DNA of 64,000 nucleotides from Minisyncoccota bacterium (GTDB taxonomy: Bacteria; Patescibacteriota; Minisyncoccia; Phycocordibacterales; SBAW01), in NCBI GenBank assembly GCA_035510635.1, contig DATKGU010000003.1:662-64661 (forward strand), read 5' to 3'. Of the stretch, positions 1 through 64,000 are shown piece after piece. Numbering within the stretch: the first letter of the stretch is position 1; the number at the start of each line of letters is the position of its first letter. The translations under genes and the position numbers were made by a program. The notes below the pieces were generated by a model. It was given only the letters and a program-made list of their open reading frames with translations. It had not been told where the DNA came from and did no database searches.

Positions 1-3
1 AAA

Positions 4-38
4 CCTGCAACCTTTTCCCGTAGGGGTTGCAGGTCAAA
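4..38 (-). terminator. Intrinsic terminator hairpin. On the minus strand: CCTGCAACC-loop-GGTTGCAGG followed by TTT at the window edge.
   Basis: 9-bp perfect stem at 6-38; minus-strand reading is followed by a T-run; lies downstream of minus-strand genes ending at 183. Confidence 0.35.
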
Positions 39-182
39 TTATGTCTCCGATCTGGATTTTCCTTACAAGTGGAGCAAAATCATATAAAACCCTTATATTG
101 CAACGTAAAACAGTTAAAAACCCATCGATTACCACCGTAAGCAACTTGTATTTACGCGCGCGTAGGGAGCGTGACGGCATGG

Positions 183-374
183 TCAGTCAAACAGACTAGG
201 CTGCTTTGTTGCACGACGCGGCCTGCGCTGCCGCTCTGCTCCCCAGATCAACTGGGCGAGCCGTAGGAGATAGTGCAGGGCGTCGCAACCCTCGCGGAAC
301 GAAAGGTCTCGGCCGGTCGTTTCTTTGATGATGCGCCGCAGCTCCGTGACGTCTTGCCTTGAGAAAATAGACAT
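183..374 (-). CDS. Hypothetical small protein (63 aa), basic C-terminus.
   Basis: ORF downstream of the HEPN-like gene on the same strand; no recognisable motif. Confidence 0.25.
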   Translation of the reverse strand: MSIFSRQDVTELRRIIKETTGRDLSFREGCDALHYLLRLAQLIWGAERQRRPRRATKQPSLFD

Positions 375-449
375 TCGTCCATTCCAACTCTGGCGACCGT
401 AAATGCAAGTCGCATTAGACGCGCGAGGTGCCCATGTAATTCTATTTCG

Positions 450-1394
450 TTAAAACCCTTCTGGCGGTTTAGTGTGTATAAAGCTATTCACACTAATTAC
501 CTTACCTTGCTCTTTTTCTAGAAAATACGTGAGCACTTCTTTGAGATCAGGCATCTTAGAGTGATCGATGGTTTTGATGAAGTTGGTAAACCCCGCTTTG
601 TTTTCGAAGAAGTTTCTCTGCGGTTGTACTACGTCATGGTCGATGAGTTCGCTCTTCAGAATTTCGTTATTAAAATATGAGACGACCGCCTTGTGTATTT
701 CACTCACGAAATCCCTCTCGTTTCTGGGTGCAGAATAATACTCGCCATGGGATAACTGATTACGAAGCCCTGCCGTGTTCTCAAAAATGTCACTAGCCAA
801 TTTGTCGCCGAGAATACTTTTATACAAATCTATAGCGTCGGGAAATGCCGTTTTATTCCTTTTGCGCCCAAGCGCTTCGATGGCTGCAAACATAAGGAGT
901 AATTTTGACGAATACCCAGTTGTGTTGGTAGCGTCGTTCCAGTAGAGATAAAAATCATTCGGTATCGTCGCCTCTGCATACAGCGTCCCAATGGCCTGCC
1001 CGTGCCTCTGAAGTAAAAGCAAACCCTGAGCATCTCGATCTCTGGTAAAGCGGAACAGTCCAGTGCTAGGGAATGAATCGGATCTAGTGATTAAAAAAGG
1101 CTCAAGGACGAATCGAACATAGCCTTGGCTCACCAGAGAAATTCTGGAAGTTATCTTCTCCAGTTTGTCGATGAAATGTGCGTAGGCCTTCTCCCAGTCC
1201 GCTGCGTTGATCTTCGCGCTTGCGAACCAAAAATCTCCGGTCGGGCCGGTCTGGATAGTGAAGTGCTCCTGTCGAAAAATAATTCCGTCCACGACAAAGC
1301 TCGGATCAGTTCCGTCTCCCATCGCGAGATGACTGATTGATCGGATTCGATGCTCGATGAAGTATTCGTTCATGATCCTAATACTCTGTTGCAC
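450..1394 (-). CDS. HEPN-domain (Rx4H) Abi-like protein, possibly Apea/Abi family. Likely true start MNEYF at 1373.
   Basis: C-terminal motif TAGLRNQLSHGEYY (R-x4-H followed by G) typical of HEPN RNase-like abortive-infection proteins. Paralogous motif context to ORF 4687-5799. Confidence 0.5.
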   Translation of the reverse strand: MQQSIRIMNEYFIEHRIRSISHLAMGDGTDPSFVVDGIIFRQEHFTIQTGPTGDFWFASAKINAADWEKAYAHFIDKLEKITSRISLVSQGYVRFVLEPFLITRSDSFPSTGLFRFTRDRDAQGLLLLQRHGQAIGTLYAEATIPNDFYLYWNDATNTTGYSSKLLLMFAAIEALGRKRNKTAFPDAIDLYKSILGDKLASDIFENTAGLRNQLSHGEYYSAPRNERDFVSEIHKAVVSYFNNEILKSELIDHDVVQPQRNFFENKAGFTNFIKTIDHSKMPDLKEVLTYFLEKEQGKVISVNSFIHTKPPEGF

Positions 1395-2193
1395 TACGCT
1401 GTTCTGCGTCCTTGAGAGCTTTCTCCACTTCTGAGTCGATTATCTTTTCGATTCGCTCAAAGGAATCGAGAGTTCGTAACTTAGCTCGTTCAGCCTTCGG
1501 CATAAAGAACTTAAAGCTCGGGCTCTCCATCTTCCACCACATGTAATAGCCTCGCCAATGTCGCTTTCGCAGACGATCGTTATAAATTTTTATTCGCGTG
1601 AGTGCCTTGATCGGCTCACTCATTTTCTTGTTGGCGTAGGCTTCAATTCCATCGGCGAAGGCTTCGAGATTTTGAGCGTAGGCGAGTCGTTGTGTCGGCG
1701 GGTCTGGGTTCGGGCCACTTTGCATCAAGGCGACAAGGGTTTCGTTCCCCCTGAGCATATCCTCAAAGTCTGGCTTTAGTTGCGAGAGAATACGATTCAT
1801 CTCTTTGATTCGGCTGTCAGAAAAGAGAGATTGATTGTGCAGGTAATAACTCCTAATTTTCAGGGTATGAATGTCGGGATCTCGATACACATCCAAAAAT
1901 GCGGGACAGTTGATACGGTCGAGCGCGAATGCGTTTGGACGCGTCTCCGCCCGTGTTTCTGCTGATAAGGCTCTGATTTTCTTCGCAAAATCTCTCAACT
2001 GAGCTCTGGTGAAATAAATGTCATTGAGTGCTGCGGTCGACCCGACTTCAATGCGTCGCATGGTTTCCCTTATCTCGGCGTTTTTCTCGAGCTTCGATTT
2101 TATGCTAAATCCAATGGCTGAGAGGATGACAGCCAAAAAAGGGCCGAGTCCAGCGCCTATGAGGGTCTGCCATTTGTTTAAAAAATCACCCAT
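1378..2193 (-). CDS. Membrane-anchored hypothetical protein (N-terminal TM helix, helical cytoplasmic domain). Overlaps the start of the HEPN gene by 17 nt, so probably an operon partner.
   Basis: Hydrophobic stretch LIGAGLGPFLAVILSAIGFSI at residues 10-30; 17-nt overlap with the downstream ORF. Confidence 0.5.
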   Translation of the reverse strand: MGDFLNKWQTLIGAGLGPFLAVILSAIGFSIKSKLEKNAEIRETMRRIEVGSTAALNDIYFTRAQLRDFAKKIRALSAETRAETRPNAFALDRINCPAFLDVYRDPDIHTLKIRSYYLHNQSLFSDSRIKEMNRILSQLKPDFEDMLRGNETLVALMQSGPNPDPPTQRLAYAQNLEAFADGIEAYANKKMSEPIKALTRIKIYNDRLRKRHWRGYYMWWKMESPSFKFFMPKAERAKLRTLDSFERIEKIIDSEVEKALKDAEQRSATEY

Positions 2194-2216
2194 GGGCTTA
2201 ATGGTAATATAGATGC

Positions 2217-3917
2217 ATGAGAGTTGACAGTAAAAAAGTACAACTCGCCCAGCCGTTTATCCCGGGTCTTTCTCCGATCCAATCAGCTGTAGATGAACTA
2301 GCTGCGGCGAACATCGATGACCGCGGCGCAATTTTCACCCGTCGGGAAGTGGTCGACTTTATACTCGATCTCGTCGGCTACACACCTGATAAATCGTTGC
2401 AGGACTTTCGACTGCTAGAGCCGTCATTCGGTCATGGCGATTTTCTTATTCCTGCGATTGAGAGGCTGATGATGTCGATCAAGCGGCAGAAATTACTGCC
2501 AACTGCGGATCTTTTGAAGGAGAGTATTCGTGGGGTGGAACTGCATGTAGCTTCATTCGGAAAAACTGTAAGCGAAGTTAGAGAGATTCTCATTAAAAAC
2601 GAACTTCGGGAGCGTGACGCGGACGAGGTACTAGACGCGTGGTTTGTCCGCGGGGACTTTCTCCTCTCGTTCTTCGGTCAGTCTTTTACTCATGTCGTTG
2701 GTAATCCACCGTATATACGACAGGAAATGGTACCGAACGCACTGATGGCCGAATATCGTCGTCGCTTTGATACCATCTACGATCGTGCTGACATTTACGT
2801 GCCGTTCATCGAGTATTCTCTCAGGCTCCTCGACGAAGGCGGTGTTCTCGGATTTATTTGTGCCGATCGTTGGATGAAAAATCGTTATGGCGGTCCGCTT
2901 CGCGACCTTGTGGCGGCAGAATTTCATCTTCGTGCATATGTCGACATGATCAACACGCACGCCTTTCATTCCGAAGTGATCGCGTATCCGGCAATAACTG
3001 TGATTGCGCGCGAGCCTTCCGGCCCGACACGTATCGCCAAACAACCGGAAATAGAAGCAGGGGCGCTTGAACAACTCTCGAAAGCCCTCAGACAAGATGC
3101 GCCGCATAGCAAAATCCTTCAGACGACCGTGCGGGAGGGCGGGCCATGGACGCTCGACGAATCTGATGCTCTCACGTTCATGCGTCGCCTTGAAGTTGAA
3201 TTCCCGACACTTGAGGAAGCTGGTTGCAAGGTAGGCATTGGTGTCGCAACTGGAGCCGATAGTGTCTTCATTGCTCCTTTCGCGGAGCTCGACGTAGAAG
3301 TTGATCGCAAATTGCCGCTCGCAATGACCAAGGACATACAGAGCGGGAAGGTCGAATGGCGCGGGTTTGGCGTGATAAATCCTTTTGGCGAAGACGGTAA
3401 GCTAGTCTCGCTTTCCGAGTATCCGAAACTGCGTGATTATCTGGAACAGCACAGCGAGACGATCAAGAGCCGTCACGTCTCCAAGAAAAACCCGAATGGC
3501 TGGTACCGGACAATCGATCGCATTTATCCTGAATTGGTGGCGAAACCGAAGCTCCTAATCCCTGACATTAAAGGTGACGCGCATATTGTGTACGAAGAGG
3601 GTAAATTCTATCCGCATCACAACCTCTACTACATAACTTCGGACAGCTGGGATCTGCAGGCACTCAGGTCCGTACTATCTTCCGGCATCGCACGTCTTTT
3701 CATCGAGGCATATTCAACGCGGATGCATGGGAACTGCCTTCGTTTCCAAGCTCAGTACTTGCGGCGCATACGCCTTCCGCAATGGTCTGATGTACCGAAA
3801 GACCTCCGTCGTCAGCTGCGTATTGCCGCTGAAAAGGACGATGTTGCTGCACGCGAAGATGCCGTCTCTCGTCTCTACTCCCTATCACCGTCTGAACGTG
3901 CTACGATTTATAGGTAA
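2217..3917 (+). CDS. Type II N6-adenine DNA methyltransferase (gamma-class, Eco57I/PaeR7I-like).
   Basis: Motif [11 protein letters not shown] (xPxxGxGxFL) and motif [10 protein letters not shown] (NPPY); 566 aa; stop TAA overlaps the ATG of the downstream ORF (TAATG). Confidence 0.85.
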
Positions 3918-4651
3918 TGACTGTAAATCTCGCGCAGTATGAAGATGGCGCTAAGCGCGCCGTAAAGCTCTTCTGGGGCAACCGAGCTACTGCTACTCAG
4001 CAGCAACTTGCTTCCGGAGCCGTCGATCATGGCACGCGCGGAGCGGTCACCGCCGGAAAGAACATGGATGGATTTGCTTCGCTCATGGCGGAGCTTGTTA
4101 AGGCTAATGGCCTCACAAATGCAACTGTTATCCACGGCGGCCGTCTCGTCACGCTCCCGGGCTTCTTCCGTCCAACCAAGCAATGGGATTTGCTCGTTCT
4201 CAATAGTGGGCATCTCGTCGCTGCGCTTGAATTCAAGTCACAAGTCGGATCATTCGGTAATAACTTCAACAACCGCACTGAGGAAGCGATCGGAACGGCG
4301 CATGATCTATGGATCGCATACCGTGAGGGGGCATTCGGCGAACAGCCAAAACCTTTCGTTGGATGGTTGATGCTCCTCGAAGATGCGCCGGGCTCTCGCT
4401 CGCCGGTGAATGACAAATCACCCCATTTTCCACTATTTTCTGACTTTAAGAACGCGTCCTATGCAGACCGCTACAACATCCTTTGTAAAAAGCTCGTGCA
4501 AGAAGGTCTCTATACAGCCGCCTCTGTTTTAATCTCGCCGCAAACCGCAAAAGACACCGGCGAATACGCAGACATGAGCGATCTCAGCAGTCTGCAAACC
4601 TTCGTGGCTACCTTTGCTGGGCACATTGCCGCTGAAGCAGCACGAAAGTAG
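3917..4651 (+). CDS. Putative Type II restriction endonuclease, cognate to the upstream methyltransferase. Size and gene order resemble XhoI/PaeR7I-family (CTCGAG) enzymes (hypothesis).
   Basis: 244-aa ORF translationally coupled (TAATG) to the methyltransferase. M-then-R order and sizes match the PaeR7I system (N6A methyltransferase ~530 aa, endonuclease ~246 aa). No direct catalytic motif could be verified by eye. Confidence 0.55.
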
Positions 4652-4686
4652 CCTCCATTTGAATAGGGAGGTATTGTAGTTCTGCC

Positions 4687-5799
4687 ATGGGTGGACATCT
4701 TTCAGTTACATATTTTCCGTTCCTCAACATGGACGGCGCGAAGGAGATCGACTTCGGGTTTCTCAAAATCTGGAACTTCTCAGCGATGAAGGATACCTAC
4801 GTCCCCGACCAAGCCACGCGCGAACACCTCGAAAAGATCTTCGCCATGCACCAGTCGTACGGGAAGCCGATTGAAGGCATCGGGGTCGTCTCGATCGGGG
4901 CGACAGACTTCAGGGCTTTTACGGAGGACGAGTATCGAAAAATCCGCGCCGCGCGGCTGATCCTTTTTCTCTCTTTTATCGACAGAAACAATACGGGGCA
5001 CGACCCAAACGCCGGCCACTCGATGGTAACGTCCGATACCTTCGATCTCTACACGCAGGGCTTCATCGTCGGCGACGATCACCTCTCAGACCGAGCGGGT
5101 GAGATTATTTCTTTCTTGAGAGGCGGCTTCGAGCTCGGCCGCACCGTGTTTGAAAGACCGGGCTTCGTGCCAGCGCATTTTATGTTCGCGCTCAGCAGCG
5201 ACCTGTTCAGTAGCCTGCGGGACATGCAAGCAAAAAGGCCTCGCGTGTTCGAAAAAGTCATTACCGCGACCGAGCTTTTTTTCGAGAGCTACTACAACGG
5301 TCCGCAGCTCAGCAAGAACGCTCGCGTGCTGTTGCAAGCGAGTGCATTCGAGGTATTGCTGGACCTGCCGGAAAGGGATCAACGCAAGCACTTCAAAGAA
5401 GCAATCGGCACGCTAACGAACCTACCGGGCGAGAAGACCTATACGCACTTTTCCGAGAGAACTGGGAGACTCAAAGTCAGGGAGAAAATTACGATCAAGC
5501 AGATCTGGGCGGACTTGTTTTACACTCTCCGGAACCACATCATCCACGGCAATACTCCAAAGAGCAGCGACTTTGTATTCAAGGGTGCACGGCACACGGA
5601 CATCACCGTCCAGTTTTTCGTTCTCTGTGTCCGGAAGCTGATCGAAAAAAAACTCCCGGGGCACCCGTGCGATCACCTCATCGAGTGGGGTTCGTGGGAG
5701 GACGCCTCACAAACACCGCCGACGCGTGTGAACGGATTTGTATATCGCGTTGAAATAATGAAAAAAATTGCGCGCGCCCTAAAAAAGAAGAGCCCTTAA
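4687..5799 (+). CDS. Second HEPN-like (Rx4H) protein, divergent paralog of ORF 450-1394.
   Basis: Motif FYTLRNHIIHGNT (R-x4-H-G) about 60 aa from the C-terminus; upstream helix SAFEVLLDL parallels AAIEALG in the other protein; SD GGGAGG upstream. Confidence 0.5.
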   Translation: MGGHLSVTYFPFLNMDGAKEIDFGFLKIWNFSAMKDTYVPDQATREHLEKIFAMHQSYGKPIEGIGVVSIGATDFRAFTEDEYRKIRAARLILFLSFIDRNNTGHDPNAGHSMVTSDTFDLYTQGFIVGDDHLSDRAGEIISFLRGGFELGRTVFERPGFVPAHFMFALSSDLFSSLRDMQAKRPRVFEKVITATELFFESYYNGPQLSKNARVLLQASAFEVLLDLPERDQRKHFKEAIGTLTNLPGEKTYTHFSERTGRLKVREKITIKQIWADLFYTLRNHIIHGNTPKSSDFVFKGARHTDITVQFFVLCVRKLIEKKLPGHPCDHLIEWGSWEDASQTPPTRVNGFVYRVEIMKKIARALKKKSP

Positions 5800-5803
5800 C
5801 GGC

Positions 5804-7009
5804 TTATTGCGATCCGTATTGCGGAATATCGCCGTACTGCGGGTTGCCCGTCTCTATCGCATCCTCGGCGGTGCGTAAGTCGGAAGGAAGGACGACGCAG
5901 CCTATGTATTCCTTGTTCGGATTGCTCTCCGCCATCGTGCTATCCACTTCGCGCAGGAACGCGCACATGTGTACGTCGTTGCCGATGGCGGAGAGGCCGG
6001 ACCAGTTGATCTGACTGAAGGTGCCGAGATCCATGTCGTACGACATGATCATGCTGGTTTTTGAGTTGCCGTACTGATCGGTCGTCTGCCCGTAGTAGCG
6101 GATGAGCACGTCGGTGAAGTCCGAGTCGACGGGAAACACATGCTGGAAGATAGCCGTGCTCAAGAGGCCGGTGTCGGTGATGATCGAATTATCATCAAGC
6201 TCTTCGCTGAGGTTCAGATCGACGGTCACGTTATCCGTGCCGGGCGGCACGGCTTGGTCGCTGTCGATCTCCACGTCCCCGAGAGTAGCCTGCGAATTGA
6301 GCTGTGCTTGTACTGCCGCTTCCGCTTTCTGCTGCGGAGATAGCGGCGCGGATGACGAAGGGGTCTCCGTGCACTGCGCGTTCGTGTCGGCACCGGTGCC
6401 GTGCGCTGTCTGCAGCGTCTCGCAGAGACTCAGAGGATCGGCTTGAGCGGGATCAGTCCAGTCCGTGCCGGCGTATGTTTTCTGATCTATCGTGTATGCG
6501 ATGAGCGGAGCGTTCTGCGAGGCGGTGGTCGTCGCAAAGTAGGTCACGGTCAACGATGACACGGGATACCCCTGTCCGAAGACGCTAGAAAACAAAGGAA
6601 CGGTATACGGGCCGGTGAGTCCCGCAACGACCGACTCGTCGACGCCGAGAAAGTTCGCCGGCACACCGAGGTTCACGCTGACCGCGCCTGCGTTATTGAT
6701 CGTCGTGCCCTCATACGTGGCAGCGCCTTTGAGCTTGCTTGCGACGACAGATTGCACGGCGCTCTCGATGGCCGATGTCTGCGCCGATGAGAGAACAGGA
6801 GTTGCGGGAACGATTGCTGCGGCTTGAGTTACTGTCGAAGGTGACGAAAGAGATGTGAGACCAAGTATGACAAAAGACGCGCCGGCGATACCACCGAAAA
6901 CATACCTCACGTGCTTACTCGACGACATTCGCACGAAGCGGGGCTTGATACTGCCGACGACGAGGGCGACAAGCGACGCAAGAAATATAACAACGAGGAG
7001 AGTATCCAT
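5804..7009 (-). CDS. Secreted or membrane-anchored Ser/Thr/Ala-rich low-complexity protein (putative surface protein).
   Basis: N-terminal hydrophobic helices (LLVVIFLASLVALVVG; GGIAGASFVILGLTSL); long S/T/A-rich region; Cys-containing C-terminal domain. Confidence 0.55.
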   Translation of the reverse strand: MDTLLVVIFLASLVALVVGSIKPRFVRMSSSKHVRYVFGGIAGASFVILGLTSLSSPSTVTQAAAIVPATPVLSSAQTSAIESAVQSVVASKLKGAATYEGTTINNAGAVSVNLGVPANFLGVDESVVAGLTGPYTVPLFSSVFGQGYPVSSLTVTYFATTTASQNAPLIAYTIDQKTYAGTDWTDPAQADPLSLCETLQTAHGTGADTNAQCTETPSSSAPLSPQQKAEAAVQAQLNSQATLGDVEIDSDQAVPPGTDNVTVDLNLSEELDDNSIITDTGLLSTAIFQHVFPVDSDFTDVLIRYYGQTTDQYGNSKTSMIMSYDMDLGTFSQINWSGLSAIGNDVHMCAFLREVDSTMAESNPNKEYIGCVVLPSDLRTAEDAIETGNPQYGDIPQYGSQ

Positions 7010-7296
7010 GATTTTCCGCGCTTAGTTGATAAGCAACTGGCAGCGGCGATTTTCTAGACACAGAAAACCCGCCACGGGTTCCGGCTTGCGCCGGACGTAC
7101 AGGTTTCCCCATACGGCGGATCACGCAACCCCATGACGGGTTTTCTATGCGTGATCCGACCAGAGGCCATGCCACCGTTGCCGATGGTTTAGGCCCTGCC
7201 CTCTCGGGCTATTCAGTTGTAAGCAAATGTTAGCATCGGCGGCGGCTCCTGACCACCCGCTTTGCTAGCGGCGGCGGTAGAGCCTAGAATGAAGGA

Positions 7297-8019
7297 ATGA
7301 CGGCGGGAGATGAGACGGAAATACAGAGAACCAGATTGATACTGGGTCTATTGAAGCAGCATCTCAATGAAGAAAGTCGTGTCGCATTTTTGTCACTCGA
7401 TACTTTGCGGAAAGTCAAAGACGCGCCCCTCGGTAGTACGACTGCCATAGAGAAAACGCTCGAATGGATTGTCGATGCGTCGAACGGAGAAATAACTTTC
7501 GACGTCGTAGAAACACCGACAATGTGGCAGCGAGAAGTTGATACTGCGCATCCTGATCCTGAGCCGCCTGTTTTCGGACCACTCGTTAAATCCGGCTTCA
7601 GGGTATGGGTATCGAATCCCAAGAAAATAGACGAATACTTCAATGCGATCCTCAAAGAGAAAAATCTATCGGTCAAAAAACCGCGCTCAAAGAAAAAGCC
7701 GTTTTTCAGCGAGATCGTGATCGGCAAGTTACATGCATGCGCTGACGGTCTAATCAGGTTTGGGGGAAATGTCGTCGACATGCGACCTCAGCTCGCGACG
7801 CTCTGTTGGCTTTTTATGGAGCATGAGGGAGCCCTCGTCACGATTGATGATATTAAAGAGCGCATTATCGAGGCGAGCAAACGAGCCGGCACCTCAAATA
7901 CGACGATAGCAAAGTATGTCAGCGAACTTCACCGACCCCTCCAAGATGTGTATGGGGGTGAGGTAATTTTCAACGAGAAGGATATTGGCTGGCGTTTTGA
8001 GCCAGAACGAACAGCCTAA
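7297..8019 (+). CDS. Transcriptional regulator with C-terminal OmpR/PhoB-type winged-helix DNA-binding domain (no receiver domain).
   Basis: C-terminus ...LATLCWLFMEHEGALVTIDDIKERI...YVSELHRPLQDVYGGEVIFNEKDIGWRFE matches the trans_reg_C pattern (L..ELL..L..N.G.VVSR..L...VWG...YV..LR.KL.....I.TVRG.GYRF). Confidence 0.5.
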   Translation: MTAGDETEIQRTRLILGLLKQHLNEESRVAFLSLDTLRKVKDAPLGSTTAIEKTLEWIVDASNGEITFDVVETPTMWQREVDTAHPDPEPPVFGPLVKSGFRVWVSNPKKIDEYFNAILKEKNLSVKKPRSKKKPFFSEIVIGKLHACADGLIRFGGNVVDMRPQLATLCWLFMEHEGALVTIDDIKERIIEASKRAGTSNTTIAKYVSELHRPLQDVYGGEVIFNEKDIGWRFEPERTA

Positions 8020-8045
8020 TTCAATATTGAATAACGAATGAATAA

Positions 8046-8070
8046 GCCCCCGTAGGATGCGGGGGCTTTT
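8046..8070 (+). terminator. Rho-independent terminator (GCCCCCG-TAGGATG-CGGGGGC-TTTT).
   Basis: 7-bp GC stem plus T-run immediately after the stop of ORF 7297-8019. Confidence 0.6.
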
Positions 8071-8280
8071 ATGTTGCACAAGAAAGCCCTGCATGAACTA
8101 AAAGAAATCATGGCACGCGACTACGGCGTGCGGATTTCCGATGACCAAGCCGAGGAGCTCGGTGTCTCTCTGCTACGCCTTACGCGCATAGGACTTGCTG
8201 CTCTCGCCCGAGCGAGCGAACAAAAAACGTTCGTTCAGGCGAGGGATGGAAATTCCCTCGGAGCAAAGACCAGCACGTAA
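8071..8280 (+). CDS. Hypothetical small helical protein (69 aa).
   Basis: ORF starting in the terminator T-tract; no motif; low support. Confidence 0.25.
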   Translation: MLHKKALHELKEIMARDYGVRISDDQAEELGVSLLRLTRIGLAALARASEQKTFVQARDGNSLGAKTST

Positions 8281-8685
8281 GTCGCGTGCCTCTTCAAGCC
8301 CCGGGCGCACCCGTGTGGGGCTTGTAAAAATAAAACAGACACGGGCTGGCTTCGTGATCCCGCGATAAAGGGATGGCCGAGTATCGGCACACGAGCCACC
8401 ACTGGTTGCGGTGTAGCTAACCGTTCCTAACGCAACTACGTACGCCGCCGAATGCGCTTGCGCTACTCGGCCGGACAATTGGAACCAAGTCGCTCTCCGA
8501 GAGAAAACGGATCAAGAGCACGGCGAACCCCCTAAGGCAAATGCCGTGGGGGTAAGGGGGCTCTGGCAACCGGGCCAAGTATCAGCATTTATAAGGCTTT
8601 TCACTTCATCACAAATTATGGACTGGATATAAATCGTGTTCTCGGTAGTGTCTGTATAGCAACATTAGTTACTTAAAAAACAACC

Positions 8686-10437
8686 ATGAAAACAACAGGA
8701 AAATTGAATTACGGAGGATACTCGCGCAAGTCGAGCGAGGCGGAAGATAAGCAAGCGCTCTCGATCGACTCGCAGATTGATGAACTCAAGAAGCTCGCCG
8801 CAAGCAAGAAAATCGTACTACGAGATGAAGACATAATGCAGGAAGCGCATTCAGCAAAAAGTGCCTTCGCCCGCCCCGTATTCGAATTGCTTATCAAGCA
8901 CATCGAGCAACGCAAGGTGCAAGGCTTACTTGTGTGGCATCCAAACCGGCTCTCACGCAACGCCGTCGACGCGGCGCGCCTTATCCAACTGATGGACGAA
9001 GGGAAACTCGTCGAGATAGTTACGCCGAGCCAGACGTTCCATGACACGCCGCAAGACAAGTTCTTCTTCACGCTCATGACCAGCCAAGCAAAAATGGAGA
9101 ACGATGCGAAAGGCATCGATGTAAAGCGCGGACTCCGAAAAAAGAACGAGATGGGGTACCCAGCCGGCGTCGCCAAACTGGGGTACGTCAATGACTACGG
9201 CGAAAAGGGATATCGGAAGCTCGAGGCGGACCCTGAGCGCTTCGAACTCGTAAAACAGCTGCTACTCATGTTTCTTTCGGGAAAGCACTCTGCACGAGCA
9301 CTCCTGAAGCACTCAACCAATGTCATGCGACTGCATACGATCCAGCGCAAAAAAGAAGGCGGCCGACCTATCCAACTCTCTCGTATTTATACGATGCTGC
9401 AAGACCCATTCTATGCAGGCTTCTTCTGGGCCAAAGACGAAAACAGAGAAACCAAGCGATATGAGGTCAACGAGGCTGTGCCGCGAATGATTACGGAAGC
9501 CCAGTACTGGGAGATACAGACCATGCTCGGCCGGAACGGTATCCCGCGCCCGACCCTTAACAAGGATTCGTTTCCGTACGCTGGTAGGACGCGATGCGGA
9601 AACTGTAACGGTACGGTGATTGCGGAACACAAGCACCAATTGATCTGCCCAAACTGCCGGAATAAATTCGCATACAAAAACAAAGAGGTGTGTCCGCGTT
9701 GCGACACCCGAATAGATCGCATGGAAAACGCGACATACCTCCACTACATCTACTACCACTGCAATAAAGGCAAAAACCCGACCTGCGAGGAGCCGAGCAT
9801 CCAGCAGTCGGGTATAGACGAATCCATGGCGAAGCGCATCGAACAGGAGCTCGAAACGTCGAGGGCCCTTAGTGAATGGTGCATCCAGCACCTTGAGATT
9901 ATCGCGGGCGAAGAGCGCAAAAATGAGTACGAGCGCAAAGAAGGCCTAAAGCGCGAGCTGGCGCAAAAAGAAAAAGAGAGCGAAGAACTCATTCGCATGC
10001 GCATGAAAGGCCTTATCGAGGACGATGACGAGTTCCTGCGATACAAGGAAGGGCTGGAGAGCGACAAGCGCCGAATAAAGCAAGTTCTAGACGACATGGG
10101 CGGAACGGACACCGCGAGTCTCGAGGAGGCAAAGAAAGCCTTCGCCGTGATCGTCGGATTGAGCGCAGTGTTCAAAAGCGGCACATTCGAGGAAAAACAG
10201 GAGGCTTTATCGGTGCTCGGTTCGAACCTAACTTTAAAGGAGAAAAACCTCAACGTTATCAACAAGAAAGTGTTCTTATTGATTTCAAAAGGCCTACTTG
10301 AGGCGAGAGCCAAAAACCCTACGTTCGAACCTAGAAATTATGAGGCAGATAAAGACGAAACGGAGGCATTCGCCTCCGTTCGTCCAACCTTGCTCCGCGA
10401 CCAGGACTCGAACCTGGAACCAACTCCTTACACGTAA
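8686..10437 (+). CDS. Large serine recombinase/integrase (resolvase-type catalytic domain, recombinase domain and zinc-ribbon). The annotated 3' end reads through into the tRNA-Asn 3' exon.
   Basis: N-terminus GYSRKSSEAEDKQALSID...VWHPNRLSRN (catalytic Ser, resolvase fold); Cys clusters CGNCNG...CPNC and CPRC...C (zinc ribbon); coiled-coil C-terminus; 583 aa. Confidence 0.85.
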   Translation: MKTTGKLNYGGYSRKSSEAEDKQALSIDSQIDELKKLAASKKIVLRDEDIMQEAHSAKSAFARPVFELLIKHIEQRKVQGLLVWHPNRLSRNAVDAARLIQLMDEGKLVEIVTPSQTFHDTPQDKFFFTLMTSQAKMENDAKGIDVKRGLRKKNEMGYPAGVAKLGYVNDYGEKGYRKLEADPERFELVKQLLLMFLSGKHSARALLKHSTNVMRLHTIQRKKEGGRPIQLSRIYTMLQDPFYAGFFWAKDENRETKRYEVNEAVPRMITEAQYWEIQTMLGRNGIPRPTLNKDSFPYAGRTRCGNCNGTVIAEHKHQLICPNCRNKFAYKNKEVCPRCDTRIDRMENATYLHYIYYHCNKGKNPTCEEPSIQQSGIDESMAKRIEQELETSRALSEWCIQHLEIIAGEERKNEYERKEGLKRELAQKEKESEELIRMRMKGLIEDDDEFLRYKEGLESDKRRIKQVLDDMGGTDTASLEEAKKAFAVIVGLSAVFKSGTFEEKQEALSVLGSNLTLKEKNLNVINKKVFLLISKGLLEARAKNPTFEPRNYEADKDETEAFASVRPTLLRDQDSNLEPTPYT

Positions 10438-10699
10438 TCCCACATTGCTGGGGGCGTGGACTATATCATCATCCCAGTTACTAAACTGTCGGATGCGAGG
10501 CGCTTCGTGCCGCAAAACAACTTTGCGGAACTACTCCCTTGCGGGATAGTCTCTACACCTTTTCCAAAACTTTTGGAACTTGGCTCGGGATTGCCCTTAT
10601 TGCTAAGGGTTTCCCCGAATTCACCTCGTTTTGCAATCCAGATTACGCTGGAAAGCTGCCTTTTGACAGGGAGCTGCTCTACCATTGAGCTATCGCGGA
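10393..10699 (-). tRNA. tRNA-Asn(GUU) interrupted by a group I intron in the anticodon loop (exons 10666-10699 and 10393-10430; mature length 72 nt, CCA not encoded).
   Basis: 5' exon UCCGCGA-UA-GCUC-AAUGGUA-GAGC-A-GCUCC-CUGU. 3' exon UAA-GGAGU-UGGUU-CCAGG-UUCGAGU-CCUGG-UCGCGGA-G. Acceptor stems complementary, U1-A72, G73, loop CUGUUAA identical to E. coli tRNA-Asn. An alternative splice reading would give Thr(UGU). Confidence 0.65.
10431..10665 (-). ncRNA. Group I self-splicing intron, IC3-like (Azoarcus/tRNA-type), 235 nt, no ORF.
   Basis: P1: exon CUGU^C pairs with IGS GGCAG (U.G at the splice site). R-like GGUGUAGAGACUA and S-like GAUAUAGUCC elements form P7 (GACUA/UAGUC). Strong similarity to the Azoarcus intron core (AAUUCGGGGAAACC...CCGAGCCAAGUUCC...AAGGUGUAGAGACUA). 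Terminal G before the 3' exon. Confidence 0.7.
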
Positions 10700-10835
10700 A
10701 TGTCTATCCCCAGTGCGGGAATACTCATGGATAATAGCTCAAAAGGAATCGTTTGGAAAGTTCACCTTATCTTTATAGGGTATACTTACTATTGATTTAA
10801 GAGATGAGTTTTTATCAACTAAAACGGATATTTTT

Positions 10836-11207
10836 ATGATAGCGCACACCTCGATACCGGTCGGCAATTACAAAAAGGCCAAGGAATTTTATCAAAAGGT
10901 GCTCGCGCCTTTGGGCTATACACAAAATATGGAGTATGGCGAAGCGGCCGGCTTTAACGACGGCACAAACACCGACTTTTGGGTTGGCACTAACGAAAAG
11001 GGCATTGTGCCAACACATGTTGCCTTTATGGCCAAGAACAAAGAGGAAGTTGAAGCCTTTTATAAGGCAGCTCTTGATGCCGGCGCCACGGACAACGGCG
11101 CCCCCGGATATCGCAAAGAGTATTGGCCCGGATACTATGCCGCATTTGTGCATGATGCCGACGGCCACAATATAGAGGCGGTGTGGTTTGATTATGATGC
11201 TAAATAG
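10836..11207 (+). CDS. VOC/glyoxalase-bleomycin resistance family protein.
   Basis: 123 aa, N-terminus MIAHTSIPVGNYKKAKEFYQKVLAPLGY typical of glyoxalase-like fold. Confidence 0.65.
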   Translation: MIAHTSIPVGNYKKAKEFYQKVLAPLGYTQNMEYGEAAGFNDGTNTDFWVGTNEKGIVPTHVAFMAKNKEEVEAFYKAALDAGATDNGAPGYRKEYWPGYYAAFVHDADGHNIEAVWFDYDAK

Positions 11208-11215
11208 AGAATGTA

Positions 11216-11581
11216 ATGAATTACAACATTAAGGGCACGGATATTACGGTGACTCCCGAGATACGCGACTATCTCTCAAAAAAGCTAGAGCGCTTCGACA
11301 AGTTTATGCAGGCAAAAGATGCGGCGCGCGCCGATGTTGAGCTTAGCTACCTCGTTGGCGAGGCAAAAATGTATCGCGCCGAAATTATGTTGTTTGAGCA
11401 AAGCTTGCCGTCGCCCTTGCGTGCGGTGGCGGAGGGCGGTGTGTTGTATGAGGCGATAGACAAAGCGGCGGGCGACATTTTTACCGAGCTTACGCGCGGC
11501 AAAAAAAAGCAGCAGCACGTTTTTCGCCGCGGAGCGGCGAGGATTAAAGACTACCTCCGCGGATTTCGCAGCAGGCCATAG
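11216..11581 (+). CDS. hpf: Ribosome hibernation promoting factor / RaiA (short form).
   Basis: MNYNIKGTDITVTPEIRDYLSKKLERFDKF... characteristic HPF/YfiA N-terminus; 121 aa. Confidence 0.85.
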   Translation: MNYNIKGTDITVTPEIRDYLSKKLERFDKFMQAKDAARADVELSYLVGEAKMYRAEIMLFEQSLPSPLRAVAEGGVLYEAIDKAAGDIFTELTRGKKKQQHVFRRGAARIKDYLRGFRSRP

Positions 11582-12411
11582 GGCATTTCCTTTTTACCCT
11601 CGGGGATTACTTTAAGTATGGTGAGTGCGCCATCTTTGAACTCAGCATCAGTGATGATGACTCGCTTTCCTCCTGTATCAATAAAATGCGCGCGCGGATT
11701 TTTGTCGAACGCGCGGATTTTTAAATAATTTTGCCGAGCATCGCCAGAGAGGTCGATGAGGGAGTCGTCATCGGTAAACTTGCGCGTAAATGTTACTTTG
11801 CTCTCATCTTGCGGCTCGGGTGTTATTTTGCCAGCTAGCCACAATGGTAGTGTCTCGGCGAGCACGTTGCCTCCCTCGGTCGCGAGCAGCTCCTCAAACT
11901 GCGAGCCCGGCATCGGCCATGCATCCTCCTCAAGCTCCACGCGTGCTTGTGCAACAATCGGCCCCGCGTCCATAGCCTCGCTCATCTGCATGATTGATAC
12001 GCCGGTAACTCGCTCGTCGGCCAATATTGCCGAGAGGGCAGGCGAGGGGCCGCGGAACTTTGGCAAAAGCGAGGGGTGCACGTTTAGTGCGCCGCGCCGC
12101 GGCATGTCAAGAAACTTTTTTGGTATAAGTTTGGCATAGGCCGCCACCACAAACACGTCCCACTCGGTGTTTTGCAACTCGGCAAAGAGCTCTTCGTTTT
12201 TGAGCGTCGTCGGCGTAAGCACGTCGATGCCGCGCTCCTTGGCCCACGCTTTGGCAGGGGCCTCTTTGAGCTCCATCCCGCGGCCTGCCGGTTTGTCGGG
12301 CGCGGTTATAACTAAAGCTGGCAAGATTCCGTGGCTCTCGAGTGCATTGAGTACTGTGACCGCAAAGTGCGGCGTGCCAAAAAAAGCAAAAAGCGGTTTT
12401 TTAGTACTCAT
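11551..12411 (-). CDS. fmt: Methionyl-tRNA formyltransferase.
   Basis: N-terminus MSTKKPLFAFFGTPHFAVTVLNAL; def-fmt arrangement. Confidence 0.9.
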   Translation of the reverse strand: MSTKKPLFAFFGTPHFAVTVLNALESHGILPALVITAPDKPAGRGMELKEAPAKAWAKERGIDVLTPTTLKNEELFAELQNTEWDVFVVAAYAKLIPKKFLDMPRRGALNVHPSLLPKFRGPSPALSAILADERVTGVSIMQMSEAMDAGPIVAQARVELEEDAWPMPGSQFEELLATEGGNVLAETLPLWLAGKITPEPQDESKVTFTRKFTDDDSLIDLSGDARQNYLKIRAFDKNPRAHFIDTGGKRVIITDAEFKDGALTILKVIPEGKKEMPYGLLRNPRR

Positions 12412-12414
12412 ATA

Positions 12415-12990
12415 TTAGATGTTATGTTTTTGTTTGAGTTTTTCGCGGGCGCTTTTTAAATCTTGGTCCTCTTCAAGTTTGACTGCTTTGTCGGTATACA
12501 AAATGCCGTCGAGATGGTCATACTCGTGTTGAAATATGTGTCCGATGAGTCCCGAACCATGATAGATAAACGCTTTGCCGGTTTCGTCGAACGCTTTAAT
12601 AGTGGCTTTTTCGTGGCGCATCACGGTGCCATATTTGCCGCGCACCGAGAGACAGCCCTCCGACATCTCTTTTTGTTTGCGGGAGAGGCGGGTGAGCTCG
12701 GGGTTGATAAACACCAAGTCGGGCGGCACGTCGCGGTCGGCATGCTCATCTTCCTCAAAAGCTTTTTTATCTTCGTCAGTTAAAAATGCTTTGCCAGCAA
12801 TCACAAATATGCGTAAGGCCTCGCCGATTTGAGGGGCGGCGATAGCCACGCCAAAATCCTCTTTAGATAAGGCCTTTTTCATATGGGCGATAATTTTTTT
12901 GATAGCCGGCGACGTGATGTCTTTTTTGGCGACTGGCTTTGCCTTTTGTCGAAGCACCAAGGCTCCCGCCTGCACGATAGGGTCTTTCAT
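12415..12990 (-). CDS. def: Peptide deformylase.
   Basis: Motifs GCLS, HEYDHLDG (HExxH); immediately upstream of fmt. Confidence 0.9.
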   Translation of the reverse strand: MKDPIVQAGALVLRQKAKPVAKKDITSPAIKKIIAHMKKALSKEDFGVAIAAPQIGEALRIFVIAGKAFLTDEDKKAFEEDEHADRDVPPDLVFINPELTRLSRKQKEMSEGCLSVRGKYGTVMRHEKATIKAFDETGKAFIYHGSGLIGHIFQHEYDHLDGILYTDKAVKLEEDQDLKSAREKLKQKHNI

Positions 12991-13034
12991 ACGAGAATTT
13001 TATTATGCCATGTTTAGAAAAAAAAGAAAGGGGA

Positions 13035-13106
13035 ACCTAAAACAGAAATGAGATTTTGCTCCCCTTGGCAGCTCGCAGCGCTCCCAAAATCTCATTTCTG
13101 TTTTAG
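13035..13106. repeat. Perfect inverted repeat with 23-bp arms (CCTAAAACAGAAATGAGATTTTG / CAAAATCTCATTTCTGTTTTAGG) and a 26-nt spacer.
   Basis: Exact reverse-complement arms read directly from the sequence; sits between divergent def and aminotransferase genes. Confidence 0.9.
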
Positions 13107-13114
13107 GTTTAGAT

Positions 13115-14314
13115 TTGGTATACAATAGACACATGTCACTATTTAAGGGCAAAGAGCATGATGCGCGAGAGGATTTTAAGTATCTCGCACCCAATTCATA
13201 CTATTTTGACTCGGCATGCCAGACTTTGCGGCCCTCGCAAGTGATAGAGGCGCAGCGCGCCTATTTTGAAACATTTAACGCCTGCGGCGGCCGAGTTTCG
13301 TATCCGTGGGGCGAGAAGGTAGACGAAATTACCGAGCATGCGCGCGCCGGCGTGCTCAACCACTTTGGACTCTCTGCCAAAGAGTACGCGGTTTCTTTTA
13401 CACAAAACACGACCTACGGGATCAATCTTTTACTTTCACAATTGCCAGCGGGGAAGTATGCGCGCGTGGTTACGTCAGAAATTGAGCACAACTCGGTTTT
13501 TTTGCCGACCATGACACTGGCCAAGCGTCTCGGCATCCCGCGCGTGGTGCTTTCGCGCGCCGATGACGGCGCGCTCAGCTACGAGCCCGCCGACCTCGAC
13601 CGCGCGGTGGTGGTTGTTAACGCACGCTCCAACTTTGGTGGGCAGGCGCTCACCAATGTGCAGCAATTGGTAAAAGACACGCATGCCAAAGGCGGTATTG
13701 TAATAATTGACGCAGCACAAGCCGCCGCGCATGAGCCGGCGCTCCTGCGAGGATGCGGCGCCGACGCGATTGTTGCTTCGGCGCACAAAATGTACGGCCC
13801 GAGTCTTGGCGTGGTGGCCGCACGCATTGCGCTCCTCAACGAACTGGAGTTGTCGTTTGTGGGCGGCGGGATGGTGCGCGATGTCGAGAAAAATTCTTTT
13901 TTGGCGAGCATCGAGCCGCACGACAAGCTTGAGCCCGGGCTCCAAAACTACAGCGGCATTGTGGGGTTCGACGCAGCCATGCCGCGCCTTGCGGCGTATG
14001 AGAAAAGCGGCAAAGAAAAAGAGCTTTCAGTACAGCTTTCGAAATCGCTTGCTGAGTTGCCGCTCACCTTTGTTACCAAAGAGCAGAGTTCGATTGTAAG
14101 TTTTTATAGCGAAAAGGTAGACTCGCATCGCCTCGCTCTTTTGTTGGCAGGGCAGGGCATCATGGTGCGCAGCGGATATTTTTGCTGTCACTATTATCTC
14201 CAAAAGGTAAAACAGTATCCGACGCTCGTGCGATTTTCGCTCGGGGCGCACAATACCGAGGAGGACATTGTGCACACGGTCTCAACATTAAAAACAATTC
14301 TTAACAATATATAA
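13115..14314 (+). CDS. Class V aminotransferase-fold PLP enzyme (cysteine desulfurase-like, SufS/NifS family).
   Basis: PLP-lysine context SAHKMYGP; ~400 aa; family-typical N-terminal region. Confidence 0.75.
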   Translation: MVYNRHMSLFKGKEHDAREDFKYLAPNSYYFDSACQTLRPSQVIEAQRAYFETFNACGGRVSYPWGEKVDEITEHARAGVLNHFGLSAKEYAVSFTQNTTYGINLLLSQLPAGKYARVVTSEIEHNSVFLPTMTLAKRLGIPRVVLSRADDGALSYEPADLDRAVVVVNARSNFGGQALTNVQQLVKDTHAKGGIVIIDAAQAAAHEPALLRGCGADAIVASAHKMYGPSLGVVAARIALLNELELSFVGGGMVRDVEKNSFLASIEPHDKLEPGLQNYSGIVGFDAAMPRLAAYEKSGKEKELSVQLSKSLAELPLTFVTKEQSSIVSFYSEKVDSHRLALLLAGQGIMVRSGYFCCHYYLQKVKQYPTLVRFSLGAHNTEEDIVHTVSTLKTILNNI

Positions 14315-14317
14315 CCC

Positions 14318-15394
14318 ATGTTTTGTATCGCCGCTTTCATCATTTTGTGCTTTCTCGGCATCTTTTCGGCACGATATCGCCGGTTGGCGGGCAAGGCGTG
14401 GTATTGCGTCTCGCGCAAACTAACCCTCCGCACCTGCGAGATACGTTTTGATGAGGAGCTCAAGGGCAAGCTCTTAGGCAAGCTCATTATCACGCATCCG
14501 CACGTCGCGCGCTGGCTCAGCCGCTGGTTTGATGTGCTCGCGTTTATTTTTGTCGTGCTCAGCATTTGGAGCTTAGTCGTGGTGCTTATCGCAGGGCTCA
14601 ATCTCTTTGTATACGGCACATGCGACCCGCAAAACGCCGAGGCGTGCTCTTTGAGCTCCGAGACATGCTCGATTGCGAGTGCACAGGAAACATTTGTGCA
14701 ATCGGTACTCGACAATCACGAGCTTACCTGGGCGGCTAATCAAGTTACCGACCTGGGCGAAGCTATACAGCGCATACCGGATAGGCTTAAAAACTGGAAC
14801 GTCGCTGATTACATCACCACCGACAACACCTACTACGCGCCGTACGATGCCGCAAAGCAAACCGCACTCGAGATCATCGACCCGGGTTGTATTTATTGCG
14901 CAAAATTATTTGCCAACATCGAGACGGCCGATTTTGAACATACCCACAATCTCACCTACATTGCGTATCCAATCCCTAACCCTGACAAACCGGGAGTATA
15001 TAAGTTTAAAAACTCGTATTTAATCGCCGAGTATCTTGAGGCGGCCAAGCGCATTGCACCGGCAACAGCGAGCACGACACCTCCCGACTGGCAGGTGCTC
15101 AAAGCAGTGTTTACGGGGAAGGATGCAAACGGTGCGCAGTTGCAAGACCTCTTTGACGGCTACTACACAACCGAGCAAGCCACGGCAGAGCTCCACGCGC
15201 TCCTCATTGCGGCGGGGTACTCGCAAAGCCAATTGCCGGCGCTCGATAAAGAGGCCGCCTCGGCCGAGGTTGCGAGCGCACTCGCGGCACAAAAGGCGGT
15301 AGTTGAGCAACAAATCCACACGGTTAAAATCCCCACCATAATCTTTGGCGGACAGCGTTATAGCCAAGTACTCTCGCCAGCGCAACTCAAGTAA
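14318..15394 (+). CDS. Membrane-anchored DsbA-like thiol:disulfide oxidoreductase (thioredoxin fold, CxxC).
   Basis: Two N-terminal TM helices; DPGCIYCAKLF (CxxC) motif; additional Cys pairs in the N-terminal region. Confidence 0.5.
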   Translation: MFCIAAFIILCFLGIFSARYRRLAGKAWYCVSRKLTLRTCEIRFDEELKGKLLGKLIITHPHVARWLSRWFDVLAFIFVVLSIWSLVVVLIAGLNLFVYGTCDPQNAEACSLSSETCSIASAQETFVQSVLDNHELTWAANQVTDLGEAIQRIPDRLKNWNVADYITTDNTYYAPYDAAKQTALEIIDPGCIYCAKLFANIETADFEHTHNLTYIAYPIPNPDKPGVYKFKNSYLIAEYLEAAKRIAPATASTTPPDWQVLKAVFTGKDANGAQLQDLFDGYYTTEQATAELHALLIAAGYSQSQLPALDKEAASAEVASALAAQKAVVEQQIHTVKIPTIIFGGQRYSQVLSPAQLK

Positions 15395-15396
15395 CC

Positions 15397-15678
15397 ATGG
15401 ACCACATCAGCGCGCACATACAAAAAGCCGCGTACAAAAAAGACAGGGTCACCGAGCGCGGCGAGCTGATGCAATATTTTATGGAGCGGCTCAATACCGC
15501 GCGTGTGCGCGACGGGTTAGGCAAGCTCACCATGCCGCGCATGGGGCGCTTGCTCCTCGCCATACCCACTAAAGATTTGTACTACCTCAAGAGTGTGTGC
15601 GACAATGCAAAGGACTTTTCCAAAAAGTTTTGGTGGGAAATCAATCCTAAAAATCATCCTGAAAAAAATGCAAAGTAA
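15397..15678 (+). CDS. Hypothetical small protein.
   Basis: ORF between dsbA-like and murA; no motif. Confidence 0.3.
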   Translation: MDHISAHIQKAAYKKDRVTERGELMQYFMERLNTARVRDGLGKLTMPRMGRLLLAIPTKDLYYLKSVCDNAKDFSKKFWWEINPKNHPEKNAK

Positions 15679-16942
15679 ATTTATTGTCGAAGGGCTCGCG
15701 GGCAAAAAAACCTTAGAGGGGGAGATTGTCGTGGGCGGCGCCAAAAACGCGGCCACCAAAGCGCTTGCCGCATCTATTTTGTTTGAAGATGAGCTCACGT
15801 ACGAAAATATGCCCGAGATAGAAGACGTTGCGCGCATGCGCGAGCTCCTCGCTATTGCCAAGCAGGGCAATGTACTCAACCCAGTGATGGATAAAACAAT
15901 ATCCGAGCGCATGCGCTCCTCTATTGTGATGACGGGTCCTTTGCTTGCGCGAGCGGGCACCGTGACCTTCCCGTTCCCCGGCGGATGTGTGCTTGGCGAG
16001 CGGCCGATTGATTTGTTTTTGGAAGGATTTAAAGCGATGGGTGCCTCGGTGGAGGAGCGCGATGATTTATTTATTGTCACGGCGGGCCCCTCGACAGAGC
16101 TCGGGGTAAACAAACTTAAAGGCACGCACATTACATTCCCATTTGTGTCGGTCACAGCCACCGAGACACTCATGCTCGCGGCTGTGCTCGCCGAGGGCAC
16201 CACGATTTTGGAAAATGCTGCGATGGAGCCCGAGATCCCGCACTTGGCCGAGTTTTTAAACTCGTGCGGCGCACACATCGAAGGTGTAGGCTCGAGCCTT
16301 ATAAAAATTATCGGCGGCGGTTTGCTCAAGGCCGAGGGAAGGGTGTTTGTAACACCTCCCGATAGGATTGAGGCAGGAAGTTTTGTCATACTCGCCGCAC
16401 TTGCAGGCAAAGAGGTAACGATACAAAAATGCGAGCCAAAACACATGGGTGCACTCATCACGTTGCTCAAGCGTGCGGGCGTGCCGCTTGAGGTTGGCAG
16501 CGACTATATAAAGGTATCGGCAGGCGAGGTGCCAAACAGCGCGTTTAAGTTGGTCTCCGTGCGCACACACGAGTATCCGGGATTCCCCACTGACCTCCAA
16601 GCGCCGATGGCGGTATTGCTCTCGCAAGCAACCGGCGAGGGTACGATACTCGAAACAATTTTTGACGGGCGTTTTAGATACGCCGACGACCTCGTGCGCA
16701 TGGGCGCCGACATCACGGTAATGAATCCGCACAAAATTTTAATTAAAGGGCCGCGAAGCCTCAGCCGCAAAGAGCTCGAGAGCCCCGACCTGCGCGGCGG
16801 CCTCGCATACATAATTGCCGCCAGCGTAGCAGCAGGCACCTCAACCATAAGCAACGCCTACGTGATAGACCGCGGCTATGAGCATATAGAGGAGCGTCTC
16901 CAAAAACTCGGCCTCAATATAAAGAGGGAAACAGCCTCATAA
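15668..16942 (+). CDS. murA: UDP-N-acetylglucosamine 1-carboxyvinyltransferase (start at MQSKFIVEG).
   Basis: Full-length MurA similarity including active-site Cys in PFPGGCVLGERPID. Confidence 0.9.
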   Translation: MQSKFIVEGLAGKKTLEGEIVVGGAKNAATKALAASILFEDELTYENMPEIEDVARMRELLAIAKQGNVLNPVMDKTISERMRSSIVMTGPLLARAGTVTFPFPGGCVLGERPIDLFLEGFKAMGASVEERDDLFIVTAGPSTELGVNKLKGTHITFPFVSVTATETLMLAAVLAEGTTILENAAMEPEIPHLAEFLNSCGAHIEGVGSSLIKIIGGGLLKAEGRVFVTPPDRIEAGSFVILAALAGKEVTIQKCEPKHMGALITLLKRAGVPLEVGSDYIKVSAGEVPNSAFKLVSVRTHEYPGFPTDLQAPMAVLLSQATGEGTILETIFDGRFRYADDLVRMGADITVMNPHKILIKGPRSLSRKELESPDLRGGLAYIIAASVAAGTSTISNAYVIDRGYEHIEERLQKLGLNIKRETAS

Positions 16943-16981
16943 TTTGTTTAAGTAGGCTGGCTCTTGTATCATGGGCTGGCA

Positions 16982-17995
16982 ATGGCTTTTTTTACTCCAA
17001 AACTCGGCATCGACCTCGGCACTGCCAACACGCTGGTGTTTGTACCCGGCAAAGGGGTTATCCTCAACGAGCCTTCGGTGGTGGCAATCTCGGAGATAGA
17101 CAAGCGCATTTTGGCGGTTGGTTTTGCCGCTAAAGAGATGATCGGCCGCACACCGGGCGAGATTGTGGCGTACCGGCCGCTCCGCGACGGCGTGATTGCC
17201 GACTACCGCGTGACGCAAGCAATGCTGCGCTATTTTATACAAAAGGCGCTCGGGCGTTTCCAACTTTTTAAACCAGAGGTGATGATTAGCGTGCCAACCG
17301 GCGTCACTTCTACCGAACGGCGCGCGGTTGTGGAGGCCGCGATACGCGCGGGCGCTAAAAGCGCATATGTGGTTAAGGAGTCGGTGCTCGCGGCCATTGG
17401 CGCGGGCATCCCGATACAAGAGGCGCGTGGCAACATGGTGGTAGACCTCGGCGGCGGCACGTGCGATGTGGCGGTGATTAGCCTCGGCGGTATTGTCGCT
17501 TCGACAAGTGTTAAATGCGCGGGCGACAAGCTCGACCACGCGATTGCCGATTATATTAAAAAAACGTACAACCTCGGCATCGGCGAGAAGACCGCCGAGG
17601 ATGTAAAAATCGCCATCGGCTCGGCGGTGCCGATGGAGGAGGAGCTCGTGGTGATGGTACGCGGCCGCGATTTTATATCGGGCCTGCCGCGCACGGTGGA
17701 GATAAAAACCAACGACATCGTCAAAGCAATCGGCAAAGAACTCCGCGAAATTATCAAAGCAATACGCGATGTGTTGCAAGAGACGCCGCCGGAGCTCGCA
17801 TCCGACATTATCGATAGAGGCATCATCATGACCGGAGGCACTTCGATGTTGCGCAATTTTCCCGAGCTGGTACTGCGCCGCACGGGCGTTAAAGCCGAGG
17901 TTGCCAACGACCCGCTCTATTGCGTGGCGCGCGGCACAGGCATTGCACTCAACCATCTCGACACCTACAAAAAAGCAATCATCACAAAGAGGTAA
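16982..17995 (+). CDS. mreB: Rod shape-determining protein MreB (paralog 1, standalone).
   Basis: Actin-fold motifs GIDLGTANT, DLGGGTCDVAV, IMTGGTS. Confidence 0.9.
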   Translation: MAFFTPKLGIDLGTANTLVFVPGKGVILNEPSVVAISEIDKRILAVGFAAKEMIGRTPGEIVAYRPLRDGVIADYRVTQAMLRYFIQKALGRFQLFKPEVMISVPTGVTSTERRAVVEAAIRAGAKSAYVVKESVLAAIGAGIPIQEARGNMVVDLGGGTCDVAVISLGGIVASTSVKCAGDKLDHAIADYIKKTYNLGIGEKTAEDVKIAIGSAVPMEEELVVMVRGRDFISGLPRTVEIKTNDIVKAIGKELREIIKAIRDVLQETPPELASDIIDRGIIMTGGTSMLRNFPELVLRRTGVKAEVANDPLYCVARGTGIALNHLDTYKKAIITKR

Positions 17996-18004
17996 TATAT
18001 ACGC

Positions 18005-18691
18005 ATGGAGCATCATGCCTATTTTTTAGAAGGCGAGACAAACCTCTTACGGGAGGTGAGCAGCGATGTGCGCGCACGCGAGCATGTCAAAGCCAACGAC
18101 CCCGATTTTTTAGAGCGTGCATACGAAAAATTTGGTGTTGAGGAGGCGGCCGAGCTCAAAACGCTCGCGTCTTTTAGGTCGGCGGGAGAAAAGAGTTTTT
18201 TTATCATCGCAATTGCTTCTATTACTATCGAAGCACAACAGGCGTTGCTTAAACTCCTCGAGGAGCCTAGGTTGGGATTGACGCTTGTGCTCGTGGTGCC
18301 GCATGGCACACTCCTGCCAACGCTCCGCTCGCGCATGCTTGAGTATCCACATAAGTTGAAATTTGCTGAGCAAAATAGTCTGGTTGAGACGAAGTCGACC
18401 CGAGGACTTTTTGAGCAGAAAATTTCAACTTTCCTAAAAGCGCCCAACAAAGCGCGCAGTGCCACTATTACCGAACTACTCAAAGACGACGAGGGTACGC
18501 GCGAGCGCGTGCGTGCATTTTTAAATGCGCTCGAAGTTGAGCTTCATTCAAAACTATTAGAGTCACACGGCAAAAAAGAGTTTCGCGAAGCGCTCGAAGA
18601 TGTTGCACGCGTGCGCTCCTATGCGGGCGACCGCTCACCGTCGTTTAAAATGTTGCTCGAGCATTTGGCGTTGGCTTTGCCAAAGATATGA
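18005..18691 (+). CDS. holB: DNA polymerase III delta' subunit-like (short HolB).
   Basis: ALLKLLEEP and TLLPTLRSR motifs; 228 aa. Confidence 0.65.
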   Translation: MEHHAYFLEGETNLLREVSSDVRAREHVKANDPDFLERAYEKFGVEEAAELKTLASFRSAGEKSFFIIAIASITIEAQQALLKLLEEPRLGLTLVLVVPHGTLLPTLRSRMLEYPHKLKFAEQNSLVETKSTRGLFEQKISTFLKAPNKARSATITELLKDDEGTRERVRAFLNALEVELHSKLLESHGKKEFREALEDVARVRSYAGDRSPSFKMLLEHLALALPKI

Positions 18692-19365
18692 CGCCAAAAA
18701 AATTAGAGGAGCGGAAACTGCGCATACAAAAGCTGAACAAAGCGCTTTCCAAGCTGTATCCTCATGCAAAAATTGAGCTCAATTACAAAACCCCGTGGGA
18801 GCTTTTGGTGGCGGTGCAACTCTCGGCACAGTCGACCGACAAGCAGGTCAACAAGATTACCGAAAAGCTGTTTAAAAAATATAAAAAGTTAGAGGATTAC
18901 GTAAGGGCAGGCAAGAGCGAGAAGGGGAGGCGCGAGTTTGAAAAAGATATTTTTGCGTCGGGGTTTTATCGCAACAAAGCTAAAAGTATCTTGGCCTTGG
19001 CCAAGATCATAAAGGAAGACTTGCATGGGCGGATTCCTAAAGATATTACTATCTTAGTTACTCTACCCGGAATAGGCCGCAAAACCGCCAATGTCGTGCT
19101 CGCCGAGGCGTTTGGCGTACTTGCGGGCGTCACGGTGGACACGCATGTCATACGGTTTGTAAAAAGGTTTGACCTCTCAAGCGAAAAAACGCCCGAAAAA
19201 ATAGAAAAAGACTTGATGCAACTCCTGCCCAAACGCGAGTGGCGCACGTTTACGCACCGGGTTATATGGTATGGCCGGCGCATGGCGCCCGCGCGTATAT
19301 ATGACACCAGCAAAGACCCGTTGGTTAAAATCTACCCGCCGGCAGCCAAACTATTTAGAGTTTGA
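18688..19365 (+). CDS. nth: Endonuclease III-like HhH-GPD DNA glycosylase, completely cysteine-free (no 4Fe-4S cluster motif).
   Basis: WELLVAVQLSAQSTDKQVNK, LPGIGRKTANVV (catalytic Lys), VDTHV (Asp). Zero Cys in 225 aa. Confidence 0.8.
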   Translation: MTPKKLEERKLRIQKLNKALSKLYPHAKIELNYKTPWELLVAVQLSAQSTDKQVNKITEKLFKKYKKLEDYVRAGKSEKGRREFEKDIFASGFYRNKAKSILALAKIIKEDLHGRIPKDITILVTLPGIGRKTANVVLAEAFGVLAGVTVDTHVIRFVKRFDLSSEKTPEKIEKDLMQLLPKREWRTFTHRVIWYGRRMAPARIYDTSKDPLVKIYPPAAKLFRV

Positions 19366-19377
19366 TATAATGAGCTT

Positions 19378-19929
19378 ATGGCATACGATTTTAAAGTTTT
19401 TGATAAGCGGATTGCAGAGATTACTGAGCGGCTCAGTAAGGAGTTGGCAGGCGTGCGCACGGGGCGCGCGGGGCCGGCAATACTCGACGGTGTGTTGGTC
19501 GAGAGCTACGGCACGCGCGTGCCGATAACTCAGGTAGCTAATATATCGATAGAAGACGCGCGCACGTTGCGCATTGTGCCGTGGGACAAAAGCCTCGCTA
19601 AAGAAATTGAAAAGTCAATAACGAGTGCAAACCTCGGCCTCTCGGTTGGCATGGACGAGAAGGGCATCCGCGTATTTTTCCCTGAGCTCACCTCGGAGCG
19701 CCGCGTGTCATTAGTAAAACTCGCCAAAGAAAAAGTTGAAGAACTGCGCACTGCCTTGCGCGCCGCGCGCGACGATGTGTGGAGTGATATCCAAAAATTG
19801 GAGCGCGAGGGCAAGATGCCCGAGGACGACAAGTTTAAAGCAAAAGAGGACATGCAAAAGCGCGTTGATGCAGCGAATGCCGCGTTTGACACCGCGCTCG
19901 CGCGCAAAGAGAAGGAGATAGCGGGTTAA
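19378..19929 (+). CDS. frr: Ribosome recycling factor.
   Basis: Full-length RRF similarity (LDGVLVESYGTRVPITQVANISIEDARTL). Confidence 0.9.
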   Translation: MAYDFKVFDKRIAEITERLSKELAGVRTGRAGPAILDGVLVESYGTRVPITQVANISIEDARTLRIVPWDKSLAKEIEKSITSANLGLSVGMDEKGIRVFFPELTSERRVSLVKLAKEKVEELRTALRAARDDVWSDIQKLEREGKMPEDDKFKAKEDMQKRVDAANAAFDTALARKEKEIAG

Positions 19930-19947
19930 ATGCTATCATAAGTTGGC

Positions 19948-21096
19948 ATGACCTTCGTCTACTTTATTCTTATTTTGGTGGTGCTCGTTATTATCCACGA
20001 GTTTGGGCATTTTATTGTTGCCAAATTATCCGGCATATGCGTCGATGAGTTTGGCATATTTTTCCCGCCGCGCATTGCGGCAATAAAAAGAGGGGAGACC
20101 GAGTACTCTATCAACTGGCTGCCATTTGGCGGATTTGTAAAAATCTTTGGAGAGAATGGAGAAACAAACGAACGCAGCCCCGACGCTTTGGTCGGGGTTC
20201 CGACCTCCGAGGCGGAGCGTCGGAATTTCGTCAACAAGCCGCGCTACGTGCAGGCGGCCGTAATTGTTGCAGGCATCGTGTTTAATCTCATCTTTGCGTG
20301 GCTCGTGCTCTCGGCCGGCTACATGGCAGGCATCCCCACCTCGCCCGGCACCAACACTGTGGGCACGGTTACCAACGTGCAGGTGATGGTGACCGATGTG
20401 TTGCCCAGCTCTCCGGCCGAAAAATCTGGCCTCCTCGCCAGCGACCAAATAGAGGATATACAAACTGCCACGGCTGCGCTCGATGTGCGCTCGCTTGCAC
20501 AAACGCAAAACTCCGGCGCAGCTGATGCCGTGACCAATTTTATTTTGGCGCACCAAGACGAGAGCGTAGTCATCACGGTGTTGCGCGATGGACAGCAAAA
20601 AACATTTTTGGCAAAAGCCGCAGAGGGGATTGTTGCCGGGCACAAAGCCATAGGCGTTGAGCTTTCCGATGTTGGCACACTGAAGCTTGGCCTCCCGCAG
20701 GCACTCGTCCAAGGTGCAGTACTCGGCTACGACATCACCGTGAGCACTGCGCAGGGTCTCGCTACATTTTTTAAACAACTCATAACCCTCACCGCCAATT
20801 TTAACGACGTGTCGGGGCCAATAGGCATCACCGTGTTTGGCGCGGCAACGCTCAAGCAAGGCTGGGTAGCGGCAGCACTTTTAACCGCGCTTATCTCAAT
20901 TAATCTCGCCATCATAAATATCATCCCAATCCCCGGACTCGATGGCGGCCGCTTGCTTATCATTGGTATAGAAGCAGTAATCCGCCGCCCGGTAAACCCA
21001 AGTATTGTGATGAAAGCCACGATGGTGGGCTTTGCACTCCTCATCCTGCTTATGGTAGTCGTGTCCTATCACGACATAGTCCGCCTTGTGGGGTAA
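19948..21096 (+). CDS. rseP: RIP zinc metalloprotease RseP (site-2 protease).
   Basis: HEFGHFIVAK (HExxH) in the first TM helix; PDZ-like middle; multiple TM helices. Confidence 0.85.
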   Translation: MTFVYFILILVVLVIIHEFGHFIVAKLSGICVDEFGIFFPPRIAAIKRGETEYSINWLPFGGFVKIFGENGETNERSPDALVGVPTSEAERRNFVNKPRYVQAAVIVAGIVFNLIFAWLVLSAGYMAGIPTSPGTNTVGTVTNVQVMVTDVLPSSPAEKSGLLASDQIEDIQTATAALDVRSLAQTQNSGAADAVTNFILAHQDESVVITVLRDGQQKTFLAKAAEGIVAGHKAIGVELSDVGTLKLGLPQALVQGAVLGYDITVSTAQGLATFFKQLITLTANFNDVSGPIGITVFGAATLKQGWVAAALLTALISINLAIINIIPIPGLDGGRLLIIGIEAVIRRPVNPSIVMKATMVGFALLILLMVVVSYHDIVRLVG

Positions 21097-21184
21097 ATAA
21101 AAAAGCCCCGCACACTGTTCTGGGCAACAGATGTGCGGGACCAAGTTTGAAACAAAGAACTTTTCTTATTTTGTGCCGACGCGC

Positions 21185-22378
21185 TTACGCGGCGGCTTCG
21201 TCGAGCGGTTCCTCGCCTTCCTCGCGGAAGTAATAGAGGACGCTGCAGTCAGCCAGCGGGTTCCACTGCTTTCCGCTGTTATCCATATCCACGAGTTTGT
21301 GGATGAGAAGAATATCGCCCGGCCGCAGGAGCTTGAGCCCTTGTCGGTCGATGCGACCGGTGTCGGTCGTCTGATGGCGTAGTTGCACCTTCGTGATCTC
21401 GCGACCTTTGAAGGTGATGGGTTGCCGCAGTGTGGCGTAGCCCATCGCCGAACCGCCGGTGCCGTAGACAAACCAGTCCAACACGGCCTGTTTGTCCGAA
21501 GTTAAGGCGACCTTTGGTTCCGGCCTGATCCAGAAGTCTTCGTCGTCGTCCCATTTCTCGAGCGTGGCGCTGCGCACCAGCTCGCGGAACTTGGGCAAGA
21601 GCAGCATCTGCAGCCACTGCTCGATCGAAGGATGGCCGACATCCGGCACGAAGACGAATCCGTTGAGGATCTTTCGAACCTCGTCGCTACCGAACGCGGC
21701 AGCGACGCGTTTGTCTTCGCTTTTCAGCGTGTAGGGCGTCTTCGCAGTACGCTTGTACACGTACCCGCGCCAGCCGATGTCCTGCACCAGACGGAACTCG
21801 CCGTCCAGGTATATGATGAGAACGCGGTCGAGCGTGACCCTCCCGGTCTTGCTCACCGCTATGATGTCGGCGCGATTCGATCCGCACCGACTTTGCATTT
21901 GGGTGTCGACCCAGAGGACAACCCGCGGGATATTTTGTTCCGCCATCTCCTTGTTGTCGGAGACGATGCGGGAACGCACTTCGCATGGCGGCTCGCTGTG
22001 GACCACCAGGTCCCCATACGGGGCGACGTTCGCGGCAAGACGATACCTGTCGCCGTTTTCGCGTTGGGCGATAATTACCCGGTCATTGTCCTTGTGATGG
22101 GCGATTTCCAGCGCAAAGTTGGTGACCAACCTGTCCCGCAGATTGTTGCGGGCAAACGACGCCTTGTCGGTGTTCTCGATCTTGGCGACCTCTTTCCACC
22201 CATTCGCGAAATCCGGCAAACTGATGACGCCGGTCCGCTGGTCGATGGTAGGAACCACCTCCGTCTGCATGTTTTTGCCCGTGAAGGCCGTCACGAAGGC
22301 GATGACACCCGCGTGACTGAAATTGCGAGAGTTGGCTAGTGTTCTCGACATGACAAAACTCCGTGTCTTGCGGGGCAT
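21185..22378 (-). CDS. Hypothetical protein (397 aa), possible nucleic-acid-binding or nuclease-related; last gene of a 3-gene operon.
   Basis: No confident motif; C-terminal beta-rich segment ...ITFKGREITKVQLRHQ...LRPGDILLIHKL. Confidence 0.5.
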   Translation of the reverse strand: MPRKTRSFVMSRTLANSRNFSHAGVIAFVTAFTGKNMQTEVVPTIDQRTGVISLPDFANGWKEVAKIENTDKASFARNNLRDRLVTNFALEIAHHKDNDRVIIAQRENGDRYRLAANVAPYGDLVVHSEPPCEVRSRIVSDNKEMAEQNIPRVVLWVDTQMQSRCGSNRADIIAVSKTGRVTLDRVLIIYLDGEFRLVQDIGWRGYVYKRTAKTPYTLKSEDKRVAAAFGSDEVRKILNGFVFVPDVGHPSIEQWLQMLLLPKFRELVRSATLEKWDDDEDFWIRPEPKVALTSDKQAVLDWFVYGTGGSAMGYATLRQPITFKGREITKVQLRHQTTDTGRIDRQGLKLLRPGDILLIHKLVDMDNSGKQWNPLADCSVLYYFREEGEEPLDEAAA

Positions 22379-22467
22379 GAGCGCCCCACGATGTATTCTT
22401 TTTTCAGTGAACGATTCGTGTTGCCGAGTTCGACTCCCAGAGTCAAACCCAACATGCGAACCATTAC

Positions 22468-23496
22468 TTATTTGATGTTCAGCGCTTCGAGTCCTGCTCT
22501 GACTATTTTTTTAAACTCCTCCCACTCGATGCTCGAGGGCGTCACTTTATCGCTGTGCGAGCCGCCGTTAAGCAGCGAGTTGGTTGCCGGATCATAATAC
22601 CAGTATTCAACTTCTTTAATGCGGCCGGTTTGGCCAAGATATACTGGGTCATTACCAAGATCTATGCCGGCATTTTCTCCCTCGCGCAAACGGATAAGTG
22701 CTGCAACAATCGAGAGGTCGATTTTATGCTCCTGTTTTGTAAGGACGCATAAGTGATTGGTCTTTTCAGATTTTTGTATAACCACATCAGCATGCGGGCC
22801 GCTCATCGAGCGCAGGTACGTGGGCATAGCCGGCTTATCCGAAACTATGCACGACACGAGCAACTTTTTGTTTCCGTAGGTAACGGTAAACTCTTCATAT
22901 GCGCCTTCGGCGCGCTTGCGCTCAACCTCGGCAGGCAACTCAACATGGTGCTCTTGGGCTGATTGCCAGTGAGCTTCGAGGAGGGGGAGTATTGAGTCGA
23001 CCACATGTTGCGGATTTTTAGGATTTGCTTTGTTGAGCGATGCAATAAGTCCCGAGAGTCCAAACGCACGATCAAGCGGATCGCGTGATACCGTTCCTTT
23101 CCCTTGTTTATCATCACGATTGGTGTATGCAAGCAACTGTTGCAATGAACGATCGTTATACACGCCAAGATATCGTGCAACCAGTTCGGTCGTGGAGTAG
23201 TCGGAGCCATGATGGTCAAGCGGTCCGCCGCCCAAATCAATTGCCAATATATTTTGCTTCAGTAAACTTTCAAAGGTCTCATTGTTCTCCAATTGCGCGC
23301 GTACTTCAACGGTAGCATTTTCAATATCAGGGAATTTTTTTGCCCCAAATTTTTTGAGCAAGAAGATTGCCACGATAGTATCGGGCTGAGGACGGGTTGG
23401 CAACAGCATTTTCCACTGCTTTTCCACGGAAACAATTGTAGCATACATACTATAAAAAGTAAAGACCCCGGGCAGGATAGCTTGACATTGAGCCAA
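22468..23496 (-). CDS. Hypothetical protein with DLGGGPLDHHG motif (DHH-like phosphoesterase-like?). True start possibly M30.
   Basis: Motif AIDLGGGPLDHHGSDY; otherwise unrecognised. Confidence 0.45.
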   Translation of the reverse strand: MAQCQAILPGVFTFYSMYATIVSVEKQWKMLLPTRPQPDTIVAIFLLKKFGAKKFPDIENATVEVRAQLENNETFESLLKQNILAIDLGGGPLDHHGSDYSTTELVARYLGVYNDRSLQQLLAYTNRDDKQGKGTVSRDPLDRAFGLSGLIASLNKANPKNPQHVVDSILPLLEAHWQSAQEHHVELPAEVERKRAEGAYEEFTVTYGNKKLLVSCIVSDKPAMPTYLRSMSGPHADVVIQKSEKTNHLCVLTKQEHKIDLSIVAALIRLREGENAGIDLGNDPVYLGQTGRIKEVEYWYYDPATNSLLNGGSHSDKVTPSSIEWEEFKKIVRAGLEALNIK

Positions 23497-23529
23497 AGTA
23501 TCCTGTCCGGGGTAGTTTTTGTGCCCTTG

Positions 23530-24399
23530 TTAGGCCTTTTTCGCGTACTTCTCGGCGAGTTTGCCGAGCAGAGTCGGCATCACGTTGCCGAATACCTGGA
23601 GCCGAGCAATAAAGCGCTCAGAAAGTTTGCTCTTCTCCATGAGAAGAATTTCGTCCGCCGACCAGTCGTATCGGACGAACTCGCGACCCGACCCCCGTTG
23701 AATGGGGTTGGCGCCGGTCGTGTCGAACAACCGATCCATCTGCACCGGCTTCAATAGGCGTGCTTGAGGCATAAAGTGCAACCCCAGCCAAACCGCCTCG
23801 AACACGTCGTAGTTCGTCCGAGCCTCCAAGCGATCCACGAGTTCGCCCGGCATCCGGGCGAAGAGTTTCTTCATGTGCTCGAGATATACTTGATTTTCCG
23901 GCCCCACCGGGACGGTGAACTCGACGCCATCTGAACCCATTCTCTCTACATTGCCGTCCTTTCTCCGCCAAGAGGCGGGAGTGATGAGTGGGCGCGGAGT
24001 AAATTTGAGAGCCTCCGGTCTGTCTTTCAATGACCGGAATAATGGAATGGCCGGCTTAAGTTCGGCCAATTTCCCTCCGCGCACATATATATTGCGTGCG
24101 CGTGCTGCGCGGAAGAGCGCGAGGGCGGCCTCAGGATCGGGGTGTTCTTCCTTGGATAGTTGTTCGATTTGAGCCTGGAGATGGCACATCTTGGCGAAGG
24201 GGTCAACGACAATTGCCCCCCGCGCCTGTCTCAGTTCCTCCAAAGCTTCGCGCGCCTCTTCGCTGATGAGTGCGGCCTGTTCCAGAGCATGCATTTCTTC
24301 GGGTGAGATTTGCGCACCTTCGATAGCCTTTGCAGCTTGTGACTTTCCTGCTTCTTTGGCTTCGAGTGCTTGCTTTGCGAGTTCACGAAGTGATGACAT
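23530..24399 (-). CDS. Hypothetical protein with N-terminal coiled-coil.
   Basis: Helical EA-rich N-terminus; 33-nt gap to the next gene on the same strand. Confidence 0.5.
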   Translation of the reverse strand: MSSLRELAKQALEAKEAGKSQAAKAIEGAQISPEEMHALEQAALISEEAREALEELRQARGAIVVDPFAKMCHLQAQIEQLSKEEHPDPEAALALFRAARARNIYVRGGKLAELKPAIPLFRSLKDRPEALKFTPRPLITPASWRRKDGNVERMGSDGVEFTVPVGPENQVYLEHMKKLFARMPGELVDRLEARTNYDVFEAVWLGLHFMPQARLLKPVQMDRLFDTTGANPIQRGSGREFVRYDWSADEILLMEKSKLSERFIARLQVFGNVMPTLLGKLAEKYAKKA

Positions 24400-24629
24400 T
24401 GTTTTGTCTCTCTCTTAGTACCCGAGCCATTGTAAGAATGGACTGCGGTCGGTGGGTGGAGCCTCGTCGAGTGACGGGCCGGTACGCTTTTACAAGGAGC
24501 AAGGTTTGGGCGTGTTTGCCCGAACCAAGTCCAAAAAAAGCTTACTATATTTTACAGGAAAGTCAAGTTTCTTCCTGTTATATAAAGCTTTTTTGCCACC
24601 AATCGTTTTTGGCTCTACAATGAGTCCCT

Positions 24630-25883
24630 ATGCGGCAATCACAACTTTTTACAAAAACGCGGAGGGAGGCTCCTAAAGACGAGGTCGCTAAAAATGCACA
24701 GCTTTTACTGCGCGCGGGATACATCCACAAAGAGATGGCCGGCGTGTACGCGTATTTGCCATTGGGTCTCCGTGTGGTTGAAAAAATAAAAACAATCGTG
24801 CGCGAGGAGATGGACAAGATTGGCTGTCAGGAAATTATTATGACGAGCCTCCAGCGCAAAGAGCTGTGGGAAAAGACTTCGCGTTGGAGCGACGAGGTGG
24901 TTGATGTGTGGTTTAAATCGGCACTCAAAGCGGGCGGCGAGGTTGGCTTTGGCTGGTCGCACGAGGAGCCCATCGCCGAAATGATGAAAAACTACATCGC
25001 GAGTTACAAAGACTTGCCGATAGTGGTGTATCAGTTCCAAACCAAACTCCGCAACGAGTTGCGCGCCAAAAGCGGCATCATGCGCGGCAAAGAGTTTGTC
25101 ATGAAGGATGCGTACTCTTTTTCTCTAGGCGAGGCCGACCACACCAAGTTTTACAACGAGTCTATAGATGCCTACTTGCGCGTATTTGAGCGCGTGGGCA
25201 TTGGCGAAGACACCTTTGTAACGTTTGCCTCGGGCGGCGCGTTTACACAGTTTAGCCACGAGTTTCAAACTGTTGTCGACACCGGCGAGGACACTATTTA
25301 TATAAATAGAGAAAAAAAGATTGCCATTAACGAAGAGGTGCTCAACGATGAGACACTCAAATCTCTTAACGTGACGCGTGCAGAGTTGACCGAGGTAAAA
25401 ACCGCCGAGGTCGGCAATATTTTTAACTTTGGCACGCAAAAGTCGGAGGACCTCGGCCTCTATTACAAAAACGAAAAAGGCGAGGAGGTGCCGGTATGGA
25501 TGGGTTCCTACGGCATTGGTATCACGCGCCTCATGGGTTTGCTGGTGGAGAAGTTTGCCGACGAAAAGGGTATCGTGTGGCCCGAAAGTGTTGCACCGTT
25601 TCGTGTGCATCTTGTGGAGCTCAGCCAAGACAACGAAGATGTCGCCAACGAAGCTAAAGAGTTGTATCAAGAGCTTACCTCGGCGGGTGTTGAGGTGTTG
25701 TGGGATGATCGCGACGCGCGTGCAGGCGAGAAGTTTGCCGACAGCGATCTGCTTGGGTTGCCGCTGCGCGTTGTCGTGTCCGAAAAAACCTTGGCCGCCG
25801 GCAAGTTTGAGTGTGTTGATCGCAAGAGCGGCCATGTGTCGCATAAGAGTTTGCAGGAGCTGATAGGACATCTGACCGCGTAG
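24630..25883 (+). CDS. proS: Prolyl-tRNA synthetase (short form without editing insertion).
   Basis: Class II aaRS motifs; anticodon-binding C-terminus; 417 aa. Confidence 0.9.
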   Translation: MRQSQLFTKTRREAPKDEVAKNAQLLLRAGYIHKEMAGVYAYLPLGLRVVEKIKTIVREEMDKIGCQEIIMTSLQRKELWEKTSRWSDEVVDVWFKSALKAGGEVGFGWSHEEPIAEMMKNYIASYKDLPIVVYQFQTKLRNELRAKSGIMRGKEFVMKDAYSFSLGEADHTKFYNESIDAYLRVFERVGIGEDTFVTFASGGAFTQFSHEFQTVVDTGEDTIYINREKKIAINEEVLNDETLKSLNVTRAELTEVKTAEVGNIFNFGTQKSEDLGLYYKNEKGEEVPVWMGSYGIGITRLMGLLVEKFADEKGIVWPESVAPFRVHLVELSQDNEDVANEAKELYQELTSAGVEVLWDDRDARAGEKFADSDLLGLPLRVVVSEKTLAAGKFECVDRKSGHVSHKSLQELIGHLTA

Positions 25884-25907
25884 CCGAAGTACCGCCCGAA
25901 TATTTCG

Positions 25908-26963
25908 ATGTTTAAAAATTTTCAAAACAGATTTTTGCCGCTTATATCCAACGATGTAGGCATCGACCTTGGCACGGCCAACACGCTGGTATATCTGCGC
26001 GGCAAAGGCATTGTCGTAACCGAGCCGTCGGTGGTGGCGGTCAATCAAAAAACCGGCCAGGTGGTAGCGGTGGGCGCCGAGGCAAAGGCGATGCTCGGCC
26101 GCACGCCAGGGCACTTAGTGGCGGTGCGTCCGCTTATCGACGGCGTTGTGTCCGACTTTGAAGCAACCGAGGAGATGCTCGCCTATCTCATTAACCGCGC
26201 ACAAGGCGTGTCGCGCAAAATGCTGGGCCCTCGTGCGGTCATTGGCGTACCGTCCGGCATTACCAACGTGGAGATACGCGCCGTTAAAGATGCGGCGCAA
26301 AACGCGGGCGCGCGCGAGGTACATATAGTAGAGGAGCCGATGGCCGCGGCGCTCGGCATACGCTTGCCGGTGCGCGAAGCGATGGGCAGCATGATTGTCG
26401 ACATCGGCGGCGGCACGGTTGATATTGCGGTCATCAGTTTGGGAGGTATTGTCCGCTCTAAAAATTTGCGCGTCGCAGGCGACAAGCTCAATCAAGACAT
26501 CATTTCTTATGTACGCTCTGAGTTTAAAATTTTAATAGGGGAGAAGACTGCCGAAAACGTAAAGATGGCGATAGGCACCGCCATCGAGGGCGGCGAGCAC
26601 ATGGAGGCCATCATACGCGGCCGCGACCTCATCACAGGCTTGCCGCGCGAGATTATCATTACCGACTCGGACATTCGCGAGGCAATCTCGCAATCGATAG
26701 ATACGCTGGTTGAGTCGGTGCGCGAGGTGCTTGAGACAACGCCGCCCGAGATTCTCTCCGATATCATGCACTCAGGCATTGTGCTCGTGGGCGGCGGCGC
26801 ATTGCTCAAAGGGCTCGACAGCTTGCTCGCGCAATGGCTCAAAGTGCCCGTATTGGTAGCCGACGACCCGCTCACGGCCGTGGCGCGCGGCACCGGAGTT
26901 ATTTTGGAAAATTTAGAGGCGCATCGCGACGTATTTCTCGAACATGACGACGATATCTCCTAA
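25908..26963 (+). CDS. mreB: Rod shape-determining protein MreB (paralog 2, in the mreBCD-mrdA operon).
   Basis: GIDLGTANT, DIGGGTVDIAV, VLVGGGA motifs; followed by mreC. Confidence 0.9.
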   Translation: MFKNFQNRFLPLISNDVGIDLGTANTLVYLRGKGIVVTEPSVVAVNQKTGQVVAVGAEAKAMLGRTPGHLVAVRPLIDGVVSDFEATEEMLAYLINRAQGVSRKMLGPRAVIGVPSGITNVEIRAVKDAAQNAGAREVHIVEEPMAAALGIRLPVREAMGSMIVDIGGGTVDIAVISLGGIVRSKNLRVAGDKLNQDIISYVRSEFKILIGEKTAENVKMAIGTAIEGGEHMEAIIRGRDLITGLPREIIITDSDIREAISQSIDTLVESVREVLETTPPEILSDIMHSGIVLVGGGALLKGLDSLLAQWLKVPVLVADDPLTAVARGTGVILENLEAHRDVFLEHDDDIS

Positions 26964-27672
26964 ACATCGGAGCCGTTTTTGGATTGTTCTTTTTTTTGCT
27001 GCGTGCGTCGTGGTGCTTGCAGTGCTGCTGCGTAACAACATGAGCAATTTTTTTTGGAACGCCGCCTCTCCGGTAATGGCGTTTCGTAATTCGCTTGATA
27101 CAAACGAGGTAAGCACTTTGCGCGCCGAGCTTGCGTCTACCACGGCGGCTCTTGCCGATCGCAACGCACTGTATGCAGAAAATATCAATCTTAAACAACT
27201 GCTCGGTCGCACGGTCTCCAATCACAGCGTGCTCGCCGCCGTGCTTCAAAAACCGCCGAGCATACCGTATGACACGCTTATTATAGACATTGGCAGGCAA
27301 GACAATGTAGCGCCGGGCGATTTGGTGTTTGCAGGTGGAACATTGGCAATAGGCACCGTGAGCGAAGTGTATGACACCACCTCGCGTGTGACGCTTCTCT
27401 CGAGCCCCGGCGAAACATATGACGCGCTCCTCAACGGCAGCGTGCCCGTATCTCTCACCGGGCAGGGTGACGGCTCGATGTCTGGCGAAGTGCCGGCCGG
27501 CACGCCAGTTAAAGCAGGAGACTCAATTGTGTTGCCCGGCATCGGCTCGTCGTTTGTTGGATCCGTGTCTCATGTCAGCGAGGAAGCGGGGTCATCGTTT
27601 ATAACATTGTATGTGCAGCTTCCCGTCAATTTATTTTCGTTGCAATATATAGAGGTACAAACCAATCCATGA
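26944..27672 (+). CDS. mreC: Rod shape-determining protein MreC.
   Basis: N-terminal TM, coiled-coil, beta-rich C-terminus; operon position. Confidence 0.75.
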   Translation: MTTISPKHRSRFWIVLFFAACVVVLAVLLRNNMSNFFWNAASPVMAFRNSLDTNEVSTLRAELASTTAALADRNALYAENINLKQLLGRTVSNHSVLAAVLQKPPSIPYDTLIIDIGRQDNVAPGDLVFAGGTLAIGTVSEVYDTTSRVTLLSSPGETYDALLNGSVPVSLTGQGDGSMSGEVPAGTPVKAGDSIVLPGIGSSFVGSVSHVSEEAGSSFITLYVQLPVNLFSLQYIEVQTNP

Positions 27673-27959
27673 ACAACGAAGTAAGGTGGTGGATATCGGC
27701 AGGATCTTTTGCGCTTGCGGCGGCCGGTTTTTTGCTTCCGTTTTGGCCGCTCTCGGTGCTCGGCATCGCACTCGCGGCATTTACCGGCCGATGGATGTTG
27801 GCAATTGTATTTGGACTCCTTCTCGATATCGCCTACGGCGCGCCGGTGGGCCGTTGGCAGGTGTTGTATATTCCTTTTACGCTCACCGCCCTCGTGTGTG
27901 TGTTAGGGCGCGCTATCGCTTCACGCTACATGCGTAAAAAATATCAAGACACCCTATAG
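27669..27959 (+). CDS. mreD: Putative MreD (short, 96 aa, polytopic membrane).
   Basis: Position between mreC and mrdA; hydrophobic; overlapping start. Confidence 0.45.
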   Translation: MNNEVRWWISAGSFALAAAGFLLPFWPLSVLGIALAAFTGRWMLAIVFGLLLDIAYGAPVGRWQVLYIPFTLTALVCVLGRAIASRYMRKKYQDTL

Positions 27960-27983
27960 GGGTGTTTTTGTTATACTGCGCGT

Positions 27984-29666
27984 ATGTTTCCTAGCCGATT
28001 TCGGAGGCGTAAAAAAATAACAACGCAGATAGAGCCGGATGAAATTCTCATCGACTCGCAAAATGTGGCCCACTTTGACCGCGACCAATTTGAAGGGCGC
28101 ATTGAGCAGCCGCTCGGCCAGCGTTCTTTTTGGCTTATCGGAGCAATTGTCGGGATATCTTTTATCTGGCTCATGGTGCGCGCCGGCGACCTAGAGCTCA
28201 TGCACGGAGTAGCGTATGCAAAACAGGCCGAGGACAACCAATTGAGCCAGCAAACAATTGTTGCCGACCGCGGTGTCATTGTCGATCGAAACGGCGTGCC
28301 GCTTGCGTACAATGTGCGCGAGTCGGTTACCGATGAGTTTGCCAAGCGCGTGTACTCGTCACTGCGCGGGGTGTCGCTTGTGGTGGGGTACGTAAAGCCA
28401 CCGGCTAAGGACTCAAGCGGCACCTATTATCGCGACGTATTTCTGGGCATGGACGGTGTCGAAGCGGCGTACAATGTAGAGCTTGCCGGTACTAACGGCA
28501 GCAAGTTGTCTGAAACCGATGCACACGGCAACGTCGTGTCGGAAAGTATACAAAATGAGCCGGTGCCGGGTCAAAAAATAACCCTCTCGCTTGATGCAAA
28601 TGTTACGCAAGGCCTCTACGACACGCTTGCCAAGACAGCTGAGCAGTCGGGCTTCCAGGGCGGCGCAGGTGTCATTATGGATGTACAAACCGGTGAGCTC
28701 TTGGCCATGACCAGCTATCCGGAGTACTCCTCGCAGGCGCTTACCGATGGCGACACAGCCGCCATCGATGCGTTTAATAACGATCCAAAATTGCCGTTTT
28801 TGAACCGTGCGGTAGACGGTCTCTATTCGCCGGGTTCGATTGTTAAACCCATCATGGCGATGGCGGGGTTAACTGAGGGCGTCATAACTCCAACTACACA
28901 AATTCTCTCGACCGGCTCAATCAGCGTTCCCAATCCTTACGACAAAGCGCACCCAAGCATATTTAAAGATTGGCGCGTGAATGGCCTTATGACCGTGCGT
29001 GATGCGCTGGCTGTTTCTTCCGATGTATTTTTTTACGAAGTGGGCGGCGGATATCAAAACCAGCCGGGCATCGGCATCAATAACATAGATAAATATTTAA
29101 GCATGTTTGGTTTTGGGGCTCCGGCAGGATTGGCGGGATTTACTGAACCATCCGGCACTATTTCGAGCATTGCGTGGAAGGCGGCAAACTTTCCGGGCGA
29201 CCCCTGGCGTCTTGGCGACACGTACCACACGGCGATCGGACAATACGGCACGCAAATTACGCCGCTCCAAGCAGTGCGCGAGGCGGCGGCGATTGCCAAT
29301 AGCGGCAAGTTGCTTACACCAACACTCATTGCAAGTTCGAGCCCTCAGTTTACGCAACTTAGTTTGCCGGAACAAAACTTTGAGGTGGTACGCGAGGGCA
29401 TGCGAGAGGGTGTGGTGAGCGGCATTTCGGGAGCGGTCAAGTTTGACTTTGTCCATGTGGCCGCAAAAACCGGCACCGCGCAAGTGGGCCTTCAAAACCA
29501 GTATCAAAATTCGTGGATGATAGGTTTTTGGCCGTACGAAAATCCTAAGTATGCATTTGCCATGGTGATGGAGAAGGGCCCTGCAGGCACGGAAATAGAA
29601 TCGCCTTCGGCCATGGGTATTTTCTTGCAATGGATGGAAGTTAATGACCCGCAATATTTGCAGTAG
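27984..29666 (+). CDS. mrdA: Penicillin-binding protein 2 (elongation transpeptidase).
   Basis: SxxK (SIVKP), KTGT (AAKTGTAQ) motifs; N-terminal TM. Confidence 0.85.
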   Translation: MFPSRFRRRKKITTQIEPDEILIDSQNVAHFDRDQFEGRIEQPLGQRSFWLIGAIVGISFIWLMVRAGDLELMHGVAYAKQAEDNQLSQQTIVADRGVIVDRNGVPLAYNVRESVTDEFAKRVYSSLRGVSLVVGYVKPPAKDSSGTYYRDVFLGMDGVEAAYNVELAGTNGSKLSETDAHGNVVSESIQNEPVPGQKITLSLDANVTQGLYDTLAKTAEQSGFQGGAGVIMDVQTGELLAMTSYPEYSSQALTDGDTAAIDAFNNDPKLPFLNRAVDGLYSPGSIVKPIMAMAGLTEGVITPTTQILSTGSISVPNPYDKAHPSIFKDWRVNGLMTVRDALAVSSDVFFYEVGGGYQNQPGIGINNIDKYLSMFGFGAPAGLAGFTEPSGTISSIAWKAANFPGDPWRLGDTYHTAIGQYGTQITPLQAVREAAAIANSGKLLTPTLIASSSPQFTQLSLPEQNFEVVREGMREGVVSGISGAVKFDFVHVAAKTGTAQVGLQNQYQNSWMIGFWPYENPKYAFAMVMEKGPAGTEIESPSAMGIFLQWMEVNDPQYLQ

Positions 29667-29710
29667 ATTTTCCGCTTATCTTGACTTTAGCGTATTTTTG
29701 TATACACTGA

Positions 29711-30184
29711 TTGTTCACTATGCCAAAAGAAGAATTCATTTCGCAGGAAAAATTTGAAGAACTAACAAAGGAGCTCGACCTGCTACGCACCACCCGTCGG
29801 AAGGAGGTGGCGGAGCAGCTTGAGTATGCCCGCTCGCTTGGTGATCTCTCGGAAAACGCCGAGTACCAAGAGGCGCGCGAGATGCAAGCGGCTGTCGAGG
29901 AGCGCGTGCAAAAGCTCGAGTCAATATTAAAAAACGCTAAAATCGTGCGCGCTGGTAAAAGCGACATTGTGGGCATGGGCACAAGCGTGCAGGTTACCAA
30001 AATAGGCTCAACCGACAAGCATAGCTACACAATCGTAGGCGCCGAAGAGGCCAATATTATCGAAGGCAAGGTCTCATACCATTCGCCGCTTGGGAGCGCC
30101 TTGATGGGCAAGAAAAAAGGGGACGAGTTTTCCTTTCACACGCCGCAGGGCACCCTCAAATATAAAATCCTCAAAGTAGAGTAG
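29711..30184 (+). CDS. greA: Transcription elongation factor GreA.
   Basis: Full-length GreA similarity, 157 aa. Confidence 0.9.
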   Translation: MFTMPKEEFISQEKFEELTKELDLLRTTRRKEVAEQLEYARSLGDLSENAEYQEAREMQAAVEERVQKLESILKNAKIVRAGKSDIVGMGTSVQVTKIGSTDKHSYTIVGAEEANIIEGKVSYHSPLGSALMGKKKGDEFSFHTPQGTLKYKILKVE

Positions 30185-30230
30185 TACAAAAGCCCCTCGC
30201 AAAAGGGGCTTTTTACGTTACAATAGGCAC

Positions 30231-31694
30231 ATGGCTAATGATGAAGTCCGCACAGAGCGATTAAAAAAACTCGCGCGTTTAACAGCCGCTGGTCTGTCAG
30301 CCTATCCTGCCACCTCAAAACGCAGTATTTCTATTGCCGAATATCTAAAAGATTTTGATGGATATATAGAGAACAGTAAAAAAGAAACACTTGTCGGCCG
30401 CATACTTTCCATCCGCGGGCAGGGAGGTATTACATTTATGGATGTGTTTGACGGCACTGCCAGGATGCAATTTGTTTTAGAAAAAAATGAAATAGGTGAA
30501 GAACAATTTAACTTGTTTCAAGAAGTTATCGACCAGGGAGATTTTATTGAAGCGGAAGGCGGCGCGTATCTTACCAAAAGGGGAGAGAAGTCGCTCAAGA
30601 TTACGTCATGGAGAATGCTCTCAAAATCGCTCACGACATTGCCAGACGAATGGTATGGATTGCAAGACCCAGAGCTCAAACTTCGCCAACGTTATATTGA
30701 CCTTTTGCTTGATGAAGAATTACGCGCAGTATTTATCCGTCGTGCAAATTTTTGGCATGCCATACGCAGTTTTTTGCTCAAGCAGGGATTTTTAGAGGTA
30801 GAAACTCCTGTACTCGAAAACTCTCCCGGCGGTGCCGATGCACGGCCGTTTGTGACGCACCATAATGCACTTGATATCGATGTATATCTTCGCATCTCGG
30901 CCGGCGAACTTTGGCAGAAGCGTCTTTTAATTGCGGGGTTCCCTAAAGTATTTGAAATTGGACGCATTTTCCGCAACGAGGGGCAGTCGCGCGAACATCT
31001 GCAAGATTATACGCAGTTGGAAACCTACGAAGCATATAGCGACATGCACAAAGGCATGGAGTTTATTAAAGACCTTTATAGGCATATTGCTAAAGAGGTA
31101 TATGGTAAATCAACATTCTCTATCAACGGTCAGAACATCGATTTGGCAGCTGAGTGGGACAAGATAGATTTTTGTAACATAATAGAAGAACGGTTTGGTA
31201 TTAATCCAATCACTTGCAGTGAAGAAGAGGCAATAGCGGCGGTACACAACAATGACATCAAAGTAGGGGAAACACTTAATAAAGCTCGAGCCGTCGATCA
31301 TCTCTGGAAGGCAGTGCGCAAAACCATCTCAGGGCCCGCTTTTCTTATCAATGTGCCCGCTTACCTTGAGCCTCTTGCCAAACGCAGTGCCGACAATCCC
31401 CACGTTGTAGAACGTTTTCAGGTAATTTTGGCAGGTTCTGAAATAGGTAAGGGTTTTAGCGAGCTTAATGATCCACAAGACCAGCGTGCTCGTTTTGAGG
31501 AGCAGCAAAAACTCCGTGAGCAGGGTGATGACGAAGCCCAACGTCTTGATGAGGAGTATGTAGAGGCTATGGAGTATGGCATGCCTCCGGCATTTGGTTT
31601 TGGTCTTTCGGAGCGCCTATTTGCCTTTTTAGAAGATCGTGCTGCCCGTGAGACTCAACTATTCCCACTGCTTAGGCCTAAGAATAAAGAATAA
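30231..31694 (+). CDS. lysS: Lysyl-tRNA synthetase, class II.
   Basis: OB-fold N-terminus plus class II catalytic core; 487 aa. Confidence 0.9.
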   Translation: MANDEVRTERLKKLARLTAAGLSAYPATSKRSISIAEYLKDFDGYIENSKKETLVGRILSIRGQGGITFMDVFDGTARMQFVLEKNEIGEEQFNLFQEVIDQGDFIEAEGGAYLTKRGEKSLKITSWRMLSKSLTTLPDEWYGLQDPELKLRQRYIDLLLDEELRAVFIRRANFWHAIRSFLLKQGFLEVETPVLENSPGGADARPFVTHHNALDIDVYLRISAGELWQKRLLIAGFPKVFEIGRIFRNEGQSREHLQDYTQLETYEAYSDMHKGMEFIKDLYRHIAKEVYGKSTFSINGQNIDLAAEWDKIDFCNIIEERFGINPITCSEEEAIAAVHNNDIKVGETLNKARAVDHLWKAVRKTISGPAFLINVPAYLEPLAKRSADNPHVVERFQVILAGSEIGKGFSELNDPQDQRARFEEQQKLREQGDDEAQRLDEEYVEAMEYGMPPAFGFGLSERLFAFLEDRAARETQLFPLLRPKNKE

Positions 31695-31718
31695 AAATGT
31701 TTATATAAAAAAGAATTA

Positions 31719-31745
31719 GGCCGGCGCTGGGTAAGCGCCGGCCTT
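31719..31745. terminator. Bidirectional hairpin (AGGCCGGCGC-TGGGTAA-GCGCCGGCCT). The minus-strand reading is followed by TTCTTTTTT.
   Basis: 10-bp perfect GC-rich stem between lysS (+) and a small minus-strand ORF. Confidence 0.5.
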
Positions 31746-31752
31746 GATTGCG

Positions 31753-31935
31753 TTACGTCGGGCAAGCTATGGGCCCGAAACGTTCGATGAGCATATAGAG
31801 GACAGCAGCGACGGAGATAAATGCCAGCGCAATGTTTCGCGCTTCTTTGACAATGTCCCGTTTCGGGGACAAGGGGGTTTCTCTCATTCCCTCGTAGGCT
31901 GCAGTTCCTTTATTCCCGCTGAAGAACGATAACAC
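31753..31935 (-). CDS. Hypothetical small membrane protein (up to 60 aa).
   Basis: Hydrophobic IALAFISVAAVLYMLI segment; stop immediately followed (on minus strand) by hairpin plus T-run. Confidence 0.3.
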   Translation of the reverse strand: MLSFFSGNKGTAAYEGMRETPLSPKRDIVKEARNIALAFISVAAVLYMLIERFGPIACPT

Positions 31936-32072
31936 GGTGGCCTCTTTTGTTAGAGATGGCCATTCCTCGTGTCCTATTCGTCGAACTCTTCCCGCTTCAA
32001 ATAGTAATCTACAACAGCGTTTTTGTCAAGTGGCTATACGGGCAACTACAAATAGCTTTAAGCAACAGCAAA

Positions 32073-32136
32073 GTGGGGTAATCCACAGTTTTGTGGGGCA
32101 AAGTGCTATGCAGTGGGAGCTAAGTGGGATAGAGTG
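32073..32136 (+). promoter_or_regulatory. Array of GTGGG direct repeats (putative MraZ operator) overlapping the mraZ 5' end.
   Basis: GTGGG at 32073, 32093, 32113, 32124 and GTGG at 32133, at 10-20 nt spacing, directly upstream of the mraZ ATG (32143). Confidence 0.45.
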
Positions 32137-32142
32137 GTAAGT

Positions 32143-32577
32143 ATGCTGATTGGTGAATATCTCCACACACTCGATAGCAAAAAACGCCTCTCACTGCCGG
32201 CAAAGTTTCGCAAAGAGGTGGGTCGTAAAGTAGTAATCACACGAGGCCTCGACTCATGCCTTTTTATGTTTCCGCTCGCGGCATGGAAGGAGATTGTCGC
32301 CAAACTGCATAACCTTCCGATGGGAGGTGCGGACACGCGCGGCATGAGCCGCTTTATTCTTGCAGGAGCAGTCGAGACCGATGTCGATGCGGCGGGGCGC
32401 ATCTTGATGCCCGACTTTTTAAAAGAGTTTGCCGACCTACGCTCGCGCGTGGTACTTGCAGGAGTCTCCGACCGCATCGAAATCTGGAACGAAAAGACCT
32501 GGGAGGAGTACAAGCGCCGGATTGAAAAAGGCGCCGACCAGATGGCGCAGACGTTGGGCGATTTAGGCATTTTGTAA
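32143..32577 (+). CDS. mraZ: Transcriptional regulator MraZ.
   Basis: MLIGEYLHTLDSKKRLSLPAKFR... double MraZ/SpoVT-AbrB fold. Confidence 0.85.
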   Translation: MLIGEYLHTLDSKKRLSLPAKFRKEVGRKVVITRGLDSCLFMFPLAAWKEIVAKLHNLPMGGADTRGMSRFILAGAVETDVDAAGRILMPDFLKEFADLRSRVVLAGVSDRIEIWNEKTWEEYKRRIEKGADQMAQTLGDLGIL

Positions 32578-32578
32578 C

Positions 32579-33619
32579 ATGAAAAGCACACCGACATTAG
32601 CTACTGTTCGTGCCGAGCACCGTCTCTCTCGAGAGGAGGATGGTCATCCGCGCGAGCAGCAGCAAGTGCCGGAACAATCAAGCAGAAGGGCACCTTCTGC
32701 ATCAGATGCAGAAGGTGCCCTTCTGCCGCGCAAGCATGTGAGTGTGATGCTCAAGGAAGTGCTTGAGCAATTAGACATACACAAAGGCGAGTTGGTAGTT
32801 GATGCCACCGCAGGGAGCGGCGGCCACAGCGAGGCAGCGCTCAAGGCCGGTGCGCGTCTCCTGGCGCTTGATGCCGACCTCTCGGCAGTGGAGCGTACGC
32901 GCGAGCGTCTCGCGCCTTATGGCGCACGCGCCGAGGTCGTGGAGGCCAATTTTAAAGATTTAAGAAAGGTGCTCAAACACGCGGGCCTCGATACGCTTGA
33001 TAAAGCTATATTTGATTTGGGATGGAACCGCGAGCAGCTCGCGGCAGGCAAAGGATTTTCATTTTTAGTTGATGAGCCGCTCAACATGAGCTATGGCGCA
33101 AAACCGGCCTCGGGTTTTACCGCATCCGAGATAGTAAATGAGTGGAAGGAGGAGGTTATTGCCGATGTGCTTTACGGCTATGGAGAGGAAACCTATGCGC
33201 GCAGGATTGCAAAAGCGATAGTTGAGCGCCGCGAAATACGCCCTATCGAAACAACTGTTGAGCTTTCCGAAATAATAAAAGATGCGGTGCCTGCCGCGTA
33301 TCGCCATGGGCGGTTGCATCCGGCTACGCGCTCCTTTCAAGCTCTGCGCATGGCGGTCAACGCAGAGATTGCGTGCATTGAGTCGGGAGTAGCCGCTGCA
33401 TGGGAGCACTTGAGAGAGGGCGGCCGCATTGCGGTCATTACCTTCCACAGCATCGAGGACCGCGCAGTTAAAAGACTTTTTTTGTCGTACGCAAAAAACG
33501 GCGGTCGATTAGTAGTGAAGAAGCCACTTACGCCGAGCCGAGAGGAAATTACCCAAAATCCTTCCGCGCGAAGCGCAAAACTCCGGGTTATAGAAAAATC
33601 GTATGAAAAGGATAACTAA
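32579..33619 (+). CDS. rsmH: 16S rRNA (cytosine1402-N4)-methyltransferase RsmH/MraW. The conserved domain begins ~32747 (MLKEVLEQL); the upstream 56 codons may be non-coding.
   Basis: SAM-binding GGHS motif region, full-length MraW similarity from residue ~57 onward. Confidence 0.8.
   Translation: MKSTPTLATVRAEHRLSREEDGHPREQQQVPEQSSRRAPSASDAEGALLPRKHVSVMLKEVLEQLDIHKGELVVDATAGSGGHSEAALKAGARLLALDADLSAVERTRERLAPYGARAEVVEANFKDLRKVLKHAGLDTLDKAIFDLGWNREQLAAGKGFSFLVDEPLNMSYGAKPASGFTASEIVNEWKEEVIADVLYGYGEETYARRIAKAIVERREIRPIETTVELSEIIKDAVPAAYRHGRLHPATRSFQALRMAVNAEIACIESGVAAAWEHLREGGRIAVITFHSIEDRAVKRLFLSYAKNGGRLVVKKPLTPSREEITQNPSARSAKLRVIEKSYEKDN
32682..32726. repeat. Perfect palindrome: two 22-nt arms (GCAGAAGGGCACCTTCTGCATC / GATGCAGAAGGTGCCCTTCTGC) around a single A.
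   Basis: Exact reverse-complement arms; located in the mraZ-rsmH spacer or annotated N-terminal extension of rsmH. Confidence 0.9.
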
Positions 33620-33956
33620 CCAATTAGAACGAGGAGTTGAGCAAGTAGCGGTCGTGTACCAGCCGTATCTCAACCGTGCGCTCATATTTTTAGTCGTGGT
33701 ACTTACCGTCTCCGTATTTTTATACTGTGCGTTTTTGCTTGAGGCGGTTGCCAATGCTGCCGCCAAAACTACCGCCGAGCGCAATACCGAAGCGCTTACC
33801 GAGCAATTGAGTTCTCTCGAAAACCAATATTTGGCGCTGACACAGTCGCTCACACCCGAGCGCGCTAAAGCGCTTGGATTAGTTACTCCCACAGAAGTGG
33901 CAAGCGTGTATGCGCACGGAGAAAGCGGCTCGCTTTCCTTTGGGCAAATAAAATAG
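33603..33956 (+). CDS. ftsL: Cell division protein FtsL-like (single TM plus coiled coil).
   Basis: 117 aa, TM LIFLVVVLTVSVFLYCAFLL, position between rsmH and ftsI. Confidence 0.5.
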   Translation: MKRITNQLERGVEQVAVVYQPYLNRALIFLVVVLTVSVFLYCAFLLEAVANAAAKTTAERNTEALTEQLSSLENQYLALTQSLTPERAKALGLVTPTEVASVYAHGESGSLSFGQIK

Positions 33957-33972
33957 AGGTTAGAATAGAATA

Positions 33973-35685
33973 ATGAATGCGCGTTTTATCGGCCGAGTGC
34001 GTGTCCTCACGGCATGCATAGTGCTTGGCGGCCTCATCATTGTGGGGAGACTGTACTTCCTTCAAATTGTGCAAGGCAAGGTATATACCGCCCGTGCCGA
34101 CGCGCAGTTTATGGAGCCGGCGAGTCCTTTACCCGACCGCGACTCAATTTATTTTACTGACAAAGACGGCAACCATATTATTGCCGCGACGCTTAAAAGC
34201 GGTTTTACGCTCGCGGTTAATCCCACAAAAGTTACCGATGCGCAGACGCTCTACGCCTCTCTCAATAACTTGATGCCGCTCGACGAAAATGACTTTTTAG
34301 CTAAGGCAACAAAGGCGGGCACGCAATACAGTGTTATTGCCGACCATCTCGACACAGCGCTGGGGGTGGAGCTTGAGCAAAAACAATTGCCCGGCGTTAT
34401 TTTGGCCGAAGACCGCTGGCGCTATTATCCGGGCGGTTCGCTTGCGGCGCAGGAAATAGGTTTTGTGGCGTACAACGGCGACGAGCAAGAGGGCCGCTAT
34501 GGGCTTGAAAAGCAATATCAAGATACACTCAATAAAACCGACGACGATTTGTACGCCAACTTTTTTGTACAGCTTTTTAGCACGGCAAAAGGAGTAATAA
34601 GCGGAGCGCCGCAGAGCGGCGATGTTATCACTACTATCGAGCCATCGGTGCAAGCCGAGCTTGAGCGCGAGCTCGTGGCGTATGACAACACCTGGCACCC
34701 GGCGAGCTCCGGCGGCATCATTATGGATCCGCAAACGGGCGCGATATATGCGATGGCTGTGTCTCCCACGTTTGATTTAAATAATTTTGGCGCACAGACC
34801 GACCCGCTTATCTTTGCAAACCCGCTGGTGCAAAACGTATATGAGATGGGCTCTATCATGAAGCCGCTCACCATGGCGGCCGGCATCGACTCCGGTGTGA
34901 TTACGGCAACCACCACCTATGATGACACCGGCTGCATCACCGTTGATACCAAAAGAATTTGCAATTACGACTATGTTGCGCGAGGCGTGATACCCATGCA
35001 GCAAATACTGAGCCAATCGCTCAATGTGGGTGCCTCGTTTATTGCAACACGCATGGGTCCTTCCATCATGAAAGATTACTTTTTAAATCATTACGACTTA
35101 GGGCAGGCAACCGGCATCGACATGCCGGAGGAGCAGGCGGGGCTGGTAAGCAATTTAAATCACAATCGCCAAGTCGACTACGACACGGCTTCGTTTGGTC
35201 AAGGCATCGCTATTACGCCTGTCGAGACGATACGAGGTCTTGCGACGCTCGCCAACGGCGGTAAGCTGGTGACGCCTCATCTTGTAAGTGCGATACAATA
35301 TGACACGGGTGTAACCAAGACGCTCAATTGGGGCACTGGCACGCAAGTGTTGAAGCCAAGCACTACCGCGGCGGTAACCAGCATGCTCACCACGGTGGTC
35401 GACACCGTGCTTGATAACGGGGCGGTTAAAATGGCCCATTACAGCATCGCAGCTAAAACAGGCACCGCGCAAATAGTTGATCCCGCAACCCAAGCGTATT
35501 ATCCGGACACCTATTTGCACAGCTATTTTGGCTATCTGCCGGCCGGGAGCAACGCGCGGTTTATTATCTTTTTGTTTGCGCTCAAGCCGGTTGGCGCACC
35601 ATACGCCTCCGAGACATGGTCGGATCCGTTTATCGACATCACACACTTTTTAGTCAATTATTATAATATTCCTCCCGACCGATAA
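33973..35685 (+). CDS. ftsI: Peptidoglycan D,D-transpeptidase FtsI (PBP3).
   Basis: SxxK (SIMKP), KTGT (AAKTGTAQ); N-terminal TM; dcw position. Confidence 0.85.
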   Translation: MNARFIGRVRVLTACIVLGGLIIVGRLYFLQIVQGKVYTARADAQFMEPASPLPDRDSIYFTDKDGNHIIAATLKSGFTLAVNPTKVTDAQTLYASLNNLMPLDENDFLAKATKAGTQYSVIADHLDTALGVELEQKQLPGVILAEDRWRYYPGGSLAAQEIGFVAYNGDEQEGRYGLEKQYQDTLNKTDDDLYANFFVQLFSTAKGVISGAPQSGDVITTIEPSVQAELERELVAYDNTWHPASSGGIIMDPQTGAIYAMAVSPTFDLNNFGAQTDPLIFANPLVQNVYEMGSIMKPLTMAAGIDSGVITATTTYDDTGCITVDTKRICNYDYVARGVIPMQQILSQSLNVGASFIATRMGPSIMKDYFLNHYDLGQATGIDMPEEQAGLVSNLNHNRQVDYDTASFGQGIAITPVETIRGLATLANGGKLVTPHLVSAIQYDTGVTKTLNWGTGTQVLKPSTTAAVTSMLTTVVDTVLDNGAVKMAHYSIAAKTGTAQIVDPATQAYYPDTYLHSYFGYLPAGSNARFIIFLFALKPVGAPYASETWSDPFIDITHFLVNYYNIPPDR

Positions 35686-35690
35686 TCCTC

Positions 35691-37034
35691 ATGCGCACTG
35701 CGTTTAAAAAAATAGTACTTTTACTCCTCACTCTTGAGGCACGCTTGGCGGTGGCGCGCTACAAGCCGCATATTATTGCCGTAACCGGCAGCGTGGGCAA
35801 AACCTCCACCAAAGATGCCATCTATGAGGTGGTGGCCGAGGGCGCCTATGTGCGCAAATCGCAAAAAAGTTTTAACAGCGAGATAGGTCTGCCGCTCACT
35901 ATCTTGGGGCGTCCTAATGCGTGGAATAATCCTTTTAAATGGATGCTTAATCTGCTCGATGGGCTTTTGCTTATAGTCCTCCGCTCGCGCTATCCGGAGT
36001 GGCTCGTGCTCGAGGTGGGAGCCGACAGGCCGGGCGATATAAAAAAGGTGGCCGCGTGGCTGCCGGTTACCATTGCGGTTATTACACGCCTCCCCGAGGT
36101 GCCGGTGCATGTGGAGTTTTTTGAATCAGCAGAGCAAGTGGTTGAAGAAAAGGCCGCGCTTATTGATGCGCTGCTGCCCGACGGCACGCTCGTGCTCTAT
36201 GCCGATGATGCGCGCGCCGAAGAGTTTAAAAAACGCGCCGCTGACAAAAAAATAATCACGTTTGGTTTTGCGCCGGGAGCCGATGTGCGCGCCGAGGATA
36301 CTGCCATTTTATTTGAGAGTGGTACCGAGCACTGGCCGATAGGGATGAGTACGCGTCTTACGATAGACGGCGTCTCGGTGCCTATTGAAGTTGAGGGAGC
36401 CATCGGCACGCATACGCTTTTGCCTGCGCTCGCGGCGGCGGCGGTTGGTGTTGCGCTCGGGAAGGCGCCGAGCGATATAGCACACGCACTTAAAAACTAC
36501 GAGCCGCCGCAAGGACGCATGCACTTAGTGCGCGGCGTTAAAGACACACTCATCATTGATGACACCTACAACTCTTCGCCGGCGGCGGTTGTTGCCGCAC
36601 TTGATGCTTTAAAGATGATTGGGCGCGCCGGCCAAAGCGCCGGCATCCCTCCAGGCCGGCGAATCGCCGTTCTGGGGGACATGCTTGAGCTTGGCCGCCA
36701 GTCGGTTGAGGAACACCGTAAAATTGGTGCCGAAGTGGCAACTCGCGCGAGCGACGGCGGCACTGTCGATATGCTTATCACCGTTGGATTTCGCGCGCGC
36801 GACATAGCCGAGGCCGCGCTCGATGGTGGCCTTGCTGAGAATGTAATTTTGCAATATGAGGATTCACAAAAAGCGGGGGAGGAGCTTGCCGCGTTGCTCC
36901 AAAGTGGCGACTGCGTGTTGGTTAAAGGCTCGCAGAGCATGCGCATGGAGCGCGCAGTTAAAGAGATGATGGCCGAGCCGGAGCTCGCAGGAGAACTGTT
37001 GGTGCGCCAAGACGAGGAGTGGATAAAAAGATAA
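35691..37034 (+). CDS. murF: Mur ligase, most likely UDP-MurNAc-tripeptide--D-Ala-D-Ala ligase MurF.
   Basis: ATP-binding VTGSVGKTSTKD; 447 aa (MurF-sized). Confidence 0.7.
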   Translation: MRTAFKKIVLLLLTLEARLAVARYKPHIIAVTGSVGKTSTKDAIYEVVAEGAYVRKSQKSFNSEIGLPLTILGRPNAWNNPFKWMLNLLDGLLLIVLRSRYPEWLVLEVGADRPGDIKKVAAWLPVTIAVITRLPEVPVHVEFFESAEQVVEEKAALIDALLPDGTLVLYADDARAEEFKKRAADKKIITFGFAPGADVRAEDTAILFESGTEHWPIGMSTRLTIDGVSVPIEVEGAIGTHTLLPALAAAAVGVALGKAPSDIAHALKNYEPPQGRMHLVRGVKDTLIIDDTYNSSPAAVVAALDALKMIGRAGQSAGIPPGRRIAVLGDMLELGRQSVEEHRKIGAEVATRASDGGTVDMLITVGFRARDIAEAALDGGLAENVILQYEDSQKAGEELAALLQSGDCVLVKGSQSMRMERAVKEMMAEPELAGELLVRQDEEWIKR

Positions 37035-37104
37035 TTTTGACAATCGACCTAATTTTACGTACAATCTAAGTTGGTACAGGGTTCTTCCTTTAAATTGCAT
37101 TCAC

Positions 37105-37428
37105 ATGTGGGGAGTGGTTGGTATGACTTTTAGTTTGCGCAGCACGCCTTGTCTCGATCAGGCCCGTATGGAAAGGGCGGAGAGAGCACGTCTGGCCGTT
37201 CTAAAGAGACAAGGTGAGCGGACGGTGGTCGCGCTGAAAGAAATAAAACAAACCGCCGCAGAGCGGTTAGAAAAGGCAAAACAATTTCCACCTGGCACGC
37301 CCGTGAGGCTAGGGAAGTGGACAGGCAAAGTTATGTCTGTCGACCGCAACACTGGTGCACTCAGTGTGCACATTCCGGGTTTCCGGGTGCAGAAACAATG
37401 TATGCCCGACTTTGTCGAGCTGGCATAA
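37105..37428 (+). CDS. Hypothetical protein (107 aa).
   Basis: ORF followed by terminator GCGAGG-CAAGT-CCTCGC-GTTCTTTCTTTT at ~37447-37480. Confidence 0.4.
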   Translation: MWGVVGMTFSLRSTPCLDQARMERAERARLAVLKRQGERTVVALKEIKQTAAERLEKAKQFPPGTPVRLGKWTGKVMSVDRNTGALSVHIPGFRVQKQCMPDFVELA

Positions 37429-37523
37429 CAAAGCTTTTAGCGCGAGGCAAGTCCTCGCGTTCTTTCTTTTATGAGCATTTTACGGTATTGTATTTTGGTG
37501 TTTAAGTATTTGTGCGACTGCAA

Positions 37524-37595
37524 GGCCCTATCGTCTAATGGCTAGGACAGTTCCCTCTCACGGAACAAATCGGGGTTCGAATCCCCGTAGGGTCA
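37524..37595 (+). tRNA. tRNA-Glu(CTC).
   Basis: Cloverleaf: acceptor GGCCCTA/TAGGGTC, D-arm GTCT-AATGGCTA-GGAC, anticodon arm GTTCC-CTCTCAC-GGAAC, T-arm CGGGG-TTCGAAT-CCCCG. Confidence 0.85.
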
Positions 37596-37599
37596 CAAC

Positions 37600-38253
37600 G
37601 TGGAATCTTCTCTCAAGATTTTAAAAAAGGACAAGCGGTTTGCGGCTTTGATTGCTCGGCATGGGGTGCCAGATTTAAAGCGCGGCAACAATCTCTTTCA
37701 AGCGCTTGCGCGCGCCATTGTGTACCAACAGCTCTCGGGCAAAGCAGCCAGCACTATTTACGCGCGGTTTGTCGCGCTTTTTAATGATGCAAAACTCTCT
37801 GTGAGCAAACATAAATTTCCCAAACCCGAAGAGGTGTTAAAAATACCGGTTGATAAACTCCGCAGTGCAGGCCTCTCGGGCCAAAAGGTTGGTTATCTCA
37901 AAGACTTGGCGCTCAAGTTTACCGACGGCACTATCAAGCACAAAAGTTTGCATGGTATGAGCACCGAGAAGGTCACTGCACATTTAACACAGATAAAGGG
38001 AGTAGGCGTATGGACCGTGCATATGTTGCAGATTTTTACACTCGGGCGCCCTGATGTGTTGCCGGTGGGCGACCTTGGCATACAAAAAGGGTTCCAGATA
38101 CTCTACAAACTCAAATCATTGCCGACGCCAAAAGATATGGAAAGGCTGGCAAAGCCATGGCGCGAGCATGCGTCGGTGGCGTCGTGGTATCTGTGGCGCG
38201 TAGCCGATGAAGCAAAAATAAAAGTAATTAAAAAGGGAAGTAATAAAAAATAA
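37600..38253 (+). CDS. HhH-GPD DNA glycosylase (DNA-3-methyladenine glycosylase II / AlkA-like).
   Basis: LTQIKGVGVWTVHMLQIFTLGRPDVLPVGDLGIQKGF helix-hairpin-helix with catalytic Asp. Confidence 0.75.
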   Translation: MESSLKILKKDKRFAALIARHGVPDLKRGNNLFQALARAIVYQQLSGKAASTIYARFVALFNDAKLSVSKHKFPKPEEVLKIPVDKLRSAGLSGQKVGYLKDLALKFTDGTIKHKSLHGMSTEKVTAHLTQIKGVGVWTVHMLQIFTLGRPDVLPVGDLGIQKGFQILYKLKSLPTPKDMERLAKPWREHASVASWYLWRVADEAKIKVIKKGSNKK

Positions 38254-38278
38254 AAGGGCAGGAACAAATGTCCTGCCC

Positions 38279-38581
38279 CTACCCAAACAACTCTAACTGG
38301 CATTCTGCGGCGCGCTTTTTTTCTTCTGCTTTGCGCCGCTTTTTGCGGGTCTGCGCGGCTTTCAATGCCATCCGCGAACGGACGATGTGCGCGACGGCTT
38401 CGATTCGGATGACGAGCTCCTCGTGCGGTATCCACACGAGCGTATGCAAGTGTTGAGTGACAAACTCGGTAATATACTGCGATTGTTTTTCAGGTATGAA
38501 TTTAAATCGCCGAGTTTGTCGCCACCCGCGACTCCGGAGTATGGAGTCAGCAATATCCTCGTCGGTCGGTCGGGGCATCAC
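38279..38581 (-). CDS. Hypothetical basic protein (100 aa).
   Basis: ATGA overlap with the upstream small ORF; minus-strand terminator GGGGCAGGA-CATTTGT-TCCTGCCC plus T-run at 38255-38278. Confidence 0.45.
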   Translation of the reverse strand: MMPRPTDEDIADSILRSRGWRQTRRFKFIPEKQSQYITEFVTQHLHTLVWIPHEELVIRIEAVAHIVRSRMALKAAQTRKKRRKAEEKKRAAECQLELFG

Positions 38582-38814
38582 GCCCTCCGTTGTAAGGCGC
38601 GCTGCTCGTCAAACTTGTTGCGAGCATATTGAGTCCCGACCTCGGACATAAGACGCTTAACATTACCTTTATCGGTAATGCCGACGCCTCGGATTGCCTT
38701 TGAAATAGCGTCAACCTCGGTGAGGGCCTCGCCCTTTTCGAGTTTCCGTTTTGCGCTCGCCGCAAGCGCTTTAACGATTGCTGTCATTTGTTTTGCGCCT
38801 CCGGCGCTTGGCAA
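38578..38814 (-). CDS. Hypothetical small protein (78 aa).
   Basis: First gene of a two-gene minus-strand operon. Confidence 0.45.
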   Translation of the reverse strand: MPSAGGAKQMTAIVKALAASAKRKLEKGEALTEVDAISKAIRGVGITDKGNVKRLMSEVGTQYARNKFDEQRALQRRA

Positions 38815-38954
38815 GAGGAATACGCAACACTATCCGACATTAATTATGCCTATTAAAATAATGAAAGTCAAGTGAAGCTGTGGATACCTGTTTTTATATA
38901 AAAAGGGCGGCTATCTTGCGATACCGCCCCTGAGTCTCTCTCGATCATTCTGAC

Positions 38955-39383
38955 TTATGTGAACGCGGCAATGAGTTTGTTGTCTGCCTCGTTCAGTAGT
39001 TGGCGGAGCGTGCGGAGCGGTACTCGTCGGACGTGGTGGCCGTCTGGGCTCGTGCTCGGCAAGTTGTTCAGTCCTCCTGCGGGCAACGCAACCCGATAGC
39101 AGTAGACGATTTGCTGCGCCACGTTAGTCTCTCTCGGCACACTCTTCACCAACTTCAGCCTGTTGGCGGGGATGTTCAGCCCTGTTTCCGATAGGAGTAT
39201 GCGGCTCATCGCTGTGAGTGGCGCAACGCCATCTTCAACCCTGCTGCCGGGCAGTTGCCAGTCGCGCCGCAATCCTTCGATATTTTTGACCAGGACAGTT
39301 TCGCCCTCGCATTCAATGAGAGCAACCACAACTTCTCGCCGCGGCTTGCGGGAGTCTTGATAGTCGTGCAGATTTCGCATCAC
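38955..39383 (-). CDS. NUDIX-fold protein with degenerate Nudix box.
   Basis: GSRVEDGVAPLTAMSRILLSETGL aligns to GX5EX7REUXEEXGU but lacks several catalytic Glu; terminator hairpin downstream at ~38905-38935. Confidence 0.5.
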   Translation of the reverse strand: MMRNLHDYQDSRKPRREVVVALIECEGETVLVKNIEGLRRDWQLPGSRVEDGVAPLTAMSRILLSETGLNIPANRLKLVKSVPRETNVAQQIVYCYRVALPAGGLNNLPSTSPDGHHVRRVPLRTLRQLLNEADNKLIAAFT

Positions 39384-39466
39384 ACGTCCCCAAGTTAGAG
39401 GGTAGTTCTATTCCGCGAATGATATTACACGAAAATATAGTTTTGTCAAAAATGACTCGATATACA

Positions 39467-39919
39467 TTACGCAAACAGGTCGTCTACCACCTCTTTGACC
39501 ATCGTACCATCGGCTTTGCCTTTTAAATCCTTCATAAGCGCGCCCATGAGCTGATTGGCGCCTGTTTTGTCGGCAATACCCATCTCGGCGGCTTTGACCT
39601 TGGCGGCAGCCTCAACGTCTGTTTTGCTCATCTGAGCGGGGAGGAGGGTTGCAAGCACGTCTAGCTCGGCCTTTTCGCTCTCTGCGAGCTCGGGGCGGCC
39701 ACCTGCCTCAAACTGCTCTATGGAGTCTTTGCGCTGTTTGCTGGCGCGCACAATAACCGAGAGCACCTCGTCCTCGGTGAGTACGCCGTCTGGGCCGCGG
39801 CCCTTAGAAACCAACTCGTTGGTGCACGCGGCAATAAGCCCGCGCATAACCGCGAGCTTAACCGGCTCCTTTGCCTTCATCGCGGCAATCATGGCCGCTT
39901 TTATATCTTGCTGTGTCAT
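39467..39919 (-). CDS. GatB/YqeY domain protein.
   Basis: Full-length YqeY similarity, 150 aa. Confidence 0.85.
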   Translation of the reverse strand: MTQQDIKAAMIAAMKAKEPVKLAVMRGLIAACTNELVSKGRGPDGVLTEDEVLSVIVRASKQRKDSIEQFEAGGRPELAESEKAELDVLATLLPAQMSKTDVEAAAKVKAAEMGIADKTGANQLMGALMKDLKGKADGTMVKEVVDDLFA

Positions 39920-39958
39920 ATGGCATCTACTATAGCAAAAAAATGCTAAAATGCTTGC

Positions 39959-40969
39959 ATGGATTTACTCACAGGTTTAATTATCGTATTAATACTCGTC
40001 ATACTGGGATTGGTAGCTATGGTGTACCGTGTGTGGAACACTTTGCAACAACCGCCGCTCCCGCCTCCTCCGCCCGATACCTCGAGCTTTTTACTTCTGC
40101 AAAATCAAATGAAAAATCTGCAGGACGCAGTTAAGTTTGACCTGCTCGAGGTGGTTAAGGGCGTGACGCAAACACAGGAGTCGACCAAGCAAGTGTTTGT
40201 CATTGCCGAGCAGTTGAGCAACTTGGAGAAGGTGTTAAAAAATCAAAAACAGCGCGGTAACTTGGGTGAAGCGTCGCTTGAACTCGTGATGAGCAACATT
40301 TTGCCGCCGGGCGCCTACGCGATGCAGTATGAGTTCCCTGGCGGAGAGACCGTCGACGCGATTATCCGCACCAAAGAAGGCTTTATCCCGGTTGATGCAA
40401 AGTTCCCGTTGGAAAATTACACGCGCATCCATGACGAGCGTGATGACGAGCGCCGCGCGGGGTTTGAGGAAGCGTTTAAGCGCGACTTAAAAAAGCGCAT
40501 CGACGAGACAAGCAAGTATGTGCGACCCAAAGATGGCACGCTGCCGTTTGCGTTTATGTACATCCCGGCGGAGGGCATCTACTACGACCTCCTCAACGAC
40601 GGCATTGGCGCGGTTAATACGCGCAGCCTCCTCGACTACGCACAAAACGAAAAGAAGGTGATTATTGTCTCTCCTACAACCTTTGCGGCTTATCTACAGT
40701 CGGTGCTTTATGGTTTTAAGGCGTTTAAAATTGAGGAGCAGGCAAAGGATATTGCCAAAAATGTTGAGGCTTTAGGGCGGCATATCAACGCTTATCAGGA
40801 TTACTACAAAAAGCTGGGGGCTTCGCTTTCGACTACGGTTAATCATTTTAATGCCGGCTCCAAGGAGCTTGGCAAGATAGAAAAGGATGTGCTCAAAATC
40901 GACACCTCGGCAGAAATTGCCATTGATGTGCCGGCCATCGACAGGCCTCTCCTCGAGGGCAAGGAGTAG
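39959..40969 (+). CDS. rmuC: DNA recombination protein RmuC.
   Basis: N-terminal TM plus coiled-coil plus RmuC nuclease-like C-terminus. Confidence 0.85.
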   Translation: MDLLTGLIIVLILVILGLVAMVYRVWNTLQQPPLPPPPPDTSSFLLLQNQMKNLQDAVKFDLLEVVKGVTQTQESTKQVFVIAEQLSNLEKVLKNQKQRGNLGEASLELVMSNILPPGAYAMQYEFPGGETVDAIIRTKEGFIPVDAKFPLENYTRIHDERDDERRAGFEEAFKRDLKKRIDETSKYVRPKDGTLPFAFMYIPAEGIYYDLLNDGIGAVNTRSLLDYAQNEKKVIIVSPTTFAAYLQSVLYGFKAFKIEEQAKDIAKNVEALGRHINAYQDYYKKLGASLSTTVNHFNAGSKELGKIEKDVLKIDTSAEIAIDVPAIDRPLLEGKE

Positions 40970-41009
40970 TTGCAAAAATAGGGCTTTTAGGCTAGTATAT
41001 GCGGGCACT

Positions 41010-41354
41010 ATGAAAGATTTCGCAATAATCCAGACCGGCGGCAAACAATACCTCGTGGAGGAGGGTGCCGTTCTCAAAGTAGAAAAGATAAAAGGCCCGC
41101 ATAGCGAAAGCGGCTACGGTGTGTACAACGTGGGCGATAAGGTTGTTTTTGACGAGGTGCTCCTTGCCGACGACGGCAAAGCCACGACGCTCGGTGGGCC
41201 GTTTATTAAAGGCTCTAAAGTAGAGGCCGAGGTCACCAAAATCTCCCGCGCCAAAAAGGTGACGGTCATCAAATACAAAGCAAAGAGCAACTATTTTAAA
41301 AAGCGCGGCCATCGCCAGCCGTATTTTGAAGTCAAAATCACAAAACTCGCGTAA
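41010..41354 (+). CDS. rplU: 50S ribosomal protein L21.
   Basis: MKDFAIIQTGGKQYLVEEG... (internal ATG of the longer ORF); no rpmA downstream. Confidence 0.9.
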   Translation: MKDFAIIQTGGKQYLVEEGAVLKVEKIKGPHSESGYGVYNVGDKVVFDEVLLADDGKATTLGGPFIKGSKVEAEVTKISRAKKVTVIKYKAKSNYFKKRGHRQPYFEVKITKLA

Positions 41355-41356
41355 AC

Positions 41357-41381
41357 AAAAAAGCCCTTCGGGGCTTTTTTG
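41357..41381. terminator. Bidirectional rho-independent terminator (AAAAAAGCCC-TTCG-GGGCTTTTTT) between convergent rplU and recR.
   Basis: GC stem with tetraloop flanked by A-run and T-run. Confidence 0.8.
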
Positions 41382-41999
41382 TTAACCTCTTGAATTAAGT
41401 GCTGAAGCAATTGTGTCTGGGTCGGCGTATTCGAGCTCACTGCCGGTGGAGAGGCCGCGGCCGAGCGAGGAGAGTTTGAAGCCGAGCCCTTCGGAAAGTG
41501 GCAGGAGTTTTTCTTGCAAGATAAGGCGGGTGTGGTCGCCCTCGGTGGTGGCCGAAAGGCCAAGGATAATCTCTTTAAGTTTGCCCGCGGCCGCGTCCTC
41601 CTCAACGCGCTTCAAGAGCTCATGCACGCGTATGTACTTTTGCGGCTCTTCGGCGGCAAGCGGTATCGTGCCGCCAAGCACAAAGTAGAGGCCGCCAAAG
41701 TTGCTGCGCTCGACATTGTCCATGTCGGCGTCCTTTTCGACTATAAAGAGGAGACCTTCGTCGCGACGCGAGCTTGCACATATGCTGCACAGATTGCTTT
41801 TGTGCTCTTCTTTAACAAACCAACGGAAGCATTTTTTGCACTGCGTGGTGTGTGCGCCGAGTTGTTGTATCGTTTCGGATAGCTCGCCGCGCACGGCAGG
41901 AGATGCAGCTAGGAGATATTGCACAAAGCGCCGCGCCTGGCGCGGCCCGATGCCGGGGAAGTGTTCAAAAGCTTCGGTTAGTTTTTCAATCGGGTTCAT
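41382..41999 (-). CDS. recR: Recombination protein RecR.
   Basis: HhH N-terminus, C4 zinc finger (CKKC...CSIC), Toprim domain. Confidence 0.9.
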   Translation of the reverse strand: MNPIEKLTEAFEHFPGIGPRQARRFVQYLLAASPAVRGELSETIQQLGAHTTQCKKCFRWFVKEEHKSNLCSICASSRRDEGLLFIVEKDADMDNVERSNFGGLYFVLGGTIPLAAEEPQKYIRVHELLKRVEEDAAAGKLKEIILGLSATTEGDHTRLILQEKLLPLSEGLGFKLSSLGRGLSTGSELEYADPDTIASALNSRG

Positions 42000-42123
42000 T
42001 GCTTTGGAAAAAAGGTAAAATAGGTTGTAAGGGCAATAAGTCGAGGCTGACTGAGCCGAGACATACTAATTTTTTAGCAAAAAAATTAGGGTGACCTGAC
42101 AACCTATTTTACCTTTTTTCTTT

Positions 42124-43503
42124 CTAAAAATCCTGATTTGCGTTTTCAAACGCGCCGAAGTCGGTCTTTTCCAAGCTTTGGAAGGTGGTGCGCTTTTCGT
42201 CAAAGTAGAGCTCGATTTTGCCCACCGGGCCGTTGCGGTGCTTCTCTATCATAATCTCGGCAATGTTGGGGCGCTCGCTTTCTTTATTTTGCTTGTCATC
42301 GCGATGGATAAACATAACCACATCGGCATCTTGCTCGATGGAGCCCGAGTCGCGCAGGTCGGAGAGGCGCGGTTTGCCGCCGCGCTGCTCCACGGCGCGC
42401 GAGAGTTGCGAGAGCGCAAGCACCGGCACATCAAGCTCGCGCGCCAAATTTTTAAGCGAGCGGGAAATCTCGGTCACTTGCTGGACCATGCTGTCGCTCG
42501 CACGCGCGCCAGTGGGCACCATAAGCTGGAGATAGTCGACAATCAGGAGCCCAAGACCGTGCTCCTTTTTGAGCCTTCGCGCGGTGGCGCGCATTTTTAA
42601 AATATTGTTGCCCGGCTCATCGCTGATAAAAATGGGCGCCGCGCCGAGCTTGTCATACGCCTCGCGTATCCTGTCCCAATCTTCTTGGCTGTTGATGTGG
42701 CCCGTGCGCAAGTTCCACGAGTTGACTCCTGCCTCGGCCGCAACCATGCGGTCGATAAGCTGTTGTGCGGCCATCTCGAGCGAAAATACACCGACCACGG
42801 TGCCGTGCTGCACCGCCGATTGTCGCGCGATGTCGAGTGCGAGCGATGTTTTACCAACCGAGGGCCGTGCCGCCAAAATGATAAGGTCGGACTTTTGCAG
42901 GCCCGCGAGCATATTGTCCAAATCTTTAAAGCCGGTGCGCACGCCGCGCAACTCGTCTTTGTGCTCATGCAAATGTTCGAGGCGCGTCCACGCATCTTTA
43001 AGCGAGTCGCCGAGCGACGTAAATTTGGACATCGTAGGAGCTGATGTCACTTCAAAAATCTTTTTCTCGGCCTTCTCGAGTGTTTCGTCGACATCGCTTG
43101 CCTCATCATAGCCGAGCTCGGCGACAAACTCGCCCGCGTCGATAAGGCTCCGGAGCATATATTTTTTTTGCACTTGCGCCGCATAGTGTCGCGCGCTCGA
43201 TGCCGCAGGCACGTTGCTCACAAGCTCGGCCAAGTAGCCGATGCCACCGATTTGCTCGAGCACGCTCTCGTCGCTCAATTTTGCGCGCACGCTCTCAATG
43301 TCAACAGGTTCGCTCTTGGTGTAGAGCGCGAGCATCGCTCTATATATAATGCGGTGCTTCTCGCTGTAAAAAGCATCGGGCGATATAAGATCGCTCGACT
43401 CGGTCATGCCATCGGGGCGTATCATCAGAGCGCCGAGCAAAGCCTTTTCGCTCTCGAGTGTTTGCGGCGGGACGCGCAGCGGGTCGTTATGCTTTTTTGC
43501 CAT
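42124..43503 (-). CDS. dnaB: Replicative DNA helicase DnaB.
   Basis: Walker A PSVGKTSLALD; full-length DnaB similarity; no intein. Confidence 0.9.
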   Translation of the reverse strand: MAKKHNDPLRVPPQTLESEKALLGALMIRPDGMTESSDLISPDAFYSEKHRIIYRAMLALYTKSEPVDIESVRAKLSDESVLEQIGGIGYLAELVSNVPAASSARHYAAQVQKKYMLRSLIDAGEFVAELGYDEASDVDETLEKAEKKIFEVTSAPTMSKFTSLGDSLKDAWTRLEHLHEHKDELRGVRTGFKDLDNMLAGLQKSDLIILAARPSVGKTSLALDIARQSAVQHGTVVGVFSLEMAAQQLIDRMVAAEAGVNSWNLRTGHINSQEDWDRIREAYDKLGAAPIFISDEPGNNILKMRATARRLKKEHGLGLLIVDYLQLMVPTGARASDSMVQQVTEISRSLKNLARELDVPVLALSQLSRAVEQRGGKPRLSDLRDSGSIEQDADVVMFIHRDDKQNKESERPNIAEIMIEKHRNGPVGKIELYFDEKRTTFQSLEKTDFGAFENANQDF

Positions 43504-43680
43504 CCACTATAGAGTACTCTTTTTATGCAAGGGAGGGTATGTTGACGGAAGGTGGACAGATAGGGGATAACCTTTCATTTTTATTGGACCATTACGGCAC
43601 TATTGACTTTTATTGTTTTTGGGTGTTTAATTTATCTTAAACAGTTAGCCTCATTCCGAGGCTTTGAAAGGGAGGATGTA

Positions 43681-43938
43681 ATGCGGTATCACACGGAAGA
43701 ACTGGCTTTTCCAAACGGTTGGGAGGTGAAGGCTGTTCCCGGTTCGGCTGAGGGGGCGGAAAAATTCTACGTCCAAGCCAAAGTTGTGACCAACTTTGGC
43801 GAAGGCCAAGAGACAGATTGCTACCTCCTCGACGACGGCGTGTGGCATATGGAAGCGGGCGATGGATATGGACACCACTTCAGTTCCAAGGCAGAAGCTG
43901 AAGCGGCCCTCGCTTTCGAGTTCAAGGAAAGGGATTGA
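43681..43938 (+). CDS. Hypothetical small protein (start at MRYHTEE with SD GGGAGG).
   Basis: ORF plus good RBS; followed by nested hairpins and T-run ~43950-44030. Confidence 0.4.
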   Translation: MRYHTEELAFPNGWEVKAVPGSAEGAEKFYVQAKVVTNFGEGQETDCYLLDDGVWHMEAGDGYGHHFSSKAEAEAALAFEFKERD

Positions 43939-44050
43939 AAGCTGCCGAATGTAAGCCGCCCGCTGCAGAGACCGCCCCCATTGGTCTCTCGGTGAGGCGG
44001 TTTTCTGTTTTTAAAGTAAGGTGTTTTAATATCAAGGAGGGTCCTCGCTT

Positions 44051-45490
44051 TTATTTTTTGCTTAGTTTTTGGCCCTCGGGGGTGTCTTTTATATCGTAAC
44101 CCAGCACTTCTATCTGCCCGCGCAGCTCGTCGGCTTTGGTAAAGTCTTTGCTCTCGCGGGCGGTTTCGCGCTCTTTCATAAGTGTTTGGACCTCCTCTGG
44201 CAAGTCGGTTTGTGCAACTACCGCAAGCTTTTGAGGTTGTCGCATGTTGGCAAGTTCCAAGCCCAATATTTTATCTGCTTCAACAAGAGTGGCTTGATTG
44301 AGATTTTTTATATGCTCCCACACAAGCGCAAGCGCTTTGGGCGTGTCGAGGTCGTTGGCGACTGCTTTATAAAATTCTTCCAAAAATTTACTATCCGGCT
44401 CGCCGTCTTTTGACATTTCAAGATAGGCGCGCGCGAGCCGCTTGAGCGCCGTGTCGGCACCTTCGATTGCTTCCCACGTAAAGTTCATTGGGCTCCTATA
44501 GTGGCCGGTGAGATACCAATAGCGTAATGCGAGCGGTGAGAAGCCACGCTCAATGATTTGATGCAGATAAATAGTATTGCCTTGCGACTTAGAGAGCCGT
44601 TTGCCCTCAATGGTGATAAACGCGTTGTGCATCCAATAGCGCACAAATTGTTTACCGGTTGCCGCCTCGGCCTGCGCTATCTCGTTGTTGTGATGTATCG
44701 GCACGAGGTCGATGCCGCCCAAGTGTATATCGATTTGTTTGCCGAGGAGCGTAAAGATCATCGCCGTGCACTCGATGTGCCAACCGGGGAAGCCGGTGCC
44801 CCAAGGGCTTTGCCACTCTTGCTGGCGTACTCCGCCTTTGGGCGAGAACTTCCACAACGCAAAGTCATGCGCATTTTTCTTCTGCATGTTTTCCTCAACA
44901 CGGGCGCCGTCTTTTTGGCCACCCAAGTTGATGTGCCCCAGCTTGCCGTACGCCGCAAATTTTGACGTATCAAAATACACGCCATCGTCAATGATATAGG
45001 CGTAGCCTTTTTCTTCCAATGTTTTAACCAATGCAATTTGCTCTGCTATATATGCCGTTGCGCGGGGGAACTCTATTTTTGAACGGTCGATGCCAAGCTG
45101 GTCTAGGTCATTAAAATAAAGTTGTGTGATTGTCTCGGCAATTTCTTGCGCGCTAAGCCCGCGTTTTTTTGCGCTCGCTTCCATCCTATCCTCGCCAATG
45201 TCGGCGTCGCCCGCGTTGTCGCCGGTGAGGTGGCCGACATCGGTAATGTTGCTCACATGCTTAACGGGGTAACCCCACACCTTGAGCGTTTTACGGAGCG
45301 TGTTGGCAAGCAGCGGCCCGCGCAAATTGCCGATGTGTTGCTGCTCGTACACGGTGGGGCCGCAGTTGTACATTTTGACTATGCCGTTTAAGGGTTCAAA
45401 AACTTCAACCTCGCCCGAGAGCGTGTTGTGGAGCTTCAATGCGGGGAAGCCGCTTTGTTTTTTGGAGGTAAAGAGTGAGAGGATGCCCAT
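44051..45490 (-). CDS. cysS: Cysteinyl-tRNA synthetase.
   Basis: HIGN (HIGH-like) and KMSKS-like RLSKSQGN; 479 aa. Confidence 0.9.
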   Translation of the reverse strand: MGILSLFTSKKQSGFPALKLHNTLSGEVEVFEPLNGIVKMYNCGPTVYEQQHIGNLRGPLLANTLRKTLKVWGYPVKHVSNITDVGHLTGDNAGDADIGEDRMEASAKKRGLSAQEIAETITQLYFNDLDQLGIDRSKIEFPRATAYIAEQIALVKTLEEKGYAYIIDDGVYFDTSKFAAYGKLGHINLGGQKDGARVEENMQKKNAHDFALWKFSPKGGVRQQEWQSPWGTGFPGWHIECTAMIFTLLGKQIDIHLGGIDLVPIHHNNEIAQAEAATGKQFVRYWMHNAFITIEGKRLSKSQGNTIYLHQIIERGFSPLALRYWYLTGHYRSPMNFTWEAIEGADTALKRLARAYLEMSKDGEPDSKFLEEFYKAVANDLDTPKALALVWEHIKNLNQATLVEADKILGLELANMRQPQKLAVVAQTDLPEEVQTLMKERETARESKDFTKADELRGQIEVLGYDIKDTPEGQKLSKK

Positions 45491-45511
45491 GTGTGGTTTA
45501 AGAGCGGCTGT

Positions 45512-46420
45512 TTAAAGCCAACCCTTGCGCTTGAAATATACAAAAAATACGGCCGCAAGCAAAACCATGAAGCCGGTAATGATCCAAAAGTCGCCTGGCG
45601 TGCCGAGGATTGGCGTGTAATGCGTGTTCATTTGGAAGAGGCTTGCCACGAAGGAAAGCGGCAAAAAGAGAAACGCAATGACAGTAAACATCTTCATGAC
45701 CTCGTTTTGCTTGGTCGAGAGGAGCGAGTTGTTGGTCTCACGCAGCTCCACGAGCGACTCACGCAAGTGCTCCACCGCGTGGCTCACGCGCTCATACTCG
45801 CCCTCAACATTATGCACATAATACAAAAACTCCTGGCCAAACATCTGCGTCCCGGCCGACTCAAGCGAGCGGAGCATCTCGCGGTGCGGCAGCAAAATCT
45901 GCCTAAAGTCGTAGATGACACGGCCGGTTTTGCTTATCTGCAAGACCATCGTGCGTTCTTTGCCGTCAAAAATGCGGTCTTCAATATCGGTTAAATGCTT
46001 TTCGATAATGTCGCACTCGTTGACAAGCGCCCGATAGAGGCTCGTGACCATCGCCACAAACACATGGCCTCCATGTATGGCGCTTGGCTGTCCGAGCACG
46101 CTATTGACCTCAAATACTTTTGCAAACGAGTGCAAGTGGTCGGTGGCTGCGTAGCGTGCGGTAATTAAAAAGTTCTTCCCGACGATAAAGTCTATCTCTT
46201 GCGTCGGGCGCTCGTTGAGGCCGCGCAAAATAGGGAAGTGGAGTATCACATACAACTGCTCGCCGTGGCGCTCCACCTTGGGTTTGTAGGAAGGCATGAG
46301 CAATTCCTCGGCAATGAGCGGGTCGATTGCAAACTCCTGCATGATTTGGCGCACCTCGGCCGGGGTGGGAGAGACAAGGTCTATCCACGTTAAGTTGCGC
46401 TGCGCATATCGCGTGAGCAT
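45512..46420 (-). CDS. corA: CorA-family divalent cation transporter with QMN in place of the canonical GMN motif (start at MLTRYAQ).
   Basis: Two C-terminal TM helices, motif LFQMNTHYTPILG at the first TM end; N-terminal cytoplasmic domain. Confidence 0.75.
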   Translation of the reverse strand: MLTRYAQRNLTWIDLVSPTPAEVRQIMQEFAIDPLIAEELLMPSYKPKVERHGEQLYVILHFPILRGLNERPTQEIDFIVGKNFLITARYAATDHLHSFAKVFEVNSVLGQPSAIHGGHVFVAMVTSLYRALVNECDIIEKHLTDIEDRIFDGKERTMVLQISKTGRVIYDFRQILLPHREMLRSLESAGTQMFGQEFLYYVHNVEGEYERVSHAVEHLRESLVELRETNNSLLSTKQNEVMKMFTVIAFLFLPLSFVASLFQMNTHYTPILGTPGDFWIITGFMVLLAAVFFVYFKRKGWL

Positions 46421-46463
46421 ATTGCCAAGTATAACACCCCCTATGCTATACTTAGTGTTAATT

Positions 46464-47729
46464 ATGAACACACCGCGCATGAAGGTTGCCGTTCTTTTTT
46501 TGGTAGTTGCAATAGCGTTTGGAGCAGGAGTGTTTGCGGGCGTCGGTGAGCGTGTGGGTAATGTTGTATTTGCACAACAAACAGCGTCGAGCACGGCACC
46601 ATCGCTCGACATCTCGGTTTTTAATGCGGCATCACAGCCTAAAGATGTGGACATGTCGCAGTTTTGGGAGGCATACAGTTTGCTCCAGCAAAACTTTGTC
46701 GAGACGCATGCTTCGGGCACCATCCCCACCACGCAAGAAAAACTATATGGCGCGATATCGGGCCTCGCCGCAAGCTACGGCGACCCGTACACCGTGTTTT
46801 TCCCGCCGCAACAAGCCTCTATCTTTGAGTCGCAGGTAAGCGGCAGCTTTGCGGGCGTTGGTATGGAGATGAATCAGGATGACAGTGGCAATATTGTCGT
46901 CACCGCGCCACTCAAAGGTTCTCCAGCCGAGAAGGCGGGTATGCAGAGCGGCGATGTCGTTACGAGTATCGACGCCACCTCCACGGCAGGCATGAGCATC
47001 GACGAGGCCGTCGCACTCATCCGCGGGCCGATTGGCACCACGGTTACACTCACCGTCGCGCGCCAAGGCGTCACGGCACCTATCGTGATACCTATCGTGC
47101 GCGACACCATTAATATCCCCGAAATAAATTCTTATCAACGCCCCGACGGCATCTATGTCATCCAGCTTTACACCTTTACCGCCAACTCGGCCGACCTCTT
47201 CCGCGATGCTTTGCGGCAATATATGCAAACCGGCGACACGAGGCTCATCTTTGACTTGCGCGGCAATCCGGGCGGTTACCTTGAGGCGGCAGTGGAGATG
47301 GCAAGCTACTTCCTCCCCGCGGGCGACGTGGTGGTCACGGAGGACTTTAAAGGCACGCAGCCAAATATCATCAACCGCTCGCTCGGCTACAATGTGTTTG
47401 CCGGCAAAAAACTTTCGATGGCAATATTGGTTGACCAAAACTCGGCCTCCGCTTCCGAAATCTTCTCGGGTGCCTTGCAACAGCATGGCGTGGCAAAACT
47501 CGTGGGCACGCGCACCTTTGGCAAAGGCTCGGTGCAACAGGTGATGGACTTGGGCGGCGGCGCGGAGCTTAAAGTCACCATTGCGCGCTGGCTCACGCCA
47601 AACGGCACCTCTATCAGCGACGGCGGTCTGCAGCCCGACATTGCCGCATCCTCAACCACTGCCGATGACCTCAAAGCAGGCAAAGACCCAACCATGGACG
47701 CCGCAGCGTCGTGGCTCATGACGCAGTAG
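46464..47729 (+). CDS. ctpA: Carboxyl-terminal processing protease (S41 family, CtpA/Prc-like) with PDZ domain.
   Basis: Signal/TM N-terminus, PDZ (GDVVTSID), GGYLEAAVEMASYF..., catalytic Ser region NSASASE, RTFGKGSVQ. Confidence 0.85.
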   Translation: MNTPRMKVAVLFLVVAIAFGAGVFAGVGERVGNVVFAQQTASSTAPSLDISVFNAASQPKDVDMSQFWEAYSLLQQNFVETHASGTIPTTQEKLYGAISGLAASYGDPYTVFFPPQQASIFESQVSGSFAGVGMEMNQDDSGNIVVTAPLKGSPAEKAGMQSGDVVTSIDATSTAGMSIDEAVALIRGPIGTTVTLTVARQGVTAPIVIPIVRDTINIPEINSYQRPDGIYVIQLYTFTANSADLFRDALRQYMQTGDTRLIFDLRGNPGGYLEAAVEMASYFLPAGDVVVTEDFKGTQPNIINRSLGYNVFAGKKLSMAILVDQNSASASEIFSGALQQHGVAKLVGTRTFGKGSVQQVMDLGGGAELKVTIARWLTPNGTSISDGGLQPDIAASSTTADDLKAGKDPTMDAAASWLMTQ

Positions 47730-47755
47730 CACAAGTTTGGTAAGCTACATTCACT

Positions 47756-48202
47756 ATGAAAGTAATATTCCTCAAGGATGTGCGCAGGGTGGGCCAGCAT
47801 GGCGAAATTAAAAACGTTGCCGACGGCTACGCAGCCAACTTTCTTTTCCCCAACAAATTGGCCGAGCCGGCCACCGAGGCAAAAATAGCGCAGTTTGAGA
47901 AGCAAAAGCAGGCGCACGCGGCCGAGCTCGCACAAGCAGAGGAGCAGCAAGACAAAAAAGTGGCGAGCCTACGCGGCAAAAAAGTTACCATAAGCGCGCG
48001 TGCCACAGAGAAAGGCGGCCTCTTTAAAGCAATCACCGCCAAAGATGTTGCCAAAGCAATTTTGGGCGAGCATAGCCTCGAGATAAGTGAGGACATGCTG
48101 CACGTGAGCGACCCCATAAAAACCGTAGGCGAGCACAAAGTCGTCGTTCAATCAAAAAACCAAAAAGCCGAGCTTGTAGTCCTCATCACCGCCGGTATTT
48201 AA
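47756..48202 (+). CDS. rplI: 50S ribosomal protein L9.
   Basis: [32 protein letters not shown]... Confidence 0.9.
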
Positions 48203-48226
48203 TTTGTGTGCTATCATGGCTGCCAT

Positions 48227-48385
48227 ATGGATACATTAACTATCATTAGTTTGTTGTCACCTATAGTGTTGGGATGTTTTGTCATTTTTCATGGGTTTAA
48301 AAATATTAAAAAACCTTCAGATAAAAAGTGGTGGATATTGGCTGGGCTTATTATGATAATTGGAAGTATTTTGTTTAATAGGTAA
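48227..48385 (+). CDS. Hypothetical 52-aa two-helix hydrophobic peptide in an AT-rich insert.
   Basis: Hand-translated MDTLTIISLLSPIVLGCFVIFHGFKNIKKPSDKKWWILAGLIMIIGSILFNR. Local GC far below flanks; not in the ORF track (<60 aa). Confidence 0.3.
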   Translation: MDTLTIISLLSPIVLGCFVIFHGFKNIKKPSDKKWWILAGLIMIIGSILFNR

Positions 48386-48500
48386 GTGTGCTTCTAAATA
48401 TATAGGTCGGACCTATGGGTGGCTTGCTAAATAGCTAGATTTCAGGTATATTATAGATAACGGAGCGGGTTCGCCCGCCTTTTTCGTTACAGAGGGGAGT

Positions 48501-50330
48501 TTGGAGAATAAAAATCAAAGTATGGAAATACGCAACATTGCTATTATCGCGCACGTGGACCATGGGAAGACAACGCTCACGGATGCTTTGATGCGCCAAA
48601 CTGGCGTTGCCGAGGAGGGTGTCTCGATGGACTCCAACGCGCTCGAGCTTGAGCGCGGCATCACCATCTACTCCAAAAACGCCGCCATTTTTTATCCGCC
48701 GGCCAACTCCGGCCGCGAGGTCACCAAAATAAATCTTGTGGACACCCCAGGCCATGCCGACTTTGGCTCCGAGGTTGAGCGCGTGTTGCGCTCTATCGAC
48801 TCGGTGCTTTTGGTAGTTGATGCGCAAGAGGGCCCGATGCCGCAAACGCGCTTTGTGCTCAAAAAGTCGCTTGAGCTCGGCCTCAAGCCCATGGTCGTGA
48901 TTAACAAAATCGACAAGCCAGCCGCCGACCCGGCGCGCGCCGAGGAGCAAGTGCTCGAGCTCTTTTTGGAGCTCGGCGCCTCCGAAGAGCAAGCCAACTT
49001 CCCGGTGGTGTACTCTATTGGCCGCCAAGGCATTGCAAAAAAACATCTTGATGATGACTCTAAAGACCTCACGCCTTTGCTTGAGATGATTTTGGCGCAT
49101 GTGCCGCCGGCCGGGAAAGGTATGGAAACATTACCGCTCCGCGCCCAGCCGTTTAACTTGGGGTACGACAACTTTTTGGGCCGCTTGGCGGTGGTGCGTG
49201 TCTACGAAGGCAGTTTAACAACTGGCCAAGCCGTGTTTGAACGCACACCAGATGGCGAGACGCGCGCGGGCAAGGTTATTAAAATATTTACATTTAAAGG
49301 ACTCCAAAAAGAGGAGGCCGAGAGCGTTGGCGCGGGCGACATTGCGCTTGTGGCAGGCCTTCCAAAGATTTTTATCGGCGAAACAATTGCCGACTCCGCC
49401 GAGGCGGAACCTTTGCCAGCGATTGCCATCGACGAGCCCACCATCACGCTCAACTTTTTGGTCAACAACTCGCCGTTTGCGGGCCGCGAGGGCAAGTATG
49501 TGACCTCGCGCCAAATCCGCGCGCGCCTCGAGAAGGAGCTTGAAATAAACGTCGGGCTCCGCATCGACTTTAGCGACGACTCGGCCTACAAAGTCTCCGG
49601 CCGCGGCGAGCTCCACATTGCCATCTTGCTCGAAAACATGCGTCGCGAGGGTTACGAGATGCAAGTGTCTCAGCCGCAAGTTATCTTCCAAGAAATCAAC
49701 GGCACCAAGTGCGAGCCGTTTGAGGAGGTTATCATCGACACGCCAAGCGAGTTCCAGGGCGCCATCATTGAGCGCCTCGGTATGCGCAAGTTTGTTATGA
49801 AGGACATGCAGCTCCACGCGGGCACCGTGCGCATCCTTTTTGAGGGCCCAACACGCGGACTCCTCGGCTATCGCAACCAATTTGTGCTCGACACCAAAGG
49901 CATGGGCATCCTCTCCTCGCGTTTTGTCGAGTTCCGCCCCTACGCCGGCGAGATAGTAAAACGCGTGGCAGGTTCGATGACTTCGATGATTGCCGGCAAG
50001 ACGCTCGGCTTCTCGCTAGCGAACCTCCAAGACCGCGGCGTGCTCTACATCAAACCCGCCGAGGAGGTGTATGAGGGCCAAGTGATAGGCAACACCTCCA
50101 AGGGCGATGAGATGTCGGTAAACCCCACCAAAGGCAAACAGCTCACCAACATGCGCGCATCGGGCACCGACGAGGCGCTCAACCTTATACCGCCGTTTAC
50201 ACTCACCATCGAGCGCGGGCTCGAAATCATGGCCGACGATGAATATTTGGAAATCACCCCCAAGAGTGTGCGTCTACGCAAAAAGTTTTTGACCGAGTCC
50301 GCTCGCGTTAAATCTAAAAATAAAGCGTAA
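48501..50330 (+). CDS. typA: Translational GTPase TypA/BipA (likely start MEIRNIAII at 48522).
   Basis: G-domain [22 protein letters not shown]; full-length BipA similarity. Confidence 0.9.
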
Positions 50331-50335
50331 AAAAA

Positions 50336-50617
50336 TTACCGGGCGTCGACGACGTCTACGGCTGAGCGCACCTTTGTTTTGCCCGTAAAGTCGGTTTTGC
50401 GTACATCGCGAAAGGCTACAAAGCCCGGCTTGAGTGCGAAGATAGTGTGGTCTTTGCCAAGGCCGACGTTTTTGCCCGGGAGCATGGCAGTACCGCGCTG
50501 GCGGACAATAATGTCGCCAATTTTGGCTGCCTCACCGGCAAAGAGCTTAACGCCAAGATATTTTGGCTGTGAGGTATTGAGGTTTTTAGTTGATCCGCCC
50601 GCTTTTTTATGTGCCAT
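50336..50617 (-). CDS. rpmA: 50S ribosomal protein L27.
   Basis: [12 protein letters not shown]... canonical L27 N-terminus. Confidence 0.9.
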
Positions 50618-50651
50618 ATAGAGGTGCTCGCATGATACCAAATAGAGGCTT

Positions 50652-51287
50652 TTGTGGCAAGTAGGGCCTATTGGCGCTATACTATGGGCATCTATGTTAG
50701 TTGTTGATGTGGAGGCAAGCGGGATTGATTATGAAAAATGCTCGATTATAAGCGTCGGAGCAATCGACCTAGATAATCCCCAAAAGCAGCTTTATGAAGA
50801 ATGTCGTATCTGGGACGGCGCCCATATAGAGGAGGGCGCCTCGGCGGTGCACGGGCTTTCTGATGCAGAACTCACCGACCCCAAAAAGCAGACCGAGGCC
50901 GACCTGACCCATAAGTTCAAAGCATTTGCCGAGACGGTAAATGATCGGACGCTGGCGGGCCAAAACGTGTCTTTTGACCGCGACTTTTTGAAGGCTGCTG
51001 CTAAGCGTGCCGGCCACACTGACTGGCCGTTTGCCCATCGCACCATCGACACACACACGCTGTGCTACATGCATATGGTTAAAAGGGGAGTTAAGCCGCC
51101 GTTTGATGAGGAGAACCACCGTTCGGCCTTAAATTTGGACGCAGTCTTAAACTACTGCGGTATCCCCGAGGAGCCTAAGCCTCACAACGCGCTCACGGGT
51201 GCTAAAAGCCACGCCGAGGTTATATCGCGCCTGCTATACGATAAAAAGCTCCTTCCGGAGTTTGAGCAGTTTGCGATACCTTGGTAG
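50652..51287 (+). CDS. DEDDh 3'-5' exonuclease (DnaQ/RNase T-like).
   Basis: Exo I VVDVEASG, Exo II SFDRDFL, Exo III H...D region. Confidence 0.7.
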
Positions 51288-51309
51288 CATAGGAAAATCA
51301 GTTAAAAAA

Positions 51310-51380
51310 CGGGCCGTAGTATACCGGCAGTACACATGCATGGGGTGCATGTAGACCGGGTTCAATTCCCGGCGGCCCGA
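51310..51380 (+). tRNA. tRNA-Pro(GGG).
   Basis: Acceptor CGGGCCG/CGGCCCG, D-arm GTAT-ACCGGCA-GTAC, anticodon arm CATGC-ATGGGGT-GCATG, T-arm CCGGG-TTCAATT-CCCGG, discriminator A. Confidence 0.8.
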
Positions 51381-51584
51381 CATGATACAGAGTTGCCATA
51401 TAGTCAAAATACGTTGCAACACAAGCCTTTTAGCGTCAAATTGAACCCCCCTCTTTTTTGTCAAGCTCGGCGCTTGACCTATTGACCGATTTTGGATATC
51501 GTTATGTTGTCTTAGGCGTAGCCCCGCAGGGGGCTTTTTTGTTGCCAAGGCTTACTCATAACCACGAGCAGCTTAATTTAACTC

Positions 51585-52049
51585 ATGAATCTTACTGCCG
51601 GTCTCGTCATTGCGCTTAGCGCCGTGCTTGGAGGTACCACTCCGGCATCGGCCTCCGCGGTCATACCGCCAGTCCCTCAGCCTCAGACGGTTGAGCAATA
51701 TGTAGAATCGTACTTTGCCGATGAGCCTATCATGGTGGCTGTGGCCGAGTGCGAGTCGCACTTTACCCAATATGATGCCGACGGCTCGGTGTATCGCGGC
51801 AAGGTCAACAATCTCGACGTGGGTGTGATGCAAATCAACGAGCACTACCACAGCACCACCGCCGCTAAGCTCGGCCTCGACCTCTATACCATCCAGGGCA
51901 ATACTGCCTACGCACAATATTTGTATCAAAAAGAAGGCACTGCGCCGTGGAGCTCATCGCGCGCATGCTGGAGCAAAAGCGCCGCTGCTAAACAGCTCGA
52001 TGCCGAGGCTAGCGCCTCGAGCACCACGCTCGCGTTGGCCAATAAATAA
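51585..52049 (+). CDS. Secreted lytic transglycosylase (SLT-domain) protein.
   Basis: Signal peptide; catalytic ES in AECESHFTQ; LDVGVMQIN motif. Confidence 0.7.
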   Translation: MNLTAGLVIALSAVLGGTTPASASAVIPPVPQPQTVEQYVESYFADEPIMVAVAECESHFTQYDADGSVYRGKVNNLDVGVMQINEHYHSTTAAKLGLDLYTIQGNTAYAQYLYQKEGTAPWSSSRACWSKSAAAKQLDAEASASSTTLALANK

Positions 52050-52481
52050 TTACCTTTTGTAGTGCCAGTCGGTGGCCCAAGAGCCTGCGCCGTAGGCTGA
52101 TATATAAAGCAAGCCGCCGACTATCGCCATGTCTTGGAGAAACAGCGCCTGGGCGGAGTTGCTGCCAAGCCCAGTGTAAAAAAACGCCACCGCAATAACA
52201 TAGAGTGCCAGCACAAGCGCCGCTTGGCTGGTTTTAAAACCCACGACAATGGCGATGCCGCAGAGCACCTCGATGAGTATCGCCACAATGGCAAAGGTGG
52301 TTGGCATGGGCGCGCCCACGTTGGCCATCGAGGCAATAGTGGTGGGAAAGTTGAGTGTCGCCTCAACGCCGCTCCAGACAAAAAATCCGCCCATGAGTAT
52401 CCGGCCAATAAGGGGAGCAAAAATATCTCCGTAGTTGTGCATGTGTATATTATAGCAGGGAACTGGCTCCCCTTTGCGCAC
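52050..52481 (-). CDS. DoxX family membrane protein.
   Basis: Four hydrophobic helices, LIGRILMGGFFVWSG N-terminus typical of DoxX. Confidence 0.7.
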   Translation of the reverse strand: MRKGEPVPCYNIHMHNYGDIFAPLIGRILMGGFFVWSGVEATLNFPTTIASMANVGAPMPTTFAIVAILIEVLCGIAIVVGFKTSQAALVLALYVIAVAFFYTGLGSNSAQALFLQDMAIVGGLLYISAYGAGSWATDWHYKR

Positions 52482-52504
52482 TATTTTAATTACTGCTAAG
52501 CTGG

Positions 52505-52679
52505 ATTAGAACTTCTTTTTAGAGCTAGGGGGAGGAGCATGGACGGGCAAGCGTCGCTAACTTGTCCGCCTCGTGAGGTAACTCCGAGGAAAGTAGGGCC
52601 TCTTGGTTCCTACCCCCTTATGACCTTGGGCCAAGAGGCCCATCAGTTTCAAGCACCGAGCAATCGGTGCTATTTTTTT
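52505..52679 (+). ncRNA. Candidate small structured RNA with its own intrinsic terminator (GCACCGA-GCAA-TCGGTGC-TATTTTTTT at 52653-52679).
   Basis: No ORF; 11-bp perfect internal helix GGGCCUCUUGG/CCAAGAGGCCC plus further stems; terminator on the plus strand although both flanking genes are on the minus strand. Confidence 0.3.
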
Positions 52680-52684
52680 AATAT

Positions 52685-53032
52685 TTATTTATGTGTTGAG
52701 GAGGTCGATTGAGCTTGGAGTGTATCTATCTTATCCAAAAGAGTATTGGCCGTACTCTGCCAATTTGAAAGTACCATTATTTCCAAAGTGCCAACCATTA
52801 CTATCAAGACTACAACAGCCGCGACAATTATAACTTTGGTATCCTTGATATCATCCTTGGCAGACCTTACTTGTTGTAGTATTTCACCCGCTTCTTTTTC
52901 TTGTTCATTAGTTTTATCGTATAGATATTGTATGTGTTCCTCTGTTGTTCTTTGTTTCCCCCCTCCGGTTAGTTGAGACTGAGCGGGGGAATTCTCCTCG
53001 GTACCTCCTCCTGGCCTCAAAGAGTTTGGCAT
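52685..53032 (-). CDS. Hypothetical membrane protein (115 aa) in an AT-rich islet.
   Basis: TM VIIVAAVVVLIVMVGTLEIMVL; low GC relative to surroundings. Confidence 0.5.
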   Translation of the reverse strand: MPNSLRPGGGTEENSPAQSQLTGGGKQRTTEEHIQYLYDKTNEQEKEAGEILQQVRSAKDDIKDTKVIIVAAVVVLIVMVGTLEIMVLSNWQSTANTLLDKIDTLQAQSTSSTHK

Positions 53033-53035
53033 ATT

Positions 53036-53470
53036 TTAATCTACTCGCACTACATTAATAAAATATCGATTTCCATCATCAAGTTTTTTCCCGTTCAACC
53101 AAACTCTTAGGTAATACTTTCCTTCCTCACTTACTTCCACTGGGCCAAATATGTTTGTAATGTCGACACCTCCAGTGATGGTTGGACCGGTCGCTGTCGT
53201 TGTTGCAATAATGTCCCCCTTTGGATTTTCAATTCGTGTTTCCACCTTAGTATCTAGTGATGCGGGTACACCTAAAAGCCTAATTAACGCGACAAAAAAT
53301 TGACTTGAGGATTTTATATCCTTTTTTAGAGTAAAAGAATCAAACACATCAATCAAACTTGTCTTTTTTGAGTCGGCATCTTTAATTGAACGCGCTGCCG
53401 TTACTATGTATGCAATGGTAGGTTCCATGTAGCTATTATAGTGAATATTAGCAGTTATTAGAAGAAGCAA
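53036..53470 (-). CDS. Hypothetical protein (144 aa) in an AT-rich islet.
   Basis: Tandem with the previous gene (3-nt gap); low GC. Confidence 0.5.
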   Translation of the reverse strand: MLLLITANIHYNSYMEPTIAYIVTAARSIKDADSKKTSLIDVFDSFTLKKDIKSSSQFFVALIRLLGVPASLDTKVETRIENPKGDIIATTTATGPTITGGVDITNIFGPVEVSEEGKYYLRVWLNGKKLDDGNRYFINVVRVD

Positions 53471-53723
53471 TAAAGCTCCCCCTCTCCTAGCCGAGATTTT
53501 TAGTGGGGAAGGGGCTATTTATCAATGCAGGCTTCGCGGCCTTAGATTTGGCTCTATTTTGGACCGGCACGGTTTGGGGGAGGAATATACTCAGGATACT
53601 TATCACAAAGATATCCCGCGGGCCTTTATGGAGGGGAATAAGAGGGGTAAATAGCTCAAGGCTCGGTGTCGTCTTTTTATATTCTTTTGCTCCCATCCTC
53701 ACGAATGGGTCGCAAAAGGTATA

Positions 53724-54446
53724 TTGTGCGACGCATATACTATCACGCAGGCTGGGTACGCATGCCATAATGATTGTATGAGATATCGTGCTCAACTTGA
53801 CCCCCTGCTCTCCCCCGCGGAGCGGCGGCTACTTTTACAGCTCTCAACGCCAAACAAGATACAAGACTTTTTAGACTCCTTCCCTGTTAATTTTTCGGCA
53901 ATAGGGGAGCCGGTGCAATCGCCGCGGCAAGTTATCAAAAATAAACGGGCACATTGCATCGAGGCGGCAATAGTGGCTGCCGCTTCCCTCGCCTATCATG
54001 GCAGGGAGGCCTTGTTGCTCGACTTGCAGGCAAACGATGAGGACGAGGACCACGTGGTGGCACTTTTTAAAGAACATAATTTATGGGGCGCGATAAGCAA
54101 GACCAATCATCCGCAACTGCGCTGGCGCGACCCGGTGTACAAAAGTGTGCGCGAGCTCGCGATGTCATACTTCCACGAATATTTTTTGTGGGACACCTCG
54201 CACAATAAAAAAAAGGTGAGCGTCGCGCGCAAAGGCGTTAAAACCCTGCGCGCCTACTCGGCGCCGTTTAACGTGATGCGGTATAAACCCGCCAAGTGGT
54301 GGACAGCGGGCGATTTAGACTGGCTCGCCGAAGAGCTCGACAGTTCGCGTCACTTCCCTGTTGCACCAAAATTGGCGATTAAAAAATTGCGTAAAGTGAG
54401 CAACGTTGAGATTAAAGCCGCTGCGCTTACCGAGTGGCCGCACTAA
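53724..54446 (+). CDS. Transglutaminase-like cysteine peptidase superfamily protein.
   Basis: RAHCIEAAIVAAASLAYHGREALL (Cys ... GIPAR-like) and downstream DHVVALF (His) resemble the transglutaminase core. Confidence 0.45.
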   Translation: MCDAYTITQAGYACHNDCMRYRAQLDPLLSPAERRLLLQLSTPNKIQDFLDSFPVNFSAIGEPVQSPRQVIKNKRAHCIEAAIVAAASLAYHGREALLLDLQANDEDEDHVVALFKEHNLWGAISKTNHPQLRWRDPVYKSVRELAMSYFHEYFLWDTSHNKKKVSVARKGVKTLRAYSAPFNVMRYKPAKWWTAGDLDWLAEELDSSRHFPVAPKLAIKKLRKVSNVEIKAAALTEWPH

Positions 54447-54458
54447 AAATTTGTTTAA

Positions 54459-55232
54459 CTAATTTTTGTAGCCAAACCCTTTTTTAAATATCCACGTAAG
54501 GATGGCGACAAAAACCGCCATACAGCCAAAGAGTACCGCAAAGCAGATGCCGATATTGATGTCTGACACGCCCAAAAAGCCGTATCGAAAGGCGTTGACC
54601 ATGTAGAGTATGGGGTTAAAGAGCGACACGGTTTGCCAAAAAGGGCTAAATTGCTGTATTGAGTAAAAGATGCCGCCAAGGTAGGTGAGCGGCGTGAGTA
54701 CAAAGGTGGGCACGATGGAGATGCCGTCAAAACCTTTGGCAAACACGCCGTTGATAAGCCCTCCCAAACTAAACACCACCGAGGTGAGGATAACCGCGAG
54801 CAGTAGCACGGCAACATTGTAGATGGCAAAGTGCGTGAAAAAGAGCGAGACAAGGAGCACCAATACGCCAACGATGAGCCCGCGCATCACTCCCCCGCTC
54901 ATGTAGCCAAGTATTACTACCCAGCTTGGCATCGGTGATACGGACATTTCGTCGAGCGTTTTTGTCCATTTTGCAAAGTAAAAGGTGGAGACGGTGTTCA
55001 TGTAGCTCGAGGTAATGACCGACATCATGATGAGGCCCGGCACGATAAACTGGATGTACTCGAAGCCGTGTATAGGCGCCAGCTGCGAGCCGATAAATTT
55101 GCCAAAGACGACAAAATAGAGCGACGTGGTGACCACCGGCGGCAGGAGCGTTTGCGACCATATGCGCACAATGCGCACAAACTCGTTGCGTATCATCGTG
55201 TAGTAAGCTATTGAGATTTTTTGTGGTGTCAT
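54459..55232 (-). CDS. ABC-2 type transporter permease.
   Basis: Six TM helices; start at MTPQKISIAYY 4 nt after the ATPase stop. Confidence 0.75.
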   Translation of the reverse strand: MTPQKISIAYYTMIRNEFVRIVRIWSQTLLPPVVTTSLYFVVFGKFIGSQLAPIHGFEYIQFIVPGLIMMSVITSSYMNTVSTFYFAKWTKTLDEMSVSPMPSWVVILGYMSGGVMRGLIVGVLVLLVSLFFTHFAIYNVAVLLLAVILTSVVFSLGGLINGVFAKGFDGISIVPTFVLTPLTYLGGIFYSIQQFSPFWQTVSLFNPILYMVNAFRYGFLGVSDINIGICFAVLFGCMAVFVAILTWIFKKGFGYKN

Positions 55233-55236
55233 AAGG

Positions 55237-55974
55237 TTATGCAGCTTCGCCTTTGATAAGGTCGAGATATATCTGCTCGAGCGACGCCTGGCCGCGGCTC
55301 TTAAGCAGGTTTTGCATCGAGTCGTTGACGATAATGGCGCCTTTGTTGATGATGGCAATGTTGCGGCACAACTCCTCGGCCTCTTCGAGATAGTGGGTGG
55401 TGAGGATAATGGTGGTGCCGCCTTTGTTTAACGTGCGCAAAAAGTCCCACATGCCGAGGCGCATCTCAACATCAACGCCTGCCGTGGGCTCGTCGAGGAT
55501 AAGCAGTTTTGGATTATGGATGAGCCCGCGGGCAATCATGAGGCGGCGCTTCATGCCGCCGCTAAGCTCCCGCGAGGGTGTATTGCGCTTGTCCCACAGC
55601 CCCAAGTCTTTAAGCAGCTGCTCGGCGCGCGGCATGACCTCTGTGCGCGACATGCCGTAGTAGCCGGCCTGTGTCAGTACAATATTGATGACCTTTTCGA
55701 AAATATTAAAATTAAACTCTTGCGGCACGACGCCTATGTATGTTTTGGCGCGCGAAGGTTCGGCATCAATAGAGGCGTCAAAGATAAGTGCGTCGCCCGA
55801 TGTTTTGTTGACGAGACTGGTGACAATGCCGATGAGTGTTGTCTTCCCTGCCCCGTTGGGGCCGAGCAACGCAAAAAAGTCGCCTTCCTCGACGGTGAGG
55901 TTTACGCCTTTGAGCGCTTCGACGCCGTTTTGGTATGTCTTGCGCAAGCCGGTGATGCGTAGTGCGTCTTTCAT
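55237..55974 (-). CDS. ABC transporter ATP-binding protein.
   Basis: Walker A GPNGAGKTT, signature LSGGMKRRL, Walker B LILDEP. Confidence 0.9.
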   Translation of the reverse strand: MKDALRITGLRKTYQNGVEALKGVNLTVEEGDFFALLGPNGAGKTTLIGIVTSLVNKTSGDALIFDASIDAEPSRAKTYIGVVPQEFNFNIFEKVINIVLTQAGYYGMSRTEVMPRAEQLLKDLGLWDKRNTPSRELSGGMKRRLMIARGLIHNPKLLILDEPTAGVDVEMRLGMWDFLRTLNKGGTTIILTTHYLEEAEELCRNIAIINKGAIIVNDSMQNLLKSRGQASLEQIYLDLIKGEAA

Positions 55975-56032
55975 GTGGACAAAAAATAGAGCGTCAATCG
56001 CTCATACACACAGTGTACCATATACGCAAAAA

Positions 56033-56260
56033 CTACATTGATGCGGAGCACTCTTTGCAGCTTTTTTTGTGAGTGACGAGGAGCCAAACCGCCGAGATGC
56101 CCACAAGGACATACACGGTCCACAAGACCTGCGGCCAGGATCCAAGCAACATGCCAAGCACGTCCCAATTGCTACCGACAAAACCTCCGAGGCCGATAAG
56201 ACCCCAATCAAGGCCGCCGATAATAAGCAGGATAAACGCTATCATGTGGAGTATTTTCAT
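56033..56260 (-). CDS. DUF378-family small membrane protein.
   Basis: MKILHMIAFILLIIGGLDWGLIGLGGF matches the DUF378 GLNWGLVG signature. Confidence 0.6.
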   Translation of the reverse strand: MKILHMIAFILLIIGGLDWGLIGLGGFVGSNWDVLGMLLGSWPQVLWTVYVLVGISAVWLLVTHKKSCKECSASM

Positions 56261-56367
56261 ATTGTGTTCAGATTAGAAAAATGATGGCAGGCGGCTCGAC
56301 CTATCCGCGCTACTTTAAGTATGGGCTCTCTGCAATTTTTTAACAGCCCACCATGGGGATAGCGTCT

Positions 56368-57744
56368 TTATTGCGACTGGACGCCCGGCAAATATGACAA
56401 GGGGTTTAAATAAGCGGAGAGGTCTGCTACCGGCATGGTGTAGGTTTTGCCGGGGCATCCCGAGCTTGCAAATGAAGCGATTTCTGACCCTGCCGAGGCA
56501 TACACGCCAAAGTGGAGATGCGGGCCGGTGGCGTAGCCGGTGGTGTCGGAGTAGCCTATCACTTCTCCGGTGGTCACTGTGTCACCTTTGGCAACGGCAA
56601 AGCTTGCGAGGTGGCCGTAGAGGGTTGAGAGACCGTTGTCGTGCTTGATAAATATCCATTTGCCAAACGAGGCGCCGGGGCATGTGAGGTCGGTATTGCC
56701 GGTGCCGAGCACCACGCCTTCGCGTGCGGCAAGGACCGGCGTGCCGGGGCTTGCGGCAAGGTCAACACCGCTGTGGCCATGGCCGCTGTATATTTGCGGG
56801 TTGGCCGTGGCAAAGGGCGTGTTGCCAAAGTATTGGGTAATACAGGATATGTATCCTTGGCCTGCCGGCGCAGGGCAAGCGCCGCCATACACACCTGCAA
56901 GCGGCCATTGCAAGGCGCCCTGCCCCGTCGAGGGCAAGCTCGTTGCGTTAAACGAGAGATTGAGTTTGCTCTGGAAGCTTAACAAATCGCTTTCAAACCC
57001 CGCCTCTTCTTTTTGCTTTTCGGCAATTTGCGATTGGTAAAGACTTTCCTGATTTTTTGTTTGGGTAAGAAGTTTTGTTTGGCTGTCTTTGGAGATAGAA
57101 AGGCCTTGCTGCTGCTCGGCGAGCGTTTGTTGATAGGCAGCGAGCTGTGCTTTTTGCGCTTCGGCAGCAGTTTCGTTTGTTTTGAGTGTCGTCTTAAGCG
57201 AATTTAAATCGTCTATTTTGTTTTCGAGGTCGGTGCGGACCGAAGCGAGCGTGGTCTCTTCATCAAAAAACGACGATATCGTCCCGCCGCTTAAGAGCAC
57301 TGCAAGCAACGACTCGTTGTCCAAGCTATCCAGCTGGCGGAGTGAATCGCCTATTTCGTTTTGCATTTCGCCTATTTGCGTCGTGGTGGTTGAGATGGTG
57401 GTGTTTATCTGGTTTATTTGCGAATCTTTTTGTTTGATTTGTGCTTGTGCCAGCGTAATGCTTTTTTGGAGTTTTTGAATATTAAGATTGAGCGCCGCAA
57501 CCGCGTTTTGGAGCGTCAATTTTTGAGCACTCGTAGTTGTTAATTGGCTCTGTAACTTGGTGATATCGTCTTGGAGCTGTTTAATTTGCGCGTTGGTTTG
57601 GTCGATTTGCGCTTGGAGTGTCGAGGTTGAGGTTGTACTCTGCGCTTGCGAGTGCGGTGCTTGTGCAAACAAGAGCACCATTGAAGCGCCTAGCATCATA
57701 GACAGAAAAAAAACACCTGCACGCGTCGGGAGTTGGCGTCGCAT
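56368..57744 (-). CDS. M23 family peptidoglycan metalloendopeptidase with long N-terminal coiled-coil (EnvC-like architecture).
   Basis: Signal peptide, Q/L-rich coiled coil, C-terminal HxxxD...GPHLHFGVY M23 motifs. Confidence 0.8.
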   Translation of the reverse strand: MRRQLPTRAGVFFLSMMLGASMVLLFAQAPHSQAQSTTSTSTLQAQIDQTNAQIKQLQDDITKLQSQLTTTSAQKLTLQNAVAALNLNIQKLQKSITLAQAQIKQKDSQINQINTTISTTTTQIGEMQNEIGDSLRQLDSLDNESLLAVLLSGGTISSFFDEETTLASVRTDLENKIDDLNSLKTTLKTNETAAEAQKAQLAAYQQTLAEQQQGLSISKDSQTKLLTQTKNQESLYQSQIAEKQKEEAGFESDLLSFQSKLNLSFNATSLPSTGQGALQWPLAGVYGGACPAPAGQGYISCITQYFGNTPFATANPQIYSGHGHSGVDLAASPGTPVLAAREGVVLGTGNTDLTCPGASFGKWIFIKHDNGLSTLYGHLASFAVAKGDTVTTGEVIGYSDTTGYATGPHLHFGVYASAGSEIASFASSGCPGKTYTMPVADLSAYLNPLSYLPGVQSQ

Positions 57745-57753
57745 CTATCTATT

Positions 57754-59088
57754 TTAAAGCATTTCGGCCGCTTTCTCAATGCGCAGAAGCGTTTTTTGCT
57801 TCCCTATAAGACTTGCGAGCACAAAAGGGTCGGGCGATTTTTCCTTGCCCGAAAGGGCTACGCGCATAGGCCACAGCACCGCTGCCCTACCCACCTCGGT
57901 AGCATAAGGGAATATTGTGTCTTTTACTTTTTCAGCGGTGAAATCTTTGTCACTCACCTGTTGGAGTAGTTCACCAACTTTTTGGAGGTTGGTTTTAACG
58001 ACGCCCGTTTCGGCTTTTGCACCTTGGAGGAGGAGTAGAGGGTCGACAGTGATGCTGGCCTCCATAAATGCAAACTCGCCCGTCCGCAAAAGCTCAGCAG
58101 CTTCGCCTAAGGTTTGAGCACGAGCCTGGAGCTCAGGAGCAATATCAATAAGATACTCGGGAGCCTTTTCTTTATGCTCTTCTAAAAATTCGCGCAACCG
58201 CATCTCGTACTCCGCATTACTTAAACGTTTTATGTGCTGGGCATTTATCCAATTTAATTTTACGATATCAAAGACGGCTCCGCTTTTTTGTACATTATCG
58301 AAACTAAATGCCCCCACCAGTTCATTAAGGGTAAAAAGTTCCTGCTCGGTGCCGGGGTTCCATCCCAAGAGAGCAAGGTAGTTTATAAGTGCCTCCGGCA
58401 AGTATCCAAGTGCGCGGTACTCATTGACCGACACGGCGCCGTGGCGCTTCGAGAGCTTTGTTTTATCGGGTGCCAAAATAAGAGGCATATGGGCATAGAC
58501 AGGGCGCGGGAAACCAAGCGCTTCAATAAGCACTATCTGGCGTGGGGTGTTTGATATGTGATCTTCTCCGCGTATGACGTGCGTTACACCCATTTCAAAA
58601 TCATCTATAACCACCGCCAAGTGATAGAGGGGTTCGTTCATACTGCGTGCAATAACAAAGTCGCCCAGTTCGGTAGTATCAAAAGTAACTTCGCCGCGAA
58701 TCAGGTCGCTAAAGGTGATTACTTTGTTGGGGTTTTTAAAGCGCACGACATGAGTGCCCGGATTGTTTTCGGACTCCTCTGCTTCGTAGGCTAAACCTTT
58801 TTCCACCAGCTGAGTAAAATATTTTTTATACACCTCTGCGCGCTCTGACTGCCGCACTATGTTCGGTGTTTGATACGGTAGGCCAAGCCACCGTAGCCCC
58901 TCGTAAATATCATCCTCAAACTCTTTTTTACTGCGCTCTTTGTCGGTGTCCTCAAAGCGCAAAAACATAGTGCCGCCGTGATGCGCAGCGAAAAGATAGT
59001 TAAACAAAGCGGTACGCACGCCGCCAATATGCAAAAAGCCGGTTGGGCTTGGAGGAAACCTGGTAACGACGGTGTTGTTATTGTTCAT
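57754..59088 (-). CDS. gltX: Glutamyl-tRNA synthetase.
   Basis: HIGH-like PTGFLHIGG, KLSKR; 444 aa. Confidence 0.9.
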   Translation of the reverse strand: MNNNNTVVTRFPPSPTGFLHIGGVRTALFNYLFAAHHGGTMFLRFEDTDKERSKKEFEDDIYEGLRWLGLPYQTPNIVRQSERAEVYKKYFTQLVEKGLAYEAEESENNPGTHVVRFKNPNKVITFSDLIRGEVTFDTTELGDFVIARSMNEPLYHLAVVIDDFEMGVTHVIRGEDHISNTPRQIVLIEALGFPRPVYAHMPLILAPDKTKLSKRHGAVSVNEYRALGYLPEALINYLALLGWNPGTEQELFTLNELVGAFSFDNVQKSGAVFDIVKLNWINAQHIKRLSNAEYEMRLREFLEEHKEKAPEYLIDIAPELQARAQTLGEAAELLRTGEFAFMEASITVDPLLLLQGAKAETGVVKTNLQKVGELLQQVSDKDFTAEKVKDTIFPYATEVGRAAVLWPMRVALSGKEKSPDPFVLASLIGKQKTLLRIEKAAEML

Positions 59089-60208
59089 GGGAGACAGCTA
59101 TATCGAGCAATACGTTGGCTATGGTTTTGGCGGCATCGGGGCGGGCAAAGTTTTTGGCCGCGTTTTGCATCGTGCGCAAGGTGTCGGGGTGGGCCACGAT
59201 GCGCTCGATTTCGGATACTAACACACCCGAGGTGAGATTGCGCTGCTCAATCACTACTCCCCCGCCATGGCGCGCGTAGGTAAAGGCATTGATGGTTTGG
59301 TCGTGTGAAGTGGGCTCGGGTATCGGGATGAGTATCGAGGGTATGCCCCACATGGCTGCCTCAAATATATTGCCCGCTCCTGCGCGCGAGATAATGAGCG
59401 CGGCGGCGCCGGCCGCCATGTGCGTTGCAACATCGTTGAGATACTCAAACGGTTTGTAACGCTCGGCTATGAGCGAGTCGGTAAGCACCACGCGCGCGCG
59501 GCCCTCTACCTCTTTAATATTGGCGCGGCCGGTTTGATGTATCAGCTGGTATTTGTTGATTAATTGCGGCAATGCGTCGAGGATGGCGTCGTTGATTGTT
59601 TGAGAGCCTTGGCTCCCGCCGGTCACGACGATAATCGGCAGGTCATGGCGGAGTTTAAGAAACTCATAGGCACCTTCGCGCGCCGGTATCATTACCTCTT
59701 TGCGTATGGGGTAGCCCGTGTGCGCCACTTTTTCTTTAGGAAAAAACTCCGCGCCTTCGGCAAATGAGACGGCTATTTTTTTTGCAAATTTTGCCGCCCA
59801 TTTGTTAACGCGGCCCGGGTCGACATCGCACTGGAGTATCACCACCGGGATGCGAAAGAGTCGCGCCGCAAGCAGTGTTGGAAACGCCATATAGCCGCCG
59901 GTCGAAAATACGACATCCGGGTAAAGGAAAAATATGCGCAACACGGAGCGGAACACTCCCCACCCCGTTTTAAAATAATCAAAAAAATTGAGGATCGAAA
60001 AATAGTTGCGGATTTTGCCCGCTGCCACCGGGACAAACGTGAGGTTGTTGGCCACGAGGAGCTCGCGGTCGTATGGGTCGGATGCGGCATAAAAAAGCTG
60101 CGGCTCGAGCAGTTTGCGCTCGCGCACCTCCTCGTTGAGCGCCTCGGCTACCGCAATGATGGGGTAAAAATGGCCTCCTGTTTTCCCGCCGGTAAAAAGT
60201 ATTTTCAT
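59078..60208 (-). CDS. murG: UDP-GlcNAc--MurNAc-pentapeptide-undecaprenol GlcNAc transferase MurG.
   Basis: MKILFTGGKTGGHFYPIIAV N-terminus (G-loop), full-length MurG. Confidence 0.9.
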   Translation of the reverse strand: MKILFTGGKTGGHFYPIIAVAEALNEEVRERKLLEPQLFYAASDPYDRELLVANNLTFVPVAAGKIRNYFSILNFFDYFKTGWGVFRSVLRIFFLYPDVVFSTGGYMAFPTLLAARLFRIPVVILQCDVDPGRVNKWAAKFAKKIAVSFAEGAEFFPKEKVAHTGYPIRKEVMIPAREGAYEFLKLRHDLPIIVVTGGSQGSQTINDAILDALPQLINKYQLIHQTGRANIKEVEGRARVVLTDSLIAERYKPFEYLNDVATHMAAGAAALIISRAGAGNIFEAAMWGIPSILIPIPEPTSHDQTINAFTYARHGGGVVIEQRNLTSGVLVSEIERIVAHPDTLRTMQNAAKNFARPDAAKTIANVLLDIAVSHEQ

Positions 60209-60224
60209 AAAAGTAGTAGTAACG

Positions 60225-61328
60225 CTATGCCTGCTTCATCCGCCTAGAGACGCTGAGTATCATGCCCACTTCGCAAAGCGATATGGCAAGCGCCGTGCCG
60301 CCATGAGAGACAAAGATGAGCGGGACGCCGATAAGCGGCACCAGCCCCAACGCCGAGGCGATATTGAAAAACGATTGCCCGATAATGAGTATAACAAGGC
60401 CGGTGGCTATGAGTCCACCAAACGGATCGGCGGCCCGAGCCGCGATGCGCAAGCCCAAGAGGCCAAATGCCAGATATAAAAGGACGAGCGCTGTGGCTCC
60501 TATAAAGCCAAACTCTTCGCCGGCGACCGCAAAAATAGAGTCGCCGCTCGGTTCCGGCAGGTACGAAAACTTTTCAATGCCTTGGCCAAAGCCGCGGCCG
60601 GTGAGACCTCCGGAGCCGACCGCAATGAGCGACTGTTGTATTTGCCAGCCGGCGCCCTGCGGGTCGCTCGTTTGATGCAAGAAGGTTTCGATGCGTTGTG
60701 CAATGTACGGCCGCTCGTAGGCCGCACCTGCCACTGCAATGATTCCGATGAGTGCAAGCAGTAAGAGATGCGACATGCGGCCGCCTGCGGCAAAAAGTAT
60801 TGCAACCGAAGCTGCGCCGATGATTATGACGCCGGCCGTGTCGGGTTGTATGATTAAAATAAGAGCCGCGCTCCCGGCAACGAGTGCCAACGGCACGATG
60901 CCGCCAAGCAGCGTGCTCGTTTTTTTAAGTCGGGTTGAGTAAATGGCGGCGAGGAACATGACCGTGGCAAACTTGAGCACCTCCTCGGGTTGGAAGGACA
61001 CCGGCCCGACCACTATCCAGCGCGCGGCGCCCTTAAGCGAGAGGCCGATGTGCGGCACAAAAGTAAGGAGCGACAAAAAAAGTGCGAACACAAAAAAATA
61101 AATGGTGTATGGGCGCCACACGCGATAGTCGATGCGCGCAAAAAAGATAAGCCCAATGCCACCCATCACGAGGCCAAGTAAGAGCTGGCTTACCGCCGCC
61201 GAGGTAAATGAGGCGCCGCCGTCTTCGGCCAAGAGCGAGAGCGAAGCCGAGGTAAAAATAAGAAGACCTGAAACAAGGAGCGCACACAACACGAGAAGAA
61301 ACGGAGCATCTATTGATTTTTTACTCAT
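60225..61328 (-). CDS. ftsW: SEDS-family peptidoglycan glycosyltransferase FtsW.
   Basis: 10 TM helices, SEDS motifs, between mraY and murG. Confidence 0.85.
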   Translation of the reverse strand: MSKKSIDAPFLLVLCALLVSGLLIFTSASLSLLAEDGGASFTSAAVSQLLLGLVMGGIGLIFFARIDYRVWRPYTIYFFVFALFLSLLTFVPHIGLSLKGAARWIVVGPVSFQPEEVLKFATVMFLAAIYSTRLKKTSTLLGGIVPLALVAGSAALILIIQPDTAGVIIIGAASVAILFAAGGRMSHLLLLALIGIIAVAGAAYERPYIAQRIETFLHQTSDPQGAGWQIQQSLIAVGSGGLTGRGFGQGIEKFSYLPEPSGDSIFAVAGEEFGFIGATALVLLYLAFGLLGLRIAARAADPFGGLIATGLVILIIGQSFFNIASALGLVPLIGVPLIFVSHGGTALAISLCEVGMILSVSRRMKQA

Positions 61329-61341
61329 GGCGGTCCTTTTG

Positions 61342-62397
61342 CTACAAAAGCGCGATACTCATGCCAATAATAGCCGCGACCACACCCACTATCCAATAGC
61401 GCATCACTACTTTGTACGGAGGCCACCCGATTGCCTCAAAGTGATGGTGTAGCGGCGCAATGCGGAATATTTTTTTGTGCAGTATTTTTTTGCCGAGGAT
61501 TTGGATGATGTTTGAACACACGGTTGCCACGAGAGGCAGCGCAATAATGGGGAGCACGGTGACTCCCCTGCCGCCACCCAACGTGTCGGTCAAAAAGGCG
61601 ATGACGGTAAGCACGAGGGTCAGCCCCATAGTGCCCGTCTCGGAGAGATAAAAGCGCGCGGGAGGTATGTTAAACCATAAAAAGGCCAACAACCCTCCGG
61701 CAATTGCCGCCGAGAGTGCGGCAATGTCCATTTGGTCTTGAAAAAATGCGATACCCGCATACGCGGCAAATATGGTGGAAAAAATCCCGCCCGCCAGGCC
61801 ATCGATGCCGTCGATAACACCGCCTGCATATATAAAGAGTGCCACCAAGACAAAAAACGGTATAAACCACAGGCCAAGCTGGAGTGGTCCGCCTATAAAA
61901 GGAAAAGAAATTGAACTTACGCCAAGTTTGTCATAAAACCACCATGCGCACAAAAGCGCCACCACAGCGATAATCGAGAGGCGCGCGCGCAGCGGTATCC
62001 CGTGTTGACCGCGCACTTCATAAAGGTCGTCGAGGAATCCGACGAGTGATCCCACCATAAGCGCGGCAAGCGGCACCCATGTTTGATTGCGGCTGATAAA
62101 GGCGAGCGCCTCAAACGCATTGGGAAAGAGCACCCACAACAATTGCAAAAGGCCAGCCGTAAGCAGCACGCTCCCCCATACGATGACGCCGCCAAAAAAC
62201 GGCGTGCCCGTGTCTCTGCCTTCGTGTAGCTGGTTGCGCACCGTTGCGGGAGTGCCGTCGAGCGCCATCTTGCCCGCTTTGGGCTTCCACATTTTATGTT
62301 TATAAAGAAACGGCGTGATAAATGGCGTGATGCCGATGCCAAATAAAAAGGACATCGTTGCAGGAATAAAAATGAGCATGACGTTGTGGGTAATCAT
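61342..62397 (-). CDS. mraY: Phospho-N-acetylmuramoyl-pentapeptide transferase MraY.
   Basis: Polytopic GT4-like membrane protein; DTGTPFFGG region; dcw context. Confidence 0.8.
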   Translation of the reverse strand: MITHNVMLIFIPATMSFLFGIGITPFITPFLYKHKMWKPKAGKMALDGTPATVRNQLHEGRDTGTPFFGGVIVWGSVLLTAGLLQLLWVLFPNAFEALAFISRNQTWVPLAALMVGSLVGFLDDLYEVRGQHGIPLRARLSIIAVVALLCAWWFYDKLGVSSISFPFIGGPLQLGLWFIPFFVLVALFIYAGGVIDGIDGLAGGIFSTIFAAYAGIAFFQDQMDIAALSAAIAGGLLAFLWFNIPPARFYLSETGTMGLTLVLTVIAFLTDTLGGGRGVTVLPIIALPLVATVCSNIIQILGKKILHKKIFRIAPLHHHFEAIGWPPYKVVMRYWIVGVVAAIIGMSIALL

Positions 62398-63362
62398 TGT
62401 TGTGCAAGTTCTGCCTGTCGGCTCGCGTTTACCAAGGTGCGTATGTCATCGAAACGGCCCTCTTCGGTCGAACCAAGGACGACAGCGACAAGCGGATGGT
62501 TTATATCAATATCATACGCCATAACTAAGTTGCCGCCCGCCAAGTCAGTGTATCCTGTTTTTGCGGCAATAAAACCCGGGATATCTTGGAGCGGGAGGGC
62601 TGTGGCTGCTGCGGTTACCGGGTGTCCGCTTGCGTCTACGGTAACCGATGGATTTGAAGAAATCTCAAAATATTGCGGATAGTTTTTTAAAAAATCGCTT
62701 GCGAGCAATGCCACATCGTAGGCTGAGCCGTACGCGCCCGACGTATTTTTGTCGATATCAAGGCCGGTTGGATTGAGGAAGTACGTGTGCGTCAGGCCGA
62801 GCTTGCTCGCGCCCTCGTTCATATCGGTAAGAGAGTTGTTGCCCAAAGAGCCTGCGGCCGCGGCCATTGCGTAGTTTGAGGACGCCGCAAGGCCAATGCG
62901 CACGAGATCGCTCACCTTAAGCACATCGCCCACTTTAAGGACCAAGTCTGCCGCATCATTGTCGGTTGAGATATCTTTTTCCGAGATAGTGACAAGCGTT
63001 GTGGTTGGCACCGAAGAGAGCACTGTTTGCGCGGTCATGAGCTTAGTGAGCGACGCAAGCGGGAGCGTGAGCTCTGCATTTTTTTGATACAAGATTTGTT
63101 TTGTGGTCGGGTCGTACACCACGGCCGCTTTGGCGCTTAAGGAGCCGAGCGGCAGCTCAAAGGCCAGAGAAGTCATTTTTTTTGGCTGCACATGAGCTGA
63201 AAACACGGCCGTTTTGTATGCATACAGCAAAAAAATAATGCCCGCACAGGCACAGAGCCCTGCACCGAGAAGTAAGACAGGCATCGGCACCGATTTTGAT
63301 AATTTTGATAAGCGCGCAAATGTCATGTTAGGAAGTGTGCGGCGCTTCATCCTCTTTGGCAC
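62394..63362 (-). CDS. D-alanyl-D-alanine carboxypeptidase (S11, PBP5/DacC-like).
   Basis: SxxK (ASLTK), SxN (SSN), KTG (AKTGYT); N-terminal TM/signal. Confidence 0.8.
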   Translation of the reverse strand: MPKRMKRRTLPNMTFARLSKLSKSVPMPVLLLGAGLCACAGIIFLLYAYKTAVFSAHVQPKKMTSLAFELPLGSLSAKAAVVYDPTTKQILYQKNAELTLPLASLTKLMTAQTVLSSVPTTTLVTISEKDISTDNDAADLVLKVGDVLKVSDLVRIGLAASSNYAMAAAAGSLGNNSLTDMNEGASKLGLTHTYFLNPTGLDIDKNTSGAYGSAYDVALLASDFLKNYPQYFEISSNPSVTVDASGHPVTAAATALPLQDIPGFIAAKTGYTDLAGGNLVMAYDIDINHPLVAVVLGSTEEGRFDDIRTLVNASRQAELAQQ

Positions 63363-63933
63363 GATACGCGGCTTCGAGCTGCTCTAATTTGGCGCGCGTT
63401 GCGGCATAGTCCGGGAGCTCCGTTTTGCTGTGTATGCCAAGCTCGGCAAACGCTTCGGTGGTGGGCTCGTATAAAAATGAGCGCTCGTCTTTGGGGTTGG
63501 GTATTTTACGCACGAGGCCGCGCATCGTGAGTGTGCGCAGCGTTTGCGTGGAGTTGACGCCGCGGATAAAGTCGACCTCCGCGCGCGTAAGCGGGCCGCG
63601 ATAGAGTATGGCGGCAAGCGCCTCGAGCCCTGCTTTGCCAATGTCGCGCGCGTACTCTTCTTTTTGGATTTGCTCGACTAACTCGGCCGTCTCAGCCCCT
63701 GTGCGCAACTCGAGCGTGGTGCCATCGTCTATCAGGGTAATGCCTCCCGTGTCACGGGCGGCAAATATAAGAAGCGCCGCCCGTATTTCTTCTTCTGAGA
63801 TTTGTAGTTTTTTAGCAATTTTCTGCTTTGAAACAGGCCGACCGAGCGCAAACAAAAGCGCTTCTATATGTGCGGCTATTTTTAGTGGCGTGTGTTCATT
63901 CATACGATGGAGTAGACACGCTGTCGGACTCAA
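63328..63933 (-). CDS. scpB: Segregation and condensation protein B.
   Basis: Tandem winged-helix ScpB similarity (IEALLFALGRPVS...). Confidence 0.8.
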   Translation of the reverse strand: MSPTACLLHRMNEHTPLKIAAHIEALLFALGRPVSKQKIAKKLQISEEEIRAALLIFAARDTGGITLIDDGTTLELRTGAETAELVEQIQKEEYARDIGKAGLEALAAILYRGPLTRAEVDFIRGVNSTQTLRTLTMRGLVRKIPNPKDERSFLYEPTTEAFAELGIHSKTELPDYAATRAKLEQLEAAYRAKEDEAPHTS

Positions 63934-64000
63934 GCGTTATATCGCCATGCTCGCCCTCTTGCGTTGCTCTGATTATACCTTGTTTAACGAGCTCTAATAA

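Follow-up and report, generated by a model that had tools for sequence, protein, structure and literature searches.

A predicted group I intron of a described lineage interrupts a tRNA-Asn(GUU) gene in an uncultured Patescibacterium

On the minus strand of the 64-kb stretch of DNA analyzed here (the window), a tRNA cloverleaf is obtained when 235 nt are removed from its anticodon loop. This raises the questions of which tRNA is encoded, where exactly it is split, and whether the intervening sequence is a new kind of ribozyme. [quoted passage not shown] A sequence-only reading had regarded both the host tRNA and the insertion site as unusual and new, a view overtaken by the literature: Williams (2020; bioRxiv 10.1101/2020.01.27.920355) listed the combination as “Asn.4Ug”, and Nakagawa et al. 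(2025 preprint; mSystems 2026, PMC13011429) described 15 tRNA-Asn 35/36 intron genes among 95 complete Patescibacteria genomes and demonstrated precise in vitro self-splicing of a tRNA-Asn 35/36 intron, of which the omega-G mutant was inactive. An intron of this kind, in this host tRNA and at this site, is already described and has been spliced in vitro, and the window adds one more example. Nor is the ribozyme notably compact, as had been claimed, since its 235 nt lie near the published mean of 257 nt for tRNA group I introns. The exact intron sequence of the window was not found in the portion of the Nakagawa et al. supplementary tables that was consulted. A 2017 paper on a “cyanobacterial tRNA group I intron” (PMC5733544) was set aside as irrelevant, its “introns” being 22–49 nt long.

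Homologues with 80–86% identity over the whole precursor occur in other genomes, the nearest being Patescibacteria metagenome-assembled genomes (MAGs), and the def-fmt-hpf gene order is common to the window and these MAGs. Judged by gene order and nearest homologues, the window is assigned to Patescibacteria. Exact-protein look-ups gave no record for the recombinase described below and, for the deformylase, a single 2.4-kb metagenome contig from SRR8676595.

Host tRNA and splice junction

The exon and intron boundaries and the sequences quoted in the sequence-only reading proved exact to the base. All three parts lie on the minus strand: the 5′ exon (10666–10699; 34 nt, tRNA positions 1–35) ends in CUGU; the intron (10431–10665), supported by its RF00028 match, folding z-score and covariation, contains no homing endonuclease gene; and the 3′ exon (10393–10430; 38 nt) runs from U36 to G73 without an encoded CCA. 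After intron removal the exons form a cloverleaf with anticodon GUU, and its four stems, including the acceptor, D and anticodon stems to which the 5′ exon contributes, are 98–100% paired in 39 homologues. The earlier assignment to tRNA-Asn(GUU), split between positions 35 and 36, is supported by ARAGORN, which returns tRNA-Asn(gtt) for the in-silico spliced sequence, by the register of P1 and by intron-less alleles. The predicted ligated exons match, at 72/72 positions, tRNA genes lacking the intron on 26 metagenome contigs, and 22 further uninterrupted metagenome tRNA genes are 97% identical to them. Agreement with uninterrupted tRNA-Asn genes is the published standard for validating such tRNAs, and the predicted spliced product of the window agrees with them. 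The intron is polymorphic, being present or absent among alleles with identical exons.

P1 (10656–10669, minus strand) is formed by exon residues C32–U35 and intron C1, paired with the guide GGCAG, and is 100% paired in the homologues. At the 5′ splice site, 39/39 sequences carry the U35.G wobble, and the pair adjoining the splice site covaries (C-G in 19, G-C in 18, A-U in 9 and G.U in 5) and is a standard pair in 51/51. The boundaries read CUGU before the intron, G at its end and UAA after it in 50/50 homologous Asn loci. P1 covariation and the identical intron-less alleles together establish, at the level of sequence, the exact position of the predicted splice junction. Neither the U1-A72 pair nor G73 varies among the 39 homologues. 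The discriminator base G73 is an identity element of tRNA-Asn, as known from work in E. coli.

Fold, subgroup and rival readings of the intron

The search with Rfam RF00028 that had been proposed as a check bears out the group I assignment: the intron scores 71.7 bits (E=3.3e-16; gathering score 50), and the match spans the full-length model (1–253). The MFE z-score of the intron is -4.9 against 200 shuffles, and the MFE fold independently yields P2, P3, P5, P6a, P7.1, P7.2, P8 and P9, with the P4-P5-P6/P6a domain also recovered. In a 39-sequence alignment with 86 modelled pairs, the proposed pairs are formed in 93.9% of cells compared with 37–45% when the partners are slid, and double-sided changes are seen at 51/86 pairs; 0/500 shuffles reached the observed values. 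Because of the RF00028 score, the z-score, the 80–86% identical homologues and the excess of pairing over slid partners, the intron signal is far beyond chance. Group I family membership, the fold (by covariation) and the Asn identity features are established here.

The features that the sequence-only reading had picked out are all present, namely P1 (CUGU^C/GGCAG) with its U.G wobble, P7 (GACUA/UAGUC), the terminal G and the motifs AAUUCGGGGAAACC, CCGAGCCAAG and AAGGUGUAGAGACUA. Following P1 on the minus strand, the predicted P2 hairpin (10636–10653) is capped by a GUAA (GNRA) loop, and all 7/7 of its pairs have changed on both sides across homologues. The 5′ strand of P3 (10622–10628) is 98.5% paired with the 3′ strand (10496–10502), with compensatory changes at 3 pairs. 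Between P3 and P7 lies the P4-P5-P6/P6a domain (10558–10618), corresponding to the Azoarcus-like stretch remarked on earlier and delineated by covariation and the MFE fold. P7, the guanosine-binding helix, is formed by GACUA (10547–10551) and UAGUC (10459–10463), the latter preceded by J8/7 GAUAUA; both strands were placed by Rfam alignment, and the 3′ strand also by homologue alignment. Two hairpins follow the 5′ strand of P7: P7.1 (10535–10546; UCCC-GCAA-GGGA), which is 98% paired with compensatory changes at 2 pairs, and P7.2 (10508–10530), which is 85% paired with 6/6 pairs changed on both sides. P8 (10470–10495) is 95% paired, with compensatory changes at 4 pairs. P9.0 and P9 (GCAA loop), followed by omega-G at 10431, occupy 10431–10457 by homologue alignment, and the intron ends in G in 50/50 homologous Asn loci. 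P10 amounts to one pair at most. The core helices P3, P4, P5, P6a and P8 are backed by compensatory changes among the 39 homologues, whereas P7 is invariant in all homologues by construction, because the search pattern that selected them contains P7, and this invariance is therefore not an independent test of P7 covariation.

The intron had been called IC3-type, like the tRNA introns of Azoarcus and Anabaena. In sequence, its P3-P6 region and J6/7 do resemble Azoarcus, and GNRA loops on P2 and P9 together with the absence of P5abc are as in IC3 tRNA introns. Relative to the RF00028 consensus, however, a 42-nt insertion separates P7 from P3′ and forms the hairpins P7.1 and P7.2, both of which covary, and this insertion is absent from the Azoarcus and Nostoc tRNA-Leu IC3 introns. 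Michel and Westhof reportedly treated P7.1 and P7.2 as IA markers in 1990. Peripheral helices of this kind serve as classification criteria (Hausner 2014), and an IA nrdF intron has been drawn with both hairpins (PMC2248736). Moreover, Nakagawa et al., using subgroup covariance models, place the tRNA-Asn 35/36 introns in IA1/IA2 and assign none of the Patescibacteria tRNA introns to IC (PMC13011429). On the combined weight of P7.1/P7.2 and the literature we reject the IC3 class, which we consider improbable. The predicted fold has the IA feature, P7.1 and P7.2 between P7 and P3′, and the lineage is classed as IA1/IA2 in the literature.

Two further readings concern the tRNA itself. Default tRNA finders miss the split gene entirely, and the intron-aware mode of ARAGORN (-i) calls Thr(tgt) with a 235-nt intron, i.e. 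a tRNA-Thr(UGU) in which an intron of the same length is shifted by 2 nt, to 33/34; in either register the 5′ site follows a U and the intron ends in G. With that shift, however, U33 would face A rather than G in P1, and the covarying splice-site pair fits the 35/36 register only. The split tRNA shares U1-A72 and G73 with every Asn homologue, whereas authentic tRNA-Thr genes at these loci have G1-C72 and U73, and 48 uninterrupted genes read CUGUUAAGG where 0 read CUUGUAAGG. In addition, precisely this 2-nt shift has been documented as an artefact of ARAGORN/tFind with such genes (Nakagawa et al.). The P1 register, the identity features of the tRNA and the alleles without the intron lead us to reject the tRNA-Thr(UGU) assignment, whose probability is close to nil. 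The other reading is that of a decaying, non-functional copy, with an intact tRNA-Asn elsewhere in the genome. It gains some room from the fact that the sequence covered, rather than being a whole genome, is the 64-kb window, in which the other tRNAs are tRNA-Glu and tRNA-Pro only, and from two C/U mismatches in this copy, one at the loop-closing pair of P2 and one in P9. Against decay, 26 intron-less genes have exactly the exon sequence of this copy, the core positions that never vary in the family are all preserved, and putative expression signals are present: a promoter-like site, TTTCCA-17-TATTAT (10731–10759, minus strand), lies upstream of the tRNA at a distance of about 32 nt, identified by consensus scan only, in a region conserved in the nearest relative (L163), and an intrinsic-terminator-like hairpin with a T-run (10358–10381, minus strand) lies 12 nt past G73. 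We therefore consider a pseudogene very unlikely.

Based on the preferred reading of a split tRNA-Asn(GUU) gene, the precursor would be transcribed as its own unit, from the promoter-like site to the terminator, and the intron would fold into P1–P9 with the extra hairpins P7.1 and P7.2. Exon CUGU would pair with the intron guide GCAG so that U35 lies in the U.G wobble, and free guanosine bound in P7 would attack after U35. The terminal G (10431) would then occupy the same P7 site, and attack by U35 on the 3′ splice site would join U35 to U36 and release the intron. CCA would be added afterwards, since it is not encoded. That the intron is catalytic we infer from the in vitro splicing of a homologous same-site intron (Nakagawa et al. 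2026).

In a genome carrying such a split gene, tRNA-Asn would seem to be missing and completeness would be underestimated, a point already published. What is added here is the intron polymorphism among identical-exon alleles and the strong covariation backing for the fold of the lineage, including P7.1/P7.2.

A serine recombinase gene at the tRNA 3′ end

The intron itself is ordinary, and novelty, if any, lies in its neighborhood. A large serine recombinase gene (8686–10437, plus strand; assigned by Pfam and phrog_95) is a neighbor of the intron and not part of it. It encodes Resolvase (PF00239), Recombinase (PF07508) and zinc ribbon (PF18912) domains and matches the phrog_95 integrase with E=2e-58. 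The last 45 nt of the ORF run antisense through the tRNA 3′ exon, and its TAA stop falls within the terminal 7 nt of the intron. A link between recombinase and intron was considered and rejected, as the gene adjoins intron-less as well as intron-bearing alleles.

Compatible with the main reading, and in our estimate about evenly balanced, is the possibility that a serine-recombinase element occupies the DNA below 10393, having integrated with the tRNA 3′ end as its attachment site; part of the tRNA 3′ end and the terminator may then be supplied by the element. The neighboring gene is a phage-type large serine integrase whose ORF ends within the tRNA, and the convergent recombinase/tRNA-Asn overlap recurs. 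Among genome loci it is seen in 12/101, plus about 6 additional remnants, and involves at least two recombinase subfamilies; among evaluable metagenome loci it is seen in 12/54. The tRNA 3′ end would form the near boundary, as similarity to relatives without the recombinase ends there; no relative shares the downstream gene content in synteny, and in L163 this position is taken by another recombinase. The cargo resembles a mobile or defence island, including a DNA methyltransferase and a HEPN-like match of low strength. Set against this, no displaced tRNA fragment or att repeat rose above the shuffled background in the window and 11 other loci, no far boundary and no synteny with relatives beyond the putative island were found, GC and skew show no composition break, and viral contigs yielded no related recombinase; where viral contigs match the intron core, the matches fall within phage genes or tRNAs of other kinds, with the recombinase absent.

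LOOT RNA (RF03000) is seen as occasional cargo at recombinase/tRNA-Asn loci. A role for it as leader of a conserved downstream gene is not supported, the downstream genes being unrelated.

More generally, and tentatively, with slightly less than even odds, the 3′ half of Patescibacteria tRNA-Asn may serve as an attachment site for diverse large-serine-recombinase elements whose integrase ORFs end inside the tRNA and which occasionally carry orphan LOOT RNA. As a weaker corollary, the intron, present in some and absent from other alleles whose exons are 100% identical, would have been gained or lost recently with no homing endonuclease involved. To our knowledge, tRNAs are not among the classical targets of serine integrases, and we know of no context or function for LOOT. 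The recurrent overlap, together with LOOT RNA as element cargo, is a possible new lead, separate from the intron; if the attachment-site reading is true, it would give a concrete setting to serine integrases at tRNAs and to LOOT.

Comparison with known introns

The IC3 introns of Azoarcus tRNA-Ile(CAU) and Nostoc/Anabaena tRNA-Leu(UAA) are likewise compact group I introns in anticodon loops, with a similar P3-P6 core, J6/7 sequence and GNRA tetraloops on P2 and P9. They differ in lacking P7.1/P7.2, in belonging to IC3 rather than IA, and in position: the Nostoc tRNA-Leu intron is inserted at 34/35 and the Azoarcus intron at 36/37, whereas that of the window lies at 35/36. Phage and bacterial IA introns (T4 td, Bacillus nrdF; PMC2248736) have P7.1 and P7.2 between P7 and P3′ as in the window, and on viral contigs the protein-coding genes of phages likewise contain the classical R/S core, GUAGAGACUA...GAUAUAGUCC. 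These IA introns reside in protein-coding genes, often with homing endonuclease genes, whereas the window intron resides in a tRNA gene and has none.

The closest counterparts are the Patescibacteria tRNA-Asn 35/36 introns, with whose published members the window intron aligns. Host tRNA, insertion site and phylum are all shared, as are P1 (CUGU/GCAG), GNRA-capped P2 and P9, the R/S core, a typical length without an endonuclease gene, and the ARAGORN miscall as Thr(UGU) (PMC13011429). The window differs from them in the serine recombinase ORF that overlaps its 3′ exon and the last 7 nt of its intron. The experimentally spliced member is about 64% identical to the window intron and has a single longer hairpin after P7, whereas two published members (GCA_025999335.1 and GCA_026016225.1) have the same two-hairpin P7.1/P7.2 layout as the window.

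Split tRNA-Asn gene and splice register

The tRNA-Asn(GUU) gene lies on the minus strand and consists of a 34-nt 5' exon (10699–10666), a 235-nt group I intron (10665–10431) and a 38-nt 3' exon (10430–10393); the exon sequences and the 235-nt gap proposed in an earlier, sequence-only reading match the window exactly. ARAGORN in default mode called no tRNA at the split locus, its sole calls in the window being tRNA-Glu and tRNA-Pro, elsewhere. The Rfam group I model matched end to end at 10679–10438 (71.7 bits, E=3.3e-16; gathering score 50), and the ligated flanks form a 72-nt molecule whose acceptor stem pairs over all 7 bp and which ARAGORN calls as tRNA-Asn(gtt). Folded alone, the intron reaches -84.3 kcal/mol, 4.9 sd under 200 dinucleotide shuffles, with the majority of the hand-drawn helices recovered. 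CCA is absent from the gene sequence, and the gene is bracketed by a promoter-like site upstream (10759–10731, minus) and a terminator-like hairpin downstream (10381–10358, minus). Splicing would follow the standard two-step group I pathway.

In intron mode, ARAGORN offers an alternative, tRNA-Thr(UGU), with an intron of the same length moved by 2 nt, to 33/34 rather than between anticodon positions 35 and 36. This register was rejected on three independent lines: P1 register, identity features and intron-less alleles. In P1, exon CUGU lies opposite intron GCAG in 51/51 homologous loci listed, with U35 facing G, and the first intron base and the base 5' of GCAG form C-G (19), G-C (18), A-U (9) or G.U (5) in these 51 listed loci without a mismatch, a pattern with which the 35/36 register alone is compatible. 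U1-A72 and discriminator G73 are invariant in 39/39 aligned homologues, whereas true tRNA-Thr genes at the same loci carry G1-C72 and U73. The 3'-exon sequence was used as query in a metagenome scan for intron-less alleles, and the 49 uninterrupted alleles all read ...CUGU/UAAGG..., 26 of them identical to the predicted ligated exons over 72/72 positions and 22 at 97%. ARAGORN and tFind are documented to miscall precisely such genes as Thr(UGU) through this 2-nt displacement (Nakagawa et al., PMC13011429). The essentials of the sequence-only reading hold, a group I intron in a tRNA-Asn host at 35/36; the split gene is real and was accurately observed, and the present analysis establishes its fold, splice junction and tRNA identity.

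Intron fold and subgroup

Species-representative genomes were scanned with the core pattern GTAGAGACTA, a 60–90-nt spacer and GATATAGTCCAC, which gave at least 119 loci, the majority from Patescibacteria. Among the matches listed, 66 loci were ARAGORN-callable and 50 of these were tRNA-Asn, all with the boundaries ...CUGU / ...G / UAA.... We aligned the window with 38 of the listed tRNA-Asn loci and projected onto the alignment an explicit model comprising the four tRNA stems, P1–P9, P9.0, P7.1 and P7.2. Standard pairs occupy 93.9% of cells, compared with 37–45% when the 3' partners are slid by 1–3 columns; in this 39-sequence alignment both partners vary in 51 of 86 pairs, and 0/500 shuffles matched any observed pairing measure. 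P7 is invariant and provides no independent covariation test, since the search pattern includes it.

The intron had been labelled IC3-type, and the accompanying sequence resemblance to the Azoarcus intron is real in P3–P6 and J6/7. Between P7 and P3', the Rfam alignment shows 42 nt of inserted sequence, which folds as two hairpins: P7.1 (10546–10535, minus), with a GCAA loop and 98% paired across homologues, and P7.2 (10530–10508, minus), 85% paired and with both-side changes in 6/6 pairs. The Nostoc tRNA-Leu intron, in its printed sequence, instead runs from P7 directly to P3' and lacks P7.1/P7.2, and we take the Azoarcus intron to differ from the window in the same way. Michel and Westhof reportedly treated P7.1/P7.2 as subgroup IA markers in 1990. 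Class-defining criteria for group I introns include such peripheral helices (Hausner 2014), and the IA nrdF intron is drawn with P7.1/P7.2 (PMC2248736). Published subgroup covariance models assign IA to 25 of the 28 introns inserted at 35/36 and IC to none of the Patescibacteria tRNA introns, and the table entries compared label tRNA-Asn 35/36 introns IA1 or IA2 (Nakagawa et al., PMC13011429). The IC3 label is unsupported because the covarying P7.1/P7.2 insertion and the published IA assignment both contradict it.

In IMG/VR, the GTAGAGACTA...GATATAGTCCAC core pattern occurs on 25 viral contigs (L121–L145), where most matches are apparently within protein-coding genes and a few in other tRNAs, called by ARAGORN as Gln(ctg) and Tyr(gta). 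These matches fit an IA-type, phage-like affinity of the window intron core.

Intron-less alleles and the neighbouring recombinase

Among the matches listed, the five closest precursors (80–86% identity, exons plus intron) belong to Nomurabacteria and Adlerbacteria-type MAGs, and 4/5 of these listed loci share the def-fmt-hpf order beside the tRNA (44–69% amino-acid identity). The window deformylase is also found on a metagenome contig from SRR8676595. The nearest precursors, the gene order and the deformylase occurrence place the window (G+C 52%) in an uncultured Patescibacterium. Other labels among the matches listed are Burkholderiales, Gammaproteobacteria, Clostridiales, Anoxybacillus, Ectobacillus and Bhargavaea (loci L060, L038, L074, L095, L019, L048, L053, L071, L084, L104, L114); L060, assigned to a 'Burkholderiales' MAG, arranges its tRNA-Asn, intron and recombinase almost exactly as Patescibacteria loci do and so may be a mis-binned contig.

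The intron is polymorphic among the metagenome loci (L146–L225), identical tRNA-Asn exons being interrupted in some and continuous in others: 26 contigs have an uninterrupted gene 100% identical to the spliced exons, and in ~27 an intron occupies this site. L163, the closest relative of the window (its upstream flank is 85% identical over 5.3 kb), has an intron-less allele. This polymorphism indicates that the intron was recently gained, or precisely lost, without a homing endonuclease. Directly upstream of the intact tRNA in L163 (~1280–1360, minus), a 14-nt direct repeat, ACATTCCGCGATAG, bounds a ~50-nt two-hairpin insert; the repeat comprises the final 4 nt of the leader and the initial 10 nt of the tRNA, and may be what an insertion or recombination event left at the tRNA 5' end. 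Three metagenome contigs (L192, L204, L215) contain another tRNA, presumably Lys(UUU) from its anticodon loop CUUUUAA, which shares an identical 30-nt anticodon-stem/variable/T-arm sequence with this tRNA-Asn and differs in the acceptor stem.

Convergent with the tRNA lies a large serine recombinase of phage-integrase type (8686–10437, plus); over its last 45 nt the ORF runs antisense across the entire 3' exon and reaches its TAA stop within the final 7 nt of the intron. Among the matches listed, homologous or analogous 500–600-aa recombinase ORFs end inside the tRNA at 12/101 genome loci and remnants are present at ~6 more; at least two subfamilies are involved, and at one locus the tRNA is tRNA-Asp. 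Metagenome loci with enough sequence show the overlap at 6/21 intron-bearing and 6/33 intron-less alleles, and because it adjoins both, the recombinase is tied to tRNA-Asn and not to the intron. Recombinases run into the tRNA at L001, L005, L020, L021, L034, L041, L046, L060, L068, L093, L102, L154, L161–L163, L165, L166, L187, L195, L212 and L219.

Similarity to recombinase-less relatives ends at the tRNA 3' end, and the DNA downstream has no synteny with any relative. The interval from the recombinase to the window start contains, on the plus strand, an Eco57I/N6-type DNA methyltransferase (2217–3917) and an ORF (4687–5799) whose match to Apea-like HEPN is weak, which are consistent with mobile or defence-island cargo. 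At locus L016, a homologue of the methyltransferase N-terminal domain adjoins the tRNA downstream. No displaced tRNA fragment or att repeat was found in the window and 11 other loci, nor a far boundary of the putative element; there is no composition break, and no related recombinase was found on viral contigs. The likeliest reading of the DNA beyond the tRNA 3' end is an integrated serine-recombinase element, and the gene layouts suggest that this end is an integration hotspot.

A LOOT RNA (RF03000; 7195–7080, minus; Rfam 84.5 bits) lies ~1.5 kb from the recombinase start, inside the putative element DNA. A search model built from three copies was run on the window plus 144 loci, and its LOOT matches are confined to the window, L041 (1723–1854, minus) and L046 (4256–4373, plus); all three are recombinase-bearing, and LOOT points the same way with respect to the tRNA in each. 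The three loci have mutually unrelated genes downstream of LOOT, which therefore resembles stand-alone cargo carried by the putative recombinase element. The intron itself is of low interest; the recombinase/LOOT association is a modest separate lead outside the intron finding.

Place among known tRNA introns

The Asn(GUU) host and insertion site had been considered unusual, and the intron a compact new ribozyme; the literature bears out neither view. With Williams 2020 (10.1101/2020.01.27.920355), the number of bacterial tRNA types known to be split by introns grew from 4 to 21, and Nakagawa et al. (PMC13011429) credit that work with 'Asn.4Ug', the Asn type split at 35/36. Nakagawa et al. (bioRxiv 2025; mSystems 2026, PMC13011429) describe 15 tRNA-Asn(GUU) genes with 35/36 introns in 95 complete Patescibacteria genomes, and others in Cyanobacteriota, Nitrospirota and Bipolaricaulota. 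At 235 nt the window intron is ordinary, since the published mean for tRNA group I introns is 257 nt, and it is too short for an endonuclease gene, which in the published survey is confined to introns >500 bp (PMC13011429). Its exact sequence is absent among the table entries compared (PMC13011429).

After P7, two published Patescibacteria tRNA-Asn members share the two-hairpin layout of the window intron. For a homologous tRNA-Asn 35/36 intron, precise GTP-dependent self-splicing has been demonstrated in vitro, and an omega-G mutant was inactive (Nakagawa et al., PMC13011429). The experimentally spliced tRNA-Asn member is ~64% identical to the window intron, which by analogy with this homologue would be catalytic. 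The window intron is one more member of the known Patescibacteria tRNA-Asn 35/36 lineage.

Follow-up and report, generated by a model that had tools for sequence, protein, structure and literature searches.

Very probable attR site of a defence-gene island at the overlap of a large serine recombinase gene and a tRNA-Asn gene in a Minisyncoccota bacterium

Introduction

Large serine recombinases (LSRs) such as SPbeta SprA and the integrases of Listeria A118 (LI), TP901-1, Bxb1 and phiC31 have resolvase and recombinase domains and a Cys-rich zinc ribbon. They use short att sites that share few bases, are encoded at one end of their element and target protein-coding genes. The half-sites of the LI integrase reportedly have an outer motif that is placed 5 bp further out in attP than in attB. 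tRNA genes are held to be the targets of tyrosine integrases. In two tyrosine-integrase systems attP is inside a coding sequence of the element and integration alters the protein: in SSV1-type archaeal integrases it is within the int gene, which is split into two large parts, and in mycobacteriophage integration-dependent immunity it is in the repressor gene, with truncation of the repressor. The serine recombinase of phiRSM has tRNA-Ser as its target; it is a small resolvase-like 'S-core' protein of filamentous phages with no recombinase or zinc-ribbon domains.

The tyrosine-integrase islands described by Islander (PMC4383910) target tRNA 3' ends, preserve the tRNA by restoring a fragment of tens of base pairs and have the integrase gene at the junction; the same paper states that serine integrases were not known to use tRNA genes. 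Mageeney et al. (2020; PMC7192596), who also cite the phiRSM group of small serine recombinases, mapped S-Int elements computationally, with 14 of 297 lying in t(m)RNA genes and the remark that 'experimental proof will be required', and among the tycheposons and cryptic elements of Hackl et al. (bioRxiv 10.1101/2020.12.28.424599) 27 of 937 are LSR-bearing and stand beside tRNA genes. These LSR islands are small, with cargo or defence genes and no phage or conjugation modules; the cases are few and the two reports give no att architecture for them.

Here, we describe a window (the whole stretch of DNA analysed, 64,000 nucleotides of a Minisyncoccota bacterium) in which an LSR gene runs into a tRNA-Asn gene. 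The encoded protein and its family resemble the characterised LSRs in their resolvase and recombinase domains and in the position of the gene at one element end, and relatives also have short att sites. They appear to differ in targeting tRNA 3' ends, in having attP over the last codons of the integrase gene itself, where integration rewrites the C-terminus and the stop codon, and in having a P' arm that imitates the T-arm; the 5 bp outward shift in attP is as for LI. The island is like the LSR islands at tRNA genes in its content, with one family, a fixed junction and a defined core and half-sites in place of scattered cases. With Islander-type islands it shares the target, the preserved tRNA and the integrase gene at the junction, but the junction integrase is from the unrelated serine family, the 3' exon occurs only once in the window and the attL sites of relatives share only 7 bp. 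The core lies inside the integrase ORF, which integration would alter as in the SSV1 and mycobacteriophage systems; the recombinase family differs and only the extreme C-terminal tail is exchanged, making this an analogy and not membership. Like the phiRSM protein it is a serine recombinase at a tRNA gene. Targeting of tRNA 3' ends together with an attP in its own last codons is barely documented for serine integrases.

The recombinase gene

To judge from its sequence, the ORF is that of a large serine recombinase (serine integrase). The motifs named in the initial annotation are all present: YSRKSS at residues 12-17, RLSRN at residues 88-92 and the CGNCNG/CPNC/CPRC ribbon. Pfam gives a Resolvase domain (PF00239, E = 7e-22) at residues 11-157 and a Recombinase domain (PF07508, 24.2 bits against a cut-off of 21.1) at residues 184-283. 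Conserved Cys pairs are found at 304/307, 321/324, 336/339 and 359/367; the protein's own Pfam zinc-ribbon matches are below the cut-offs, and PF13408 (zinc ribbon) is on record for the homologues P0013, P0071 and P0077. The protein matches PHROG 95 ('integrase') with E = 2e-58 and has SPbeta SprA/YokA and the TP901-1 integrase as its best PDB matches, characterised integrases having very low sequence identity to it (E of about 1e-8). There are 924 homologues at E <= 1e-10. Arg14, Ser16 (within YSRKSS), Arg88 and Arg91 are invariant in the homologue alignment, and the ORF is intact with all of the catalytic residues present. The coordinates of this and the other features are collected in Table 1.

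An exact-protein look-up returned no record. The family belongs mainly to Patescibacteria; at least 432 of its loci were confirmed, from 599 pattern matches listed in species-representative genomes. A viral collection yielded only 12 distant matches, so that these elements are not typical phages.

Table 1. Features of the island and of its right-hand junction (positions in the window)
Feature	Position	Strand	Description or evidence
Eco57I-type methyltransferase, restriction-modification cargo	2217-3917	+	Pfam
XhoI-type endonuclease, restriction-modification cargo	3917-4651	+	Pfam
LOOT RNA (RF03000)	7080-7195	-	84.5 bits
240-aa protein, island gene	7297-8019	+	Weak winged-helix (Trans_reg_C) signal
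69-aa ORF directly upstream of LSR	8071-8280	+	tblastx matches in L001, L002, L003, L008, L080, L081
Structured conserved non-coding stretch upstream of LSR	8288-8612	+	325 nt
LSR ORF	8686-10437	+	583 aa
LSR conserved coding part, residues 1-571	8686-10398	+	Catalytic Ser16, recombinase domain, putative zinc ribbon (Cys-rich) at 304-339
Hairpin and T-rich tail on tRNA strand, inside LSR coding sequence	10344-10381	-	Terminator-like match, covariation
Putative P half-site of attR (element side)	10368-10391		Codons F-A-S-V-R-P-T-L; assigned from the sequence and the L080 attP
7-bp core GCTCCGC (attR)	10392-10398		Complement of tRNA-Asn positions 68-74; end of L080 homology; attL/attR pairs
tRNA-Asn(GUU) 3' exon	10393-10430	-	ARAGORN on spliced sequence; intron-less alleles L001, L003
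Putative B' half-site (host side)	10399-10421		tRNA acceptor 3' strand and T-arm; TCGAAC at 10408-10413, 16 nt from discriminator
LSR junction-encoded tail DQDSNLEPTPYT and stop	10399-10437	+	Unconserved as protein
Group I intron	10431-10665	-	235 nt, between anticodon-loop nucleotides 35 and 36; RF00028, 71.7 bits
tRNA-Asn 5' exon	10666-10699	-	ARAGORN on spliced sequence; intron-less alleles

The tRNA-Asn gene and its overlap with the recombinase gene

Plain ARAGORN on the unspliced window misses the tRNA-Asn because the gene is split by an intron. When 10699-10666 is spliced to 10430-10393 the product is a canonical tRNA-Asn(GUU), and the group I intron match in Rfam covers 10438-10679 on the minus strand with a score above the gathering score of 50. 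The 5' exon ends in CUGU and the 3' exon starts with UAAGG after an intron-terminal G; there is thus a U before the 5' splice site and a G at the intron end, as expected of a group I intron. An alternative splice junction giving tRNA-Asp was rejected, as it would put a U instead of the G at the intron end and a C instead of the U at the end of the 5' exon. Two close relatives (L001 and L003) have the same tRNA-Asn as an intron-less allele, their alignment to the window running to 10430 and picking up again at 10663, and introns are found at the same tRNA position in L007, L008, L009, L014 and L020. The boundaries originally given for the 3' exon are exact.

The initial annotation had the ORF ending inside this exon, with its last 15 or so codons antisense to the tRNA. 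The end coordinate stands, but the TAA (10435-10437) is within the last 7 nt of the intron, and the LSR frame is antisense through the whole 3' exon: codons Leu570 to Tyr582 overlap the exon, while the third base of Tyr582, Thr583 and the stop are intron sequence. Positions 10399-10430 are the antisense of the acceptor, T-arm and anticodon-arm, and 10431-10437 that of the intron's final 7 nt. Where a comparable allele has no intron (as in L011), the TAA of the anticodon loop is the LSR stop; because the 3' exon is stop-free and the intron interrupts this TAA, 12 unconserved residues are added here and the frame closes only 7 nt inside the intron.

On the tRNA strand the end of the LSR gene has a hairpin with a stem of 10360-10367 and 10372-10379, which can be extended to 10358-10381. 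In the clade that can be aligned without gaps its covariation is 0.324, compared with 0.137 ± 0.030 in shuffles (0 of 500 as high), with 19 compensatory cells against 7.0 in the shuffles, and hairpin and T-tract are found together. RNAalifold found no structure shared by all 37 tRNA-downstream regions, since the register of the hairpin differs between clades. The G-U counts do not separate the strands, so that the hairpin could have another role; with its T-tract, it is probably an element-supplied terminator of the tRNA transcript.

The junction and its half-sites

Alignment of the homologues, as had been proposed at the outset, shows that protein conservation across hundreds of sequences stops at ...SVRPTLLR (Arg571, position 10398). 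Conserved protein continuing through the overlap would have spoken against the tRNA call; instead, the tails after LLR vary with the tRNA or stop at once. Among the 120 best homologues, 66 end within three residues of ...PTLLR, at least 18 read the 'DSN' signature of the T-loop and 14 have a 'VRT' continuation. At the DNA level, the attP-form relative L080 (77.6% nucleotide identity) aligns to 8622-10398 of the window and diverges exactly after CTCCGC. The element's contribution to the tRNA is at most its last ~6 nt and not a tRNA half. On this evidence strand exchange would have taken place within the core; the crossover dinucleotide is predicted to be within its GCTC/CG, and the roles of the P and B' half-sites are those that we infer.

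The core is at codons 570-571 of the 583 of the ORF, and attP-form ORFs run 7-35 codons beyond it. The P half-site has GTTCG (10378-10382), inverted relative to the GAAC that attP forms have in their P' arm. The putative P' half-site TGGAYGANGTTMGAAC, read as 'L-D-x-V-R-T', resembles the T-arm of the tRNA, with 5 bp more between it and the core. It is kept at the DNA level in at least 20 attP-form loci, with T[A/C]GAAC at +21 compared with +16 in tRNAs, and the conserved 'VRT' of the attP-form tails is accounted for by the DNA motif GTTMGAAC. The predicted attP junction sequence is CCAACCTTGCTCCGC followed by ATG..GTTmGAAC and the predicted empty attB is the B arm followed by GCTCCGCGACCAGGACTCGAACC.

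Related loci

About 72 related loci have a readable ORF end; roughly 48 of these have a tRNA 3' end at the same codon and about 23 have an attP-like continuation. Seven tRNA species (Asn, Gln, Ser, Glu, Arg, Lys and Met) are found at this codon. In the GTDB loci ARAGORN finds an opposite-strand tRNA 3' end there in 36 cases, beyond which there are seven intron-bearing tRNA-Asn genes, three cut by contig ends and one T-arm remnant. As the same junction recurs at the same codon in ~48 loci, the overlap is not due to chance.

Complete attL/attR pairs sharing a 7-bp core were found in five relatives with islands of 5-11.6 kb: L016 (6.4 kb, GCTCCGC), L023 (7.1 kb, core with one mismatch), L060 (5.0 kb, tRNA-Gln, GCTGGGG), L082 (9.4 kb, GCTCCGC, with an LSR 81% identical to that of the window and the same restriction-modification genes and LOOT RNA) and L084 (11.6 kb, GCTCCGC, with the same intron-bearing tRNA-Asn and synteny of the right flank). 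The attL sites of relatives have 0-3 mismatches over ~18 nt plus the core; only the core is shared and there is no tRNA half. These pairs, the point at which L080 diverges and the variable tails support the first of the two options in the initial annotation, both of which were taken to pin the integration junction: the LSR owes its last residues and its stop to the antisense of the tRNA 3' half. The comparison with an empty-site allele that had also been suggested came to nothing: the reconstructed attB sequences of L084 and L016 each had 0 matches in the metagenome collection. Exact-protein look-ups of the genes of the window's right flank led only to short contigs that break inside the tRNA.

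Some attP-form genes belong to MAGs of Bacteroidota or Rhodothermales, where they are part of large chromosomal contigs, which is unexplained if the attP form is purely the excised state; the short attP-form contigs that were checked showed no signs of circular assembly.

The left end of the island

attL was not found in the window by a peptide-HMM scan, a P'-arm scan (<= 4 mismatches) or a scan with the 27-nt core and P' sequence (<= 8 mismatches). The only candidate, at 6918 on the plus strand, has four mismatches and no core, ~0.6 such matches being expected by chance, and was rejected as unproven; inspection by eye also ruled out a 9-mer match at 504 and stretches within 1-450. A second copy of the tRNA 3' exon is absent from the window, and a search for direct repeats of the exon or the junction in the window and in the 6-kb upstream flanks of 37 relatives gave only chance 9-13-mers. 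attP-type tails compared with the window by tblastn gave only noise, and nothing in the window corresponds to the left flanks of L082 and L084. The attL of L082, the most similar island, is ~1.8 kb to the left of its methylase gene, and the equivalent point would be at or beyond the window start.

Origin of the overlap

We consider it very probable that 10392-10398 is the attR of an integrated defence-gene island that extends leftwards and whose attP is formed by the final codons of the LSR gene, as throughout a large family. The island would be at least ~8.2 kb in length and would comprise the XhoI-type restriction-modification pair, the LOOT RNA, two small or regulatory proteins, the structured leader and the LSR gene. 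In such a family the codons ...SVRPTLL would act as the P half-site, the core GCTCCGC would copy the 3' end of the target tRNA and TGGAYGANGTTMGAAC would mimic the T-arm at a distance from the core that is 5 bp greater. On recombination with the tRNA-Asn gene at its 3' end, everything past the core would be replaced, and the LSR frame would then run into the antisense tRNA up to the first stop. The tRNA sequence would be essentially unchanged with the loss of its 3' trailer, and the hairpin and T-tract in the end of the LSR gene would probably stand in for the terminator.

Patescibacterial genomes are compact, and the window itself yielded neither an attL nor an empty site, as would be expected if two convergent neighbours simply overlapped with no recombination here. 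That seven tRNA species abut the same LSR codon, that L080 homology breaks exactly at the core and that five relatives have attL/attR pairs make this exceedingly unlikely. In tyrosine-integrase islands (PMC4383910) the element brings a long duplicate of the tRNA 3' half, which here would be the whole 3' exon, to replace that of the host, and the displaced fragment comes to stand at the far end; the wording of the initial annotation suggested this mode. It is also very unlikely here, given that attP forms (L080, L081 and others) contain no more than the 7-nt core and an imitation of the T-arm, that the attL sites of relatives hold only the core and that the window has the one 3' exon. A change of C-terminus could in principle be functional, the full-length (excised) and tail-swapped (integrated) LSRs differing in activity, directionality or, as in mycobacteriophage integration-dependent immunity, stability; one subfamily (P0081, P0097, P0104 and L076) keeps a protein-like extension of ~30 aa past the P' arm (RT.DW..EY.FPS..L....LL), which is always removed by integration. 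In the clade of the window, however, attP-form tails are short and unconserved (that of L080 ends 7 aa after LLR, and those of P0022, P0113 and L081 differ), integrated tails have 1 to ~20 residues as set by the tRNA and the DNA motif explains the 'VRT', so that we regard such a switch as quite unlikely.

The junction could also be a historical one, left by a decayed and immobile island with its attL lost or rearranged: no attL is found in the 8.7 kb available to the left, and the region 4652-7018 is absent from the otherwise similar island in L003 and L082. Set against this, the LSR ORF is intact with its catalytic residues and the attL expected from L082 would fall at or past the window start; we judge loss of mobility somewhat unlikely, and the window's copy may be mobile at present. 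With respect to the very probable integration of a family with attP in its last codons, a broader proposal is that a widespread class recognises tRNA genes through a T-arm-mimicking attP in the integrase 3' end, with the C-terminus rewritten by integration and excision, the ~30-aa tail loss acting as a directionality or expression switch in at least one subfamily and the LOOT RNA and 325-nt leader being functional; as a whole we think this unlikely.

A large Patescibacteria-centred LSR family would, on the preferred reading, use tRNA 3' ends systematically and switch between at least seven tRNA species. It is a source of numerous sets of attP, attB, attL and attR, with the universal T-arm as the host half-site and a copy of it displaced by 5 bp as that of the element, and these are suited to tests of how serine integrases discriminate attP from attB and of how new specificities evolve. 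For annotation, the C-termini and stops of such integrases are set by the adjoining tRNA, and split, intron-bearing tRNAs conceal the junction from standard tools.

Other island content

By analogy with L082, the restriction-modification pair is likely to belong to the island: genes matching those of the window stand between attL and the LSR gene in L082 and L003. A LOOT RNA is also found upstream of the LSR gene in L002, L003, L005, L006, L008, L010, L012, L014, L015, L031 and L080, which gives this orphan RNA, and mobile defence islands, a genomic setting in an under-studied phylum. A family search with the 69-aa ORF gave no match; a role as regulator or as directionality factor is no more than a guess. 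The stretch between this ORF and the LSR gene had no match in Rfam. It forms 85 pairs, 17 of which have compensatory changes in four sequences, and folds with z = -2.8 on the plus strand compared with -1.3 on the minus strand, making it a candidate island leader or noncoding RNA.

The recombinase gene and the tRNA-Asn junction

The large serine recombinase (LSR) combines a resolvase-type catalytic domain (PF00239, E=7e-22) with a recombinase domain (PF07508, with a score exceeding the cut-off) and a Cys-rich zinc-ribbon region. It matches PHROG 95 'integrase' (E=2e-58), and among solved structures SPbeta SprA/YokA and the TP901-1 integrase come closest. ARAGORN run plainly on the window detected no tRNA at the 3' end of this gene. 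Rfam reports a group I intron at 10438-10679 (-, 71.7 bits), and a canonical tRNA-Asn(GUU) results when 10699-10666 is spliced to 10430-10393. The 3' exon coordinates of the initial annotation, 10393-10430, are exact; the 5' splice site is preceded by U and the intron terminates in G. Codon L570 of the LSR begins at 10393, complementary to the tRNA discriminator, and 13 codons overlap the exon, with the final one-and-a-bit codons and the stop being intron sequence. The stop, earlier placed inside the exon, is a TAA at 10435-10437, within the final 7 nt of the intron, which is 235 nt long.

Features of the LSR locus and neighbouring candidate island genes
Feature	Position	Strand	Remarks
Eco57I-type (Eco57I/TaqI-type) methyltransferase and XhoI-type endonuclease	2217-4651	+	candidate island cargo
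LOOT RNA	7080-7195	-	Rfam RF03000, orphan sRNA motif
Weak winged-helix protein	7297-8019
69-aa ORF	8071-8280	+	no family assignment; kept directly 5' of LSR
Structured non-coding stretch	8288-8612	+	~325 nt; between 69-aa ORF and LSR start
LSR ORF	8686-10437	+	583 aa
Group I intron, tRNA-Asn(GUU)	10431-10665	-	between nucleotides 35 and 36

Among related loci with a homologous LSR (L numbers), the tRNA-Asn(GUU) intron also occurs at the identical position in the Patescibacteria relatives L007, L008, L009, L014, L020, L030 and L042 and is precisely missing from L001 and L003; its size in these Patescibacteria is about 220 to about 570 nt. An independent assembly (L098, a Logan SRR8676595 contig) has right-flank genes identical to those of the window and starts at ~10674 in window coordinates, a break within the tRNA-Asn 5' exon that would be expected if intron or island content varies between strains.

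Conservation ends at the core

A protein search gave 924 LSR homologues at E<=1e-10, mainly from Paceibacterota, Parcubacteria and other Patescibacteria. Their C-termini are conserved as far as ...FEP(x20)SVRPTLLR, beyond which the best 120 of the 924 include three tail classes: a stop 1-3 residues on (66), read-through (at least 18; for example the tails DQDSNLEPTPYT and GWDSNPRPID), where the T-loop GGTTCGAATCC translated antisense reads 'DSN', and a continuation 'x-x-L-[DN]-x-[VF]-R-T...' (14; the 'VRT' class). The last 12 residues in the window are thus not conserved protein; in the homologues, conserved sequence does not carry on through the tRNA overlap. At the DNA level, the 'VRT'-class LSR of L080 is 77.6% identical; L080 matches window positions 8622-10398, and homology is lost directly after CTCCGC. 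L001 and L003 (77% nucleotide identity) align through 10430 and pick up again at 10663, with the window's tRNA-Asn present without the intron. The Adlerbacteria loci L008/L084 have the read-through tail and intron position of the window, and a right flank conserved with it (hibernation factor, formyltransferase and others).

Far-end sites were located with a small HMM built on 'VRT' tails and with a DNA pattern of the matching sequence. On the predicted strand they consist of a host arm, the 7-bp core of the tRNA junction and then TGGAYGANGTTMGAAC, which identifies the 'VRT' class as the unrecombined attP form; the conserved 'VRT' peptide reflects an underlying DNA motif.

Relatives with attL/attR pairs
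Locus	Core	Island	Remarks
L016	GCTCCGC	6.4 kb
L023	GCTCTGC at attL, GCTCCGC at attR	7.1 kb
L060	GCTGGGG	5.0 kb	tRNA-Gln
L082	TGCTCCG	9.4 kb	LSR 81% identical to window's; shares methylase, XhoI endonuclease, LOOT RNA and 69-aa ORF
L084	GCTCCGC	11.6 kb	type I R-M, DUF2130, LOOT

With these pairs, and with both protein and L080 DNA homology ending at the core, the overlap was rightly read as a mark of integration, and the LSR/tRNA junction is real. The core complements positions 68-74 of the tRNA; two informative mismatches in it, at position 6 (L082) and position 4 (L023), suggest that exchange would take place in the left part of the core, the extreme 3' end of the tRNA.

Genes of the attP form with the conserved P' (putative element half-site) motif are also present inside multi-megabase Bacteroidota and Rhodothermales MAG contigs (L025, L026, L029, L041 and L073), where the LSR 3' ends lie around locus positions 7650-7770 with no tRNA nearby; the explanation may lie in tandem copies, in misassembly or in the enzyme being used differently.

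The junction across the family

Among the matches listed in a scan of species-representative genomes (79 loci), 36 have an opposite-strand tRNA, located by ARAGORN, whose 3' end falls on the same LSR codon, mainly tRNA-Asn(GTT) and also Gln, Ser, Glu, Arg, Lys and Met. Seven further listed loci have a window-like intron-bearing tRNA-Asn, three are truncated where the contig stops and one has a T-arm remnant, giving about 48 of the about 72 listed loci with a readable ORF end; most of the about 23 others bear the 'VRT' continuation. The residues preceding the junction change in step with the acceptor sequence of the tRNA: LR with Asn, LG with Gln, RR with Ser, and SS with both Lys and Arg. Every integrated copy takes its stop codon from the antisense tRNA, frequently as TAG out of a GGTAG T-stem, or, as in the window, from the intron.

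Measured from the tRNA discriminator, TCGAAC lies at +16 on the tRNA side and T[A/C]GAAC at +21 in the P' arms, with GGAY before it, as the T-stem has; P' is therefore an imitation of the T-arm with a 5-bp insert. The P side has GTTCG (10378-10382) in inverted orientation. A study of LI integrase reportedly proposed a zinc-ribbon-domain motif shifted 5 bp outward in attP versus attB. Recognition of the universal T-loop would account for the family's moves between tRNA species, with the core co-evolving with the acceptor end. One LSR subfamily continues for about 30 protein-like residues past P', which would be compatible with a functional C-terminal switch.

The LSR survey of Durrant et al. 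(PMC10083194) does not mention tRNA targets. Hackl et al. (bioRxiv 10.1101/2020.12.28.424599) found an LSR encoded by 27 of 937 tycheposon and cryptic elements, and most of their Prochlorococcus islands adjoin tRNA genes. Our incomplete coverage of the literature turned up no account of LSR families whose attP lies at the 3' end of their own gene, of T-arm mimicry or of such islands in Patescibacteria. The window is one case of a coherent, little-documented variant of serine-integrase biology.

A hairpin in the coding end

A hairpin of 8-10 bp lies 13-33 nt from the core, within the ETEAFASV codons, followed on the tRNA strand by a T-rich tract; a terminator scan flagged the hairpin. In 17 relatives aligned without gaps, including both attP forms, 74.5% of cells pair (61.7+-2.3% in 500 shuffles), 19 cells have compensatory changes (7.0) and the covariation score is 0.324 (0.137); none of the 500 shuffles matched these values, and slid registers were clearly worse. 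The stem arms are ACGGAGGC/GCCTCCGT in the window, ACGGACGC/GCGTCCGT in L001 and ACCGACAC/GTGTCGGT in L003, and the changes are partly synonymous third-position pairs. G-U pairs do not tell the two strands apart. Loci without the hairpin also have no T-tract. Most simply, the island would supply a terminator for the tRNA whose trailer it displaces.

Island content

The related islands, and probably the one in the window, are small mobile defence islands. Cargo in the relatives includes type I R-M, Ltp lipoprotein, Schlafen/AlbA-like and Ymh-like proteins, with GmrSD nearby; neither phage nor conjugation genes turned up, and the LSR family is rare among viral contigs. A search for attL in 1-8686 found none; attL of L082 is 1.8 kb left of the methylase, and the equivalent spot would lie at or beyond the first bases of the window. 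If it is built like L082, the window's island would take in the methylase, the XhoI-type endonuclease, LOOT RNA, the weak winged-helix protein, the 69-aa ORF, the structured stretch and the LSR. The endonuclease gene is complete (PF04555, E=2e-87), and the pair has 77% DNA identity to the island pair of L003/L082.

LOOT is also found in L002, L003, L005, L006, L008, L010, L012, L014, L015, L031 and L080. It is present in 12 of 26 sources scanned, 1.3-3.5 kb 5' of the LSR gene, all 12 belonging to the clade whose LSRs are at least about 41% identical to that of the window, and seems to be a regular component of tRNA-targeting LSR islands. The 69-aa ORF, conserved in L001, L002, L003, L008, L080 and L081, may encode a regulator or a recombination directionality factor. 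The stretch that follows it is conserved in L001, L002 and L003 and forms a multi-helix fold of 85 pairs, 17 with compensatory changes among only four sequences, with a folding z of -2.8 (+) versus -1.3 (-); it matched no Rfam family at E<=1 and may be a new structured RNA or a leader of the LSR gene.

Further right, a repeat scan found paralogous diverged stretches at 17006-17940 and 25959-26896 (segments 70-83% identical, about 8.95 kb apart), which by analogy with L084 are probably duplicated actin-like (MreB-type) genes.

Follow-up and report, generated by a model that had tools for sequence, protein, structure and literature searches.

DHH-type phosphoesterases and the protein encoded by gene B

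MYG1 is a DHH-family enzyme which acts as a 3′–5′ RNA exonuclease (PMC6582341). The proteins of the MYG1/UPF0160 family (PF03690) are two-domain DHH-type proteins of about 310–340 aa, in which motifs II and III are compactly arranged (I-D-x-G-G ... (F/L)-D-H-H), an RDD region follows these, and the N-terminus carries a His-rich HDGxxHADD sequence. A DHH–DHHA1 architecture is found in the nanoRNases NrnA, NrN and TM1595 and in the pAp phosphatases, which have a DxD form of motif I and a DHHA1 ‘GGGH’ motif, as well as in RecJ, where the DHH–DHHA1 core is combined with an OB fold. The 2H (2′,3′-cyclic) phosphoesterases (LigT/ThpR, PF02834, PF13563) carry two HxT/S motifs. In the Patescibacteria, a group with tiny genomes and a presumed reliance on nucleotide salvage, much of the RNA-turnover machinery is unassigned.

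The locus described here lies in a Paceibacteria (Patescibacteria) genome, within the 64-kb stretch of DNA that was analysed as a whole (the window). Its central gene, B (22468..23496, minus strand), has a longest ORF of 342 aa, which the sequence-only reading had guessed to be ‘DHH-like’ from a DLGGGPLDHHG motif. The motif is present, and the guess was borne out by the AlphaFold model of the protein (pLDDT 94), in which a fold of the DHH domain is joined to a second domain of the DHHA1 type. Nearly all of the top matches in a Foldseek search of the PDB were proteins of the DHH superfamily (NrN, PPX1, NrnA, RecJ), and further matches included NrnA/Pde2, GdpP, PggH, DhhP, PAP phosphatase, RecJ-Cdc45 and Cdc45; structures of MYG1 were not among the top 50. 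Asp58 of motif II and Asp65-His66-His67 of motif III (numbering from Met30) are invariant in 116/116 sequences of the B family, in which PQPD(10)T, NGG and RDD are also conserved. Motif I reads P-D10-T, with the first Asp at least 90% conserved and a Thr replacing the second, and the DHHA1 motif is N281-G-G283-x, the last position being a His in the window protein that is not conserved across the family. Judged by its model and motifs, B is thus predicted to be a divergent DHH/DHHA1 phosphoesterase with the catalytic DHH triad.

At the level of sequence, neither the window protein nor any of the 116 family members matched the Pfam models DHH (PF01368) and DHHA1 (PF02272) at E ≤ 1, or the MYG1 model PF03690. 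The B-family profile gave 0 matches at E ≤ 10 against PDB sequences, and searches of PDB sequences with single sequences and profiles of B and of its neighbors A and C gave no match. The f16 proteins encoded next to B, by contrast, match PF03690 at E 1.4e-47. An hhalign comparison of the B family with five bona fide MYG1 homologues returned 61.8% probability and E 7.6e-5 over 132 columns with motifs I–III aligned, suggesting a weak link by profile to the MYG1 RNA exonuclease family. True MYG1 genes adjoin B in five loci. B shares with MYG1 the two-domain build, the motif II–III layout, the aligned Asp of motif I and the RDD region; it differs in reading RPQPDT where MYG1 has HDGxxHADD, in lacking a PF03690 match and in being found only in Patescibacteria. 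From the nanoRNases and pAp phosphatases it differs more widely, with 6–12% identity, a high global rmsd, DxT instead of DxD in motif I, NGGx in place of GGGH, no Pfam DHH/DHHA1 match, a much shorter DHH domain and a long connecting helix at residues 133–168.

B was detected in at least 144 GTDB species of many Paceibacteria lineages; the family forms 481 clusters at 90% identity, and its members share 38–78% identity across lineages. No paper describing it was found in the literature. B is a new variant, at the level of a family, of an enzyme class that is already known, and its partners A and C are both novel. The family is a branch of the DHH superfamily outside the coverage of Pfam and NCBIfam, and a conserved ‘hypothetical protein’ gains a name and a testable activity. 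A second ‘DHH’ ORF in the window, at 46746-47651 on the minus strand, was rejected as an artefact that runs antisense to a peptidase-like gene.

The fold matches to NrnA/Pde2, GdpP, PggH, DhhP and PAP phosphatase, together with the stand-alone DHH–DHHA1 architecture, would suit a model in which B is a stand-alone phosphodiesterase of the DhhP/Pde2/NrnA type that degrades c-di-AMP/pApA or pAp, with A and C being unrelated or regulatory. This model is considered unlikely, as it leaves unexplained both the repeated independent fusion or adjacency of B to 2H enzymes and the conserved pairing of B with C (both described below), and the closest relative by sequence is MYG1, not NrnA or GdpP.

Organization of the A–B–C locus

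Gene A (23530..24399), the first of the operon, is a 289-aa ORF with an Ala/Glu-rich helical N-terminus and without a known domain, which the sequence-only reading took for a putative coiled-coil protein. Gene C (21185..22378) is a 397-aa ORF; its product, putatively rich in beta structure, belongs to a small novel family and has a conserved NRxD motif. As the sequence-only reading had it, A, B and C are co-directional minus-strand ORFs, separated by 33 and 89 nt when measured from the longest-ORF starts, none of them belongs to a recognizable family (no match in Pfam, NCBIfam, PADLOC or PHROGs), and the flanking genes are housekeeping genes, RseP (TIGR00054, 196.8 bits; cutoff 147.55) and ProRS (TIGR00409, 401 bits; cutoff 306.7), with proS divergent from A across a 230-nt intergenic region (24400..24629). 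All three are real genes, since collinear homologues of each occur in other genomes. B probably starts at the GTG at 23427 (MEKQWKMLLPTRP; cf. the homologue MERIHTIVLPTRP), or else at the ATG at 23409 or 23448, giving about 313–326 aa, and C probably at the ATG at 22351, giving 388 aa; with these later starts, the true intergenic spacers are therefore about 100–120 nt.

An intrinsic terminator lies 3′ of C (21095..21142, minus strand), where a U-run succeeds a hairpin of 16 bp; the hairpin is the centroid hairpin in RNA folding (z = -3.37), and 0/200 shuffled sequences matched it in folding. No terminator was predicted between A, B and C. The operon promoter is presumably located within 24400..24629, a region in which no Rfam element was found and which has a plus-strand promoter-like site on its proS side (24593-24621). 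A consensus scan also gave a promoter-like element in the A–B spacer (23435..23463, minus strand; TTTACT-17-TACAAT, the -10 being extended by TG), which may serve B as an internal promoter, with a putatively leaderless GTG start.

The same trio was found between proS and rseP in at least five further genomes of Paceibacteria (loci L001–L004, L010 and L019), and the locus keeps its place between core genes in six further genomes. In the close relatives L006, L008, L009 and L011 the place of A and C is taken by f2, a B paralogue that is putatively catalytically dead, so that B and f2 form an enzyme/pseudo-enzyme pair. The trio in relatives at this locus, which the sequence-only reading would have counted against its interpretation, is thus largely what was seen, with these closest relatives as the exceptions. 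The homologues of A in L001–L004, L010 and L019 are collinear, 25–33% identical and positioned upstream of B. A occurs in only seven loci, and a word-index search with it returned A itself as the sole match. Pfam searches with six members of the A family, as well as PDB and other family searches, gave no match; A is a fast-evolving helical protein without detectable relatives. In hhalign comparisons, A and C showed no relationship to each other or to the recurrent neighbor families f2, f8, f11, f14, f16 and f21, and the notion of A as a degenerate f2 was rejected on this ground.

In 23/88 loci, the gene that immediately follows B in the same orientation is C, and the pairing is seen in four contexts (proS–rseP, sigma-factor/f14, S1 and FtsH). 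The beta-rich C-terminal domain that had been read from the sequence of C was seen, although only within a low-confidence part of the model. A comparison of the C-terminus with the cold-shock domain gave 60% probability and P 8.6e-5, for a hypothesis chosen by eye; the model of C is poor in this region, and a Pfam scan of 10 members of the C family gave no match of any kind, leaving the cold-shock domain unsupported there. C may nevertheless, on this weak evidence, end in a cold-shock-like (OB-type) barrel. By sequence, C appears as a small family without detectable relatives, and a metagenome scan with a narrower C alignment matched only the contig of L002 and one 1.4-kb fragment.

A possible OB-type module on the separate polypeptide C, next to a DHH-family core in B, recalls the composition of RecJ. 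In a model derived from this likeness, B and C would be a split RecJ-like DNA exonuclease acting in DNA repair or replication, with B as the DHH/DHHA1 core and C as an OB-like ssDNA-binding subunit. RecJ, RecJ-Cdc45 and Cdc45 are indeed among the fold matches of B, and nth, a DNA-repair gene, lies close by, as does holB; however, that neighborhood is simply conserved core synteny, the OB assignment of C is weak, the sequence link of B is to the MYG1 RNA exonuclease, and the association with 2H enzymes favors RNA, or 2′,3′-cyclic phosphate chemistry, over ssDNA. The split-exonuclease model is thus regarded as highly improbable.

It is also conceivable, although rather unlikely, that the locus is no single functional unit, and that B is a housekeeping enzyme with A and C being unrelated lineage-specific genes that share its direction of transcription. 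The limited distribution of A and C would agree with this, as would the finding of none of the partners in 28/88 B loci, the promoter-like site before B and the sharp difference in GC3 between B and the other two genes. Against it stand the four different contexts in which C follows B immediately and in the same orientation, the fact that A is never found without B and C, and the lack of a predicted terminator between the genes.

Link to 2H phosphoesterases and the proposed role

A 2H phosphoesterase is fused to B or encoded next to it in 30/88 loci, a count that includes eight further loci in which stand-alone 2H genes adjoin it. The Pfam search of the 116 B-family members found LigT_PEase in 22 and 2_5_RNA_ligase2 in 20, and no domains besides the fused 2H. 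The fused 2H domains are of at least three types and occur at the N- or the C-terminus of B in separate B clades, and every inspected 2H extension carries both HxT/S motifs intact. As the association thus recurs with several 2H types and at either terminus, it ties B to the chemistry of RNA ends or small RNAs, with the 2H enzymes as its apparent functional partner in relatives. None of A, B and C is itself a 2H protein (no match to PF02834 or PF13563, and no two HxT/S motifs), and no 2H gene was found among the ORFs of the window. A 191-aa gene of L002 with two HxS/T motifs was considered as a 2H protein and set aside, as profile comparison gave no confirmation.

The explanation which fits the whole best, and which we hold to have about an even chance of being right, is a vertically inherited operon in which B represents a new MYG1-like DHH/DHHA1 family that acts on RNA ends or short RNA together with 2H enzymes, while C and A are accessory. 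In this model, B would be a metal-dependent phosphoesterase with MYG1/UPF0160 as its nearest recognizable relative, most likely hydrolyzing phosphoester bonds in RNA 3′ ends, very short oligoribonucleotides or nucleotides. The 2H 2′,3′-cyclic phosphodiesterase would open cyclic-phosphate ends, following which B would dephosphorylate or trim them in the same pathway, and the cell would use this to turn over RNA, salvage nucleotides or heal RNA ends. C would serve as an accessory subunit without catalytic activity that may bind nucleic acid via a cold-shock-like C-terminal barrel, and A as a helical adaptor or regulator. What the analysis establishes is that the genes are real, their synteny, the DHH fold and motifs of B, its adjacency to C and its fusion or adjacency to 2H genes; the substrate of B, its division of labor with the 2H enzyme, the parts played by A and C, and a physical complex are inferences.

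A more specific form of this explanation, which is put forward tentatively and is less likely than not to be right, holds that A–B–C, with the 2H enzymes fused or adjacent in relatives, is an unrecognized Paceibacteria-specific complex for RNA-end repair or small-RNA turnover, built from the new MYG1-like DHH family together with A and C, for which no relatives were detected. The active B would pair with either A and C or the dead f2, and these would be alternative subunits for specificity or regulation. If true, the A–B–C complex might replace canonical nanoRNase function in the reduced genomes of Paceibacteria. The recurrent 2H fusions provide a biochemical hypothesis, i.e. the processing of 2′,3′-cyclic-phosphate RNA ends, and A and C, as well as the B/f2 pair, are targets for structural work.

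Inheritance of the locus and the question of defense

The trio had been read initially as a small defense or nucleic-acid-processing module acquired horizontally. The nucleic-acid-processing part of that reading agrees with the fold of B, its DHH triad and its 2H fusions and adjacencies. The defense part found no support, as the three proteins had 0 PADLOC matches at E ≤ 1, and neither did horizontal acquisition, given that relatives carry the trio between proS and rseP as well and that B is positioned beside core genes across Paceibacteria (FtsH, S1, MetRS, ProRS, RseP). The locus has no mobile-element hallmark. GC3 is unusual in A and C, sharply unlike that of B; the orthologues share the same pattern, for which reason it is not a signature of recent transfer, and recent horizontal transfer was rejected. 

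Under an anti-phage defense or counter-defense model, the locus would break down the nucleic acid of phages or signals made of cyclic oligonucleotides, and A and C would be its sensor or effector partners. A and C do evolve fast, being 25–53% identical where ProRS is 55–85% identical, the partner content differs among close relatives (A and C versus f2), and phage DHH and 2H enzymes have been proposed to degrade immune signaling nucleotides (PMC7824862). Besides the missing PADLOC match, the shared GC3 pattern and the absence of mobile-element hallmarks, this model has to contend with the stable position of the locus among core genes over deep divergence, with the high conservation of B, and with a search of 2.9 million IMG/VR viral contigs in which B and C had no relatives. 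It is consequently judged very unlikely. The comparisons instead indicate vertical inheritance of A–B–C as a lineage-specific Paceibacteria operon, lending no support to an anti-phage system, and the locus drops off the list of candidate defense systems.

Counting against the favored explanation, fast evolution and an odd GC3, as seen in A and C, can also occur in conflict systems.

Gene B and the DHH superfamily

The three minus-strand ORFs A (23530-24399; 289 aa), B (22468-23496; 342 aa) and C (21185-22378; 397 aa), separated by gaps of 33 and 89 nt, are present exactly as the sequence-only reading had described them, with comparison to homologues pointing to later starts for B (GTG 23427, or ATG 23409 or 23448) and for C (ATG 22351). 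None of the three gave a match in Pfam, NCBIfam, PADLOC or PHROGs.

The AlphaFold2 model of B is confident and shows two domains (pLDDT 94.1, pTM 0.86). In a 116-sequence alignment the N-terminal LPTRPQPDT is nearly invariant, and D58, D65-H66-H67 (the DHH triad, numbered from Met30), R98-D99-D100, G103, G105, S108, D113 and N281 are invariant. Family f16, a recurrent neighbour of B, belongs to MYG1/UPF0160 proper (PF03690, E 1.4e-47), and profile-profile comparison aligns it with B over motifs I-III at a modest 61.8% probability (E 7.6e-5), both proteins having the distinctive close motif spacing IDxGG...(F/L)DHH. MYG1 is a DHH-family 3'-5' RNA exonuclease (PMC6582341). Fold, motifs and the MYG1 profile alignment together place B in the DHH superfamily, at the level of fold and motif, with MYG1 as its probable nearest relative there; B is very probably a DHH phosphoesterase, on fold and HH scores that are modest, and the earlier "DHH-like" guess is borne out by the fold and the invariant triad. 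The enzyme class of B is already known; what is new is the family, which belongs to no curated family in Pfam, NCBIfam and PDB sequence searches and for which a literature search found no describing paper, together with its two partners and the alternation of active and dead paralogues.

The locus and its inheritance

The flanking genes encode RseP (TIGR00054) and ProRS (TIGR00409), both above cutoff. The trio and its flanks lie within a run of core genes: mreB, holB-like, nth-like and frr to one side, mreB, mreC and PBP2 to the other. The two MreB paralogues (16964-17995 and 25908-26963, both on the plus strand) keep this arrangement in related loci. A strong hairpin with a U-run lies 3' of C. 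The coding strand showed no terminator-like site in the A-B or B-C spacer, and a promoter-like site in the A-B spacer has an extended -10.

At E <= 1e-3 the homologues of B form 481 clusters, Patescibacteria in every case, and by pattern scan B is present in at least 144 GTDB species, whose labels span many different Paceibacteria candidate lineages. In a MAG named 'Candidatus Paceibacterota bacterium', the hypothetical proteins VMR46_00635 and VMR46_00630 are identical to B and C, respectively. C has five close homologues, and searching all 1.84 billion representatives exhaustively with a profile yielded only 22. A word-index search with A matched only A itself, and related loci have, at the A position, a collinear homologue with 25-33% identity.

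The arrangement proS < A > B > C < rseP recurs in six further genomes (loci L001-L004, L010 and L019) whose ProRS is 55-85% identical to that of the window, and the trio is therefore inherited vertically rather than recently acquired. The horizontal acquisition proposed earlier is not supported, given these six genomes and the absence of B and C relatives from 2.9 million viral contigs. The comparison of relatives suggested at the same time went largely against it, with four exceptions: the loci with the closest relatives of B (L006, L008, L009, L011) keep B between proS and rseP, with the B paralogue f2 in the slot of A and without C. More distant B genes adjoin FtsH, ribosomal protein S1, MetRS or an MBL hydrolase. 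The GC3 of A (0.62), B (0.50) and C (0.77), against 0.60 +/- 0.06 for 26 other genes of the window, follows a pattern of high values in A and C and ordinary ones in B that recurs in L001-L004, and is thus intrinsic to the genes and no sign of transfer. Across the window and these four loci the ranges are 0.62-0.80 for A, 0.77-0.84 for C, 0.50-0.62 for B and 0.49-0.74 for most flanking core genes.

At their C-termini (window 21185-21215; L001-L004), the C proteins of the proS-rseP clade have a conserved acidic stretch and then a final Ala-rich tail (...EEGEEP...AAA). The C protein of L004 (9703-10863) is only 31% identical to that of the window, though L004 is the nearest locus (ProRS 85%, B 78%). 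In genomes further removed (ProRS 55-71%), C reaches 48-53% identity. This incongruence with ProRS and B suggests that C has evolved faster, or has been replaced, in the lineage carrying a fusion of B to a 2H (2',3'-cyclic) phosphoesterase.

Partner genes and a possible role in RNA metabolism

Partners were surveyed by local profile iteration over 88 B-centred loci with simple ORF-based gene calls. In 23 loci the next gene downstream of B, on the same strand, is a C-family gene in a long (~385-430 aa) or short (~290-330 aa) form. These loci represent several different genomic contexts, and this repeated adjacency argues against the alternative that A, B and C are unrelated genes that merely share a location. 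A occurs in seven loci, each time with C. The family f2 (17 loci), found upstream of B, is a full-length B paralogue (hhalign 99.4%, E 3.8e-21). It no longer has the DHH triad and, judged from its sequence, is likely a pseudo-enzyme; f2 and C occur together in none of the 40 loci having either. Partner type tracks the B clades, except in the proS-rseP clade, where A plus C and f2 alternate among close relatives. Examples of f2 just upstream of B are L008, L009, L011, L016, L026, L027, L056 and L073. L083, L085 and L087 carry a second B-like gene (~324-361 aa) 0.6-1.2 kb downstream of B, a paralogue distinct from f2. In L007 the public gene call is a 422-aa minus-strand ORF (9017-10285), but the true gene is more probably a C-family ORF on the plus strand (9026-10210), which matches the C profile at E 8e-127.

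Among the 116 family members, Pfam LigT_PEase is found in 22 and 2_5_RNA_ligase2 in 20, and an extra domain is fused to B in 22 of the 88 loci (13 at the N-terminus, 9 at the C-terminus). Every extension inspected has two HxT/S motifs, and the extensions are of three sequence types in separate B clades. Stand-alone genes of the same 2H types stand beside B or C in eight further loci, one of them L019, whose A-B-C-2H cluster lies between proS and rseP. The A-B-C loci L004 and L010 carry B::2H fusions. No 2H gene was found in the window. That different 2H families have fused to B independently, and at either end, strongly indicates a shared pathway for B and a 2',3'-cyclic phosphodiesterase.

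In the mechanism that we propose, catalysis would fall to B as a two-metal DHH phosphoesterase. Where there is a 2H partner, it would open 2',3'-cyclic phosphates left by metal-independent RNases, following which B would take off the phosphate so formed or shorten the end or a short oligonucleotide. C may bring the RNA via a putative OB-like barrel, which is likened to the OB domain of RecJ and in the operon would lie on a separate chain, while A, or elsewhere the dead paralogue f2, may serve as scaffold or regulator; the overall role would be housekeeping, as RNA turnover, nucleotide salvage or end healing. We give this mechanism, taken whole, an even chance of being correct. The link to 2H enzymes and the conserved setting among core genes argue against two alternatives, a c-di-AMP/pAp phosphodiesterase and a split RecJ-like DNA exonuclease. 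The same evidence stands against a defence or signal-degrading module, which we consider quite improbable; the defence role first suggested for the trio also has no PADLOC match.

Other elements in the window

A LOOT RNA (RF03000) lies at 7080-7195 on the minus strand (84.5 bits; gathering score 46.4), and the adjoining ORFs have sub-threshold Pfam matches or none. A tRNA gene at 10393-10699 (minus strand), missed by ARAGORN, is split in its anticodon loop by a group I intron (RF00028, 71.7 bits; 10438-10679, minus strand); its 7-bp acceptor stem and its D and T arms are intact, and the anticodon would be UGU (Thr) or GUU (Asn), according to where precisely splicing occurs. A large serine recombinase of 583 aa (8686-10437, plus strand; Resolvase, Recombinase and zinc ribbon) overlaps the 3' exon of this tRNA with its last codons on the opposite strand, which suggests an integrated element with the tRNA as its attachment site.
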